A stretch of DNA of 61,874 nucleotides, counting the filler, from a bacterium (lineage in GTDB: Bacteria > JAMORN01), in the NCBI GenBank assembly GCA_027063545.1. It is 12 parts of 12 records of this genome, joined end to end, with 100 filler letters (N's around TTAATTAATTAA, not from the genome) between each part and the next. Parts side by side here need not be neighbours in the genome. Positions count along the whole stretch, not along the records: positions 1 to 16,896 come from JAMORN010000305.1; 11 more parts are not named here. One strand, written 5' to 3'. The translations under genes and the position numbers were made by a program. This document shows positions 1-61,874 of the stretch, piece by piece (within the stretch, counting starts at the first letter, position 1; every line of letters begins with the position of its first letter). The notes under the pieces are model-generated. The model saw only the letters and a list, made by a program, of their open reading frames with translations, was not told where the DNA came from and did not search any database.

Positions 1-190
1 TATCCAATAATTTTAATTTATCTTCTCTTTTTACTATAGGGGTATATAATAAAAAGAAAACAGGTTGATTTGTCTTGAAAAATTCCACCATCTCTCTTAA
101 AAGATTTAATCCTTTATCCACTTTATTTTTATCTTCTAATGCTTTATAAAAACCTAAAGCATATCTTTTTGCTATAAGATTTTTTTCCAT
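1..190 (-). CDS. atpH: F-ATP synthase subunit delta, N-terminal part (cut by window edge)
   Basis: Read manually: MEKNLIAKRYALGFYKAL...LLYTPIVKREDKLKLLD; AKRYA motif; follows atpF. Confidence 0.85.
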   Translation of the reverse strand, partial: MEKNLIAKRYALGFYKALEDKNKVDKGLNLLREMVEFFKTNQPVFFLLYTPIVKREDKLKLLD

Positions 191-204
191 TTTCTAAAAC
201 TCCA

Positions 205-681
205 TTATTTCCACTTTTCTAAATACTCTTTTATAATTTTTTCTTGATTTATATTTTCTAAATTTTCCTTTATTAACTTTTCAGCAATAAAAGTAGATAA
301 AGAGATTACTTCTTTTATTAGTTCCTTTTTAGCTTCATTTATAATATGTTCTTTTTGCTCTTCAGCTTCTTTTAATATAGAAGATTTTAAATTTTCTGCA
401 TCCTCTAAAATCTTCTTTGCCTGTTCTCTTGCTTTTACTTCAGCATCTTCTATAATTTTTTTAGCTTCAAGTCTTGCTTCTCTTAGTTGTTCTTCCCTCT
501 TCTTTAATAATTCTTCAGCTTCTATCCTACTCTTCTCTGCTGTTTCCAAGTCATTTCTTATCTTTTCAGCCCTTTTATCTAAAAATTCAAGTAAAGGCTT
601 ATATAAAAATACATAGAGTATATACATTAATATCAAAAAGTTTATTATAGTCAAAACCATTGTCCAATTTAAAGACATCAT
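205..681 (-). CDS. atpF: F-ATP synthase subunit b
   Basis: N-terminal TM (TIINFLILMYILYVFLYKPL) then charged coiled coil; operon position. Confidence 0.95.
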   Translation of the reverse strand: MMSLNWTMVLTIINFLILMYILYVFLYKPLLEFLDKRAEKIRNDLETAEKSRIEAEELLKKREEQLREARLEAKKIIEDAEVKAREQAKKILEDAENLKSSILKEAEEQKEHIINEAKKELIKEVISLSTFIAEKLIKENLENINQEKIIKEYLEKWK

Positions 682-719
682 AGGACAAAACCTCTTTTAT
701 AATAATTTAAATATAAATA

Positions 720-995
<276 letters not shown>

Positions 996-1033
996 TTATA
1001 AAACTAATTTTTTGTTTTATATTTATTTGTTTA

Positions 1034-1999
1034 TTACTTTACTACAAATATTAATATAAAAGCTATAACCAAAGCATATGTACTTGTAGATTGGGCTACA
1101 GCTTGTCCTAAAAGCATTGTTCTCATTACAACAGGTGTTGCTTCAGGATTCTCAGAAACACCTTTCGCTGCACCTTGAGCTGCAGAACCAGAACCAATTC
1201 CTGGTCCAATAGCACCTGCTCCCATTGCTATACCTGCAGATAACATCGCAACAAATCTTACTAAATCGTTACCTTTATCACCTATGAATAAAAGAATAAA
1301 AGATACCAATAAAGCAAAAATAGTAGGTGTTTGAGCTACAGCTTGTCCCAATAACATTATTTTTAATAAATTTCCACTCTCCTCTATTTTTTTACCCATC
1401 CCTTTTATAGCATCCTCTGCAGCCATTCCTGTTCCTATACCTGAGCCTATAGAACCTAATCCTATAGAAATTCCTGCTCCAAGTAGTGCGCCTATAGTAA
1501 TTAAATCTCCTCCTGGAAAACTCATAAAAATTAATATTAAAGAGACAACTAATGCAAAAATTATAGGTGTTTGAACAACTGCCTGCCCAACAAGCATATT
1601 TGCTAAAAATGTATTATTAAAACGTGGTTGTCTTGCCGCAGCTTCACAAGCCGCCTTTCCTGCTAGTCCTGCTCCATAACCAGAACCTAATCCTCCAAGA
1701 CCTATAGCAATACCTGCTGATAGATAAGCAAATGCTTGATTTAAATCTGAAGGTGTTCCTATAAATACCAATATTATAGCTATAACTAATGCAAATATAG
1801 AAGCAGAACCTGTACCTGCTTGTCCTATTAACATTGTTTTAAAAATTTCATTATTAGCTCCTGGTTGTATAGAGATTCCTTTTACCCCATCCTCTGCAGA
1901 AAAGCCCATACCTATACCAGAACCTAATCCTCCTAATCCTATAGCAATACCAGCTCCTAAAAATTTTAAAAAATTACCCCAATCTCCTACCTCTACCAT
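1034..1999 (-). CDS. Four-hairpin (8 TM) c-subunit paralog lacking the ion-binding Glu in all repeats
   Basis: Four repeats ending GQAGTGSASIF / GQAVVQTPIIF / GQAVAQTPTIF / GQAVAQSTSTY align to [11 protein letters not shown] of AtpE. Confidence 0.9.
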   Translation of the reverse strand: MVEVGDWGNFLKFLGAGIAIGLGGLGSGIGMGFSAEDGVKGISIQPGANNEIFKTMLIGQAGTGSASIFALVIAIILVFIGTPSDLNQAFAYLSAGIAIGLGGLGSGYGAGLAGKAACEAAARQPRFNNTFLANMLVGQAVVQTPIIFALVVSLILIFMSFPGGDLITIGALLGAGISIGLGSIGSGIGTGMAAEDAIKGMGKKIEESGNLLKIMLLGQAVAQTPTIFALLVSFILLFIGDKGNDLVRFVAMLSAGIAMGAGAIGPGIGSGSAAQGAAKGVSENPEATPVVMRTMLLGQAVAQSTSTYALVIAFILIFVVK

Positions 2000-2898
2000 T
2001 ATAAATCCTCTTCATTTAAAGGTTTGTTTTCTTCTTCATCCGTTTCTATAACATCAGCTAACGCAACAGCTGTATAAGTTAAAGCTAACATTGAAAAAAC
2101 AAAAGCCTGTATTGTTCCAACAAATACTCCAAAAAACGCATTCAGAAGAGGTGGTAAAACAATATATCTTACTAAAGAAGAAACTACTATTATAATTATA
2201 GCACCTCCTAAAATATTTCCAAACAAACGGAAAGCCAAGGAAATACCTTTTGCTATTTCTCCTATAACATTTAAAGGAAATAAAAGAAATATAGGATCTG
2301 CATAGCTTTTTAAATATCCTCTTATACCAAACTCTTTAATCATAGAACCATGAACTACAAATATAACAATTAACATAAGACCCACTGGCACATTTAAATC
2401 TCTTGTTGGTTCCGCAAATTCAAGCCATTCCAAAAATGGTTTTCCATCAGGTGTTTTTACTATTTGCCAAAAACTTGGGAAAATTCCCATCATATTTGAA
2501 ATCCATATAAAAACAAACAAAGTTATTATTAAAGGAAAATATTTTCTACCTCTAGACTTTAATGTTGATTTTGTTAAATCATCAAAGAATTCTACTAAAA
2601 GTTCTGTCACACTTTGTAATCTTGTTGGAATATAATCTGAAAGTTCAACCTCTTGATTTTGAGAAAGTTTTTTTAGAACATTTTTCACTTTAAAACCAAT
2701 AATTAATCCTGGAATTAACATTATAAAAGATACTAACCACTCCATCAACATTGTATTAGCATGAAAAGATATTCCAAAGATAGACCATTTGTGATATTCT
2801 GTCCTTATAGAGATACCTGAGTCTTGATAAAAAAGAATCACTATAACAATCTCTAATAGAATTAAAAGAATAACTGGTATAAAAACCTTTTTTTTCAA
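1999..2898 (-). CDS. atpB: F-ATP synthase subunit a
   Basis: SLAFRLFGNI (essential Arg), IQAFVFSML; TTG start after AGGAGA. Confidence 0.95.
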   Translation of the reverse strand: MKKKVFIPVILLILLEIVIVILFYQDSGISIRTEYHKWSIFGISFHANTMLMEWLVSFIMLIPGLIIGFKVKNVLKKLSQNQEVELSDYIPTRLQSVTELLVEFFDDLTKSTLKSRGRKYFPLIITLFVFIWISNMMGIFPSFWQIVKTPDGKPFLEWLEFAEPTRDLNVPVGLMLIVIFVVHGSMIKEFGIRGYLKSYADPIFLLFPLNVIGEIAKGISLAFRLFGNILGGAIIIIVVSSLVRYIVLPPLLNAFFGVFVGTIQAFVFSMLALTYTAVALADVIETDEEENKPLNEEDL

Positions 2899-2934
2899 AG
2901 GATTTCTCCTTTTTTATTAAAATTTAAAATTATG

Positions 2935-3372
2935 TTAATTTAACTTTTTTATAAAAAAGCTTAAAAAATTTATTCCTATCTGATAAAGAACTACACCTAC
3001 GAAGACCCCCAAATCTAAACCATACTTTTTTATTAATAAAATAAATATAAAAATTATTGTTAAAAATCTCAAAAAATTTCTTACAAAAAATACATTTTTT
3101 TTTCTTGTCTCTATATAATTAAAAACATCATTAGCTAAAAGAAAAATATTAATATTTCCTACTATAATTCCTAAAATAATCCCTTTTATTGTTAAAGGAA
3201 AATTTGTTTTTAGAGAAAGTATTTCTATTATAGAAAAAATCAATAATGATGTTATAAAACTAAATATTGATAGAAAAAAACTTACCTTTAAGGTAAAAAT
3301 AAAAGCTTTTTTCTTGTTAAAGTCTTTATTAGTATAAACGTTATCTATATTATTTATAAAAAAATCTACCAT
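2935..3372 (-). CDS. atpI: AtpI-like membrane protein
   Basis: About 4 hydrophobic segments, FLRF motif, directly upstream of atpB. Confidence 0.65.
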   Translation of the reverse strand: MVDFFINNIDNVYTNKDFNKKKAFIFTLKVSFFLSIFSFITSLLIFSIIEILSLKTNFPLTIKGIILGIIVGNINIFLLANDVFNYIETRKKNVFFVRNFLRFLTIIFIFILLIKKYGLDLGVFVGVVLYQIGINFLSFFIKKLN

Positions 3373-3377
3373 AATAT

Positions 3378-3749
3378 TTATTTGGTATTAAATGTTTTTT
3401 CTACTTCCTGAGGATTTTCTATCATCTTACAAAAACCATTAAAAATAGCCTTTTCATTAATTATTAATTCTCTAGTTTTTAAATCACCAATTAAGACAGC
3501 CTTTTCTTCTATTTCCATTTTGTTTTTTATTGTAACATTTCCTGTTATCTTTCCTGCTAAAACACAATTATCAGCTTCTACTTCTGCTTCTATAATACCT
3601 GTTTTTCCTATAGTTAAATTTCCTTTTACAACCAATTTTCCTTTAAGTCTTCCATCTATTCTTATATTTCCTTCTACTTCTATAGTTCCTTCTATAAAAG
3701 TCTTTTCAGCAATTAATGTATACTCCATATTATTATTTTTTATTGGCAT
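3378..3749 (-). CDS. Bactofilin (polymer-forming cytoskeletal protein)
   Basis: TLIAEKTFIEGTI-EGNIRIDGRLKG-LTIGKTGIIEAEV beta-helix repeats. Confidence 0.9.
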   Translation of the reverse strand: MPIKNNNMEYTLIAEKTFIEGTIEVEGNIRIDGRLKGKLVVKGNLTIGKTGIIEAEVEADNCVLAGKITGNVTIKNKMEIEEKAVLIGDLKTRELIINEKAIFNGFCKMIENPQEVEKTFNTK

Positions 3750-4525
3750 TAACCTTCTCCTTTCATTTTTTTTGTTGATTTTATAAAGTCTAATGGTGAT
3801 ATATTTTTATTATCTTTTAAAATTTCATAATGTAAATGGGAACCTGTTGTTACACCTGTTTTTCCAACAAGTCCTATAATCTGACCTTTCTTAACCTTTT
3901 CTCCTTCTTTAACAAAGATTTTATCACAATGAGCATATTTTGTTTTAAATCCATAATCATGTTGTATGACTATATATTTACCAAAATAATCAGAATAACC
4001 CACAGATACTACAATACCATCAGCTGTTGCATAAAAAGGTGTTCCTTCTTTTGCTGTAATATCTATACCTAAATGTTTTCCTTCTATAAAATCTGCAGAA
4101 ATCCAGCCTTGTAAAGGGAGAATATTAGGTATTTTATTATATAATAATTTTGAAGATTCTAAATCTGCAAAAAAATCTTGGTCATTACCATTTAATAAAC
4201 TTTTTATATCTATTTTTTTTGTTGTAGATATATTTAATATCTTTCTTAACTTTCTTTCAATATTTTTTATTTTTATAATGTTCTTTTTTAAAATATAAAG
4301 TTCTTCTAAATTTTCTTTTAATTCTAAATTTTCAACCTTTAAATTCATATATCTATTATATAAATAAAAAAATGTTCCATAAAAAAATGTAGAAAAAATA
4401 AAAAGAGAAAATATTAGTAATATTAAACTAATAAAAAAGTAAAAACGAAATTTTGTTATAAAAAATGTCTTTACTTCTCCACCATCTTCTGGCATTATTT
4501 GGATTATAAATTTTTTACTCTTCAT
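3749..4525 (-). CDS. M23 family peptidase with N-terminal TM and coiled coil
   Basis: HLGID (HxxxD), YAH and HLH zinc motifs. Confidence 0.9.
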   Translation of the reverse strand: MKSKKFIIQIMPEDGGEVKTFFITKFRFYFFISLILLIFSLFIFSTFFYGTFFYLYNRYMNLKVENLELKENLEELYILKKNIIKIKNIERKLRKILNISTTKKIDIKSLLNGNDQDFFADLESSKLLYNKIPNILPLQGWISADFIEGKHLGIDITAKEGTPFYATADGIVVSVGYSDYFGKYIVIQHDYGFKTKYAHCDKIFVKEGEKVKKGQIIGLVGKTGVTTGSHLHYEILKDNKNISPLDFIKSTKKMKGEG

Positions 4526-5414
4526 TTTTATCTAAATCCTTAAATATTTTTGAGATATCGTCTTCTGAAATTATAAAAGAAATCTTTAGTCCTTTCTTTG
4601 TTTTTTCTAATTTTAATTTTTTTATTTCTGGATAATTATTTTCAATTTTATTTTTAATTTCATTTAAAAAAGTATTATCCTCTATATTTTTTATCTTTTT
4701 TCCTTTATTTTTTATATTTCTTACTAAATTCTCTACTTCTCTTGCGGTTAGATTCTTTTTTACAATCTGAGAATATATACTTTCCATTTCTTTTTCAGAT
4801 AATGTAATAATAGGCTTTATTTGGCCCATAGAAACTTTTTTTTCTAATAAATCTTTCTTTATATAATCAGGTAATTTTGTTAATCTAATATAGTTCGTGA
4901 CAGAGGCTCTTGAAATTCCTATTAAATTTGCTATTTCCTCATCTTTTAATTTAAATTTTTCTTTTAATTTTTTAAAAGATTCTCCTTTTTCAATATCTGT
5001 TAAATCAACCCTTTGAAGATTTTCAACAATACTTAAGAGAAAAAGACCTTTATCATCTATTTCTAAAATTCTCGCTGGAATTGTCTCTTTCCCTAAATAT
5101 TCAAAAGCTCTAAGTCTTCTTTCTCCACTTATTAATATATATTTATCTTCATCTTTTTTTACCACAATTGGATTTATTAATCCATTTTTTTCTATAGAAT
5201 TTGCTAGTTCAACTATTTCTTCTTCTTTAAAAATTTTCCTTGGTTGATAAGGATTTGGTGTTATCTTATTGATTTCTATCTCTATTATCTTTCCTTTATC
5301 TATAGAAATATTTTCATTTTCTTGTCTAGAAATAATGTTTAATATATCGTCTGAAGATCCTCCAAAAAGCTCCTCTATTCTTTTTTTATTTAATCCTTTA
5401 TTATTTTTTCCCAT
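4515..5414 (-). CDS. parB: Chromosome partitioning protein ParB
   Basis: NPYQPR, GERRLRA, ENLQR, HTH. Confidence 0.95.
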   Translation of the reverse strand: MGKNNKGLNKKRIEELFGGSSDDILNIISRQENENISIDKGKIIEIEINKITPNPYQPRKIFKEEEIVELANSIEKNGLINPIVVKKDEDKYILISGERRLRAFEYLGKETIPARILEIDDKGLFLLSIVENLQRVDLTDIEKGESFKKLKEKFKLKDEEIANLIGISRASVTNYIRLTKLPDYIKKDLLEKKVSMGQIKPIITLSEKEMESIYSQIVKKNLTAREVENLVRNIKNKGKKIKNIEDNTFLNEIKNKIENNYPEIKKLKLEKTKKGLKISFIISEDDISKIFKDLDKNEE

Positions 5415-5423
5415 AATATTATC

Positions 5424-6224
5424 CTATTTTTTATAATCTCTATTTCTTCTTAAAAATTCTTTTGCTAATTTCATATAACTTTCAGCTCCCGTTGATAAAA
5501 TATCGTATAAAATAATAGGTTTTCCATGACTAGGTGCTTCTGCAAGTCTAACATTTTTTGGTATAATAGTATTATAAACTTTATCTCCAAACCATTCTTT
5601 TATTTCATTAGCTACCTGTTTTGCCAATTTTACTCTAGAATCAAACATCGTCAAAAGTATGCCTTCAATTGTTAATTTTTTATTTAATCTTTTTTGTATA
5701 ATTTTAATAGTATTTAAAAGATCAGCTAAACCCTCTAATGCAAAATACTCTGTTTGTATTGGAATTAAAACACTATCAGATGCTACAAAAGAATTTACAG
5801 TTAAAAGTCCTAATGATGGGGGACAATCTATAAAAATATAATCATATATATCTTTTAATCTATCTATATGTATCTTTAATTTCATTTCCCTTCCAAAAAC
5901 AGATGCTAACTCTATTTCTGCTCCTGCTAAATCACTCTCAGAAGGAATAACATCTAAATATTTTAGTTTTGTTTTTCTTATATAAGGAGAATAATCTTCT
6001 ATATCTTCTTCATCTGTTAATAATAAATCATATATTGTTGGTTCATTATTTTCTTTTATTTCTTTTTTATTTAAACCTAATCCTGAGGTAGTATTTGCTT
6101 GGGGATCAATATCAATAACCAATACTTTCTTTTCTAAAGCACTAATACAAGCACTTAAATTTATTGCTGTTGTAGTTTTACCAACACCACCTTTTTGATT
6201 TGCAATACTTACCACTTTTCCCAT
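5424..6224 (-). CDS. parA: Chromosome partitioning ATPase ParA/Soj
   Basis: NQKGGVGKTTT, DIDPQAN, DCPPSLG, EAPSHG. Confidence 0.95.
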   Translation of the reverse strand: MGKVVSIANQKGGVGKTTTAINLSACISALEKKVLVIDIDPQANTTSGLGLNKKEIKENNEPTIYDLLLTDEEDIEDYSPYIRKTKLKYLDVIPSESDLAGAEIELASVFGREMKLKIHIDRLKDIYDYIFIDCPPSLGLLTVNSFVASDSVLIPIQTEYFALEGLADLLNTIKIIQKRLNKKLTIEGILLTMFDSRVKLAKQVANEIKEWFGDKVYNTIIPKNVRLAEAPSHGKPIILYDILSTGAESYMKLAKEFLRRNRDYKK

Positions 6225-6853
6225 AAATCTTCCTCTGATAAAAGTTCTTCCCTTAACTTTATAATATAATGTCTAACATTATAAATAGGCAAAAGATAAT
6301 CAGCAAAAATATCTTTTTTTTCTCCCACTTTATAGTTAGAAAAATAATAACATTTTTTCTGTTTTACAAACTCTATTATATTATTTTTAATCTTATATGG
6401 ATTAACCCCTTTTAAAATAATAAAATAATTATCTTTAAAAAAATCATTACTAAATTCTTTATTTTCTATATTAAGATTATCTAAACTTAATTTTCTTTTT
6501 AAAAGATTTAAAAATATTGATTTTTTTTCTCTTTTTTCAAATAACTTTACCTCTATTTCTGGATAGAGAATGGAAAAAATAACTCCGGGAAGACCATTTC
6601 CACTTCCCACATCTATAACGTTATAAGATGTTTTCTCTAAAAAATCTTCAAATTTCAAAGCACCAAAAATACTATCTAAAAAATGTTTTATTATTAATGC
6701 ACTTCTTTTTCTAGTAAAAAGATTTATAGTTTTATTATACTCTATTAACATATCAAAATATTTAAAAAACAATTCTATCTGTTTTTCTTCGAAATAAGTC
6801 TCTATAATTTCTTTAAACTTCTTATATTCTCTTGAAATTTTTATTTCATACAT
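6209..6853 (-). CDS. rsmG: 16S rRNA m7G527 methyltransferase
   Basis: HFLDS, DVGSGNGLPG; lies between mnmG and parA. Confidence 0.85.
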   Translation of the reverse strand: MYEIKISREYKKFKEIIETYFEEKQIELFFKYFDMLIEYNKTINLFTRKRSALIIKHFLDSIFGALKFEDFLEKTSYNVIDVGSGNGLPGVIFSILYPEIEVKLFEKREKKSIFLNLLKRKLSLDNLNIENKEFSNDFFKDNYFIILKGVNPYKIKNNIIEFVKQKKCYYFSNYKVGEKKDIFADYLLPIYNVRHYIIKLREELLSEEDLWEKW

Positions 6854-6865
6854 AATATTTTCCTT

Positions 6866-7324
6866 TTATGTTTCATGTGAAACACTTTTTAATTTTTCTA
6901 AAACCTTTTCAACGTGTCCATTAACCCTTACATTTTTCCATTCTTTTACTATTTCTCCTTCTGGAGAAATTAAAAATGTAGATCTAATTATTCCTTCATA
7001 TTCTTTTCCATATCTCTTTTTTATACCCCATGCTCCAAATTTTTTAATAATTTCTTTAGAAGTATCACTTAGTAAAATGATTTTTAAATCATGTTTTTCT
7101 ATAAATTTTTTATGGCTTTGTGGAGAATCTGCACTTATACCTATAATAACAGCATTTAATTTTTTAAACTCATCCAACTTTTCTGAAAAGTCCTTAGCTT
7201 CTCTAGTACAACCTGATGTGTTATCTTTGGGGTAAAAATATAAAACAATCCATTTTCCTCTAAAATCATTTAAACAAACATTTTTTTCTTCATAATCTGG
7301 AAGACAGAAGTCTATATTCTCCAT
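6866..7324 (-). CDS. bcp: Peroxiredoxin Bcp/PrxQ
   Basis: YFYPKDNTSGCTREA, RSTFLI. Confidence 0.9.
   Translation of the reverse strand: MENIDFCLPDYEEKNVCLNDFRGKWIVLYFYPKDNTSGCTREAKDFSEKLDEFKKLNAVIIGISADSPQSHKKFIEKHDLKIILLSDTSKEIIKKFGAWGIKKRYGKEYEGIIRSTFLISPEGEIVKEWKNVRVNGHVEKVLEKLKSVSHET
6869..6884. promoter_or_regulatory. parS centromere site
   Basis: TGTTTCATGTGAAACA, one mismatch to consensus TGTTTCACGTGAAACA; near parAB. Confidence 0.9.
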
Positions 7325-7345
7325 TTTAAAACTCTTTTTTTTAAT

Positions 7346-9208
7346 TTAAATATATTTATTTTTCTTTAAATAAACTAAAAGAACCTGAATATCTGCTGGT
7401 GTTACTCCATCAATTCTTGAAGCTTGACCTAAATTTATCGGTCTAATTTTTTGAAGCTTTTCCTTTGCTTCATTTAAAAGTCCATCTATTTTTGTATAAT
7501 CTATATCATCAGGAAGTTTTATATTTTCATATATTTTGAATTTCTCAATTCTTTCTTTTTCTTTTTTTATATAACCTTCATACTTTATTTCAACTTCTAC
7601 TTTTGTTTTTACAAGTTTATTAAAATATTCTTTTATGTTTTCTATTTTTAAAATATCATCTATAGAAATTTCTGGTCTTTTCAAAAACTCTTTATATTTA
7701 ATTTTTTGTTTTAATTTTGGCTTTTCTTTTTCTTCTAAAATTAAATTTACCTTTTCTATATTAACAGATGTCTTTGATAAAAATTCTTTAAGTTTATAAG
7801 CTTTCCAAAGATTATCTAAAACTATATCTATCTCTTCTTTTGTTAAAAATCTATGTTCTTTTGAATATTTAAGAAGTCTTTTATCTACATTATCTATTCT
7901 TAAATTAAGTCTATATTCTGCTCTTGATGTAAACATTCTATATGGCTCTGTTATCTCTTTTGATACTATTTCATCTATAAGAATACCTATATAACTCTCA
8001 CTTCTATCTAATATAAAAGGTTCTTTTCCCATAATTTTAAAAGCTGCATTTATACCTGCAATTAATCCTTGAGCTGCTGCCTCTTCATATCCTGAGGTTC
8101 CATTTATCTGTCCTGCAACATAAAGATTTTTTACTTTTTTTGTTTCAAGGGTATGCTTTATTTGAAATGGTTCTAAACAATCATATTCTATAGCATAAGC
8201 AGGTTTTAAAATCTTAGCATTTTCAAGTCCTGGTATTGTTCTCATAGCTTCTTCAATTATATGTTCAGGAAGAGAAGAAGAAAAACCATTTAAATAATAT
8301 TCATCTAAAAATATACTTTCTGGTTCTACAAATATATGATGTCTATTTCTTTCTGGAAAATTCTTCAATTTATCTTCAATAGAAGGACAATATCTAGGAC
8401 TAGAGGCTTTTATTAGACCTGTAAATAAAGGAGAATAAGCAAAACCTTTTCTTAAAATCTTATGAGTTTCTTCATTGGTATGAGTAAGATAACATGGTAT
8501 ATTATATTTTGATTTTTCCTTTTCAAAAAAGGAAAAATACCAAGGATCTTCATCTCCTGGTTGTATTTCCATTTTAGAAAAATCTATAGAATGTCCAGCA
8601 ACTCTCGGTGGGGTTCCTGTTTTAAATCTTCTTAATTTTATTCCTGCATCTATTAAAGACTTTGATATACCTTCTGCTGATGAATCATTATCCCTTCCAC
8701 CAGCCCATTTTCTTAATCCTATAAAAAGTCTTCCTTTCATAAATGTTCCTGTAGTTAAAATTACTGCTTTAGCATAAAACTCTGTCCCTGTTTGAGTCCT
8801 AACACCATAAACTTCACCATTCTTTACTAAAATTTCTTCAACCATTGCCTGATAAACATCTAAATAATCCATATTTTGAATTACTTTTTTCATCTCAACT
8901 TTATAAAGCATTTTATCGCTTTGACATCTTGGACTCCAAACAGCAGGACCTTTTGATCTATTTAATAACTTAAATTGTAATGCTGTTTTATCAGCAATTC
9001 TTCCCATTAAACCACCAAGCATATCTATTTCCATAACTATCTGACCTTTAGCAACACCTCCTATAGAAGGATTACATGACATATGAGCAATATTATCTAG
9101 ATTTGAAGTTAAAAGAAGCGTTTCCATTTTAAGACGAGCTGCAATATTTGCTGCTTCAATACCTGCATGTCCGGCGCCAACTACTATTATATCATAATTT
9201 TTTTTCAT
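7346..9208 (-). CDS. mnmG: tRNA uridine-5-carboxymethylaminomethyl synthesis enzyme MnmG (GidA)
   Basis: [38 protein letters not shown]. Confidence 0.97.
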
Positions 9209-9212
9209 AACA

Positions 9213-10586
9213 CTATTTTCCTATACAAAAATTTGAAAATATTTTATCTAATATATCCTCATCTGTAATTCTTCCATAAAGTTCATCAAATAAAGATAAA
9301 ATATTTCTAATATGATAAGCTATTAAATCTGATGTTAAAATATTAAAGTTTTCCTTTAATTCTAAAATTTCTTTTTTTATATCCTCAAGTATTGACTTAT
9401 GTCTAAGATTATACAAATTAAAATCCTCTTTTAAAACATCCTTATAGTGTTTTAATATATTTTCTTTTATAAAATTTATAAGTTTTTCTCTATCTTCCTC
9501 TTTTATTGCTGAAATTTTTACATAAGGATTTTTAAAGTTTATTTTACTATTTTCTTTATATAAGTCTAGTTTATTATAAACATATAAAACTTTTATATCT
9601 TTATCTTTTAAAATTTCATCTATATATAAATCATTTTCATCTTCATCTCTTGATAAATCTTTAACTACTAAAACAAAATCTGCATATTCTAACTCTTTTA
9701 ATGTTTTTTCTATTCCTATTTTTTCAATTTCATCTTCTGTTCTTCTTATACCTGCAGTATCTAAAATTGTTATCTTTATACCATCAATGTAAAAACTATC
9801 CTCAATTATATCGCGGGTTGTTCCTTCTTTATGAAAAACTATAGCCTTTTCTTTTTTTAATAATAGGTTCATTATTGAAGATTTTCCTACATTTGGTTTT
9901 CCTATAATTAACATATTAAAGCCTTTATCTAAATTATTTAAACTTATAATATATTCTATATTTTTATCAATATTTTTTTCTATTTCTGAAATTAGATTTA
10001 AAAGTTCATCTTTATTTAAATACTCATTTTCTTCCTCTTCAAAATCAACAATAGCCTCAATATTATATAAAATATTAATAAGCTTTTCTCTTAATTTATA
10101 TAATACATCTTCTTTCAATTCTTTATTTAAAACTTTTAAATATTTTTTGTATGTAAGTTCGTTGGATGAAGATATAAGTTTTTCAATAGATTCTGCTTGA
10201 AGAAGCTCTATCTTTCCATTTAAAAAAGCCCTTTGTGTAAATTCTCCAGGTTTTGCTAGCCTTGCTCCTTTTTTTAATAATAATTCTAATATTCTATTAG
10301 AAATAAAATCTCCTCCATGTGTATGAATCTCAAAAGAATCTTCTCCTGTATATGAATTAGGCTCTTTAAAGAAAAAAACAATAACATCATCTAAAACTTC
10401 ATTATTTTCATCTATTATTTTTGTATAATAAACTTTTCTTGGTGATATTATCTTTTCTGGATTTATTACAATACTTTTTAATAAATCAATACTTCCTTTT
10501 CCTGAAACTCTTATAACAGCAATAGCACCAACACCTTTTGGGGTTGCTATTGCTGTTATTATATCTTCTTTATATAGTTTTTTCAT
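9213..10586 (-). CDS. mnmE: tRNA modification GTPase MnmE (TrmE)
   Basis: [23 protein letters not shown]-terminal FCIGK. Confidence 0.97.
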
Positions 10587-10588
10587 AA

Positions 10589-10604
10589 TGTTTCACATGA
10601 AACA
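10589..10604. promoter_or_regulatory. parS centromere site
   Basis: TGTTTCACATGAAACA, one mismatch to consensus; fills the yidC-mnmE gap. Confidence 0.9.
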
Positions 10605-10605
10605 T

Positions 10606-12201
10606 TTATTTATATTTTCTCTCTATCCAATATTGTTGAATTAAAGATAATAAATTATATGTTCCCCAGTAAAGATTTAAACCTACTGACATATTAGAGA
10701 AAATAAAATACATAAAAACACTCATAAAAGTAGGCATAAATTTTTGTTTTGGATCTTTTATACTCATAGACATTTGAATATACATAAATACAGTTGATAA
10801 AAATACTATTAAACCAAATTTAAAAGGACCTATTGAAAAAAGGACTTCTGGCTGGCTTAAATCTTTTATCCATAAAATAAATTCTGCTTGTCTAAATTGA
10901 AATGCTCCTCTAAAAACACTATACAAAGCAAAAAATATTGGCATTTGTATTAATATAGGTAAACATCCTCCAAAAGGATTAACACCATGTTGTTGGTACA
11001 CCTTCATCATCTCCATTTGCATTCTTTTAGGATCATTTTTATATTTTTCCTGAATTGATTTTATTATAGGCTGAACTTGTTGTAATTTTTTAGAAGATTC
11101 CATAGATTTATGATTAAGAGGTGAAAGTATTAATTTTAAGAATATTGTAAATATTATAATAACAAGACCCCAGTTAGGTATAAATCCATATAGTTTTATT
11201 GTTATCCATAAAATTAAATCTGATAAAGGCTGAATAATTCTTGCTCCAAACCTTCCAAGATTAGATAAACCATATCCATATTTTTTTAAAAGATATTTAT
11301 CAACAGGTGTTGCTATAATAGCATAAGAAAAGTTTATATTATTTTTATCAAACAATGTTATAGAGTTATCTATATTAAAGTTTATAAATTTTCTTTTACT
11401 ATTAATATTTAAATTATAATTTATTTCTCCAGAATATTTTTTATCTTTAAAATCAAATATCATTCCTCCCCAAAAGTATTTTGTTCTTATTCCATCCCAA
11501 AAGTTTTTAACCTCAACTAAATTTATAGTTTCTGATTTAGATTTTTTTATTTGATCAAGTTCTTCATTTACATAAAAAACACCTGCTGCATAATTTTTAT
11601 CATCATTATCATTAAATTTTGTAAAACCATTCAATATAAAAGATAATTGATCTATATTATTTTTTGATTTTATATTTAAACTAACCTTTATTAAATAATC
11701 ATTTTTTGGTATATTATATTTTTTTTCTATAACTTTTAAACTATCATTATATAAAAAACTTAAAATATAAGAAGAATCTGTAGAGTCTATTTTTATATTA
11801 TATATAAGTATTGTATCTGAATTTTTATCTAGTTTTATACTGTTTATTTTTGATTTTTCAAAAAGTACTATATTATTCTTTCTTGAATTATCAAAGTATT
11901 CATTAAATACTAATTTTTTTATTAAAGCACCTTTATTAGAAAATAAAAGAGTATATTTTTGTGTTTTTATTAATATCTCTTTTTCTTTTATATCTTTATT
12001 ACTTTTTAAAGTATCTGATAATTTATTTATTGTTGTATCTTGTAATAATAAAGAATCTTTTATTTCTTTTGATGTGTTTGATAATGTATTAACAGGCTTA
12101 TCTTTTATATGAAGAATATTTTCCCTATACCATTTTGTATTTGTGATAATTAAAATTAAAATTATTAAACTGAATGCTATTATATAATTTTTTTTAAACA
12201 T
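10606..12201 (-). CDS. yidC: Membrane protein insertase YidC
   Basis: NWGLVII, GVNPFGGCLPILIQMPIF, LWIKDLS, LYW. Confidence 0.95.
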   Translation of the reverse strand: MFKKNYIIAFSLIILILIITNTKWYRENILHIKDKPVNTLSNTSKEIKDSLLLQDTTINKLSDTLKSNKDIKEKEILIKTQKYTLLFSNKGALIKKLVFNEYFDNSRKNNIVLFEKSKINSIKLDKNSDTILIYNIKIDSTDSSYILSFLYNDSLKVIEKKYNIPKNDYLIKVSLNIKSKNNIDQLSFILNGFTKFNDNDDKNYAAGVFYVNEELDQIKKSKSETINLVEVKNFWDGIRTKYFWGGMIFDFKDKKYSGEINYNLNINSKRKFINFNIDNSITLFDKNNINFSYAIIATPVDKYLLKKYGYGLSNLGRFGARIIQPLSDLILWITIKLYGFIPNWGLVIIIFTIFLKLILSPLNHKSMESSKKLQQVQPIIKSIQEKYKNDPKRMQMEMMKVYQQHGVNPFGGCLPILIQMPIFFALYSVFRGAFQFRQAEFILWIKDLSQPEVLFSIGPFKFGLIVFLSTVFMYIQMSMSIKDPKQKFMPTFMSVFMYFIFSNMSVGLNLYWGTYNLLSLIQQYWIERKYK

Positions 12202-12224
12202 ATATACTCCTTTTATTTTATTAT

Positions 12225-12473
12225 TTATGGTAGATCAATTCCGCCTTTAGAGTAAGGATTACATCTTAAAACTCTCCAAGTAGTTTTATATGTTGCTTTG
12301 AAAATATTATACTTTTTATACGATTCTATAGCATAATCAGAACATGTAGGATAATATCTACAATGAAAAGGTGTATAGGGTGATATAAATTTTTTATAAA
12401 ATTGTATTATTTTTATTATTAAATTCTTTATTAATTTTTCTATAGTTTTCAATAAGGAAATTATATACTTCAT
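12225..12473 (-). CDS. yidD: Membrane protein insertion efficiency factor YidD
   Basis: CRYYPTCSDYA, RVLRCNP. Confidence 0.95.
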   Translation of the reverse strand: MKYIISLLKTIEKLIKNLIIKIIQFYKKFISPYTPFHCRYYPTCSDYAIESYKKYNIFKATYKTTWRVLRCNPYSKGGIDLP

Positions 12474-12819
12474 TTTTTACTCTATTAAAGTCTATATTTT
12501 TATTTGTATTATTTTTCACCAAAACAAATATTGTATAATTCTTATAAAACTCTTTTAGATCTTTATTATTATAAAAAATTTCTCTAAAACTCTCTTTTAT
12601 TAATCTTTTTATTCTATTTCTATAAACAGATTTAGCAAATTTTCTTTTTACAATAATACCTATTATAGGTAAATTTAATAAATAATTATATTCTTTTTCT
12701 TTTAAAAATGTCAAAATATCTTTTTTAAGTAAATATATAATAAAGTTTTGAGTATAAATTTTTTTTGATTTTTTTATATAATTAAAAAATCTCTTATTTG
12801 CTGTGTAAAAATATTTCAT
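12394..12819 (-). CDS. rnpA: Ribonuclease P protein component
   Basis: KSVYRNRIKRLIKE (RNR motif); between rpmH and yidD. Confidence 0.85.
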   Translation of the reverse strand: MKYFYTANKRFFNYIKKSKKIYTQNFIIYLLKKDILTFLKEKEYNYLLNLPIIGIIVKRKFAKSVYRNRIKRLIKESFREIFYNNKDLKEFYKNYTIFVLVKNNTNKNIDFNRVKNEVYNFLIENYRKINKEFNNKNNTIL

Positions 12820-12832
12820 TAAGGTTTTAATA

Positions 12833-12970
12833 CTAAACTGTTGTTAATCTTTTTCTACCCTTTCTTCTTCTTCTATTTATAACTTCTCTACCAGATTTTG
12901 TCCTCATTCTTGCTAAAAATCCATGTTTTCTTTTTGCTTTCTTTATATGTGGTTGATATGTCCTCTTCAT
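12833..12970 (-). CDS. rpmH: 50S ribosomal protein L34 (absent from ORF track)
   Basis: Read manually: [54 protein letters not shown]. Confidence 0.97.
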
Positions 12971-13064
12971 ATATCCCTCCCTTAAATTTATTTTTTTTAT
13001 TTTTTATTTAAAAAAGTTATTTTTATGTATAAAAATAATAAAAATATTAAATTTTTACAAGAAT

Positions 13065-14117
13065 ATGTATTATTATTTAGAATCTCAAGTATTAGAGCAT
13101 TATACATTTGATAATTTAATAGAAGGTAGAACTAATTCTGCAGCTATTATTGCGGGAAAAACAATAGTTAATGATTTAAAAAAACAGATTCCATATAATC
13201 CTCTTCTTATTGTTGGAGATTATGGTTCAGGAAAAACTCATATATTAAATGCTATAGGAAATTATGCTAAACAAAAATATAAAAATATAAATATCGCTTA
13301 TATAAGAGGAGATTTATTTATTAATGATGTTATAGAAGCTATAAAAAATAAAGAAATAGAAAAATTAGAAAATTTTTATAAAAAATTAGATATACTACTT
13401 TTTGATGATATTCATAAATTTATAGAGCAAAATACATCTTTAGCTCAAGATATTTTCTTTAATATATATGAATATTTATACAACAAAAATAAAAAAATAG
13501 TTATAAGTTCTCTTTATGATATAAATAAATTAAAAGAAGGATTAAAAGATAGAATTATAAGTAGATTATCTTCAGGACTTATTATAAAAATAGGTGATTT
13601 TGATTATGAAATAATAATGGCTATTTTAAGAAAAAAAACTGAAAAAATAGAAATATCCAATGATATTTTAGATTATATAATAAAAACTTTAAAAACAAAT
13701 AATATTAGAAACTATGAAGGTATAATAAATAAAATTATAAGTTTTTCTATAGGAACAAAAAAAGAAATAAATCTTGAATTAGTAAAAGATATAATAAATA
13801 AAGATAAGACTATTAAAAAAATTTCAAATATTATAACACCTGATGAAATTATAGATGTTGTTAGTAAGTTTTTTAAGATTAATAAAAGATTAATAATAGA
13901 AAAAAATAGAAGAAAAGAAGTAATAATACCAAGAAAAATTGCTATATATTTATCAACAGAATTAACAAATTATTCTTTAGAATCTATAGGTAAATTTTTT
14001 AATAGAGACCATGCGACAGTAATCTATTCTAGAGATGAAATCAAAAAGTTAATAAATACTGATGAAACTATTAAAGAAATTGTTAATAAACTAAAAAAAA
14101 TGTTAATAACTGATTAA
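13065..14117 (+). CDS. dnaA: Replication initiator DnaA, domains III-IV only
   Basis: YTFDN, GDYGSGKTH, LLFDDIH, SRLSSGL, NRDHATVIYS; only 350 aa. Confidence 0.9.
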   Translation: MYYYLESQVLEHYTFDNLIEGRTNSAAIIAGKTIVNDLKKQIPYNPLLIVGDYGSGKTHILNAIGNYAKQKYKNINIAYIRGDLFINDVIEAIKNKEIEKLENFYKKLDILLFDDIHKFIEQNTSLAQDIFFNIYEYLYNKNKKIVISSLYDINKLKEGLKDRIISRLSSGLIIKIGDFDYEIIMAILRKKTEKIEISNDILDYIIKTLKTNNIRNYEGIINKIISFSIGTKKEINLELVKDIINKDKTIKKISNIITPDEIIDVVSKFFKINKRLIIEKNRRKEVIIPRKIAIYLSTELTNYSLESIGKFFNRDHATVIYSRDEIKKLINTDETIKEIVNKLKKMLITD

Positions 14118-14272
14118 ATAAAATCAAAAATTATTAACAAATTATTTGTGATATAGTTTCACTAAAAAAATCTTAATAACTTTTATTAAATAATAATTAA
14201 ATAATTTTTAATAAGATAAAAATTTTTATTAACAAATTGACAATTATTTATTATTAAAATTAATATAAATAA
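14047..14272. other. Probable oriC: variant DnaA boxes plus DnaA-trio tract
   Basis: TTATTAACA at 14081 and 14101 (minus strand) and 14131 and 14226 (plus strand); near-match at 14047; TTATTAACAAATTGACA followed by TAT TAT TAA AAT TAA TAT. Confidence 0.7.
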
Positions 14273-14404
14273 ATGTTAAAGAATATTATAAGAATTAGGT
14301 ATAAAAATAAAGTCACTTTATTTAATAGAATAAAGTTTTTGATAGATAAAAATTTTTTATTTATTTTTTTATAGCCAACAAAAAGAAAAAAGGAGTATGA
14401 TAAT

Positions 14405-15532
14405 ATGAAAGTAAGAACTAATATAGGTATTTTAAAAGATTTAATAGATAATGCTCTTCCTATTATTAATCAAAAAGCTCAAATTTTAATTCTTCATAAT
14501 TTTTTAATAAGAGCTAAAAATTCTAGATTAGAAATAGTAGCTACAGATTTAGATATTTCAATTATAGCATATAAAGATGTAGAAGTTTTAGAAGAAGGAG
14601 AAATATTAATAAATGCAAAAAAGTTTGCTGAAATAGTTAAAAATTTTGAAGATGAAGATGAGATTGAGATAATCTCAGATGAAAATTTAAAATTTGAACT
14701 TATAATAGGTAATAGTAAGTTTTCTTTAGTAGGTATAAATTCAGAAGAATTTCCTAAGGTACAATATCCAGAGGATATAAATTATATTATTTCTGTAAAG
14801 GGATTAGCTCTTAATTTTATTATTGATTATACATTATTTGCTGTAAGTAAAGACATAGGAATTTTAACAGGTATAAATTTTGAAATACATAAAGATTTTA
14901 TTAGAATGGTTGGAACAGATAGTCATAAATTAGGTCTTGCTGATTATAAGGATTTAATTGATATAAAAAAACAAGATGAGGATTTTCCTTTAAAATTTGT
15001 TGTTCCAAATAAGGTTGTAAAACACTTATCAGATACAATAGAAGATGATTGGGATATAAATATTGCTTTTAAAGATAATTTTTTAATATTTAATTATGAA
15101 AATATATTATTATCAACAAGATTATTAGAAGGTACATATCCAAATTATGAAGCAGTAATACCAGAAGATAATCAAAATAGTGCAATAATAGAAAGAAAAA
15201 CTTTTATGAATATTATAAAGAGATCTTTAAGTACTTCTGAATCTGGACAATATAAAATTATATTTAAATTTGATTCTACTTTAGAAGTTTATTCTTATGA
15301 TACAGAATTAGGAGCAGAATCTAAACAAGAGCTTTCAATTTCTTATGAAGGTGAGCCTATAGAGATTGCTTTTAATGGAAATTATCTACTTGATATATTA
15401 AAACATATAAAAACAGATGATGTTGAATTTAAAATTGGAGGTTCTTTATCTCCTACTTTAATAAAGCCACTACCACAATCAGAATCAGAAAATGTTATAC
15501 TACTATTAATGCCACTTAGAATAAAAAGTTAA
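14405..15532 (+). CDS. dnaN: DNA polymerase III beta clamp
   Basis: ATDLD, GTDSHKL, YPNYEAVIP, IAFNGNYL, LMPLR. Confidence 0.95.
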   Translation: MKVRTNIGILKDLIDNALPIINQKAQILILHNFLIRAKNSRLEIVATDLDISIIAYKDVEVLEEGEILINAKKFAEIVKNFEDEDEIEIISDENLKFELIIGNSKFSLVGINSEEFPKVQYPEDINYIISVKGLALNFIIDYTLFAVSKDIGILTGINFEIHKDFIRMVGTDSHKLGLADYKDLIDIKKQDEDFPLKFVVPNKVVKHLSDTIEDDWDINIAFKDNFLIFNYENILLSTRLLEGTYPNYEAVIPEDNQNSAIIERKTFMNIIKRSLSTSESGQYKIIFKFDSTLEVYSYDTELGAESKQELSISYEGEPIEIAFNGNYLLDILKHIKTDDVEFKIGGSLSPTLIKPLPQSESENVILLLMPLRIKS

Positions 15533-16575
15533 TGATTAAAGATATTTTAATAAAAAATTTTAAAATAATTAAAAATAAAAAATTTAATTTTCATCCTAAT
15601 TTAAATTTAATTATTGGTCCAAATGGTTCTGGAAAGACCTCTCTTTTAGAGGCTATTTATTATTCTTTTTATTTCAGGTCATTTTCTATATATAATTCTA
15701 AATTTTTAATAAATAAATACGAAGATTTTTTATTTATAGAGACAAATTTTATTAAGGAGGGTTTAGATAATAATATTAAAGTTTATTATGATGGAATAAA
15801 GAAGAATATTTTATTAAATGATAATAATATAAAAAAGATCTCAGAAGTTTATTCTATTTTAAATGTTATAGTTTTCTCCCATTATGATTTTAGTATTATT
15901 GAGAATAAATTATATAGAGATAGGTTTTTTTATAAACTTATCTCATTTTATAGAATGGATTTTTTAGATTATCTTAATAAGTATAAGAAAATATTAAATC
16001 AAAAAAGAATTCTATTAAAAAGTGATAATTTGGATATTAAATTATTGGATATATATAATAAAAATTTAATAGAATTATCAGAAAAGTTATCAAAAATTAA
16101 AGAACAGTTTCTTAAAGAATATATTAATATATTTAATAGTTTATTAAAAAAATTAGAAATAAAAAAAAAATTTAGTATAGATATTTATAAATTCAAAAAT
16201 AAAGAATATTGGGAGGAACTTTTTAGTAGTATAAAAGAAAAAGAGATTGAAGATAAAAAAATATTAGAAGGCTTTCATAAAGAGGATATAAATTTTTATA
16301 AGGATAATATCATTTTAAAAAACTACTCTTCAGAAGGAGAAAAGAAACTTTTTATTTTTTTATTAAAATATTCTGAATTTTTATTATATAAAAAAAAGAC
16401 AAATAATATAATATTTTTATTTGATGATATTATTTCATTATATGATGAAAAAAATAGAAATTTAGTTTTTAATTTAATAAAAGAAATAGATAATTATCAA
16501 AAATTTATAACAAGTACAGAATTAATAGATTATTTTAATAGTAAAAAGGATAAAAATATAATAAATTTAACTTAA
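15532..16575 (+). CDS. recF: RecF (divergent)
   Basis: GPNGSGKTSLLEAI, SEGEKK signature, LFDD Walker B; follows dnaN. Confidence 0.85.
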   Translation: MIKDILIKNFKIIKNKKFNFHPNLNLIIGPNGSGKTSLLEAIYYSFYFRSFSIYNSKFLINKYEDFLFIETNFIKEGLDNNIKVYYDGIKKNILLNDNNIKKISEVYSILNVIVFSHYDFSIIENKLYRDRFFYKLISFYRMDFLDYLNKYKKILNQKRILLKSDNLDIKLLDIYNKNLIELSEKLSKIKEQFLKEYINIFNSLLKKLEIKKKFSIDIYKFKNKEYWEELFSSIKEKEIEDKKILEGFHKEDINFYKDNIILKNYSSEGEKKLFIFLLKYSEFLLYKKKTNNIIFLFDDIISLYDEKNRNLVFNLIKEIDNYQKFITSTELIDYFNSKKDKNIINLT

Positions 16576-16583
16576 TTTAATCT

Positions 16584-16877
16584 ATGAATAAAGAATTAAA
16601 TAATATTTTCAAAAACCTTATAGATTCTCTTATATCAGAAGACTTATTAAAACTAAAAAAGATAGAAAAAACTTTAAATAAAATAAAAAAAGATTATGAT
16701 TTTAAATTTTTAGAAGGTATAAAGGTTCAAAAGTATGAGAATAATACACTATATTTAATTTCAAAAAATCCAATAATAAAAACAGAATTTTTTGTGAATA
16801 AAGATATAGTAATGAATATATTAAATAAACTTCTTAAAGGTGAAAAGATAAACATAACAAAAATTATTATAAAATAA
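16584..16877 (+). CDS. DciA/DUF721-like protein
   Basis: Small protein after recF; YENNTLYLISKNP resembles the DciA core; mostly a synteny call. Confidence 0.5.
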   Translation: MNKELNNIFKNLIDSLISEDLLKLKKIEKTLNKIKKDYDFKFLEGIKVQKYENNTLYLISKNPIIKTEFFVNKDIVMNILNKLLKGEKINITKIIIK

Positions 16878-16896
16878 TTAAGAAAATTTAATATTA

Positions 16897-16996
16897 NNNN
16901 NNNNNNNNNNNNNNNNNNNNNNNNNNNNNNNNNNNNNNNNTTAATTAATTAANNNNNNNNNNNNNNNNNNNNNNNNNNNNNNNNNNNNNNNNNNNN
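16897..16996. other. Artificial contig linker; identical ones at 19877-19976, 22845-22944, 25771-25870, 28693-28792, 31610-31709, 47724-47823, 50577-50676, 53424-53523, 56245-56344, 59060-59159
   Basis: 44 N + TTAATTAATTAA (stops in all six frames) + 44 N, 11 times. Confidence 0.99.
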
Positions 16997-17285
16997 AGTT
17001 GAGAATAAAAGAGTAGTAAAATTTGGGAAAGATATACCTATATCTTTAGCTGCAGGGGAATATATTGGACTTGCAAAATTTTATAAATCTAATTTAAAAC
17101 CTTTATTTGATATCATGGAAAAACTAATAAAAACTGGAAAGACTGATATTTGGTATGAAATAGCTTTTAATTATGTTCTTGATAGGATTAATATTGGATA
17201 TGTTGAAACAAAAGCTAAACCTTGGATTGAAATTGATACAGTTGAAGATTATAAAAAAGCAAGAAATTTAGGAATAACGTTATGA
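16997..17285 (+). CDS. LicC/Gtp2-like nucleotidyltransferase, C-terminal part
   Basis: Read manually: ...AAGEYIGLAKF...PWIEIDTVEDYKKA...; ATGA overlap with the next gene. Confidence 0.75.
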
Positions 17286-18343
17286 TCTATAGGACAGTTA
17301 ACTTTCCTATATTTTCAAGAATAGATAAAGGAATTATTCAAAACCTAAGTGATATTATAAAGGAAGAAAATCTTTTTTTTAAAAAAGTTGCTATTTTAAC
17401 TGGAAATTATGGTGAAAAATTAGTTACGGAAAAAAAAATAGATTCCCATTTTCAGGATGTAGTTCTTATAAATGTAAGAAAATGCAAAGATATTAGTTAT
17501 ATTAGATCTTTTATTATTCATAAAAAGGCAGAACTAATTTTAGCTGTGGGTGGCGGGAGTGTTAATGACATAAGCAAATATATATCTATGGAAACATCTA
17601 TTCCTCTTATTTATGTACCTACTATTTTATCAAATGATGGTATAGCATCTCCTATTAGTATAATAAAAATAAACGGAAATTATAAAAGTTTAGGAACTAC
17701 TCCACCTATAGGAATAATTGCAGATATTGAGGTTATATCTAAGTCTCCTAAGATATTTTTATTAAGTGGATTGGGAGATTTAATATCAAATCTTTCCGCT
17801 ATTTTAGATTGGGAGTTAGCAAATAGAGAAATTGGAGAAAAAATAGATATTTTTGCAAAAAATATTGCCTTTAGTAGTGCAATAAATATATTATACAATT
17901 TTAGAAAAGGCAAATATGATACTATTTTTGAAAGCAAATTTATAGAAGATCTATTCAATGGGTTAATTATGAGTGCTATTTCTATGATCATTGCCAAATC
18001 TTCAAGACCTGCAAGTGGAGCAGAACATAACATTAGTCACGCTATGGATAAACTTAATATCGGAAAATTACATGGAATTCAAGTAGGTTTTGCTACATTA
18101 TTTACTCTATATTTGCATGGTGCAAAGGATATTCTTGAAGATGTATTGAAACTTTATAAACAATTTAACTTTCCTATATATTTTACTAGTTTGGAAATTA
18201 GTGAAAAAATTTTTATAGAGGCTCTTAAATTAGCTCCTTTTATAAGAAGTAGATATACTATTTTAAATAAGCTTTCTTTAGATTTTATTATTGCAAAATT
18301 TGAGGAATTTAAAAGGAGATATATAAAATGTTTAACATTTTGA
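17282..18343 (+). CDS. Glycerol-phosphate dehydrogenase of the AraM/EgsA/Gtp1 family
   Basis: AVGGGSVNDISK, PTILSNDGIASP, SRPASGAEHNISH, LHGIQV. Confidence 0.85.
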   Translation: MIYRTVNFPIFSRIDKGIIQNLSDIIKEENLFFKKVAILTGNYGEKLVTEKKIDSHFQDVVLINVRKCKDISYIRSFIIHKKAELILAVGGGSVNDISKYISMETSIPLIYVPTILSNDGIASPISIIKINGNYKSLGTTPPIGIIADIEVISKSPKIFLLSGLGDLISNLSAILDWELANREIGEKIDIFAKNIAFSSAINILYNFRKGKYDTIFESKFIEDLFNGLIMSAISMIIAKSSRPASGAEHNISHAMDKLNIGKLHGIQVGFATLFTLYLHGAKDILEDVLKLYKQFNFPIYFTSLEISEKIFIEALKLAPFIRSRYTILNKLSLDFIIAKFEEFKRRYIKCLTF

Positions 18344-19524
18344 AAAATTTAAAAAAACTTTTAGATTATACCATAATGTTACCACTTTATTGGCTCTCGT
18401 ATATTATTCCAAAAGATGAGAAGCTTTGGATTTTTGGTTCATGGTTTGGTGAAAGGTATGCAGATAATAGTAAGTATTTATTTGAATATGTTAATAAATA
18501 TCATCCTGAAATAAAAGCGGTTTGGCTTACAAGTAACAAGAAAGTTTACAAATATTTAAAAAGTAAAGGTTATAAAGTTTTTTTTAAAAATAGTTTAGCC
18601 GGTTTCTGGTTCTCCTTAAGAGCTAAAGTAGCTATAGTTTGTCAAAGTAAAAAATCAGATTTATATCCATTTATCAACGATAAAAAAACTTTTATAGTTC
18701 AATTATGGCATGGCATCCCTCTGAAAAAAATAGGTTATGATGATACTATTTTTTCTTATAAGAACAAAAGTAAAATAAGAAAATATTTAATAAATTTATT
18801 TTTTCCTTTTTTAAAGGAAAAATATTCTTTATTTATTGCTACTTCTATGGAAACAAAAAAGTTGTTTTCTAAAGCTTTTAAATTAGATATTTCCAAAGTG
18901 AAAATAACCGGATATCCAAGAAACGATGTTTTATTTTCTAAAAAGGGAATTTCGAAAAAAAGTTATAAAAAAATTATTTATTTGCCAACTTTTAGGAAAA
19001 ATATAGGCTCAAAAATAGATCTTTTTAAACCATATGGTTTTAATACAAAAAAGATAGATAAATTTTTAGAAAAGTTGAAAGCAAAGTTATTTATTAAACT
19101 TCATCCAGTTAACAATCCAGACAAGGATATTTTAGAAGAATTAAGAAAATGTAAAAATATTATTTTTCTTAATAATGATATTGATTTATACGAAATTTTG
19201 GGGAATTTTGATATTTTAATTACAGACTACTCTAGCGTTTATTTTGACTACTTACTTCTAGACAAACCTATTATTTTTGCTCCTTTTGATATTGAAGAAT
19301 ACACAAAAAAGGATAGGGAATTTTATTATGAATATGATGAAGTTACTCCTGGTCCAAAAGCAAAAAGTTGGGATGAGGTTTTAATATATATTATGGAAGC
19401 TATAAAAAATCCAGAAAAGTATAAAGAAGAACGAGAAAAAATAAGAAATATTTTTCATAAATATAAAGATGAGAGGAGCAGTGAAAGAGTTTTTAAGGAA
19501 ATAGTAAAACTTTTAAACTGGTAA
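18328..19524 (+). CDS. CDP-glycerol glycerophosphotransferase (TagF/TagB family)
   Basis: QLWHGIPLKKIG, TGYPRND, YLPTFR, KLHP, LITDYSSVYFDY. Confidence 0.9.
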   Translation: MFNILKNLKKLLDYTIMLPLYWLSYIIPKDEKLWIFGSWFGERYADNSKYLFEYVNKYHPEIKAVWLTSNKKVYKYLKSKGYKVFFKNSLAGFWFSLRAKVAIVCQSKKSDLYPFINDKKTFIVQLWHGIPLKKIGYDDTIFSYKNKSKIRKYLINLFFPFLKEKYSLFIATSMETKKLFSKAFKLDISKVKITGYPRNDVLFSKKGISKKSYKKIIYLPTFRKNIGSKIDLFKPYGFNTKKIDKFLEKLKAKLFIKLHPVNNPDKDILEELRKCKNIIFLNNDIDLYEILGNFDILITDYSSVYFDYLLLDKPIIFAPFDIEEYTKKDREFYYEYDEVTPGPKAKSWDEVLIYIMEAIKNPEKYKEEREKIRNIFHKYKDERSSERVFKEIVKLLNW

Positions 19525-19545
19525 ATCATACGGTATTTAGGAGTG

Positions 19546-19828
19546 GAGAGTGTTCCCAAAACTGTATAAATTTTATCACACCTCCAAACGTTCTTTGAAA
19601 ATTTCGGATAATTGACCGTAAATAATGGACCAATTCTTTATCTTACTTCTTTCCCATTTCTTTTCAAAACCTTCTATTGCCAAGTAAAGATTTTTTATCA
19701 GAGCTTCATCGCTAGGAAATATTCTCTTTTTATCTGTTACTCTTCTAAAAGCGCTATTTATGATTTCTATTATATTTGTTGTATACATTATTTTTCTCAT
19801 TTCGTATGGATATCTAAAGTAGGTCGTG
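19546..19828 (-). mobile_element. IS256-family remnant: transposase C-terminus and terminal repeat
   Basis: YFRYPYEMRKIMYTTNIIE...RIFPSDEA (19576-19800); end GAGAGTGTTCCCAAAACTGTATAAA at 19546. Confidence 0.85.
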
Positions 19829-19876
19829 GGGGTAAAAGGAAAAATTGTGTAAAAATAATAACATAAAAAGAGGAGG
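19829..19876 (+). mobile_element. Probable left end of a second IS256-family element
   Basis: GGGGTAAAAGGAAAAATTGTGTAAA then SD-like AGAGGAGG at the contig break; interrupts the first transposase. Confidence 0.6.
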
Positions 19877-19976
19877 NNNNNNNNNNNNNNNNNNNNNNNN
19901 NNNNNNNNNNNNNNNNNNNNTTAATTAATTAANNNNNNNNNNNNNNNNNNNNNNNNNNNNNNNNNNNNNNNNNNNN

Positions 19977-20985
19977 GTTTTCAATACTAAATATTGCAAA
20001 AAGTGGTGATCATATAGTATCCTCTGCTACCCTTTATGGAGGGACATATACGTTATTTAAATATACACTTGGGAAATTGGGAATAGAAACAACTTTTGTT
20101 GATCCTGATAACATTGAAAACTTCGAAAAAGCAATCAAAGAAAATACAAAAGCGATTTATGTGGAAACCTTAGCAAATCCTAAAAATAATTTTATTGATA
20201 TAGAAAAAGTTGCTAAAATAGCTCATAAATATAAAATACCTTTAATTGTTGATAACACTGTTACAACCGCATATTTAGTTAAGCCTATTGAATGGGGTGC
20301 TGATATAGTTGTTTATTCTGCCACTAAATTTATAGGTGGACATGGAACTGCTATTGGCGGTGTTGTAATTGACTCAGGAATGTTTGATTGGGAAAACTCA
20401 GGGAAATTTCCTTGTCTCACAGAACCAGACCAATCCTATCATGGACTTATTTATACTAAAGAATTTGGAAATAGTGCTTATATTACAAAACTTAGAGTTC
20501 AATTATTAAGAGATATAGGAGCATGCCTTTCTCCTTTTAATGCTTTTCTATTTTTAATGGGGCTTGAAACCCTTCATTTAAGAATGGAAAGACACTGCGA
20601 GAATGCTTTAAAAGTAGCAAAAGCCTTAAAAGAACATCCTAAAGTGGCTTGGGTGAATTATCCGGGTCTTGAGGATCATCCTTATCATAATATTGCTAAG
20701 AAATATCTAAAAGATAAATTTGGAGCTATTTTAGGATTTGGAGTAAAAGGTGGATATGAAAGTGCTAAAAAAGTTATAGAAAATGTAAGACTTGCTTCTC
20801 ATCTTGCAAACATTGGAGATAGTAAAACATTAATAATACATCCTGCTTCAACAACACATCAGCAATTATCAAAAGAGGAAAGACTAAAAGCAGGGGTTAG
20901 TGATGATTTTATTAGACTTGTTGTTGGGATAGAGAACGTTAATGATATAATTGAAGATTTATATCAAGCCTTGGATAAAGTTTAA
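19977..20985 (+). CDS. metY: O-acetylhomoserine/O-acetylserine sulfhydrylase (5' truncated)
   Basis: [20 protein letters not shown] (PLP Lys), LANIGD, HPASTTH. Confidence 0.9.
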
Positions 20986-21014
20986 AAAATTTTAAATAAA
21001 AAAGGAGGAATAAT

Positions 21015-21278
21015 ATGCAAAAGATAACAAGACAATCTTCACTTCTTGAGGTAATACAAAACTATCCAGAAACATACGAAGTATTTATGAAGTATGGAAT
21101 TGGCTGTGTTGGATGTATGCTTGCTGCTTTTGAGACAGTTGAACAAGGTGCAATGGCTCATGGTATAGACCCTGATGCTTTGGTAAATGATTTAAATAAG
21201 GTTATTGAAAAATACTATTCAAATCAGGAAGAATCAGAAAACGCAACTGAAAATAAAGAGGATGGAGATAATAAGTAA
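21015..21278 (+). CDS. DUF1858 domain protein
   Basis: YPETYEVFMKYGIGCVGC...ETVEQGAMAHGID. Confidence 0.85.
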   Translation: MQKITRQSSLLEVIQNYPETYEVFMKYGIGCVGCMLAAFETVEQGAMAHGIDPDALVNDLNKVIEKYYSNQEESENATENKEDGDNK

Positions 21279-22353
21279 GGGAAAAACTGTAATTTTAGGG
21301 ATGTCAGGCGGCATAGATTCTACCTATGCCGCTTATCTTTTAAAAAAAGAAGGATATAATATTATTGGTATAACTTTTAAGTTATATAACGGGGCTTCAA
21401 GGTGTTGTGATGTTAAAGATGTAATGAATGCTAGAAAAGTGGCTACTCAACTTGGAATAAAACATTATATTATAGATTTAGAAGAAGAGTTTAAAAAAAA
21501 GGTTTATGAATATTTTATTAAAGAATATACCAAAGCACGAACGCCTAATCCTTGTGTTGTATGTAATGAAGAGATAAAATTTAAGTATATGTTTGAAAAA
21601 ATGATTAAATTTGGCTTTGATTTTATAAGTACAGGCCATTATGTAAGGCTTCATGACTGGGATAAAGGTATAGTATTATTAAAAAAGGCTATTGATGAAA
21701 AGAAAACACAAGAATATTTCTTAGCAAGAGTAGATCAAGAATATTTAAACAAAGCAATCTTTCCACTTGGTGAATTAAAAAAAGAGGATATAAAAAAAGA
21801 GGTTGGAAGATTAGGGTTTGAGATAAGGGAAACGGAAAGTGAAGAATTATGTTTTATTCCAGAAGGGAAAAAATATCATGAGGTTCTTATTGAGGAACTA
21901 AATAAAAGGGGGATTGATTTAAATAGATTTGGCTATAGAATGGTTTATAAAGATATAGTTTTTAAGAATAATGAGGTATTTTTTAAATATACAATTGGAC
22001 AAAGAAGAGGTTTAGGTGTGGGTTATCATAAGCCATTGTATGTGGTAAAAATTGATACAAAAAAAAGAGAAATAATTTTAGGGGATAAACAGGATATATA
22101 CTCCTCTACTTTTTATACAGTTAAGAATAAAACATTTTTAGATTTAGAAAATTTTAAGAGATTATATGTAAAAATTAGATACAACACAAAAGAGGTTGAG
22201 GTTGATAGGATAATAAAAGAAAAAAATAAATTTAAAGTTATATTAAAAAATCCAATATCAGCAATAACACCCGGACAACTTGCTGTTTTTTATAATGAAG
22301 AAAACATTGTAATAGGTTCAGGATGGATATATGAAGGTTTTGGAAAAAACTAA
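21262..22353 (+). CDS. mnmA: tRNA 2-thiouridylase MnmA (CxxC+C type)
   Basis: MSGGIDS, TPNPCVVCN, TGHY, ESEELCF, TIGQRRGL, TPGQ; ATG at 21262 preferred over ORF-track start. Confidence 0.93.
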   Translation: MEIISKGKTVILGMSGGIDSTYAAYLLKKEGYNIIGITFKLYNGASRCCDVKDVMNARKVATQLGIKHYIIDLEEEFKKKVYEYFIKEYTKARTPNPCVVCNEEIKFKYMFEKMIKFGFDFISTGHYVRLHDWDKGIVLLKKAIDEKKTQEYFLARVDQEYLNKAIFPLGELKKEDIKKEVGRLGFEIRETESEELCFIPEGKKYHEVLIEELNKRGIDLNRFGYRMVYKDIVFKNNEVFFKYTIGQRRGLGVGYHKPLYVVKIDTKKREIILGDKQDIYSSTFYTVKNKTFLDLENFKRLYVKIRYNTKEVEVDRIIKEKNKFKVILKNPISAITPGQLAVFYNEENIVIGSGWIYEGFGKN

Positions 22354-22844
22354 GGATATTGTTAATAATTTATTAAAAGAAAAATATAATATTGAAGAAA
22401 TAAAATTTCTTCTTGATTTAGATGATCCTGAAAGTATAAGATATCTCTTCTCAAAATCAGAAGAAGTTTGTGAAAGAGTTTATGGAAAAAAAATTTATGT
22501 AAGAGGAATTATTGAGTTTTCCAATTATTGTAGAAGAAATTGTTTATACTGCGGTATAAGAAGGGATAACAAAGAGTTAAAAAGGTATAGAATGAGTATT
22601 GATGAAATTATAGAAACTGCTATATACGGCTATGAACTTGGATATAAAACAATTGTACTTCAATCAGGAGAGGATTTGTATTATGATAAATATATCCCTG
22701 AAATAATAAAGAGAATAAAAGAAAAAGTTGATGTGGCAATAACATTGTCCTTAGGAGAAAGATATGAGAATACTTATAAACTATGGAAAGAGGCTGGTGC
22801 AGATAGATACTTAATGAGAATAGAAACAACAGATCCTGAACTCT
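22331..22844 (+). CDS. hydE: Radical SAM protein, HydE-like (3' truncated)
   Basis: RGIIEFSNYCRRNCLYCG, VLQSGED, AITLSLGE, GADRYLMRIET. Confidence 0.75.
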
Positions 22845-22950
22845 NNNNNNNNNNNNNNNNNNNNNNNNNNNNNNNNNNNNNNNNNNNNTTAATTAATTAA
22901 NNNNNNNNNNNNNNNNNNNNNNNNNNNNNNNNNNNNNNNNNNNNTATTTT

Positions 22951-23445
22951 TTACTCTTTAGTAATTATTATATTGTAATAAAATCTATTTTCTCTAAAAA
23001 AAGTATATAAAGATAAATCGTAAATAACAGAAATAGAGTCTAAGTAAAATTTTTTTGTTCCTTCAACCTTAATTGTATCTAAGGAATTATCGTTTATATC
23101 AACATCATAATTTTTTATCCTTAACTCTTCAACTAAATAATTAACTTTTTCGTAATTTAGTTCTGCATCCACTAAGAAGATGTAATGGTAAAAGGAAGTA
23201 GAATCATTTTTATTTAAAGAAGAAAAATCTAAATTTAAAAATATATTTTCAGATATTTTTAAAATATCATCAATAATAATATTTGCTAAAGAATCCAAAG
23301 GTTTAGAATATTTAACTTCAACTGTGTCTTTATAATTTCCAACAATAGTATTTTCTTCTTTTTCAACATAACATTTGAAAATGAAAAGAACAACGATAAA
23401 TAGGATAAAAACAATCTTTTTATTTATAGAATGATGCACCCCCAA
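22951..23445 (-). CDS. Hypothetical protein, probable lipoprotein
   Basis: KK + hydrophobic stretch + Cys; start uncertain. Confidence 0.5.
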   Translation of the reverse strand: MGVHHSINKKIVFILFIVVLFIFKCYVEKEENTIVGNYKDTVEVKYSKPLDSLANIIIDDILKISENIFLNLDFSSLNKNDSTSFYHYIFLVDAELNYEKVNYLVEELRIKNYDVDINDNSLDTIKVEGTKKFYLDSISVIYDLSLYTFFRENRFYYNIIITKE

Positions 23446-24178
23446 TTAATACCTCCAAAGTTACAAATAATTTGTAATCATCATTTTCAATGGGAATAAG
23501 ATTTATATTATCAATTTTTTTCCAATTATTTGAAAAGTAGTAAATAACACCCCCTCTTAATGCAAATCCTGTAAGAAATTTATTTATTTTGTCAGATTTC
23601 TTTTTTTTTAAAACCTCAAAGGAGAATATATTATATACACTAAATATACCAGCAATATAGTTATTGATAACTATAGAGTTAAAACTAGGCTTCTCAAAAA
23701 CATCATCAAGAGTCTGTGTTGCAATAGTATTATATGGTTGAATTACCATTGATTTTGTTCCGCCAACAATTCCAAACATAGGAAAAACTCTATATCCTTT
23801 ATATTCTAAAATTTTATATCCAACAGAAAATTCTCCGTTTCCTTCCTGATAATTTATATATAAAGAATCATTATATAAATAAATATCTGAAGTAGCAAAA
23901 CCAAAACCTGCAAGTATAAATCTATTATTTATTATCCCAATACCACCAGAAGAGAATATATTTAATTTATCATCAATCTTTGAAAATCCATATTTAACTA
24001 AAAAGCTATTTAATCCATAAAGTTCTTCTTTTTGTTTACCAAAACCAATAGCACCATATCCTTCACTAACTTTATATTCTTTATTTGCCTTCCAAAATTT
24101 TAAAGAAAATCCATAACTTATACTATAGCATAAAAATATAGATAAACTTAAGAAAAAGTATTTAATTAACCTACTCAT
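23420..24178 (-). CDS. Hypothetical exported, beta-strand-rich protein
   Basis: Signal peptide; Gly/aromatic-rich alternating segments; SD GAGG. Confidence 0.55.
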   Translation of the reverse strand: MSRLIKYFFLSLSIFLCYSISYGFSLKFWKANKEYKVSEGYGAIGFGKQKEELYGLNSFLVKYGFSKIDDKLNIFSSGGIGIINNRFILAGFGFATSDIYLYNDSLYINYQEGNGEFSVGYKILEYKGYRVFPMFGIVGGTKSMVIQPYNTIATQTLDDVFEKPSFNSIVINNYIAGIFSVYNIFSFEVLKKKKSDKINKFLTGFALRGGVIYYFSNNWKKIDNINLIPIENDDYKLFVTLEVLIGGASFYK

Positions 24179-24216
24179 GCTCTCTTACCTCCTTTATAAA
24201 ATATTAATATATTAGC

Positions 24217-25770
24217 CTACTCCAACTCCCATTCAAGTATTGAAGGATAATATCCTGTTATTCCCATAGGCGAAGCATGAACATTTTTCAATTTCTTATT
24301 AACACCAACTAAGCTTGCTCTATAAAATAAAAATGTATATGGTTGCTCCTCATGTAGTATTCTATGAACCTTATGATACATCTTTTTCCTCTCATTTATA
24401 TCAAAAGTGTGTTGTGCTTTTTCAAGAAGAGAATCAACAACAACATTCTTATATCCTACATAATTAAGTCCATGATCTACCTGAGAAGAATGAAATAACA
24501 TATATATGTCTGGATCAATACCTAAAGCCCAACCTAAAATTACAGCATCAAAATCTCTTTTATGAACCCTATCAAGAAGAGTTGCCCATTCAAGCATTTG
24601 AATATTCATAACAATTCCAATCTTCTTTAGATTCTCTTTATAAATAGTTAAAATTTTCTCAGCATTTTCGGAACCACTTGTCATTAAAATCGTAAATTCA
24701 AACTTTTTTCCATTTTTATCTAAAATTCCATCACCATTATTATCCTTCCAACCTGCTTTTTTTAAATAATATTTAGCAGAATCTAAAGAAAATTTATAAG
24801 GTTTTATTGTAGTATCATAAGCCCATGATTTAAAATAAAATGGTCCAGTACAAACCTTTGCTTTATTTAAATAAATAGATTTAGCGATCTCTTCTCTATT
24901 TAAAGCAAAAGTTAAAGCTTTTCTTACATTTTTATCCTTAAATAAATTTCTTCTTAAATTCCAACCAATATAAGAAAAACCCATGGTATAGTATTCAAGG
25001 AAATAGAATCTATTTTTTACAGAAGGATCTTTAATAAAGTTTTTCCATTTAAATGGGTCTGCAAATCCATAGATATAAATATCCCCCCTTTTAAAAGCAT
25101 TTAAAGCAGCATTATTTTCAATAATAATTTTAAATGTTATATATTTTATTTTAGGTTTTAAACCCCAATAATTTTCATTTCTAATAAGTCTTACCCTTTG
25201 ATTTGTTTCCCAAGATACAAATTTATATGGTCCGCTTCCAATAGGTTTTGAATTAGCTTCAATAGTGTTGAAATCTCCTTTTGAGTAAATATGCTTTGGT
25301 AAAATTGAAAATCCCCAAGATAAAAGTGCTGGTGCATACACTTTTTTATATTTAACTATTAAAGTAGTATCATCAACTACTATAACGGTATCTACATCCT
25401 TAAAATCTGCTCTTTTATTTTCTGCTCTTACATGTGGATCCATTATTTTATTATAAGTAAATTTAACATCCTTTGCGGTTAGTTTAACACCATCGTGAAA
25501 ATAAACATCATTTCTTAGAATGAATTTAATAACCTTACCACTGTCTTTTATTTCCCATCTTTTAGCAACCTGAGGGATAATATTAAAGTTGGAATCAACA
25601 GAAATAAGCCCATCAAATACCAAAGATATTATTTCCCCAGAATAAACATCTGTAGATATTACAGGATTTAAAGTAGGAGGATTAGCAGGAAGCCTTAAAT
25701 ATAAAACACTATCTTTAGCTGTTTTTGTAAATGAAGTTTTGTTTTCTCCTTTAGAAGAGCAGTTAAATAT
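24217..25770 (-). CDS. ABC transporter peptide-binding lipoprotein, family 5 (5' truncated)
   Basis: Frame open to contig edge (IFNCSSK...PTLNP); FHDGVKLTAKDV, PIGSGPYKF, VRKAL. Confidence 0.9.
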   Translation of the reverse strand: MFNCSSKGENKTSFTKTAKDSVLYLRLPANPPTLNPVISTDVYSGEIISLVFDGLISVDSNFNIIPQVAKRWEIKDSGKVIKFILRNDVYFHDGVKLTAKDVKFTYNKIMDPHVRAENKRADFKDVDTVIVVDDTTLIVKYKKVYAPALLSWGFSILPKHIYSKGDFNTIEANSKPIGSGPYKFVSWETNQRVRLIRNENYWGLKPKIKYITFKIIIENNAALNAFKRGDIYIYGFADPFKWKNFIKDPSVKNRFYFLEYYTMGFSYIGWNLRRNLFKDKNVRKALTFALNREEIAKSIYLNKAKVCTGPFYFKSWAYDTTIKPYKFSLDSAKYYLKKAGWKDNNGDGILDKNGKKFEFTILMTSGSENAEKILTIYKENLKKIGIVMNIQMLEWATLLDRVHKRDFDAVILGWALGIDPDIYMLFHSSQVDHGLNYVGYKNVVVDSLLEKAQHTFDINERKKMYHKVHRILHEEQPYTFLFYRASLVGVNKKLKNVHASPMGITGYYPSILEWELE

Positions 25771-25870
25771 NNNNNNNNNNNNNNNNNNNNNNNNNNNNNN
25801 NNNNNNNNNNNNNNTTAATTAATTAANNNNNNNNNNNNNNNNNNNNNNNNNNNNNNNNNNNNNNNNNNNN

Positions 25871-26619
25871 AAAAGGCAGATGAAGAAATTTTTGCTAAAA
25901 AGACATTTATTAATGCTGCTAATGGTAAAGTGAAACTCTATTCTATAAATCTATCAAGAAGGATTAAAAATTTATCTTGGTTTATTGAGGAATATAATAT
26001 TGTTGGCACACCAACATTTGTTTTATATAATGGCGAGAGTTTAAGGATAATTAGAGGATATAAGTCTAAGGAATATGTTATAGAAAAGATAGCAGAGTTT
26101 TTAAGAGATTATATGATTGTAGATTCTTTATATGCTATTATAGGTGATGAGGGGCAAAAGTTATCTAATACTAAATCTTCAGCATTTGTATTAAATTTAA
26201 ATGAGGGAAAAGAAGAAGTAAAAAAAGAAGGAGATGTAATAAAGTATTGTGATCCTAATACTGGTATGTGTTATACTCTACCAATAAATAATAAAAATTG
26301 GAGAAAAGTTAAAAAATATAAAGAAATAGAAAAATTAATAAAGAAACATAAGCCTTTTATTTTAAAGGTGTATAATGGAGAGTGTAGTGATTGTATTAAA
26401 GCAGAGGCTTTTGTTTCAAGAATAGAGAAATCTTTAAAGAAAGAAGGAAAATTACTTTATGTTTCAGATACTATAAATGAGAAAACCTACAAAAAAGTAG
26501 TTGATGAATTTGATATAGAAAAAATACCTTCATTTGTTGTATATAATGGTGAAGTAGTGAGAATTGTAGATGATTTAGATAAAATTCTAAAGTTAAAGAA
26601 GTATATTAAAAAGGATTAA
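25871..26619 (+). CDS. Thioredoxin-fold protein with two Trx-like modules (5' truncated)
   Basis: YNIVGTPTFVLY and FDIEKIPSFVVY cis-Pro motifs; CSDC. Confidence 0.6.
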
Positions 26620-26623
26620 TATT

Positions 26624-27562
26624 ATGAAATATTTATTTGGACCCGTATTATCAAGAAGATTAGGAAGAAGTTTAGGTATAGATTTAATTCCTTATAAAAC
26701 TTGTAGTTTTGATTGTGTGTATTGCGAGTGTGGGAAAACGACAAATAAGATAATAACACCTCATGAGTTTTTTCCGGTAGAAGAGATAATAGAGGAGTTG
26801 GATTCATTTTTAAAAAATAGTCCTGAAATAGATTTTATTACATTTAGTGGATCAGGTGAGCCTACTTTATATTTAAAAATAGATGAGATAATAAAATTTT
26901 TAAAAGAGAATTATCCTCAGTATAAGGTGGCACTTTTGACAAATGGGTCATTATTATATAGAGAGGATATTAGAAAAAAGATTTTAGATGTAGATGTGTG
27001 TGTGCCATCATTGGATAGTGCTACAGAAAGAGGATTTAAATTAATTGATAGACCTCATAAAAATCTTTCTATTTCTGATATTATTGAAGGGATAAAAAAG
27101 ACAAAAGAAGAACTAAAAAACGGAGAACTTTGGCTTGAAATATTTATAGTTCCCGGAATTAATGATACAAAAGAGGAACTTGAAGCTTTAAAAAGGGCTG
27201 TTGATTATATAAAGCCTAATAGGATTCAGATTAATTCTTTGGATAGACCCCCTGCTGAAGACTGGGTTAAGCCTTTATCCGAAAAAGAAAAGGAGGAAAT
27301 TTTAAAGTATTTAAAAGGGGAGATTTTAGATAGGGATATAATATATAAAAAGTATTTAAATAAAAATAAAAAACTTATACCTTTTAATACGTTAAAAGGG
27401 CTTGTTCTTGAGTCTATAAAAAGAAGACCTCAAAGCATAGAAGATTTAGCAGAAAGTTTAGAGGTTCCTCAAGAGGCAATAGAGGATGTAATAGATTTTT
27501 TGAAGGATAGGAATTTAATAGAAAAAGATTTGAATGGTTTTATCAAATATAAATCATTTTAA
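26624..27562 (+). CDS. Radical SAM protein (COG0731-like) with C-terminal wHTH
   Basis: GPVLSRRLGRSLGID, CSFDCVYC, SGSGEPTL. Confidence 0.85.
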   Translation: MKYLFGPVLSRRLGRSLGIDLIPYKTCSFDCVYCECGKTTNKIITPHEFFPVEEIIEELDSFLKNSPEIDFITFSGSGEPTLYLKIDEIIKFLKENYPQYKVALLTNGSLLYREDIRKKILDVDVCVPSLDSATERGFKLIDRPHKNLSISDIIEGIKKTKEELKNGELWLEIFIVPGINDTKEELEALKRAVDYIKPNRIQINSLDRPPAEDWVKPLSEKEKEEILKYLKGEILDRDIIYKKYLNKNKKLIPFNTLKGLVLESIKRRPQSIEDLAESLEVPQEAIEDVIDFLKDRNLIEKDLNGFIKYKSF

Positions 27563-28692
27563 TTCTAATTTTAATATTACCTCAATATGAGTTGTTCTTG
27601 GGAAGTTATCAAAAAAAGCAATATTTGTTATTTTGTATATTTTTTTTAAATTTACAAGTTCTTTTTCTAGATTTTTAGGGTTGCAAGATACATAAATTAA
27701 TTTATCTGGTCTGTATTTATATAAAAATTTAACAGTCTTTTTATGAAGACCAGGTCTTGGAGGATCAACAAGAAGAGTAAATTTTTTATTACCAATTTTT
27801 TCCTCAAAGAATTTTTTTATCTCTTTTGCATCTAAAACATAAGGGAAAACATTAATAGTATCATTAATTATTGTGTTATCAATAGCCATTTTTATATTAA
27901 ACTCATTATTATCCAGAATATATACATCCTCATAGTTTTCTGCCATATATATTCCAAAGGTTCCAATTCCGCCAAATAGATCAATAAAAACAGGATTTGA
28001 ATCATTATCTAAAAGTTTTTTAACATGTTCAAGCATCAAAACTGTCATTAAAGAGTTTGTTTGAAAAAATCCCTGAGAATGAAATTTGTATGTTATATTA
28101 TTTAATTTTTCAAATAAAAATTCTTTTCCTTTTATTACCTCAATATTTTTAGATGTACTTTGATCAGTCTTATGATAAACATATCCAACAATTACATTAT
28201 TTATTTTATTTTGATATTTTTCAGCAAATACTTTAATCTTTTCTTTAGCTATGTTTATATTAGGAGAATTTTCATTTAATATAAATGTTACAGATAAGTC
28301 TTTTGTAAAGGCTGAAGCTCTGATCGTGGCATATCTTAATGTCCCAGTTGTTTTTTCTATATCAAATACATCAAGTTCATCTTTGTACTCTTCAAACCAT
28401 TCCCATACTAAAGAAAGTGCTTCATTAATTTTTTTATGAGCAATTTTACATTCTTTTATTGGTATAACTTTATAAAATTTACCTTTTTCTCTTAATCCAG
28501 GTCCTTCTTGAGAAAAGACAAAATCCATTCTGTTTCTATAATTAAGTTGAGGTCCATCATACGATAGTATAGGATTATTTTCTACTTCAATGTTAGAATT
28601 TTTAATATATGTAAGAATTTTTTCCTTTTTTTCTTCAAATGTTATAATAGGTTTTGAACAACCACCACATTTTCCATAATAAGGACATATAT
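27554..28692 (-). CDS. RlmD/TrmA-family RNA m5U methyltransferase (5' truncated)
   Basis: Upstream frame ICPYYGKCGGC; FFQTN, VDPPRPG, YVSCNP, FPRTTHIE. Confidence 0.88.
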
Positions 28693-28792
28693 NNNNNNNN
28701 NNNNNNNNNNNNNNNNNNNNNNNNNNNNNNNNNNNNTTAATTAATTAANNNNNNNNNNNNNNNNNNNNNNNNNNNNNNNNNNNNNNNNNNNN

Positions 28793-29029
28793 CCTAATAA
28801 AAATTGGTGGTGGCATAGGACATGTACAAATAGGACTTCCAACACTTCCTAATGGGTCTGGCATTATTCCAGGAGTTGCTGTAACTCCTGCTATTCTTAA
28901 AGGAAACATACAAGCATAACATAAAGAAGTAATTGTTACAATTTGCTGAGATGGATTTGCTGCACATAAAGCTTTAGCTTTTTGAGTAAAAGAAAATAAT
29001 AAAAAAATAGAGATAATTATTTTTTTCAT
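28793..29029 (-). CDS. traU: TraU-family conjugal transfer protein, N-terminal part
   Basis: Signal peptide; LCYACMFPLRIAG and PICTCP motifs. Confidence 0.8.
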
Positions 29030-31554
29030 TCTCTTTCATCCTTAATCAATTGTTTTATGGCTTCTATATGAGTCAGTCCTTGTTCTTTATATTTTGCTAT
29101 TTTAGCTTTATCTTTAGGGTCAGTGGTTGTTACATAATAGAAAAATTTATTCATAATAAGTCTATTAGGAACTTTATACTCATCTGGAGTAATAATAAAA
29201 ATTTCTGAATATTGTCCTTTATTTGTATGAATAGATTTTAAAATATTTTCTTCTACTTCATCTAAATTAAATACACCACTCTTAATTAACATATTTATAC
29301 TTGTTTCTGTTTGTGTTAAGAAAAATTTCCAAGGACTATTAGCAATAATAACTTTACCAGCACTACTAAGTCCCCCACTTTTGGGGTCAAAAATATCATC
29401 AAATCCTTGTGTAGCAAGAATAATACTACCATCGTATTTTCTTGCTCTTCTATAAGCTTGTTCAATAAAATCATCCATTCTTGGATTTTTACCTAAAAAT
29501 CTATGTGCTTCATCAAGTATAATTTGAATTCTACTTTTTCTTTTACTTCTTGATGAATACATCATTTGGTTTATATGATAAACTAACATCATAATAATAG
29601 GGTCTCTAATATCAGGATGTTCACTCATCTCTTTAAATTCTACTGCTATAAATTCTTTTTGTATATTAAATTCATTTGGACCTTCAAAAAATTTTCCATA
29701 AATACCATCTCTACAAAATGCTCCAAGTTGAGTAGCAAAATCTTGAAACCTATTATCACTTTCTTGTCTTAATCTATCTCTAATATGGGTAATTTCCATT
29801 TTATTACCCCATTCTTCATAAATTTCAAGTAAAACTTCTTGTATTCTAGTTTTAATAAGTTTTTCTTCTTCTTCTGCCCTTTTTTCATTTTTATTACTTC
29901 CTAACATATAAATAAAGTCTGAAAAATAAAACAAATCATCTTTTAACTCTTTTATATCTTCTAAATCACTAAAAGGATTAAAACTAATTGGTCTGTCTGG
30001 ATTAAGTGCTACATATTGAGCATTAACAGCTTGACATAATCCTTCAAACGAATTATCATAATCTAATACAAAAACTCTATCACCTCTTGCATATGAATTA
30101 ACAGCTATTGTTTGTAAAAATACCGATTTTCCAGCACCTGAAGTAGCAACTACATATCCATTAAAAGATTTATTACTTGCAAATAAATCAAACATAGCAA
30201 ACTGACTTCTTCTTGTAATTAAAGGAAAATTATTACCTGAACCTTTAAAATCTGCTTCTAGTGGAGCATATTGGGCTATCTGTTTTGGAAACATACTTCT
30301 ATATTTTCTTGTAGTATCAAATAAATATTCTTCATTTATTCCCATAGGAAGACTTGCTAAAAAATTTAAATGATGAATACCAAGTGATTCAACTAACTTA
30401 ATTGCCTGATATTCTCCTCCTTTACCCCAATAAGACTTTACAATTTGTGCATTTCTCTCTGCTTCTTCAAAAGAAGAACCTGCTACTAGAATATTCAAAT
30501 CCATAGCAAATAAAGTTTCTTTACCATTCTCAATTCTATCTAATATCTCTATACTCTCATCTTGGGCTGCAGCAAATTTTCTAAAAATATCTCTTCTCCA
30601 TTGTTGAGTAGAAATAATTTGATGATTTCTTTTTACTGTATTGGTTTCAGATTTTGGTAACTTACATACTGACAAAGTTACAAAAAAATTATCTTGGAAT
30701 TGATTGATTTCTGGTCTTTTTGAAATATAATCTCCCAATTTTTCTCCAAAATCTACTATAGATGAATATGTTTGAAGAGATTGAGGAACTAAACTAATCC
30801 AAGTTTTATTATTAAACTCTATACAAGTATCTTTTACTAAAATTTTTGTATTAGGAGAAATAATTTGCCTATTTAAAGCCATATTCTCATCATAAAGTGG
30901 AATATCTCTAACTGAATGAGAGCCATTTAATAATTCATATAAAATAGGTTTTAATTTGTTTGCTTCTAATTCTTCTGGAGAAAAAGCATTACTTTCAAGT
31001 ATATTTCTTAACTGATTTTTAAAAATTTTAACTTGTTCTTTATTATCTCCTTTACAACTTATTATTAGTCTATAATTTTTAATTCTTGTATTACTCATTT
31101 TATTTATAGGTTTCTCTGTTTTTTCATAATACATTTCAGCTGTAGCATTTATCATCTCTTGTAATAATTCTTCTTCTCTAATTAAATGTTCTTTTCTCCA
31201 ATTCTCAACCATATTAACTATATTTTTGCTACCAAATAACATAAATTGTAAAAACACCCCATCTGGTAATTTTGATAAAATTTCTTCTACTGCTGTAGCT
31301 GTATTAGTTCCCATTCTAATTCTTGGAGCACATTCAAAAATAGCTCCATAGCTATTATCATTATTGATATACAATTTATTTTTATCATCATATAATCTAT
31401 ATGGTAAATAATCTCCTAATCTATATCTTTTAAAAATTGAATTAAACACATTTACAGGTAAAGAAGCAATCTCTTTTATAGGTTCTTTAATATTTTCTTT
31501 TGTAGATTTAAATATATTGATATTATCTAACAAATTATTAAAATTAAATCTCAT
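29026..31554 (-). CDS. traC: F-type T4SS ATPase TraC (VirB4 family)
   Basis: ATSGAGKS Walker A, SFNPF, IILDEAHRFL, RRARKYDGS, ATQ. Confidence 0.9.
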   Translation of the reverse strand: MRFNFNNLLDNINIFKSTKENIKEPIKEIASLPVNVFNSIFKRYRLGDYLPYRLYDDKNKLYINNDNSYGAIFECAPRIRMGTNTATAVEEILSKLPDGVFLQFMLFGSKNIVNMVENWRKEHLIREEELLQEMINATAEMYYEKTEKPINKMSNTRIKNYRLIISCKGDNKEQVKIFKNQLRNILESNAFSPEELEANKLKPILYELLNGSHSVRDIPLYDENMALNRQIISPNTKILVKDTCIEFNNKTWISLVPQSLQTYSSIVDFGEKLGDYISKRPEINQFQDNFFVTLSVCKLPKSETNTVKRNHQIISTQQWRRDIFRKFAAAQDESIEILDRIENGKETLFAMDLNILVAGSSFEEAERNAQIVKSYWGKGGEYQAIKLVESLGIHHLNFLASLPMGINEEYLFDTTRKYRSMFPKQIAQYAPLEADFKGSGNNFPLITRRSQFAMFDLFASNKSFNGYVVATSGAGKSVFLQTIAVNSYARGDRVFVLDYDNSFEGLCQAVNAQYVALNPDRPISFNPFSDLEDIKELKDDLFYFSDFIYMLGSNKNEKRAEEEEKLIKTRIQEVLLEIYEEWGNKMEITHIRDRLRQESDNRFQDFATQLGAFCRDGIYGKFFEGPNEFNIQKEFIAVEFKEMSEHPDIRDPIIMMLVYHINQMMYSSRSKRKSRIQIILDEAHRFLGKNPRMDDFIEQAYRRARKYDGSIILATQGFDDIFDPKSGGLSSAGKVIIANSPWKFFLTQTETSINMLIKSGVFNLDEVEENILKSIHTNKGQYSEIFIITPDEYKVPNRLIMNKFFYYVTTTDPKDKAKIAKYKEQGLTHIEAIKQLIKDERE

Positions 31555-31709
31555 TTAACTAACCCTTGATTTAAACTAAAATAACCTTTTTTATACTTTT
31601 TATTATCTGNNNNNNNNNNNNNNNNNNNNNNNNNNNNNNNNNNNNNNNNNNNNTTAATTAATTAANNNNNNNNNNNNNNNNNNNNNNNNNNNNNNNNNNN
31701 NNNNNNNNN

Positions 31710-32509
31710 CTCCTAAAAATAGTCCTGTTATAGGGCATCCTAAAATAGTTCATACACCTCATTTAGGTGCATCTACAATTGAGGCACAAAAAAATGTAGC
31801 TATCCAAGTTGCAGAACAAATGGTTGATGCCTTATTAGGAAAGGCTATAATAAATGCTGTTAATCTTCCTTCGTTAGACAAAGAAAAGTATCAAAAATTA
31901 AAACCTTTTATAGAATTAGGTGAAAAGCTTGCAAAGGTTGCTACAACCTTAAATGAAGGTCAGTTAGAAAAAATTGAGGTAGTTTTTGAGGGAGATTTTG
32001 GAACTGATAAATTTGAACCAGTTATAAATGCTGTATTGAATGGAATTTTATCTAGAATGGTAGAAGGTCAAATAAATTACGTGAATGCTCCTATTTTAGC
32101 AAAAGAAAGGGGAATAAGCGTAGAGGTTATAACAAAGCCTGAAGTAGAGGATTATGCTGTTTTATTAACAGTTAATTACTATACTGATAAAGGTAAGACA
32201 AGTGTTTCTGGAACACTATATAGAAAGAATGATCAAAGAATTGTTAAGATTGATGATTATCATTTTGATGCTATTGCTGAAGGACATATTTTTATTTATA
32301 AAAATGAAGATAAACCAGGAAAAATTGGTATTGTAGGAACAATTTTAGCTGAAGCTGGAATAAATATTGCTCAGATGTTTTTATCTAGAACAAAGCCTGG
32401 TGGAACAGCTATGACTATAATGAATGTAGATCAAGAAGTACCTCAAGAAGTTATAGATAAAATTTTTTCATATCCAGGTTTTATAGACATTAAACAGATA
32501 AAGTTATAA
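31710..32509 (+). CDS. serA: D-3-phosphoglycerate dehydrogenase, C-terminal part (ASB+ACT)
   Basis: HTPHLGASTIEAQ upstream in frame; NYVNAP; DKPGKIG...INIA. Confidence 0.92.
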
Positions 32510-32524
32510 TGTAATAAAAATAAA

Positions 32525-32547
32525 AAGCCCTCCCTGGGGGAGGGCTT
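32525..32547. terminator. Intrinsic terminator between convergent genes
   Basis: AAGCCCTCCC-TGG-GGGAGGGCTT perfect stem with A-tract. Confidence 0.85.
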
Positions 32548-32556
32548 AATTAAAAA

Positions 32557-32922
32557 TTATTCATTATTTTCTATCTTAACAGCTGTACCTTTAACTTCAT
32601 AACCTTTAAATTCTTCAAAAGGAGAAGATGTTTTTATATAATATATTCGAGTATTTATTAATAAATTATAATCAGGACCGGCTTGTTCTAATGCCTTATC
32701 AATAGCTTCTCTTATATAATCTTTTGTATCACCAGAAGTCAAATCTTTTTGTGTAAATGAGAATAAACAAAATTTTTTAGTTGTTACTCCTACTCTTGCC
32801 TTTACTTCTACAGGATCTTTATACTTAATAGGAACATTTTTAGATGATACTATTGTAAATTCACCCACCGTTTCCTTTTCTAAAACTTTAGTACAATGAA
32901 GTAATATTATAGGTATAAACAA
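32557..32922 (-). CDS. Hypothetical lipoprotein-like protein; start uncertain
   Basis: LLHC lipobox-like; VGEFTIVSSKNV...AIDKALEQAG...YEVKGTAVK. Confidence 0.6.
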   Translation of the reverse strand: MFIPIILLHCTKVLEKETVGEFTIVSSKNVPIKYKDPVEVKARVGVTTKKFCLFSFTQKDLTSGDTKDYIREAIDKALEQAGPDYNLLINTRIYYIKTSSPFEEFKGYEVKGTAVKIENNE

Positions 32923-32928
32923 TAAAAC

Positions 32929-32974
32929 AAAAATCCCTTCCTTATAGGAATTATTTAATAAGGAAGGGATTTTT
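32929..32974. terminator. 17-bp perfect stem-loop, terminator-like
   Basis: AAAAATCCCTTCCTTAT-12 nt-ATAAGGAAGGGATTTTT. Confidence 0.75.
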
Positions 32975-32993
32975 ATAATGGGGTTTAAAATTA

Positions 32994-34538
32994 TTATTGA
33001 ATAAGTTCTTTCGCTAAAGGTATTATTCCTTCTTCTCTAATTCTACTCACATCTAACTTTATATATCCATCATAGTAGTTAAAGTAATTCTTATATTGTT
33101 CATATTCTTCCATTCCTTTTTCTACTAATTCTGAAAAGTTATCTGTACTTCCCATAAGAGTTGTTTCTATTGCTGTTATACTTGTATGAGCAGAATCATT
33201 ATAAAATCCTACAAAAGCATGTCCAGGAATCAAGAAAATTATTGGATCAATACCTATATTTTCTAAAGCAGAAGCCCAAAGAAGGGTCCCATCTATACAG
33301 TTTGCTTCTCCTAACTCTAAAACTTCCTCTGGAAGTCTTATTCTTTGAGTGTTTTCATTAGGAAAACTTATGGTTGAAGAAGAATAGTTAATATCATAAG
33401 TTTTTAAAGCATTAAATATTGCTCTTGCCTGTAAATAAACATCATTTACAACGTGAACTGTAGCTTTAATAGAATTATCAAGACTTGTAATTGTAAAAGC
33501 ATTAGGATCTCCATTATTTCCTAAATCTTTTAAGCTTCCTTTTTCTGTGGAACCTAAATAATCATTAGCATCATAATCAATATCATAAACTTTGATGTAA
33601 ATATAATCATCTTTATTAAATAAATGATAATTTATAGAGAGAGAAATTGGAAAATAATAAGAATTAACATCAGAATATTCCCCAGAACTCTTTACAAAGT
33701 GACCATTAATATATACATCAAAATCTATATCAGCATTTCCTCCAAAAGGATCCTGATTATAATAAGGTGCTTTATCTAAAGTGATATATGTAATATAATA
33801 TACATCTATTCCTTGGTATCCTAGGAGAATGTTCTTTGGATGATAATTAACTGCTTTGCTTATTAATTCTTCTACTTTATCATTATGAGGCATTACAAAT
33901 TTTACTAAATATTTTGTCATATCATGAGTTACTCTCTCAGCATCTTTTAGAGAAAATGTAAAGTAATCCTTTGCTAATAGTTGAATTTTATATGTATTAT
34001 TTATTACATATCTTTCTACTCCCGAGGTATCTATGTAAGATACCATAACATCATAAAGTGCTGTTTTTGTTTCTTCTAGATTTTCAATGGTAGTTTCATC
34101 AAATATTGGATTAAAATATAATAAAGTAGAAGAAGAAGGTTGTAAAGTTAAAGTCTTTTTTTATCCTAATGAATATCCTTTAATTTCAGAATAAACAGAA
34201 AAATTAAGAGGAATATTTGAATTATTTATTATTTCTATTTTTAAAGTTTTAAACTCATCAGTAGATATTCCATTTAATAAATAAGGTGGTATTTGCTCCG
34301 CTATGGATACATCGCCAGACACATTAATAAATACTTTATTCTCTTCATCATTCTCAGAACTATTACTAAGAGTGTTTTCTTCTTGATTATCTTCTTTATT
34401 ATTATCATCATAATAAAAACTAGAATCTTGAGAGTAATCTGATTCTTCCCCAAAACTTGTAGGTGAATCACTTGAACATTGGAATAATCCTAACCCTATA
34501 ATTAATACAGTAATACCCCATTTCCATAATTTTTTCAT
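32994..34538 (-). pseudogene. Transglutaminase-like lipoprotein with C2-like insert, split by an in-frame TAA at 34161-34163
   Basis: The 125-aa and 350-aa ORFs are in one frame (GYSLG*KKTLTLQP...DVMVSY); lipobox LFQC; ANCIDG and PGHAFVG. Confidence 0.75.
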
Positions 34539-34601
34539 TTATCCTCCCTCCTTTTTTAATTTTTTATAATTTTATCCCAAATTCCCCCCTAATTCTTCTA
34601 A

Positions 34602-34630
34602 AATTTAATCTAAAAAAAAAGATTTGTCAA
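34602..34630 (-). promoter_or_regulatory. Sigma70-type promoter
   Basis: TTGACA-17 nt (contains T9)-TAAATT upstream of SD GGAGGGAGG. Confidence 0.55.
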
Positions 34631-34690
34631 GATTTTTTTGATTATTTTTTAGAAATTTTTATGAATCAAATTTTATTTAGAAAATAAAAA

Positions 34691-34723
34691 AAACCTTCTC
34701 CCCAGAGAGGAGAGAAGGCTTTT
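34691..34723 (-). terminator. Intrinsic terminator
   Basis: Minus strand AAGCCTTCTCTCC...GGGGAGAAGGTT then T-tract, after the 260-aa gene. Confidence 0.75.
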
Positions 34724-34757
34724 AAATTTTTATATAGAAAAAAATATTAAAAAATTC

Positions 34758-35540
34758 TTATTCTTTACCCTCAGGATTTGCAAAATATACCCATTTTTTA
34801 TCAGCTCCATCATACTTTAACTTTGTATGACATTTAGGACATTCAGTAGCAGTATATGGAACTGTATCATAACAGTTAGGGCAAATCTTTATAGAAATAT
34901 TAAATCCATGCCCTTTACAGTATTTACAACTACCAGTGCCATTACAAAAAGAACATTTACCAGTTCCATTACAAGAGGAACATTTACCAGTTCCATTGCA
35001 TTCAATACATTTACCAGGACTTTTCTTTAAACCTTTTAACATTTTAGATATTTCCCAATATCCAGGATATCCTAATTTAAGTAGTTTTTTGTACTTTTCT
35101 TTATCAATTTTACCTTGTTTAACCTTCTTTTTAAATAATTCAGTTTCCATAGCACATTCAGGACAAAACATTTTTCTTCCACGAGGATCTATCCCGGTTG
35201 TTTTACAATATTTACAAGGAATAGGTTCTTCTCCAGGATTTTTTGCAGGTAAAAATCCAACTCCATGACATTTTGGGCAAGGCGCAGGTATTACACCTTT
35301 ACCTTTACATGTCGGACAATTACCTGTTCCTTGACAGTAATCACATTTTCCAGTTCCATCACAACTTTGACAGACACCAGTACCATGGCAAGCAATACAA
35401 GTCCCTTCTCCATTACAATATTCACATTTTAATTTAATAGGTTCTTTAGCAGAACTACAGCTAGATATACTAACAGATATAGAGCCTAAAAATAATAATA
35501 AAAAACCACTAATAATTACAGTAGATAATATTTTTTTCAT
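34758..35540 (-). CDS. Lipoprotein with 14 CxxC motifs (DnaJ-type CxxCxGxG repeats plus zinc ribbon)
   Basis: Signal peptide and ISSC lipobox; 14 CxxC counted; SD AAGGAG. Confidence 0.85.
   Translation of the reverse strand: MKKILSTVIISGFLLLFLGSISVSISSCSSAKEPIKLKCEYCNGEGTCIACHGTGVCQSCDGTGKCDYCQGTGNCPTCKGKGVIPAPCPKCHGVGFLPAKNPGEEPIPCKYCKTTGIDPRGRKMFCPECAMETELFKKKVKQGKIDKEKYKKLLKLGYPGYWEISKMLKGLKKSPGKCIECNGTGKCSSCNGTGKCSFCNGTGSCKYCKGHGFNISIKICPNCYDTVPYTATECPKCHTKLKYDGADKKWVYFANPEGKE
34931..35017. repeat. 27-bp tandem repeat (about 3.2 copies) encoding CxxCNGTGK
   Basis: TACCAG units start at 34931, 34958, 34985, 35012. Confidence 0.85.
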
Positions 35541-35565
35541 AACTCAACTCCTTGAGTTTTTTTGT

Positions 35566-35901
35566 TTAAAATTTCTTTTCATCTAAGTGATCGTATTTAA
35601 TTTTTGCTCCACATTTAGGGCATTTAGTTGCACTATACTTTAATTCTGTACCACATACAGGGCACCACTTTCTTTCCAATGAATGTCCACTACCTTTACA
35701 AGCTGGACATTTTCCTGTTCCATGACAATATTCACACCATTGTTTCTTTCCATGACACATTGGACATACACCAGTTCCATTACATTGAGAACAAGGTTCA
35801 TATATTGGATCTTTAGCACAACCAATTGTTAATGTTGATATCAATAACATGGAAAAGAATAACAAACTCAAAAATTTAAAAGTTTTAACAATTTTTTGCA
35901 T
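35566..35901 (-). CDS. Short paralogous lipoprotein with 6 CxxC motifs
   Basis: TIGC lipobox; C-terminus matches the 260-aa neighbour; ATG at 35901 is 6 nt from AGGAG. Confidence 0.85.
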   Translation of the reverse strand: MQKIVKTFKFLSLLFFSMLLISTLTIGCAKDPIYEPCSQCNGTGVCPMCHGKKQWCEYCHGTGKCPACKGSGHSLERKWCPVCGTELKYSATKCPKCGAKIKYDHLDEKKF

Positions 35902-36056
35902 CTTCAACTCCTACTTTCTATTTATATTTATTCGCTTAAATAACCCATCTTTTAACATAAAAAAATAATAATATTTTTATCATAGAAAAAAGTTTTTTTA
36001 ATTTTTTTAACATAAAAATATTATTTTTCTATAAAAATTTTAATTCTTTTTAGCTT

Positions 36057-38075
36057 ATGAATAGTTTTAAATTAAAAGCTCCTTATCCTCCAGCTGGGGA
36101 TCAACCTTATGCTATAGAAAAATTACTATCGTTATTGGAAAAAGGAGAAAGGTATATAACATTGTTAGGAGCAACTGGTACAGGAAAAACATATACAATA
36201 GCTCATGTTATAGAAAAATATAATAAACCAACTTTAGTAATTTCTCACAATAAAACCCTTGCATATCAATTATACAATGAATTAAAATCCTATTTTCCAG
36301 AAAATGCTGTTGAATATTTTGTTTCTTATTATGATTATTATCAACCAGAGGCTTATTTGCCAGAAACAGATACATATATAGAAAAAGAGACAGCTATAAA
36401 TGATTTGATTGATAGATTAAGATTAAAAGCCACATCTTCCTTAATAATGAGAAGAGATGTTATTGTTGTAGCAAGTGTCTCTTGTATTTATGGTCTTGGT
36501 TCTCCAGAACTTTATAAACAATTTATGTTAGTTTTAGAAAAAGAAAAGGAATATAATATTCGGGAGATTCTATCCCAACTTGTTGATATGCAATATCAAA
36601 GAAAAGATTTTGGCTATGATAGAGGAACATTTGTAATAAAAGGTGATATTGTAGAGATTTTTCCAGCTTATGAAGAAATAGGGATAAGATTAACATTTTG
36701 GGGAGATTTCTTAGAAGATATAGAGATATTTGAACCCTTAACAAATTATACTATAGAAAAAGTAGATAAGATTCCTATATTTCCAGCAAAACATTTTATG
36801 ACAAATAGGGATACTCTTGAGGATATTTTACAAAAAATAGAAATAGACTTAAAAGAAAGGGTTGCTGAATTATTAAAACAGGGAAAAGTTTTAGAGGCTC
36901 AAAGGTTAGAATCTAGAACGAGATATGATATTGAAATGATAAGAGAAATAGGATATTGTAATGGAATAGAAAATTACTCTAGATACTTTGATGGAAGAAA
37001 ACCAGGGGAGCCACCAGCAACATTAATAGATTTTTTTCCTAAAGATTTTTTGATGATAATAGATGAGTCTCATGTTACCATACCTCAAATTAGAGGAATG
37101 TATAATGGAGATACATCCCGGAAACAAACTTTAGTTGAATATGGATTTAGACTACCCGCAGCGTTAGATAATAGACCTTTAAAATTTGATGAATTTTTAT
37201 CAAAAATAAGTCAGGTTATTTTTGTCTCTGCTACTCCTGGGGACTGGGAACTCAAAATGAGTGGTAATAATGTTGTTGAACAAATAAATAGACCTACAGG
37301 TCTTTTAGACCCAGAGATAGAAGTAAGGCCAACCTATAATCAGATAGATGATTTAATTTCTGAGATTAATAACACAATAAAAAATGGAGATAAAGTAATA
37401 GTTATTACATTAACCAAAAAGATGGCAGAAGACTTAACAGAATATTTAACAAATATGGGTATAAGGGCAAAGTATTTACATTCTGAATTAGATACTGTAG
37501 AAAGAAGTGAAATTATTGAAGATTTAAAAAATGATAATTTTGATGTTATTGTTGGTATAAATTTATTAAGGGAGGGAATAGATTTACCAATAGTTAGCTT
37601 AGTTGCTATTTTAGATGCAGATAAAGAAGGCTTTTTAAGAAGTGAGACTTCTTTAATTCAAATTATTGGAAGAGCTGCTAGACATGAAAATGGTAGGGTA
37701 ATATTATATGCGGATAGGATAACTCGTTCAATGAAAAAGGCTATCGATGAAACAAATAGAAGAAGAAAAATTCAAATAGAATTTAATAAAAAATATAATA
37801 TTACTCCTAAGAGTATTAAGGTGAAAAAATTTACATCATTAAGTGATATGGCAGAAGACATGGGTATACTAAGTACGTCTAAAAAAGAATATGAAGTTGT
37901 TTTAGATAAAAATATAGAGGATGAGGTAAAAAATATTTTAAAGCTACCAAAAAAAGAAATTAAATTAAGAATAAAAGAGTATGAGAAAAAAATGCTTAAA
38001 GCTTCAGAAAAGTTAGAGTTTGAAAAAGCAGCCTATTATAGAGATATAATAAGAAAATTAAAGGAGAATTTATGA
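36057..38075 (+). CDS. uvrB: Excinuclease ABC subunit B
   Basis: [28 protein letters not shown]-terminal UVR domain. Confidence 0.98.
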
Positions 38076-39475
38076 AAATTATTATTAATGATTTTAACGA
38101 ATTAAGTAAAAATTTAATACAAAAGATAAATAAATATTCAGAGGTTATTATCTTTTCATCTAAAGAAAAAGATATAGATTTTATTGATGATTATAATGTT
38201 ATAGGTTATGATTATGAGTTTGAAAATATAAAAAATATAGCTACAGATATAGATTTTTCTAAAAAAGGAGATTTTTATTTTATTGGTTTATCAAATAATA
38301 ATGAAAAAAATATTTTAGATTATTTAATCTCAAAGCATTTGGGAGTATCAAATAATATAATTTTATTAAGTCATGATTATTTAAAAGAAACTTTAGACCT
38401 TATCTTAGAAAAAAAAGAAGAATATATATTCCCAATATTTTCAAAAGAAGTTTTAGTAAATGAAATATTAAACCTTATAGTTTATGATACATTTAAAATT
38501 GTTTTTTTTGATGATATAGTTATCATTGGTAAGTATATGTTAAATAAATTTTTGGATGGACTAACAATAGACACTTTGGTGGCAATAGACCCAGATATAA
38601 ATTTTAGAATATTATTTATAGAGAGAAATGATAAAATATTTTTTGTTAGAGGACAAGATCAACTTAAACTTAACGATAAATTATATATAATTACATACAA
38701 GGAAAATTTAAAAAAGGTAATTAATATTTTTTCAGAAGAGACAGAATATATAGAAAATAATGAAATTCTTTCTGATGAAGAAATAGAAGAGAAAAAGAAA
38801 AAGAAGAAAAATATTATCTTTATTGGTAATGAAAAATTGATAATGAATATTGTTACAAAACTTAATTACAAGGAGTTTAATATAACAATATTAACAAAAA
38901 ATCCTGCATCTTTTGATAAATATGGAGAAAAGACTAAAGGATTAAATATATATAAATATAATCTGAAAGAGCTTCAAGATATTGAAAAGTATATTGAAGG
39001 AAATGATATAATTGTAAATTTGAGTAATAATGATGAAAATAATATAATGTTTTCCATTATTGCCAGAGAATTAGGTATTAAAAAAATAATATCTCTAGTA
39101 AATAATCCTAATTTTAAGAGAATTTACTCAAAATTGGGAATAGATTGTATTATAAATGAAAATGATATTATAGTAAAACATATTATTAAAAGGATAAAAG
39201 GTGGTGATCTCATAAATGTATCAAATCTTAGAGATGATATAATAATCACAGAGGTAACAATAGAAAACGAAAAGATTGAAAATATGAAAATAAAAGATTT
39301 GAAACTACCTAAAGATGTAATAATAGTATCAATAATAAGAGATAAAAAAATAATAATTCCTAAAGGATCTACTATTTTAAAAAAAGGAGATTTAGTTAGA
39401 ATATTAAGTTATGAGAAGACAATATCAAAGGTAGAAAATTTGTTTAAAGGTAATAAATTTTTGAATATTTTTTGA
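38072..39475 (+). CDS. trkA: TrkA-like RCK-domain protein (divergent)
   Basis: Tandem RCK_N/RCK_C layout; [27 protein letters not shown]. Confidence 0.7.
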
Positions 39476-39497
39476 AAATAATATAAGGAGAAAAATA

Positions 39498-40106
39498 ATG
39501 GGAAAAAAATTTAGGTTGGGAGTTTTAGCAAGTGGTGGTGGCTCAAATTTTGAAGCAATTGTAAAAAGGTCTTTAGAGGGATATATTAAAAGCAAAGTAG
39601 TTGTATTAATAGTTAATAATAAAGACGCGTATGCCATTGAAAGAGCTAAAAAATATAATATACCTTATCATTATATTTCTTCTAAAACAGAAGGTTCCCA
39701 TGAAAAAGCTATGGAAAAAATAACAAAAGTTTTAAAAGATTATAACGTAGATTTAGTTATTTTAGCAGGATATATGAAAAAAATACTTCCCCCTCTTTTA
39801 ACTGAATATAAAAATAGAATATTAAATATTCATCCAGCTTTACTACCCAAATATGGAGGAAAAGGTTATTATGGGTTAAATGTTCATAAAAAAGTCTTAG
39901 AAAATAATGAGAAGGAAACAGGTCCTACAGTACATCTTGTAGATGAAATATATGATCATGGTAAAATTTTAGGACAATATAAATTAAATATTATTCCAGG
40001 ACTTACTCCAGAAGAACTACAGCAAAGAGTGCTAGAATTAGAACATCTATTATATTCTAGGGTTATAAAAGATATAGAAGAAGGATATATAATCCTAGAT
40101 GAATAG
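39498..40106 (+). CDS. purN: Phosphoribosylglycinamide formyltransferase
   Basis: ASGGGSNF, LAGYM, NIHPALLP, TVHLV, DHG. Confidence 0.95.
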   Translation: MGKKFRLGVLASGGGSNFEAIVKRSLEGYIKSKVVVLIVNNKDAYAIERAKKYNIPYHYISSKTEGSHEKAMEKITKVLKDYNVDLVILAGYMKKILPPLLTEYKNRILNIHPALLPKYGGKGYYGLNVHKKVLENNEKETGPTVHLVDEIYDHGKILGQYKLNIIPGLTPEELQQRVLELEHLLYSRVIKDIEEGYIILDE

Positions 40107-40157
40107 TATTTTTTAATCTTTAAATATTAAAATTAGGAAGAAAAGGAGGTTATTCGA

Positions 40158-41054
40158 ATGAAATTAGGAGTAAAAGAAGTTAATATTAAAGAGGCAAAAT
40201 TATTTTCAAAGGGAAAAGTTAGAGAAATTTATGATGATGGAGATTCCTTAATAATGATTGCAACAGATAGAATATCAGCATTTGATGTTATTTTGCCAGA
40301 TCCAATACCAGGAAAAGGAATTGTATTAACCCAGATTTCTATCTTTTGGTTTGATTTTTTAAAGGATATTGTTCCTAATCATTTTATTACAGATAGAATA
40401 GAAGAAATGGGGGAACCATATATAAATTATAAAGATATTATAGAGTATAGGACTATTAAAGTCAAAAAATTAAAAAGATTAGATGTAGAATGTATTGTTA
40501 GAGGATATATAGAAGGATCAGGATGGAAGGATTATCAAAAGACAGGTATGGTATCAGGTATAAAATTACCTCCAGGATTAAAAAGAGGAGATAAACTACC
40601 AGAGCCAATTTTTACCCCATCAACAAAAGCCGAAGAAGGACATGATGAAAATATAACATTTGATCAAATGAAGGATATTGTAGGATCAGAATTAGCAGAG
40701 AAAATAAAAGATGTTAGTATACGGCTTTATGAAAAGGCAAGGGATTATGCTTTAGAAAGAGGAATTATAATTGCTGATACAAAGTTTGAATTCGGATTAG
40801 ATGAAAATGGAGAGTTAGTATTAATAGATGAGGTATTAACACCTGACTCATCAAGATTTTGGCCTTTAGATGAATATAAACCAGGACAACCTCAAAAAAG
40901 TTTTGATAAGCAGTATGTTAGAGATTATTTAGAAGAAATTAAGTGGAATAAAACACCACCAGCTCCTACCTTACCAGAGGATGTTATAAAAAATACGATA
41001 GAAAAGTATAAGGAAGCTTACAACAAATTAACAGGGAGAACTCTAAGTTTTTAG
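40158..41054 (+). CDS. purC: SAICAR synthase
   Basis: [40 protein letters not shown]. Confidence 0.97.
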
Positions 41055-41064
41055 GGTTCTCCTT
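41033..41064. terminator. Terminator overlapping the purC stop
   Basis: AGGGAGAACTCTAA-GTTT-TTAGGGTTCTCCTT then T-rich tract. Confidence 0.75.
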
Positions 41065-41094
41065 TATTTTTATTAAATTTCTTTTAGATGATAT

Positions 41095-43317
41095 TTAAAA
41101 GTTTATAGGATTATCTTCAGATTGAGAGTTAATTCTTTCTTTTTCAATTAACCAAGGGTTTGAAGATTTCTTTAAATTCTCTGGTAAATGGATATCACAT
41201 GTATCTACAGGCTGGGTTCCTATTATAAAAGGCACGTGATAATATATTTTAGGACAAACTTTTAATCTTGCTAATTTTCCACTTTGAGTACATATATTTC
41301 TGTATGTAATTCCTCTAGGTGTTTTAAAATTAACTACTTCTTTATCTTTATGAGCTAATTTCATATACTCTATCCAGATAGGTAATGCTGTAGATGCTCC
41401 AGTTTTATGATCCCCTAATTTACGTTTTATATCAGTACCAACCCAGGCTCCCGCTGTAATTATAGGAGTAAATCCTATAAACCATGTATCAGTATAATTA
41501 TTTGTTGTTCCTGTTTTACCACCACAAGGGTAGTAAAATTTTGATTGTATTATTCTATATCCTGTACCCCTTCTGACAACATTTTCTAATAGAGTTATCA
41601 TAATATAAGAAACATCTTCAGGTAGTACTCTTTTAGATTCTTCTGTATGTTGATATATTACATTACCACTATTATCTTCAATACGTTCTATATAATAAGG
41701 CTTAATTAATATCCCATAATTAGGAAAAACAGAATAAGCTTTTACTAGATCCCATAATCTAACTTCAAAAACTCCCAAGGCTAATGCCGGTACTTCTATA
41801 TAATTAGACTTTAAACCTAATTTATTAGCATATTCGATAACATTTTTGTATCCAACTTTGTTTAAAAGATATATGGTAGCTAAGTTTAAAGAGTGGGCTA
41901 AAGCATCCATTAAAAGTACAGGTCCTAAAAATTTCTCTTCATAATTATGAGGCCTCCAATCATCTTCATCTTTATTTTGAGATGGTATAACAATTGGTTG
42001 ATCTAAAAGTATTGAACTAGGAGTAAATCCTTGGGATATTGCTGTAAGATAAATAATAGGCTTAAAAGATGAGCCAGGTTGCCTTCTTGCAAAGACTCTA
42101 TTATATTCACTTTCCTCAAAATTTCTTCCTCCAATCATTACCCTTACAGCTCCAGAATTATTATCTATAGCTAAAAATGCTCCTTGTACACTTACTAGTG
42201 TATCTTCTCTAGGTATCCATTTCAATTTATTTGCCCATCTGGCTAATATTGTATCCATATTTTGAAATAAGCTATCTTTAGGGATATTTTTATACTCCTT
42301 AGGCGCAATTTTATCCCATCTGTATTTTAAGTATTTATTAAAGAATGCTATATTCATTTCTCTTTGATATTTCATTATATATTTATGAAAGATTTTTTCT
42401 AAAGAATCCTGTTCTTGACTAACTAATGTAGTATATATCCTCAATCCTCCTGTATAAAGCATTTTTTCTCCAAATTTTCTAACAACAAACTTTCTTACTT
42501 CTTCAACGAAATAAGGAGCAATATTTTGAGTTGTTTTGAAAGGATGAATTTCAATAGGTTTATTTTTCAATTCTTCATATTCTGTTTTAGAAATAATATC
42601 AGTCTCATACATTTTTTTGAGTATAATATTTCTTCTTTTTTTAGCATTTTCAGGGTGTTTATCCGGTCTATATTTCTCAGGGGCTCTAAGCATAGCTATA
42701 AAAATAGCAGCCTCATCAGGAGTTAATTCCCATACATTTTTAGAGAAGTATCTTTGGCTAGCAGCTTGAACCCCATACGCTCCTCCGCCCAAATATACTT
42801 GATTTAGGTAAAATTGTAATATTTCTTTTTTTGTATATGTTTTTTCAAGCATTATAGCAGTAATTATTTCTTTGATTTTTCTTGGAATTCTTTTTTCAAA
42901 ACCAATAGTAGAAGTAAATAAATTTCTTGCTAATTGTTGAGTTATAGTAGAACCACCATGAGTTTTACCATGTAGAATATCAACTATAACAGATCTAAGG
43001 ATACCATTTATAAGATCAATACCATGATGTTTATAAAAATTTTTATCCTCTGTAGCAATAAGTCCATTTATTAAGAAATCAGGTATACTATCTAATGGAA
43101 CAACAATTCTTTTTTGAATATAATATTCTTTAATTACATTTCCATCTCTATCGTACACTTTTGTGACCAAAGCTGGTTTTATTTTTTCTAATTCTTCAAA
43201 TGAAGGAATAAATTTATAATAATACAAAATTACAGCAATAGTAACTCCTAATAAAAAGCCAAATATAGCACTATTTACAAAAAAAGCTATTTTAAAAAAT
43301 TTTTTCCAATCTTTCAT
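41095..43317 (-). CDS. mrcA: Class A penicillin-binding protein (PBP1A)
   Basis: EDKNFYKHHG, GGSTITQQL, RKIKE; SSFK, SLN, KTG. Confidence 0.93.
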   Translation of the reverse strand: MKDWKKFFKIAFFVNSAIFGFLLGVTIAVILYYYKFIPSFEELEKIKPALVTKVYDRDGNVIKEYYIQKRIVVPLDSIPDFLINGLIATEDKNFYKHHGIDLINGILRSVIVDILHGKTHGGSTITQQLARNLFTSTIGFEKRIPRKIKEIITAIMLEKTYTKKEILQFYLNQVYLGGGAYGVQAASQRYFSKNVWELTPDEAAIFIAMLRAPEKYRPDKHPENAKKRRNIILKKMYETDIISKTEYEELKNKPIEIHPFKTTQNIAPYFVEEVRKFVVRKFGEKMLYTGGLRIYTTLVSQEQDSLEKIFHKYIMKYQREMNIAFFNKYLKYRWDKIAPKEYKNIPKDSLFQNMDTILARWANKLKWIPREDTLVSVQGAFLAIDNNSGAVRVMIGGRNFEESEYNRVFARRQPGSSFKPIIYLTAISQGFTPSSILLDQPIVIPSQNKDEDDWRPHNYEEKFLGPVLLMDALAHSLNLATIYLLNKVGYKNVIEYANKLGLKSNYIEVPALALGVFEVRLWDLVKAYSVFPNYGILIKPYYIERIEDNSGNVIYQHTEESKRVLPEDVSYIMITLLENVVRRGTGYRIIQSKFYYPCGGKTGTTNNYTDTWFIGFTPIITAGAWVGTDIKRKLGDHKTGASTALPIWIEYMKLAHKDKEVVNFKTPRGITYRNICTQSGKLARLKVCPKIYYHVPFIIGTQPVDTCDIHLPENLKKSSNPWLIEKERINSQSEDNPINF

Positions 43318-43407
43318 AATTATTTTTCCTTTTATATTAAAAATTAAAATATATTTTTTTTAATTAAAATTATAATTCTTATTTTTGTTAAACAAGGAGA
43401 TTAAAAT

Positions 43408-44004
43408 ATGAAAGATCTAAAAGAGTATTTTAATCTTTTATTGGATTTTCCATTTCACCCTGAAAATGTTTATCAAAAATTAAAGTTAGAATATGATTTA
43501 GAAAAAGTTAATATATGTTTTTTTATAGTATTAGGTTCCATTTTTTTGTTTTTTAATATTATTTCTAGACAGGAAACTTTTATTCACTACTATGAGGTAT
43601 TTAAAGAAAATTTTGATAGTTCTAATTTTTTAATTACCAATTATTTATTGAATAGTAAAATTTTTACTTTACTTATTACAGCTCCTATTTCATTTATATT
43701 ATCAACTTTTACTTTATGGATTTTTTCAAAGATACTAATAAAAGAGGTTAAGTTCAAACATATAGTAATTTTTGAAGGATTAAGCTCGTTTGTATATATG
43801 TTCAGTTATGTATTATCTAATCCAATTATTACTTTTATAATTGTAATTGGTAAATTTGTGTATTTATATAAAGGTTATAGGATATTTTATAATACTAGTA
43901 TATTGAGATTTATCTCAATATTTTTACTGCAATTTATATTGAATCTAATATTTATTATACTTTTAATAATAATGTTTTTGTTATTGGTGGCTTTAATTTT
44001 ATAA
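43408..44004 (+). CDS. Hypothetical multi-pass membrane protein (Yip1-like)
   Basis: About 5 hydrophobic segments; N-terminal FHP motif. Confidence 0.5.
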   Translation: MKDLKEYFNLLLDFPFHPENVYQKLKLEYDLEKVNICFFIVLGSIFLFFNIISRQETFIHYYEVFKENFDSSNFLITNYLLNSKIFTLLITAPISFILSTFTLWIFSKILIKEVKFKHIVIFEGLSSFVYMFSYVLSNPIITFIIVIGKFVYLYKGYRIFYNTSILRFISIFLLQFILNLIFIILLIIMFLLLVALIL

Positions 44005-44008
44005 AAAT

Positions 44009-45190
44009 ATGAAAAAAATAGTTTTTATTACAGGAGAAAAGTCAGGAGAAAATATAATTTTTCCTATTATAGAAAAATTGTTACATATTCATGAAGATAT
44101 AACGTTTTATGGAGTTTTTTCAAAGAGAGTTATAAATAAAGAGTTATTTAAAGATAGACTTTTTTTGATAGAAGAAAGAAAAAAATTAAATGTAATGGGC
44201 TTTATTGAAGTTTTATTAAAGGCTATAGATATTTATAAAGTATATAATAAAATAATAAATGCTATATATGAAATAAATCCAGACTTATTAATTTTAGTTG
44301 ATTTTCCTGATTTTAATTTGAAAATAGCAAAAGCTATAAAGAAAAAAAATAAAAATATTAAAATACTTTATTTTGTATCCCCTCAAATATGGGCATGGAG
44401 ATTTAGTAGAATAGATATTATAAAAAAATATGTGGATTTTTTATTATGTATTTGGCCCTTTGAGGAAGAGATCTATAAAAATAATGGATATTATAATGTA
44501 AAATATATAGGTAATCCGATAGCCTTTAATACATATCAAAAATTAAAAGAATTAGAAAAAATAGAAAAACACCAAAAAAGAGTAATAACATTTTTTCCAG
44601 GATCTAGAGTTCAAGAAGTAAATAGGATTTTACCTGATTTTATGAAAATAATAGAACGAATAGACAAAACAGAAAAAATTGATGTTTTTTATATAAGCAA
44701 AGTAAAAGAAATTCCTACAAAAATATATTTAAATATATTAGATAACTGTTTAAAGGAAGAAAAAATAAAAGGAAAAATAGAAATCGTAGAGAAGGAGCCA
44801 ATTTATCTTATGTATATATCTGATTTTTTATTTTTGAAAAGTGGTTCTAATAATATAGAAGCATTAATTCTTGAGAAACCATTTATAGTTTTTTATAAAA
44901 CTTCCTATTTAAATTATATTATAGCTAAGATTATGATAAATAAAGAGTTAAAATATATATCTCCGGTAAATATAGCTACAAATAAATCTTTAGTACCTGA
45001 ATTTATTCAGAATTATGACTTAGATAAAGTCTTGGAAACATACTTTTATTTAAACAAATCTAGAGAAAATTTTATATTTTTATTTAAAGAATTGAAGAAA
45101 GAATTATTAAAAAAGAATTATATAGAGGAATCTATAATGCAGATAGAAGAAATGTTATATAACAAAGGAAGTAAAAATGTTAAAGTATAA
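44009..45190 (+). CDS. lpxB: Lipid-A-disaccharide synthase
   Basis: GEKSG, VMGFIEV, DFPDFN, SPQIWAWR, PGSRVQE, PEFIQ. Confidence 0.93.
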   Translation: MKKIVFITGEKSGENIIFPIIEKLLHIHEDITFYGVFSKRVINKELFKDRLFLIEERKKLNVMGFIEVLLKAIDIYKVYNKIINAIYEINPDLLILVDFPDFNLKIAKAIKKKNKNIKILYFVSPQIWAWRFSRIDIIKKYVDFLLCIWPFEEEIYKNNGYYNVKYIGNPIAFNTYQKLKELEKIEKHQKRVITFFPGSRVQEVNRILPDFMKIIERIDKTEKIDVFYISKVKEIPTKIYLNILDNCLKEEKIKGKIEIVEKEPIYLMYISDFLFLKSGSNNIEALILEKPFIVFYKTSYLNYIIAKIMINKELKYISPVNIATNKSLVPEFIQNYDLDKVLETYFYLNKSRENFIFLFKELKKELLKKNYIEESIMQIEEMLYNKGSKNVKV

Positions 45191-46430
45191 AATTCAAGGA
45201 CCAACAAAATTAAAAGGTGAAGTAACAATTTCTGGGGCAAAAAATTCTATTCTTGCTCTAATGGCTGCTACTTTATTAGCAAGAGATGAATTTGTAATCC
45301 ATAATGTTCCAGTATTAAGAGACATAGTAACAATGCAAAAAGTTCTGGAGGTTATAGGAGCTAAAGTAAGAAGAGAAGGTTCAAGCCTTTATATAGATAC
45401 GAGAGGAGTTAATAATTATGAAGCTCCATATGAATTAGTAAGTCAAATGAGAGCTTCTATTTATGTTTTAGGACCTCTTTTAGCTAGATATGGAGAATGT
45501 AAGGTTTCTATGCCCGGCGGTTGTGCTTGGGGACCAAGACCTATAAATTTTCATATAGATGCAATGAAAAAACTTGGTGCAGAGATAAGTGTAGAGTTTG
45601 GTTTTATTCAGGCTAAAGCTTCTAAATTAAGGGGGGAACATATTATTTTTGATTTTGTTTCTGTTGGAGCAACAGCAAATACTATGATGGCAGCTACGTT
45701 AGCAGAGGGTACAACTATTATAGATAATGCTGCTAGTGAACCAGAAATTGTAGATTTGGTTAACTTTTTAAGAAAAATGGGAGCAAAGATAAAAGGTGAG
45801 GGAACAAGAACAATAGTTGTGGAAGGTGTTGAAAATTTACATGGTGTTGAATATACTGCTATTCCAGATAGAATTGAGGCGGGGACTTTTCTTGTAGCAG
45901 GATTTATGACAGGAGGTGATATTTTAGTAAGAAATCTTATCCCAGAACATTTGACATCTGTTATAGAGAAGCTAGAAGAAGCTGGAGCCGAAATGAAAAT
46001 TGGGAAAGACTATATAAGAATAAAAGGTGAGGGTAATATAAATCCAATAAAGGTAATAACAGCTCCTTATCCAGGTTTTCCAACAGATATGCAGGCTCAA
46101 TTTATGGCAATGTTAACAATAGCAAATGGCACGAGTAGTATAACTGAGGGTATATATCATGATAGATTTATGCATGTTTTAGAACTTATGCGTTTAGGAG
46201 CTAATATTGAATTGGAAAAGAATGTTGCTATTATCCATGGTGTAAATAAACTAACAGGAGCTAAATTAATGGCTTCTGACTTGAGGGCTTCTGCAGCTTT
46301 AGTTTTAGCAGGGTTGGTAGCAGAGGGCGAAACAATTGTGGATAGAATTTACCATATTGAAAGAGGATACGAAGATTTCGATAAAAAACTTCAAAATTTA
46401 GGAGCTATTGTAGAAAAGTTTGATGAATAA
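45177..46430 (+). CDS. murA: UDP-N-acetylglucosamine 1-carboxyvinyltransferase
   Basis: SGAKN, MRAS, PGGCAWGPRP, PGFPTDMQ, DLRAS. Confidence 0.97.
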   Translation: MLKYKIQGPTKLKGEVTISGAKNSILALMAATLLARDEFVIHNVPVLRDIVTMQKVLEVIGAKVRREGSSLYIDTRGVNNYEAPYELVSQMRASIYVLGPLLARYGECKVSMPGGCAWGPRPINFHIDAMKKLGAEISVEFGFIQAKASKLRGEHIIFDFVSVGATANTMMAATLAEGTTIIDNAASEPEIVDLVNFLRKMGAKIKGEGTRTIVVEGVENLHGVEYTAIPDRIEAGTFLVAGFMTGGDILVRNLIPEHLTSVIEKLEEAGAEMKIGKDYIRIKGEGNINPIKVITAPYPGFPTDMQAQFMAMLTIANGTSSITEGIYHDRFMHVLELMRLGANIELEKNVAIIHGVNKLTGAKLMASDLRASAALVLAGLVAEGETIVDRIYHIERGYEDFDKKLQNLGAIVEKFDE

Positions 46431-46444
46431 AAGGAGAAAAAGTT

Positions 46445-47723
46445 ATGTTGTCTTATATAGAAGAGCATATAAAAAAATACGATGTGGATTATATAGAAAT
46501 TAGAATAGAAGATACCATATCAACCTCTATTACAATATCTTCTAATAAAATAGAAAATATTTCTAAAAGGAATTCTTTAGGGGGTTCTGTAAGGGTATTA
46601 TATAATGGTGGTTGGGGATTTGCAAGTTTTAATAATATAGATAAACTACATGAGTATATAGAAAAAGCTATTTCAATGGCTAAAAATGCAAAATATAAAG
46701 AACATAAACAAATAAATAAGGAATTCGGTAATTATAAAGGAGAATTTTATTCTCCTTTTTTAAAGGATCCAACACAAATAGATTTAGAAGAAAAATTAAA
46801 TTTGATGTTGTATTATAATAATATTTTACAAAAAGGAAAAAGGATTGTTAATACAAATGTAAGATATGCGGATTTTAAAAGAATAAAATATTATGGTAAT
46901 TCTTTGGGAACTTTGATAAAAGAAACAACAATAGGGACAGGTGCTTTTTTACTTGTTATAGGTAGAGATGGTAATAATGTACAACAGGCATATCATTCTG
47001 TTGGTGAAATGATGGGTTTTGAAGTTGTTGAAGATTTGGAAAAAGATGCAGAAAGGATAGTAAATTTAGTTGAAGATTTACTTGATGCTCCTAAAGTTGA
47101 AGGAGGAAGAAAAACTGTTATATTAGATCCAAAATTAACAGGTGTGTTTACTCATGAGGCTTTTGGTCATTTATCTGAAGCAGATTTTTTATATAAAAAT
47201 AAAGAAATGCAAGAAAAGATGAAAATAGGGACAATATTCGGACCTGAATTTTTAAATATAGTAGATGATGCAACTATAAGAGGTGCTAGAGGATTTTATT
47301 ATTTTGATGATGAGGGTGTGCCTGCTCAAAAAACATATCTTATAAAAGAGGGGAAACTAATAGGTAGACTCCATTCTAGAGAAACTGCATTTTATATGAA
47401 TGAAACTCCAACGGGAAATGCTAGAGCTTTAAATTATACTTTTGCTCCAATAGTTAGAATGTCATGTACTTTTATTGAACCTCATGAAAGTAAGTTTGAA
47501 GAAATGCTTGAGGGAATTGAAGATGGAATATATGCATGTGGTATGTTAGGTGGTAATACTGATTTAGATATGTTTACCTTTTCAGCTGAATATGGATATG
47601 AAATAAAAAATGGTAAAATAACTCGTTTAGTAAGAGATGTAATATTAACAGGAAATGTATTTGAAACATTGAAAAATATTGAAATGATAGGGGATGATTT
47701 TAAATTATATGGTGGAATGGGTG
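46445..47723 (+). CDS. tldD: TldD/PmbA family metalloprotease (3' truncated)
   Basis: HEAFGHLSEAD, DDEG, GNARA, PIVRMS. Confidence 0.9.
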
Positions 47724-47823
47724 NNNNNNNNNNNNNNNNNNNNNNNNNNNNNNNNNNNNNNNNNNNNTTAATTAATTAANNNNNNNNNNNNNNNNNNNNN
47801 NNNNNNNNNNNNNNNNNNNNNNN

Positions 47824-48019
47824 AGAAACATATATGCAAGAATATATGACTAAAACTGAAAAAGAAAAGCAAAAATTAGAAAATAAAATTAAAGATCTAT
47901 ATAAAGAAAATGAAGAATTAGCACGAGAATTATTTGTTAAAAGAACTAAAAGCTTTATACTTGGTATACTTACAGCAGGTGCTATATTTGTATTAATATA
48001 CTCAATGCTTTTAAAATAA
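47824..48019 (+). CDS. C-terminal part of the plasmid HTH/coiled-coil/TM protein (continuation of 50049-50576)
   Basis: Overlap-identical sequence, then SFILGILTAGAIFVLIYSMLLK*. Confidence 0.85.
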
Positions 48020-48300
48020 CCTTTTTTTTTACTCTATAAGCCCTCACAATGAATAAATTTTAATTTTTAATATAAATATAGATTAAAATAATTTTTTTTT
48101 ATTATAAGCGTTTATAGACATAATTTTCTATAATAGGATAAAAAGATATATTTTATATATTTATTTCATTTTTTAATAGGTATGAAATAGAAAAAAGTTA
48201 AATTTTTCACTTTCTCTTTTTAGTAGTGTCTATATATATACTTGTAATATGTATAGTGTAGGATACCAAAAAGTCCGAAATCTAGGGATTTTGGCTTTTT

Positions 48301-48396
48301 AAATAAAACAAAAGTGGGGTGAAATAAAACAAAAGTGGGGTGAAATAAAACAAAAGTGGGGTCTGAAATAAAACAAAAGTGGGGTGAAATAAAACA
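48301..48396 (+). repeat. Plasmid iterons: 4 full and 1 partial copy of AAATAAAACAAAAGTGGGGTG
   Basis: Starts at 48301, 48322, 48343, 48366, 48387; upstream of rep, next to an AT-rich tract. Confidence 0.92.
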
Positions 48397-48411
48397 TATA
48401 TTATAAACGTG

Positions 48412-48439
48412 TTTACAAAGAGTGTTTTTTTTGTATAAT
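48412..48439 (+). promoter_or_regulatory. Putative promoter of the rep operon
   Basis: TTTACA-16 nt-TATAAT right after the iterons. Confidence 0.5.
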
Positions 48440-48458
48440 TTTGAAAAAAGGATTTAAA

Positions 48459-48689
48459 ATGGATTATTATGGAATGGCGGAGAGAATTGCAAAAGAACAT
48501 CTTAAAACAAAAGAAGGGTTTGAGTGGCTTTTAGACGATCTAAAAGAAATATACGATCATCAGTTTTTTGAAGGATTTGAAGTAGTAATTAACAATATTA
48601 TCTCTGGTGCTTACGATGAACCAGAGCATAAAAAATATAAAAGTGTTACAGAGTTTGAATATGAAATGAGAGTTGAAAATATAGGGTAA
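48459..48689 (+). CDS. Small acidic plasmid hypothetical protein (76 aa)
   Basis: AAGGA SD + ATG; ends 3 nt before rep. Confidence 0.65.
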   Translation: MDYYGMAERIAKEHLKTKEGFEWLLDDLKEIYDHQFFEGFEVVINNIISGAYDEPEHKKYKSVTEFEYEMRVENIG

Positions 48690-48692
48690 AAA

Positions 48693-49778
48693 ATGGCTAA
48701 ACTTATTCAAGCAAAAGGAGAATTAGAAGTTAAAAAAAGCGAGGCTATCATAAAAGCGAGATACAAGCTTTCGCCGCTTGCAATAAAGTTTATAAGCGTA
48801 ATTATCAGTAATTTAAAGCGTAGTGATGATGTTAATGAAGAATATATTTTAAAAGTTAAAGACTTTAAAGAACTTACAGGACAAAAGACAAAGCGTATTT
48901 ATGAACTTATAGACGAAGCTCTGAACGATTTGCTTAAAAATCCGCTTAAAATTCCGCTTGGAGATGATAAGAACTCAATTTTAAAATCGAATTGGGTTAG
49001 CGGTGCGGTATATAACGAGGGTGAAGTCAGGTTTATGATTTATCCTAAATTGCGTCCTTTCTTGCTTGAAGTAAAGGAGAAGTTTCTTAAATATAAACTT
49101 GAAAATATACTACCGCTTAAAAGCTCTTACGTTATCAGACTTTATGAGATATTAAAAGATTGGCTGGAACTTAATATGCGATACGGAAACAAAGCCGAAA
49201 AGATTGTTAGTGTTGATGAATTGAGAGAAATGTTAGAGATACCTAAAAGCTACCCTTATGGCGGTAGTAGTGGAATAAAACAAAGAATTTTAGAAAAAGC
49301 GAAATCTGAACTAGTCAAACACACGGACATTTTGTTTGATTATGAAGAAATAAAAACAGGACGAAAGGTCACACATTTAAAATTTATAATAAAACCTAAT
49401 CCGAAAAAATTACAAACCGATAACGGAGTGCAAGAACAATATTTTAAAAGCCAAAAGTCTTTTGTAACATTATTGCGTAAAAATTATAGCGGTAATAAAA
49501 AATTTTTTGGATTTAAAAATATTGATGGAAACAATTATTGGTTGGGGCTTGATAAAAACGGACTTTTATATGCAAGTAACGATGATATAATTGACTTCAA
49601 TGCAGTTGAAAGTGCTAAAATATATGATATATGGCTTAAAATCGCTCAAAATAGTCCTCTTTACCAGGAGTTAGTAGGAAAGGGGGCATGTTTGAGAGAT
49701 ATTTCTCAAAATAATAAAGAGATATGGTTAGAATTAAAAGAAGATATTATAAGACTTAAAGAAGACCACATAATATAA
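48693..49778 (+). CDS. repB: Plasmid replication initiator, Rep_3 (RepB) family
   Basis: ARYKLS, PFLLEVKEKFLKY, LKSSYVIRLYEILK, KTGRKV. Confidence 0.92.
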   Translation: MAKLIQAKGELEVKKSEAIIKARYKLSPLAIKFISVIISNLKRSDDVNEEYILKVKDFKELTGQKTKRIYELIDEALNDLLKNPLKIPLGDDKNSILKSNWVSGAVYNEGEVRFMIYPKLRPFLLEVKEKFLKYKLENILPLKSSYVIRLYEILKDWLELNMRYGNKAEKIVSVDELREMLEIPKSYPYGGSSGIKQRILEKAKSELVKHTDILFDYEEIKTGRKVTHLKFIIKPNPKKLQTDNGVQEQYFKSQKSFVTLLRKNYSGNKKFFGFKNIDGNNYWLGLDKNGLLYASNDDIIDFNAVESAKIYDIWLKIAQNSPLYQELVGKGACLRDISQNNKEIWLELKEDIIRLKEDHII

Positions 49779-49868
49779 TAAACCTTAAAACCTCTTTCCG
49801 TTGCAAAGCATTTAGCAAATTAATTATTTTTTCATTATTTTTTATTTAATTTTTCTTTATATATTGTG

Positions 49869-49988
49869 GTATAACAAATTTGGGAATATGTATAATTTTA
49901 GTATAAGTATAGTATAATTCTAGTATAAGTATTTTTATAAAGTGATATAAGATGTTGTATAAAAATAGTATAAAATAATGTGGTATAA
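49869..49988 (+). repeat. Helically phased (G)TATAA array
   Basis: Hexamers at 49869, 49890, 49901, 49912, 49923, 49935, 49945, 49957, 49968, 49983. Confidence 0.7.
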
Positions 49989-50048
49989 TTTTACGAAAAT
50001 AAAAAAAATTTTCTTATATAATATAAATATATACATAAAGCGGGCGAG

Positions 50049-50576
50049 ATGAACGAAAAACGGTATAAAAAGTATTCTTATATAGAAGCATATATAAGAA
50101 ATAATCCACACTTAAAGAATAAAGAATTAGCCGAAAATATTGGTCGTAGTATTAGTTGGATAAAAGCATTCAAAGCTTTCATGAACTCTCCAGATAAAGA
50201 AAAACACAAAAACTCTAAAAATCCTATCTATAAAGCAATATATAACGCCTGGAAAGATGATATTGATGCACAAATAGAATGGGAATGTTGTGAAAAAAAT
50301 GAAGAATTAATTCGTAAAATAGAGATAAAAACGGAAATAATTGAAAAATACAAAAAACAAATAATAGAGTGTCAAACAGAAAATAAAAGATTAGCTGATA
50401 AAGTTAGTAAATTAAGAAATAAATTAAATCGTAATGTAAAAGAACTTGCAGAAACATATATGCAAGAATATATGACTAAAACTGAAAAAGAAAAGCAAAA
50501 ATTAGAAAATAAAATTAAAGATCTATATAAAGAAAATGAAGAATTAGCACGAGAATTATTTGTTAAAAGAACTAAA
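50049..50576 (+). CDS. Plasmid protein: N-terminal HTH, coiled coil, C-terminal TM (198 aa when circularised)
   Basis: NKELAENIGRSISWIK HTH-like; heptad-rich middle; joins 47951-48019. Confidence 0.8.
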
Positions 50577-50676
50577 NNNNNNNNNNNNNNNNNNNNNNNN
50601 NNNNNNNNNNNNNNNNNNNNTTAATTAATTAANNNNNNNNNNNNNNNNNNNNNNNNNNNNNNNNNNNNNNNNNNNN

Positions 50677-50981
50677 ATGTTCTTTATCAGCAGATAGTTA
50701 TAGAACTTTCTTCTTTAGGTTTTAAAATAGTAAATGATCCAGCAGATGCAGATTATATTGTTACCTTTAATATTGGTAGTGTTAGGTATGATGCTTGTGC
50801 AGGATAGATAGCAGATCAGGCTTCTTTAACATTTTATGACGCTCAGTCTAATATGCTTATAACAAATATTATAGTAAAGGGCAATAGTTTATTTACTCCT
50901 ACCACAGAAGAATTAATGAAAAAGTTAAAAAGAGGATTAAGGCACGCTTTAAGTGTAAGTAGTAGAAGTAATAAATTTTAA
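50677..50981 (+). pseudogene. Partial hypothetical gene with an in-frame TAG at 50805-50807
   Basis: VLYQQIVIELSSLGFKIVNDPADADYIV...RYDACAG*IADQASLTFYD...RSNKF*. Confidence 0.55.
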
Positions 50982-51001
50982 AAATAATAAGGTGAATTTA
51001 T

Positions 51002-51976
51002 ATGTCCAAGTTAATAACATTTTGTGGTATAAATCCTCAATTAGTTGTTGAATCTTTATACTATCCAGTAGTATTAAATAATGAGCATATAGATGAAATT
51101 TTCATATTTCTAACTGATTATACTCATAATATTATGGATAAAAGAGAGATAAAGAAACAAATAAAAAATATGTATAAGTTTTATAATATAAAGTTTTCTA
51201 TACCTAATTTTAAATTTATAATAAAAAAGACTTCTTTAATAGATGATTTTGAGAGATTTTTTATTGAAGTGCTAAACGATTTAAGAATGATTTTTAATAA
51301 ATATGAAGATGAATTTTTTTATGTAAGTATAGCAGCAGGTCATAAGAGTGTGAGTATTGTATTTTATAAAGGTGTTGTTTTATATGCAAATAATGCAAAA
51401 ATTTTTCATATAATATCTCCAGATGATTTTATAAGATCAAAAGAGTTTTTTCCGAGGTCAAAAGATATACTGAAATTTATAGAGATACCATTTATTTCAT
51501 TAAGGGATTTTATTGATTATTCTCAACCTTTAACAAATTATATAGATATTAAAAAGAAAACAGAAGATATTAATAAATATTTAAAAAAAATTATAAGGCC
51601 TAAAAAAATTACAATAGACTTAAAAAGTCATTTTATAAAAATTGGAGATAATATTATTAAATTAAAACCTTTTAATTTAGCAGTTTATTTATTTTTTTTG
51701 GAAAAACAGAAAGTGATAGGTGGAAAATCTGATTTTAAAGATGAATATTATGAAGAAATAGAAAGAATATATAGAGATAGATTAAAAATAACAAGACCTT
51801 TAAAATTAGATAGAGACTTTTCTAAGATTTTAAAAGCTATATCCGAAATAAAAAAAAGTTTTTCTCATTCTGGAATTTTAAGTTATCATTATTATATAAT
51901 AAAATCAGTAGGAAATCATAACCCTAAGCACTATATACTAAATATAAAGAAGAAAAATGTTAGGATAATAGAATAA
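51002..51976 (+). CDS. CRISPR-associated CARF protein (NE0113/Crn1-like) with C-terminal wHTH
   Basis: GINPQLVVESLY, SIAAGHKSVS, FHII...FFP, EIPFISLR resemble NE0113 motifs. Confidence 0.75.
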   Translation: MSKLITFCGINPQLVVESLYYPVVLNNEHIDEIFIFLTDYTHNIMDKREIKKQIKNMYKFYNIKFSIPNFKFIIKKTSLIDDFERFFIEVLNDLRMIFNKYEDEFFYVSIAAGHKSVSIVFYKGVVLYANNAKIFHIISPDDFIRSKEFFPRSKDILKFIEIPFISLRDFIDYSQPLTNYIDIKKKTEDINKYLKKIIRPKKITIDLKSHFIKIGDNIIKLKPFNLAVYLFFLEKQKVIGGKSDFKDEYYEEIERIYRDRLKITRPLKLDRDFSKILKAISEIKKSFSHSGILSYHYYIIKSVGNHNPKHYILNIKKKNVRIIE

Positions 51977-51991
51977 AAATAGGAGATAATT

Positions 51992-52384
51992 ATGGCAAAA
52001 TTATACTTATTATTTAATCATAAATTAACAGAAGAACAAATAGAAGATGCGTATAGAACATTAAATATAGATAGCATAGAAGAAGTGCCTAAAGAAATTA
52101 AAGACTTATGGGCAAATATACCATCAGATTTATACTCTTTAAAAAAATATTTACAACCAGTAAAAAATTTTATTTATTCTTTAAATAAAAATGATTATAT
52201 TCTTATTCATGGGGACTTTGGAGCAGTTTATTTAACTGTAAGTTGGGCGTTTAAAAAAGGGGTTATACCTATTTATTCAACAACCAAAAGGATTCATCAA
52301 GAAACAAAAGATAAGTATGGTAATGTAAAAATGGTAAAGGTATTTAAACATGAAAGATTTAGAGAATATGAGTTAGATGAATAA
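51992..52384 (+). CDS. csx20: CRISPR-associated Csx20 family protein
   Basis: LLFNHKLTEEQIEDA, WANIP, LIHGDFGA, YSTTKR, FKHERFREY. Confidence 0.85.
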   Translation: MAKLYLLFNHKLTEEQIEDAYRTLNIDSIEEVPKEIKDLWANIPSDLYSLKKYLQPVKNFIYSLNKNDYILIHGDFGAVYLTVSWAFKKGVIPIYSTTKRIHQETKDKYGNVKMVKVFKHERFREYELDE

Positions 52385-52545
52385 AAAAAATAGAGTATTG
52401 TTATATTGTGTCATATCCACAAATAATTTCTTGAGAGTTGATATATTATAAAGATGACAAACTCAAAAAATTTATTATTAAATATTTTCAAGATAGTTAA
52501 TATAAAATTAACTATAAATTAATATTATAAAGGAGGATTGGAATA

Positions 52546-53423
52546 TTGATTTTACCATATAAAAAGATAAAACTCAAATTAAAAGGAGAGGATAAATTTA
52601 TTTTTAAAAAATTTCCTGGTTTTATACTTCGGAGTGCATTAGGGAGAAGTTTATATAAAACATATTGTATTCAAAGAAATAAAGTATGTAAAGAATGTAT
52701 TATAAAGGAGACTTGTACTTACTCTTTTTTATTTGAGAGTAATGTATCTTATAGATTTGAAGTTCCAGCATTTTCTCATACACCACCCCATCCTATGTTT
52801 ATTTCTGATTTTAGTGTGGAAGAAGATACAATTTTTTTAGAATTAACCTTTATAGGAGAGAAAGCAATAAGTTATATTCCATATACAATAGCAAGTTTTC
52901 AAAGAATGAAGTATTATGGTTTAGGCAAAACTAGAATAAAATTTAATGAACAAGTAATAGAAGAAATAGAAGATAAATGGATATATGAAAATACACCTTT
53001 ATTTAAAAGAAAGAGAAAAAATATAACAATTTTTTTAAAAACACCTCTTTCTATTTTTACAGAAGGTAAGATATTGTATGATTTTGAACCTTTTATATTT
53101 TTCAAATCAATATTAAGAAGAGTATATCTACTCACATTATATTATGGAGATTTTAAGGAGAAAGATAAGTTATTGTTTAACGATTATTATAAACAATTAA
53201 AAGAAGATTGGGATAGATATAATATTGAAATAAAGAAAAAGAATATAAAAAAGAGAAGGTATAAATATTATTCTTCAAGACAGGAAAAAGAGATTATATA
53301 TAAAGGCATAATAGGAGAGATAAAATTAAAAGGAGAGTTTGATAATAGACTTTTTTCTCTTTTAAAAGCAGGAGAATTGTTTAATACAGGAAAGCTTATC
53401 TCTTTTAGTTTTGGTAAAATAGT
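52546..53423 (+). CDS. cas6: Cas6 endoribonuclease (3' end at contig edge)
   Basis: GFILRSALG, CxxxxxxCxxCxxxxxC, PPHP, TPL, YSSRQ, C-terminal G-loop GKLISFSFG; TTG start after AAGGAGG. Confidence 0.85.
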
Positions 53424-53523
53424 NNNNNNNNNNNNNNNNNNNNNNNNNNNNNNNNNNNNNNNNNNNNTTAATTAATTAANNNNNNNNNNNNNNNNNNNNN
53501 NNNNNNNNNNNNNNNNNNNNNNN

Positions 53524-53788
53524 CTGTGTCAATAACACTTTCATATATACCAATTCCAGCATTATTTACTACGATATCTATATGATCAAACTTAGAGAAT
53601 ATCTTTTCTTTTAATATATTTATACTATTTTTATCATAAAGATCTATTTGAATATGATAGTCAATAAATGGATAATCTAGATTTGTTCTTGAAATACCTA
53701 TAACAAAAAAATCCTGCATTTTAAATTCTTTTGCTAAGGCTTTACCTAAACCTTTTGAAACACCTGTTATAAGTACTATACCGTTCAT
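53524..53788 (-). CDS. Short-chain dehydrogenase/reductase, N-terminal part
   Basis: ITGVSKGLG, VVNNAG. Confidence 0.9.
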
Positions 53789-53806
53789 ATTTTATTGTAA
53801 ATAAAA

Positions 53807-53840
53807 AAAGACGTCTTCCCTTAATATGGAAGACGCCTTT
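53807..53840 (-). terminator. Intrinsic terminator after the MCP gene
   Basis: AAAGGCGTCTTCC-8 nt-GGAAGACGTCTTTTTTT. Confidence 0.85.
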
Positions 53841-53887
53841 AATCTATTTTTATTATTATCTTTTATTTATCTAACTTTACTTTATAT

Positions 53888-56244
53888 TCATTTTAAATTA
53901 TTTCTTAAAAATCTACCCATTTTTGCATCTTCACCAAGTATATGGGCAATAAGCCATTCAACAACTTCTCTTTGAAGTGTATCTACAAACTCATCGGTTA
54001 TACCTGTCTTTTTGAATACTTCAATATAGCCTTTAACTTTATTTACAAATTCATCGTGTACTTTTTTATGATGTTCATATCCAGGATAATTATATTCTTG
54101 CATATATGTTTCTTCTGTAGAGAAATGCTCTACTGTATAATTTGCTAAAAAGTTCAATATCTCTTCAATCACTTCATTTGCAGCGTCCTGCTCAATAGCA
54201 TTAAGAAGTTTATTTGTAGTTTTTACTAAGGCCTTATGTTGCTCATCTACAATCTCAATACCCGTATCATATTCTTTTTTCCATGTTAAAGGTCCATCAT
54301 CAGGAAATTGATCTAATTTTGAAGTTATAGTAGAATCTGATTTTATAGTTTCACTTGTTACAATCTCATCTTTATAATTTTCCCTAATCCATTTTCCAAT
54401 CTTTGTATCCATACCTAATATATGATTTATAAGCCATTGACCTATTTCTCTATAAAACGTTTCTACATATTCTTGAGATAATCCTTCTCTCTTAAATTGC
54501 TCTACTAAATTTTGAGTTTTTTCTATGAACTTTTTATGAACTACCTTATGGGTTGAGTACTCGGGATAATTATATTTTTGCTGAATAATTTCTTCATCTG
54601 AGAAGTGTTTAACAACATAATCACTTAAAAAGTTTAATATCTTTTCCATATCTTCCTTTGTTGCCCCTCTATTAACTGAATCTATAAATTTATTAATAGA
54701 ATCAACAAGCTGTTTATGCTCCTCATCTATAAGTTGAACACCTGTTTCATATTCTTTTTTCCATTGTATTTTATCAAATTTAACATCAAGTTTTACAATT
54801 CTTTCTCCACTATCAGTTTTCTCAGATTCTGACTTGTCTATCTTAAATTTATCAATTAAAGAAGATAAATTCTCTGCAACTTTTTTTAACTTAGTAACTT
54901 CTTTTGCAACATTATCTTCGCCTAATATTAAAGCATCGCTTGATATTACTAAATCTTTTAGTTCTTCTGTGTTTTTCTCTCCTATTTTCTTTAATTCATC
55001 AATAGATTTTTGAAGTTCTCCAATTTCTAAAAGAATAGAATCTAAACTGGTTTTTAAAGATTTACTATTTTTTATTATTTCAAGAAGTGTGTTATTTATA
55101 TTTCTAGAAGATTCTGCGATATTATTAATTTCATTAGCGATTTCCTCTACATTTGATTTCCCAGTTTGAGACTCTAACACTAGTTTTTCAAAGCTCTTAG
55201 ATAAATCATCAATACCTTCTGTAACTGAAGCAACATTCTTAATAATTTTATTTACTATATCTGTAATCTCTTTCATATGATTTTCTGTTGTAGCTGAAAG
55301 TTCTTTAATTTCCTCGGCTATTACCATAAAACCTTTTCCTGCCTGTCCTGCATGTGAAGCTTCTATAGAAGCATTCATCGCAAGTATTGATGTCTCTTTT
55401 GATATTTCTGAAATTATTTCAACAACATTTTGAATTTGATTAGAAGATTCTTTTATGCCTTTTACTATATCTACAACTTTCTCAAGAACTTCTTTATTTT
55501 CTTCTGAAAATTTTGCTAACTTATCTATGACTTTTGCTGTATCCTGGGCTTTTTTGTTAGTTTCATCTAAAGTAGTTACCATCTGCTCATTTTGTGTTCC
55601 AATAGATTCTATTTCTACTGTTAAATTTGAAATAAATGTAGAAAATTTATTTATATTATCCGCTACTTTTGTCATAAAATCTGCAATATTTGTCAATTTT
55701 TCAAATTCTGATTCAATATTAGAACTAATTGCTTTCATCATATCCACACTTTCTTTTACCTTCTCTTTGTTTGTATTAACTGTAGAATCAACAAAAGAAA
55801 ATGTATTCGTAAGTTTTTTTACAGCTTCTTTTATATTAAAGACTATCTCTGATAATTCTTTCTTCATTTGTATCAAAGTCTTTGAAGTATGTTCAAAATC
55901 TAGAGGTAATTCTGGAATATCAACAGTTAAATTACCCTCACCTATCTTTTTTAATCTATCATTTAAAACTTTTATTGGTATATCCAATTTATTAGTTAAA
56001 AATTTATTAAATATTAAAAATACTATTCCTCCCCCTACTAGCATTAAAAAGATAAATGTTATAAATATTTCATATATTACCTGCAATGCTTTCTTTTTTA
56101 TATTGTCTGTTAATATATATACACCTTGTATCTCACCATTAAAGTCTTTTATAAAAGAATAAATAATTAAATGTCCATTTATTAATAATTCTCCACTTTC
56201 CCCTTTATTTTCAAGTTCAGATATTTTTTCTTTAAAGAATCTTT
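53888..56244 (-). CDS. Methyl-accepting chemotaxis protein with two C-terminal hemerythrin domains (5' truncated)
   Basis: Cache-like IKDFNGEIQG, TM, HAMP, LAMNASIEASHAGQAGKGF; two sets of H/HxxxE/HxxxH/HxxxxD. Confidence 0.92.
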
Positions 56245-56344
56245 NNNNNNNNNNNNNNNNNNNNNNNNNNNNNNNNNNNNNNNNNNNNTTAATTAATTAA
56301 NNNNNNNNNNNNNNNNNNNNNNNNNNNNNNNNNNNNNNNNNNNN

Positions 56345-56373
56345 CTTCCGATACATAAAATTACCCTTTCCAT
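56345..56373 (-). CDS. folK: Probable FolK start (truncated)
   Basis: MERVILCIGS.. directly after folB. Confidence 0.55.
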
Positions 56374-56381
56374 AGTTTCCT

Positions 56382-56732
56382 TTACACCTCCACGCTAAAT
56401 TGTTCAACATGTTCTATTGGGGGTTTATGTTTTACTATTTTTACTCTTATATCTTTAATATCTATATTATTGAAGTTTTTTAAAATAGCGTTCTTTATGT
56501 CAAGAGCCATATCCTCTAAAAGATCATAAGCCTTCAAATTAAAAATATTTTTTGTTTCTTCCACTACCTTTGTATAATCTAAAAAAATTCCCTTATAAAA
56601 ATAATCAATCTTTACAATAATATCAAATTCTCGTGGTAATTTCTTTTCTTCTGGATATAAACCATGACTACCAAAAAGAGTTATTGGCCCTATTTCTAGT
56701 TTAATAATCTCTCCAATCAAATTCTCTTCCAT
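56382..56732 (-). CDS. folB: Dihydroneopterin aldolase
   Basis: GSHGLYPEE, LDY, LLED, KHKPPI. Confidence 0.85.
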   Translation of the reverse strand: MEENLIGEIIKLEIGPITLFGSHGLYPEEKKLPREFDIIVKIDYFYKGIFLDYTKVVEETKNIFNLKAYDLLEDMALDIKNAILKNFNNIDIKDIRVKIVKHKPPIEHVEQFSVEV

Positions 56733-56967
56733 CTATATAAGTTACTTTCCTATCTTTAAGAACTTCTTTTATTCTCGACAAAGCTTTCTCTAATATAACA
56801 TCTCTTGTTATCTTCATTGGTGGCACATCTTTTATTTCAAACCAAACTGGCTCTTGTTTTCCTATTCTATAATACATTTTATCGCCTATATATCTTTCTC
56901 CCAATAAAACCTCTATTGTATGAGGTTCACCATCTATTAATACATTTCTTGCCCAGATAATTGCCAT
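56701..56967 (-). CDS. Hypothetical protein
   Basis: 88-aa ORF with AAGGT SD, overlapping the folB start. Confidence 0.6.
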   Translation of the reverse strand: MAIIWARNVLIDGEPHTIEVLLGERYIGDKMYYRIGKQEPVWFEIKDVPPMKITRDVILEKALSRIKEVLKDRKVTYIDGREFDWRDY

Positions 56968-57033
56968 ATTTTTTACCTTTTTTATTTATAAAATTTTTAA
57001 GTAGTTTAAATATAATAAATTAAATCCTCATTA

Positions 57034-58590
57034 TCAAAATTTATAACTATTAGAAATGCTATAAATTCTACTTTTATAAAAATCTCTCCATACAGGATCC
57101 TTCTCTTCTTCTATCTTTTTTTTATAATACTCTAACAAATCTTTTTCAGTAAAGAAACACTCACTTAATATTATAAGATAGCGTCCTTCAGGTAAATTTC
57201 TTAAATTATCATACCAAAAATATAGTTTATCTTTATCGTATTTAATACTTTTATAATCACTCTCTAATAAAGAAAATAAAATTTCATAGTCTATACTTAT
57301 ACTTTTTAATTTATCTATATTTTTAAAAAAAGTCAATGTATCATAAGTTAAATAACTATAAAATCCAGTATATAATATATTATATAAATTAGAAGGTGTT
57401 TCTCTTATTATTTTAGCTATTAAAAGAAACTGTTTAAAATAATCTGTATAAAAAAATTCTTTTTTTAGTCTTATAGAATACTTATAAAATTTTTCTGTTG
57501 AATCTGTCAAAAATAAAATAGCTATCCAGTAATAAAAATAGGCCTTATCGTTTTTAGATAACCTTGATACATCAATCCAATAAAAAAAACTATCTATTTC
57601 ATTTTTTATTAAAGAAATTGAAAAATAATATTTGTATAAATTAAAATCATATTCTTCTTTATTTATAACATTTAGATACTTTATAACCTCTGAATATTCT
57701 CTATTAAAGAGAAGATCTTTAAGATATATATGCAAAAACATTTTTTTTTCTTTTATCCCCAAGTTATTTAAATACAAAATTATTTTATCATATCTATTTT
57801 GGGAAAGATCTAAATAGAAAACTTCATTAAGAGATAACTTGTTTTTTATCTTATCACTTAAAATACTATCCATATATGAGAAAAACTTAAAATTACCAAT
57901 ATCTTTATTTTCTTTATTTATAACAAATTTTATAAAATTCAAATCCTCTTTATGAGACTTTATAAAAGTTTTCAAATATATATCATCAAAAAATAATTTA
58001 ATATAAAAATATCTAACCATTAAATAAGAAGTTTCATCATGATTACTTGTAAAATATTTATTCCTATTAAATTTAATTTCTTTTTCTTTTATCTTATATA
58101 GAAGATCTATAAGAAAATCTATATCATAATTTAAATATGAATAATATTCTATTTTATTTAAAAGTATATCTATTTTATTTTGGTATAATAGAGCCTCTAA
58201 GTACTGCTTCCAAAATAATGAAGGGTCATGATTTATATCCTGATGTAAAAGTATTAAATATTCAATAGATTGCCAATCATACTCTGCTTTCAAAACATTT
58301 ATATAAGTTTCAAGCTCTAGTTTATTTAATTTTACACTATTAATAAATCTTTTAGATAGTTTACCTTTTGCTATAGGCCAAAGTTTAGAAAAATATACTT
58401 GAAATCCTAAAGTCTTTTTATTTATACTTTCATAAAATTTTTCAAATTTTATATATTCTCCTCTAGATAAAACTATAGAATCAGCAAAAAAATTTCCTTC
58501 AAATCTCAAATAATATGCTTCTATATTACTAAAAAACAAAATAATAAAGATAAATATGATTCCTAAATTATATACCAAAACTTTTCTCAT
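57034..58590 (-). CDS. Hypothetical exported helical (TPR-like) protein
   Basis: 518-aa ORF with N-terminal signal/TM. Confidence 0.55.
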   Translation of the reverse strand: MRKVLVYNLGIIFIFIILFFSNIEAYYLRFEGNFFADSIVLSRGEYIKFEKFYESINKKTLGFQVYFSKLWPIAKGKLSKRFINSVKLNKLELETYINVLKAEYDWQSIEYLILLHQDINHDPSLFWKQYLEALLYQNKIDILLNKIEYYSYLNYDIDFLIDLLYKIKEKEIKFNRNKYFTSNHDETSYLMVRYFYIKLFFDDIYLKTFIKSHKEDLNFIKFVINKENKDIGNFKFFSYMDSILSDKIKNKLSLNEVFYLDLSQNRYDKIILYLNNLGIKEKKMFLHIYLKDLLFNREYSEVIKYLNVINKEEYDFNLYKYYFSISLIKNEIDSFFYWIDVSRLSKNDKAYFYYWIAILFLTDSTEKFYKYSIRLKKEFFYTDYFKQFLLIAKIIRETPSNLYNILYTGFYSYLTYDTLTFFKNIDKLKSISIDYEILFSLLESDYKSIKYDKDKLYFWYDNLRNLPEGRYLIILSECFFTEKDLLEYYKKKIEEEKDPVWRDFYKSRIYSISNSYKF

Positions 58591-59059
58591 AATAACTTAG
58601 CTTTGACCTAATTATTTTTTTTATAAGATTAATATTACTCTTATTAACTTCTTCAAAGGCTGTATTTCTAGCACCAAAATAATATCTTATAATAACAAAA
58701 TTATAAGCTGCCAAAGCATCTAACATGTATCTATAACTTTCATAACTTTTGGTAGAATTAAAAAATCTTATAGATCTATCTATTAAAAAAGATATAAAAA
58801 ATGTATTAGTAATAAAGCTTGCTATGGCTTTTTTCTTATCATTTATGTATAAAAACCCTAATCCCGGGATTCTTTCCAAACTTTTAGCTTTATATGGATA
58901 CTTCAAATTTAAAGATTCTATAGTATCAATTATTGACTCTAAATAAGCTAACTTTAAACTATCAATTCGATCTAAATTATAATAATCTTTAAAATTCTCA
59001 ATCTCACCTTTAGCCATATTTATATTATTTGTTAATAAATATGCTTTTATTAAAAGATA
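58568..59059 (-). CDS. Hypothetical membrane protein (probably 5' truncated)
   Basis: IPGLGFLY...KAIASFITN motif and hydrophobic segments. Confidence 0.55.
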   Translation of the reverse strand, partial: YLLIKAYLLTNNINMAKGEIENFKDYYNLDRIDSLKLAYLESIIDTIESLNLKYPYKAKSLERIPGLGFLYINDKKKAIASFITNTFFISFLIDRSIRFFNSTKSYESYRYMLDALAAYNFVIIRYYFGARNTAFEEVNKSNINLIKKIIRSKLSYYEKSFGI

Positions 59060-59159
59060 NNNNNNNNNNNNNNNNNNNNNNNNNNNNNNNNNNNNNNNNN
59101 NNNTTAATTAATTAANNNNNNNNNNNNNNNNNNNNNNNNNNNNNNNNNNNNNNNNNNNN

Positions 59160-59702
59160 ATCTTGCTCAACTCTCTCCCTATAGTTTTCTACATGACTTC
59201 TACTTTCAACCTGCCAATATCCTGTTATTCCTGGTCTAACCTTTTCGTATACTTCTATATAATCTCCATAAAATTTCTCTAATTCTTCTTTTGTCACTGG
59301 TCTAGGACCTACAATACTCATATCACCCTTTAATACATTAAAAAATTGTGGAAGTTCATCTAAACTAGTCTTTCTTAAAAAAAATCCTATTTTAGTGATT
59401 CTTGGATCATTTTTTAGTTTAAAATTCTCCTCCCATTCCTTTTTTAAGTCTTCATTTTCTTCTAAAATCTTCTTCAAACGTTGCTGGGCATCAGGTACCA
59501 TTGTCCTAAACTTTATTAAATAAAACTCTTTTCCTCCCCGCCCTACTCTTTTATGTCTAAAAAAAATAGGTCCACCATCTAGTTTCACCAGAAAAGCTAT
59601 AATTATAAATAATGGAAATGTAATCAAAATAGCAATTATAGCAAAAGATATATCAAAAACTCTTTTAAAAGAATAACATCCTTTATAATGAGAAGTTGTC
59701 AA
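59160..59702 (-). CDS. Priming sugar transferase, WbaP/PglC family (3' truncated)
   Basis: KRVFD, KFRTM, DPRIT, SLDELPQ, VGPRP, RPGITG. Confidence 0.93.
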
Positions 59703-59704
59703 CT

Positions 59705-60286
59705 TCAGTCCCCTCCAAATAAATTATTCTCTACCAATTCTGCTATAATATGCCCAATCATTATATGGGCTTCTTGAATTCTCGGAGTATTATATGATGG
59801 TACTACAATAATATAATCACACATATCCTTCATTTTTCCACCATCTTTCCCACTTAAACCTAATACTTTTATACCCAATTCACGAGCTTTTTCTATTGCT
59901 TTTAATATATTAGGGGAATTACCACTTGTAGAAATAGCTATAAGAAAATCTCCTGATTTACCAAAGGCTTCCACTAGTCTGGAAAATACTTCATCATAAG
60001 AATAGTCATTTGCTACAGCTGTTAAATATGAAGTATTTACATGTAAAGCTTCAGCAAATAATGGCCTTCTATCTAATTTAAACCTTCCAGAAAATTCTGC
60101 TGCTATATGTTGGGCATCTGCTGCACTTCCACCATTCCCACATAATAAAATTTTACCATTATTTTTATATACATCTACAATATAATCTACAACCTTCTTT
60201 ATAGTTTCAATAATATTACTATCTTCTAAAATCTTTTTCTTTACTTCTATACTTTCATTAATATATTGCTCTATTTTATCTCTCAT
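59705..60286 (-). CDS. gmhA: Phosphoheptose isomerase
   Basis: CGNGGSAADAQH, ISTSGNS, RIQEAH. Confidence 0.95.
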   Translation of the reverse strand: MRDKIEQYINESIEVKKKILEDSNIIETIKKVVDYIVDVYKNNGKILLCGNGGSAADAQHIAAEFSGRFKLDRRPLFAEALHVNTSYLTAVANDYSYDEVFSRLVEAFGKSGDFLIAISTSGNSPNILKAIEKARELGIKVLGLSGKDGGKMKDMCDYIIVVPSYNTPRIQEAHIMIGHIIAELVENNLFGGD

Positions 60287-60413
60287 ATTACTTATTCCTA
60301 TTTTATTTAAACGTTTTATATATTTAAGTATAAAGTTTATATAAAATAAAAATCAAAGATGTAAAAAACAACTAAAAAAATAATAAACGTATTCCTATTA
60401 GAATATTTAGAAG

Positions 60414-61418
60414 TTACAAAAAATTTTCTAACTTTTCTACTTTATCTTTTAATTCTTCTACTGAAAAAAATTGATTATTATCTGATGAAAAAATAAATCC
60501 TTCTTCTACTTTTTTACCATTAGGTATAATTTCATAGTTATACCAATCAAAGTAAGGATATATAACAAAAAAATCATTATACTCATATGTATATCTAGAA
60601 TCCTCATAAGTAATCATTATCTCATGAAGTTTTTCACCCTCTCTTATTCCTATTTCTTTTATAGGAATTTCTGGAGCTATTGCTTTAGCTAAATCTATTA
60701 TCTTAAAAGATTTACTTTTTGAAACAAAAATCTCACCTTTTCTTCCTAAACTTAAAGCTTTTAATATAAGATCTATTGCTTCATTTATATCTGTCCAAAA
60801 TCTTGTCATTCTACTATCTGTAATTGGTATAAAATCAACTTTTTTTTCTTTTAAACTTTTAAAATAAGGAATCACAGATCCTCTTGTTCCGGCAATATTT
60901 CCAAAACGAACAACAATAAAAGAAGTTTCTAAATCAATTGTATAAGAATTAGATGAAATAAATAATTTATCTGAAACTAACTTAGTCGCCCCATATAAAC
61001 TTATTGGATTTACAGCTTTATCTGTGGATAAAGCGATAACTTTTTTTACACCTCTATCTATTGCTACTTCAATTAAATTTTGGGCTCCCTTTATATTTGT
61101 ATTAATTACTTCTACAGGATTATATTCTGCAATAGGAACATGCTTCAAAGCTGCAGCATGTATTATATAATCAACTTTATATAATGCCCTATATAATCTT
61201 TCTTTATCACGTATATCTCCTATAAAAAATTTCAGTTTATCTTTATGTTTTTCAAACTCTTTTTGCATTAAGTATTGCTTATATTCGTCTCTAGAATAAA
61301 TAATAATCTTTTCTACATCAAAATTTTCAAGTAAATATTTAACTAAAACCTTTCCTACAGAACCAGTACCACCTGTAATTAAAATAGACTTTCCTTTTAA
61401 TATATTTAAATTTTCCAT
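60414..61418 (-). CDS. pseB: UDP-GlcNAc 4,6-dehydratase (inverting)
   Basis: TGGTGS, SRDEYKQ, HAAALKHVP, STDKA, YGATK, MTRFW, GEKLHE. Confidence 0.88.
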   Translation of the reverse strand: MENLNILKGKSILITGGTGSVGKVLVKYLLENFDVEKIIIYSRDEYKQYLMQKEFEKHKDKLKFFIGDIRDKERLYRALYKVDYIIHAAALKHVPIAEYNPVEVINTNIKGAQNLIEVAIDRGVKKVIALSTDKAVNPISLYGATKLVSDKLFISSNSYTIDLETSFIVVRFGNIAGTRGSVIPYFKSLKEKKVDFIPITDSRMTRFWTDINEAIDLILKALSLGRKGEIFVSKSKSFKIIDLAKAIAPEIPIKEIGIREGEKLHEIMITYEDSRYTYEYNDFFVIYPYFDWYNYEIIPNGKKVEEGFIFSSDNNQFFSVEELKDKVEKLENFL

Positions 61419-61467
61419 AGTATTTAAAAATAAATATAAAAAAGTAAGATATCAAAGAATTTAGTAT

Positions 61468-61874
61468 CTATTCGAAAATAATTGTACGATTTTTATAAAC
61501 TATTATTCTATGCTCCAAATGTAATTTTAATCCTTTAACCAAAAGAATCTTTTCCAAATCCCTTCCTTTTTTTATAAAACTTTCAATACTATCCTTATGA
61601 GATACCCTGACTACTTTCTGATCTATAATAGGTCCTCTATCAAGCTCTTCATTAACATAATGAACCGTTGCTCCTATTAATTTCACTCCTCTCTCATAAG
61701 CTCTATGATATGGTCTTGATCCCTCAAATGCTGGAAGAAAAGAATGATGAATATTTATAATCCTATCTCTATATTCATTAACAAAAAACTCTGATAAAAT
61801 TTGCATATATTTGGCTAACGTAATAACCTCTATATTACTTTCTTTTAGAATTTTTATCTCTTCTTTCTCTTTTT
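61468..61874 (-). CDS. purU: Formyltetrahydrofolate deformylase, C-terminal part
   Basis: LAKYMQILS, INIHHSFLPAF, RGVKLIGATVH. Confidence 0.93.
   Translation of the reverse strand, partial: KEKEEIKILKESNIEVITLAKYMQILSEFFVNEYRDRIINIHHSFLPAFEGSRPYHRAYERGVKLIGATVHYVNEELDRGPIIDQKVVRVSHKDSIESFIKKGRDLEKILLVKGLKLHLEHRIIVYKNRTIIFE

Follow-up and report, generated by a model that had tools for sequence, protein, structure and literature searches.

The analysed DNA, in the following called the window (the whole stretch of 61,874 nucleotides), stems from an uncultured hydrothermal-vent bacterium and contains an atpI-like gene, atpB, a long c-subunit gene referred to here as c4, atpE, atpF and the start of atpH on one strand (Table 1). 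The stop codon of atpB and the start codon of c4 overlap in the sequence TAATG. The atp operon is located a few kb from the rnpA-yidC/dnaA-dnaN origin region and is transcribed away from the origin, which fits a housekeeping operon. The window does not include the F1 genes. No NCBIfam match was obtained for the atpI-like gene, and no rRNA, tRNA or other Rfam families were found within the window.

Table 1 Genes of the atp operon and hairpins of c4, with positions counted along the window
Feature	Position	Strand	Product or residues	Characteristics
atpI-like	2935..3372	minus	145 aa	PF03899, E 1.8e-05, 25.6 bits (cut-off 25.1)
atpB (subunit a)	1999..2898	minus	299 aa	PF00119, E 9.3e-45
c4	1034..1999	minus	321 aa, ATG start	four fused F-type c hairpins, no carboxylate at the ion-binding positions
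c4 hairpin 1	1760..1999	minus	aa 1-80	M31 and G64 in place of both carboxylates; S65, A66, F69
c4 hairpin 2	1520..1744	minus	aa 86-160	A110, Q143-T144-P145, F148; R-Q-P loop retained
c4 hairpin 3	1280..1504	minus	aa 166-240	T190, Q223-T224-P225, F228
c4 hairpin 4	1037..1264	minus	aa 246-321	S270, V301, Q303, S304, T305, Y308; predicted AtpE docking face
atpE	720..980	minus	86 aa	PF00137; single-hairpin c, Na+ motif E33, Q62, V64, E66, S67, T68, Y71
atpF (subunit b)	205..681	minus	158 aa	PF00430, E 1.6e-25
atpH start (delta/OSCP)	2..190	minus	63-aa fragment	gene cut by window end; PF00213, E 3.1e-4, 21.3 bits (cut-off 22.3)

The c4 gene is not an assembly artefact, since pieces of it recur with zero differences in contigs of two further hydrothermal-vent metagenome runs and since its four hairpins are only 41-47% identical to one another; a metagenome scan returned solely L081, which is 100% identical. 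PF00137 (ATP-synt_C) matches the protein in four separate stretches (E 3.7e-51, 171.7 bits at a cut-off of 24), as do the NCBIfam models for F0 subunit C, of which the equivalog models score above their own cut-offs. The AF2 model consists of long helices (pLDDT 96.4, pTM 0.92). Of the features that mark an F-type subunit c, c4 thus displays the hairpin with a Gly-rich inner helix and a profile match as well as the F-type operon, and it carries no Glu or Asp in the middle of any outer helix. Identification as a V/A-type proteolipid was considered and rejected, as V-type K models remain well under their cut-offs (e.g. 81.7 vs 211) and the neighbouring genes encode F-type a, b and delta subunits. 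V/A-type proteolipids (the yeast and mammalian c, Enterococcus hirae NtpK and archaeal multi-hairpin c) resemble c4 in having fused hairpins and fewer sites than hairpins, but they occur in V/A-type operons, whereas c4 lies in an F-type one (a, c, b, delta) and obtains its highest scores from models of F0 subunit C; fold matches to them reach TM 0.75-0.85 over two hairpins at only 24-26% identity. To our knowledge, V/A-type proteolipids always retain at least one carboxylate per polypeptide.

Residue positions in c4 were assigned by aligning the four hairpins to AtpE of the same operon. E66 of AtpE corresponds to G64, Q143, Q223 and Q303 in hairpins 1 to 4, and E33 to M31, A110, T190 and S270, respectively. 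The ligands V301, S304, T305 and Y308 are kept in hairpin 4 only, which is 60% identical to AtpE, and the Tyr position is occupied by Phe in hairpins 1-3. Together with the ORF call and the four PF00137 stretches, this alignment bears out most of what an earlier, sequence-only reading of the locus had described, namely a 321-aa fusion of four c hairpins between atpB and atpE, an adjoining normal Na+-type c subunit (AtpE, with the motif given in Table 1), replacement of the outer Glu by G, Q, Q, Q and of the inner site by M, A, T, S, and a V-x-x-S-T-x-x-Y motif confined to hairpin 4. The likeness that it had seen between hairpins 1 and 3 is real as a shared motif but local, as their overall identity of 44% does not exceed the 47% of hairpins 2 and 3. 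Across alignment A2 (40 sequences), the inner-helix glycines of all four hairpins are invariant, and the same holds for R123, Q143 and T144 in hairpin 2 and for S304, T305 and Y308 in hairpin 4.

The only characterised bacterial F-type rings known to us to deviate from the rule of one site per hairpin are those of the Acetobacterium woodii type, which contain a single blind hairpin. Both by sequence and by fold, c1 of A. woodii is the best PDB relative of c4 (4BEM chain J; E 3.1e-25, Foldseek E 3e-7), followed by the c11 Na+ rings of Fusobacterium nucleatum and Ilyobacter tartaricus (3ZK1, 1YCE), which align to hairpin 4. In the latter two, the Na+ site spans two adjacent hairpins, and the rings are homomeric and built of single hairpins with one site each; the two-carboxylate motif of AtpE is the one described for F. 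nucleatum (PMC3692424, in part). Like c4, c1 (atpE1) of A. woodii and Clostridium aceticum is the product of a fused c gene that is flanked by atpB and the gene for a single-hairpin Na+-type c. The last hairpin of A. woodii c1 reads Q-T-T..Y, and c4 has Gln for Glu in the same place with S-T..Y retained (Q303, S304, T305, Y308); the first hairpin of c1 carries E and F without Tyr, and hairpin 1 of c4 has no Tyr either. In contrast, c1 comprises two hairpins, the first of which retains a complete Na+ site (Q/E on the inner helix, E on the outer one), whereas c4 comprises four with none, M31 and G64 being common to all eight sequences of its clade. The partner subunits differ as well, with E33 and E66 in AtpE and Q....ET in c2 of A. 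woodii and C. aceticum (PMC7911925, in part). According to passages of PMC9171764, the A. woodii ring consists of nine c2/3 and one c1, and E. coli has already served as expression host for the A. woodii operon; a reduced Na+/ATP stoichiometry is expected for this type of hybrid ring (PMC7911925, in part).

By homology and gene order, c4 belongs, as a derived member without any site, to a large family of c subunits with two to six hairpins. Of 80 related loci, 78 show a multi-hairpin c gene directly followed by a single-hairpin Na+-type c gene; of the remaining two, L067 is cut by a contig end and L002 represents an orphan copy. An upstream atpB is present in 78 of the 80 loci. AtpE itself is 68-79% identical to the single c subunits encoded beside multi-hairpin c genes at 25 other loci. 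Other F-type c genes with three to six hairpins (from Desulfobacterales, Latescibacterota, Cloacimonadota and others) share the operon position with c4, as well as the same distinction of first, middle and last hairpins by position, at 40-52% identity; unlike c4, most of them keep E33/E66 in hairpin 1. At least one carboxylate-bearing hairpin is found in 310 of 330 family members, and among the 146 four-hairpin proteins 40 have one such hairpin and nine have none. The 20 zero-site proteins come from several sequence groups: eight sequences, all with four hairpins and with the carboxylates lost, form the clade of c4, and the 12 outside it include one further four-hairpin protein (P0262) and several with three or two hairpins. 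The uniqueness of the zero-site form implied by the sequence-only reading is thus not supported. In five other genomes with multi-hairpin c operons, one to three further c genes are present elsewhere, and genomes of Rnf-dependent anaerobes are described as regularly holding multiple atpE copies (paraphrased in PMC13343851, in part).

Within this family, the residues completing a Na+ site follow a consistent pattern. The commonest states of the last hairpin are Q-S-T..Y (153/330) and E-S-T..Y (73/330). Over internal neighbour pairs, the hairpin after a non-terminal one with Tyr at position 71 bears a carboxylate in 63 of 65 cases, compared with 170 of 977 after hairpins without Tyr (Fisher p ~1e-41), and Tyr plus Thr on one hairpin co-occur with a carboxylate on the next. 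Both observations fit the solved Na+ site, in which Ser66 and Val63 are supplied by the adjacent subunit (PMC3692424, in part). A hairpin tree groups the hairpins by position across proteins, although it was obtained by a quick method with SH-aLRT support only on 78 columns and has many unresolved forks: 21 of 22 first hairpins, including that of c4, fall into one cluster (SH-aLRT 91) whose members from relatives bear carboxylates, and hairpin 4 lies among the last hairpins and the single-hairpin c subunits. Origin of c4 by duplication of a two-hairpin unit, as had been suggested earlier, was rejected, because the pairwise identities of 41-47% lack a 1=3, 2=4 pattern and the tree groups hairpins position by position.

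Loss of every carboxylate might be taken to mean that c4 arose by duplication of a c gene and is now decaying without a function. This is highly improbable and is contradicted by conservation as read from the compared sequences. The reading frame is uninterrupted and does not differ between three metagenome runs, and c4 is 71-75% identical to relatives whose MnmG is only ~60% identical (73% between c4 and P0007, 60% between MnmG and P0130, each encoded on a contig 33,766 bp long). MnmG proteins of taxonomically assigned relatives, which come from many phyla, are ~50-53% identical. Each hairpin is 68-77% identical to its counterparts in the six clade relatives compared, hairpin 1 with 68-73%; judged by these identities, all four hairpins are equally conserved. 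The invariant packing glycines and S-T..Y of hairpin 4, as well as the very confident AF2 model, argue against decay, too.

A structural prediction for c4 together with AtpE gave an ipSAE of 0.73 (0.70-0.74 between runs), the best of three controls reaching 0.00; in calibration, which is only roughly valid with custom alignments, solved complexes attained the mark applied here in 58 of 80 cases and mismatched pairs in 2 of 110. Contacts agreed between runs to at least 98%, with a partner pLDDT of at least 87. AtpE is predicted to dock on hairpin 4 (residues 246-320), with its E33/Q62/E66 placed against residues 298-309 of c4, although this score may reflect likeness to a solved complex or recall of solved c-rings only.

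Membership of c4 in the ring is thus suggested by homology, covariation and a possibly memorised model, and c4 is likely to be an ion-blind four-hairpin subunit of a Na+-coupled F1Fo hybrid ring with AtpE that lowers the Na+/ATP ratio. c4 and copies of AtpE would assemble into one ring in which the eight helices of c4 occupy four positions; hairpins 1-3 would make no Na+ site, and hairpin 4 would contribute V301, S304, T305 and Y308 to complete the site of the following AtpE. The sequence-only reading had already proposed such an ion-free sector with hairpin 4 completing the site of the next c, and this proposal now gains computational support from the c1 family, the synteny in 78 of 80 loci, the covariation and the predicted complex. 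A position beside AtpE in the ring is also indicated by the even conservation of the four hairpins and by the overlap between the atpB and c4 genes. Alternatively, c4 might act as a template or chaperone for assembly of the AtpE ring, perhaps with AtpI, by providing a ready-made arc for the nucleation of single hairpins, and be absent or sub-stoichiometric in the mature rotor. Such a role would agree with the missing ion site, which leaves c4 without a contribution to transport, and with the atpI-like gene nearby, as AtpI is described as an assembly factor for the A. woodii and C. aceticum operons (PMC7911925, in part); the model in which AtpE docks on hairpin 4 is equally compatible with a template and a ring member. 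A template role is nonetheless improbable, because 4BEM shows the homologous c1 as a stable part of the ring, and because a mere template would need neither the carboxylate hairpins of 310 out of 330 family members nor the exact S, T and Y ligands of hairpin 4 that are invariant in A2.

Ion sites per rotor turn set the ion cost of ATP. If c4 is a ring member, the number of Na+ sites would equal the number of hairpins minus four, and with fewer sites than hairpins less Na+ would therefore be moved per ATP, any figure for this ratio being hypothetical. Whereas atpE has a strong ribosome-binding site of its own (AAGGAGG, 8 nt upstream of its ATG), the start codon of c4 overlaps with the stop codon of atpB; this difference suggests that few copies of c4, perhaps one, are present per complex. 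The rotor would then probably possess a long stretch moving no ions, i.e. four adjacent blind positions where A. woodii c1 provides one. In a ring of 11 hairpins this arc would span ~131 degrees and hence exceed the 120-degree step of F1, so that the enzyme may be better suited to ATP-driven Na+ pumping against a steep gradient than to synthesis, which is the least certain step of this reasoning. Rather doubtful, and offered tentatively, is the stricter version in which an arc longer than the 120-degree step blocks a full Na+-driven turn under synthesis load, making the enzyme either an obligate ATP-driven Na+ pump adapted to steep gradients or dependent on an undescribed coupling trick such as a fixed phase between blind arc and central stalk.

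So long a blind arc is hard to square with ion-driven rotation, which could mean that c4 is a non-permanent ring member. A further conceivable role is that of a regulatory insert or brake, present only in some rings or under some conditions, whose blind arc is not driven past subunit a by Na+ and blocks or limits rotation in one direction, e.g. to prevent synthesis or curb wasteful use of ATP. An arc exceeding 120 degrees at about 11 hairpins, a size derived from the c11 (PMC3692424, in part) and 9+1 rings (PMC9171764, in part), would accord with such a function, as would the recurrence of zero-site variants in several sequence groups (20/330). However, c4 is fixed in the operon with its start overlapping the atpB stop, which argues for constitutive co-expression rather than conditional use, and the A. 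woodii enzyme still synthesizes ATP in spite of its blind hairpin (PMC9171764, in part). A brake is therefore an unlikely role for c4.

In the literature searched, no bacterial F-type c subunit with more than two hairpins is described, although Brandt and Mueller 2015 (Biol Chem 396:1031), Matthies et al. 2014 and supplements could pre-empt part of the novelty at family level. A preprint (10.64898/2026.10.01.756066, in part) states that F-type rings predominantly consist of single hairpins and touches on multi-hairpin proteins in passing; the accessible parts of PMC9408878, PMC7793690 and PMC5662883 add nothing on multi-hairpin subunits. A conserved four-hairpin, zero-site subunit in what appears to be the main atp operon goes far beyond the principle of a single blind hairpin. 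As a member of a hybrid ring, c4 would allow a direct test of how many ion-driven steps a c-ring can dispense with, and thereby of torque generation and storage, and could show whether low-ratio F-type enzymes are synthases or pumps. If the stricter, rather doubtful version of the blind-arc reading is true, the family, with zero to two sites on two to six hairpins in at least six phyla, would constitute a natural 'gear ratio' series for F-type ATPases. Related multi-hairpin c genes are found in the cultured Desulfosarcina variabilis and Desulfatibacillum alkenivorans, which makes the family open to experiment.

c4, a 321-aa protein of four fused c hairpins, is encoded by a conserved and intact gene whose start codon overlaps the stop codon of atpB (TAATG) in an F-type Na+ operon, and it is ion-blind, i.e. 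devoid of a carboxylate at every ion-binding position. Key positions were read by aligning its four hairpins with AtpE, the adjoining 86-aa single-hairpin subunit, in which they are E33, Q62, V64, E66, S67, T68 and Y71, a two-carboxylate Na+ motif as solved in Fusobacterium nucleatum (PMC3692424). In hairpins 1 to 4 of c4, the position of E66 is occupied by G64, Q143, Q223 and Q303 and that of E33 by M31, A110, T190 and S270, while V301, S304, T305 and Y308 are kept in hairpin 4 only. The residues assigned to these sites in the sequence-only reading, including the restriction of the ligands to hairpin 4, were correct in every one. The subunit c profile PF00137 matches c4 in four separate places (E 3.7e-51), and the protein scores above the thresholds of several NCBIfam 'F0 subunit C' models, whereas V-type K models score far under theirs. 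The gene carries GAGGA six bases upstream of its start, and atpE has its own AAGGAGG eight bases ahead of its ATG. An AlphaFold2 model of c4, built with 40 relatives as input, consists of long helices and has very high confidence (pLDDT 96.4, pTM 0.92). Since identity is only 41-47% among the hairpins of c4 and 60% between hairpin 4 and AtpE, repeat mis-assembly is an unlikely source of the gene; in addition to the possible source run, two other hydrothermal-vent metagenome runs have contigs in which pieces of it occur with 0 differences.

Positions of the atp genes and of other features in the window
Feature	Position	Strand	Remark
atpH	2-190	minus	first 63 codons only, cut by window end
atpF	205-681	minus	between atpE and atpH start
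atpE	720-980	minus	86 aa, between c4 and atpF
c4	1034-1999	minus	321-aa ORF, between atpB and atpE
atpB	1999-2898	minus	between atpI-like gene and c4
atpI-like gene	2935-3372	minus	within first 3.4 kb of window
bactofilin gene	3378-3749	minus	PF04519
origin stretch	12394-16575		rnpA, gap, then dnaA, dnaN, recF
Cys/Met-metabolism PLP enzyme	20077-20985	plus	302 aa, TTG start
TraC/VirB4-like conjugation ATPase	29026-31554	minus	842 aa, PF11130 and PF19044
ORF	32994-34046	minus	350 aa
chemotaxis/hemerythrin protein	53888-56086	minus	732 aa
ORF	57034-58590	minus	518 aa

Scanning prokaryotes at one genome per species yielded at least 580 confirmed relatives of c4, and the loci of the best 80 of these were examined. 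Their hosts belong to Desulfobacterales (among them the cultured Desulfosarcina variabilis and Desulfatibacillum alkenivorans), Desulfarculales, Latescibacterota, Cloacimonadota, Planctomycetota and Verrucomicrobiota, together with one Nitrospinaceae MAG, and identity to c4 does not exceed 52% in any of these loci. In 78 of the 80, a c gene of 3, 4, 5 or 6 hairpins is directly followed by a single-hairpin c gene; of the two exceptions, locus L067 breaks off within the fused gene, and at L002 the gene is a second, orphan copy. Likewise, atpB lies upstream of the fused gene in 78 of the 80 loci and atpF downstream in most, an arrangement which includes three-hairpin zero-site genes at two loci (L025, L074). 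Two of the 78 single-hairpin copies are cut by the locus end, and 75 of the 76 complete ones show E-Q-V-E-S-T-Y in the key columns, with Q in the first column of the remaining one (L073). At 25 loci from several phyla this partner is 68-79% identical to AtpE of the window, a striking degree of conservation. The MAG with the orphan copy harbors two four-hairpin c genes, one in full atpB-c-c-atpF context (L042) and the other (L002, 6001-6972) in a neighborhood where neither atpB nor single c nor atpF was detected. In Desulfobacterales, the module comprises atpB, fused c, single c, atpF and atpF, with no alpha or beta gene within the flank, and five other genomes carrying such operons (G001-G005) each contain one to three further c genes elsewhere. 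Both features fit an ectopic second Fo gene set remarked on for Desulfococcus oleovorans in a 2014 survey, the available part of which leaves fused c genes unmentioned (PMC4154653).

In a search of 5.8 billion clustered proteins with c4 as query, 1924 of 8000 candidates scored matched at E <= 1e-3, with lengths clustering near 320, 404 and 487 aa, while exhaustive HMMER searching of 1.84 billion representatives gave 1305 matches at E <= 1e-3, 333 at <= 1e-10 and 86 at <= 1e-30. Proteins were split into hairpins by profile and seven key columns were read per hairpin, giving 330 proteins of 2-6 hairpins with complete columns from 426 distinct sequences; as these are the best matches to c4, all counts are descriptive only. 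Here, a clear positional grammar is seen. First hairpins usually retain both carboxylates but have Thr and Tyr replaced by Ala/Ser and Phe (e.g. E..E-S-A..F in 134 of the 330), middle hairpins read Q-T-P..F, and last hairpins read Q-S-T..Y (153/330) or E-S-T..Y (73/330). The S-T..Y motif of hairpin 4, whose conservation had been put forward as a check, is shared by both of these last-hairpin forms. The loss of carboxylates is complete, including both of hairpin 1, in c4 and its clade of seven four-hairpin relatives at 71-75% identity (P0005-7, P0122-125); most proteins keep carboxylates. Twelve further proteins lack them altogether, namely one four-hairpin (P0262), six three-hairpin and five two-hairpin forms, three of the latter (P0321, P0348, P0371) being probably fragments. 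Zero-site forms are rare (20/330), not unique. A second large four-hairpin family (P0279-P0393, HMMER matches of about 315-321 aa) is about 30% identical to c4; its hairpins 1, 3 and 4 bear carboxylates, the last often as Asp, and its hairpin 2 bears Gln. Three carboxylate hairpins occur in 54 of the four-hairpin proteins counted. Giant c proteins were also encountered, with 13 hairpins in 968 aa (P0273), 15 in 1139 aa (P0291) and 10 in 784 aa (P0367), nearly all of these hairpins bearing Glu.

The best solved relative of c4 is c1, the two-hairpin subunit of the hybrid Na+ rotor of Acetobacterium woodii (4BEM chain J; phmmer E 3.1e-25 over c4 residues 152-318, Foldseek rank 1), followed by V-type proteolipids at 24-26% identity. 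Aligned with c4, c1 reads E-T-S..F in hairpin 1 and Q-T-T..Y in hairpin 2, i.e. it follows the same grammar as the multi-hairpin family. The A. woodii ring combines nine single-hairpin c subunits with one c1 having one site (PMC9171764), and the same gene pair is found in Clostridium aceticum (PMC7911925). No F-type c subunit with more than two hairpins is among the PDB matches of phmmer and Foldseek, and no description of one with three or more was found in the literature searched, though the hybrid-rotor review of Brandt and Mueller 2015 or the 4BEM paper may list some. In a 2026 preprint on the evolution of rotary ATPases, F-type rings are regarded as predominantly single-hairpin (10.64898/2026.10.01.756066).

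Four lines of evidence point to a place for c4 beside AtpE in a ring. The solved Na+ site is shared between two neighboring hairpins, one supplying the carboxylates and the other Ser66 and Val63 (PMC3692424). Within the fused proteins, a carboxylate hairpin comes next after 63 of the 65 non-terminal hairpins with the Tyr71 equivalent, against 170 of 977 without Tyr (Fisher p about 1e-41, inflated by relatedness); many of these 170 belong to the separate family at about 30% identity, and proteins with different numbers of hairpins follow the rule too. It accounts for the S-T..Y of the last hairpin, present even without a carboxylate of its own: in a ring, this hairpin would lie before the next subunit. 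In a quick tree of 87 hairpins, built from short sequences, 21 of the 22 first hairpins fall into a single cluster (SH-aLRT 91) and last hairpins group with single-hairpin c subunits (95); hairpin 1 of c4 belongs with the first hairpins, where it joins a sub-cluster of sequences without carboxylates that has weak support (89). All four c4 hairpins are conserved alike within the clade (68-77% identity), and c4 is better conserved (73% to P0007) than MnmG (60% to P0130) in a comparison of apparently the same two genomes, P0007 and P0130 both lying on a contig of 33,766 bp. The predicted complex of c4 with AtpE reached an ipSAE of 0.73 (0.70-0.74), compared to 0.00 for the best of three controls; in the tool's calibration, 58 of 80 solved complexes and 2 of 110 mismatched pairs attained this ipSAE mark, which is only roughly valid here, own alignments having been used. 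Runs agree in at least 98% of contacts with a partner pLDDT of at least 87, and AtpE is placed on hairpin 4 (c4 246-320), its residues 33, 62 and 66 facing c4 298-309. Because a like complex has already been solved, this model shows likeness, not binding.

We infer that c4 fills four positions of a hybrid ring, with its hairpin 4 completing the site of the AtpE that comes next. Between the preceding AtpE and hairpin 1 the pocket would stay empty, as would the two internal interfaces, and the ring would have four fewer sites than hairpins. Rings of 11 hairpins are those of F. nucleatum (PMC3692424) and A. woodii (PMC9171764). For illustration, such a ring with one c4 would retain 7 sites, corresponding to about 2.3 Na+ per ATP, and would contain a blind arc of about 131 degrees. 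As F1 works in 120-degree steps, ion flow could not give torque across this arc during synthesis, while ATP hydrolysis could drive the ring through it; we therefore lean, with modest confidence, towards an ATP-driven Na+ pump with a low ratio. ATP synthesis does occur in an enzyme with a V-type c subunit (PMC9171764).

The window spans the replication origin region, with rnpA, yidC, mnmE, mnmG, rsmG, parA and parB on one side, dnaA, dnaN and recF on the other, and the GC skew switching sign around 12-15 kb. At a distance of a few kb from the origin, the atp operon is transcribed away from it, as expected for a housekeeping operon. DnaA has only 350 aa and its Pfam matches start with the ATPase domain at residue 11, so that the usual N-terminal domains seem to be missing. 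DNA of the window has a GC content of about 25% and occurs in hydrothermal-vent metagenomes, and LpxB is indicative of an outer membrane. Directly upstream of atpI/atpB lies the bactofilin gene, and this neighborhood with atpB recurs in 8 of the best 80 of at least 580 related loci (L005, L008, L013, L015, L017, L019, L025, L074), mostly outside Desulfobacterota; a connection of bactofilin with ATP synthase is not known to us. The ORFs of 350 and 518 aa listed in the table gave no Pfam match at the thresholds used. The PLP enzyme ORF matches only positions 115-380 of a 381-position profile and may be N-terminally truncated, or its upstream part may have been missed. The TraC/VirB4-like ATPase suggests an integrated conjugative element or type IV secretion locus, and in the 732-aa protein a methyl-accepting chemotaxis signalling domain is joined to a hemerythrin domain at the C-terminus.
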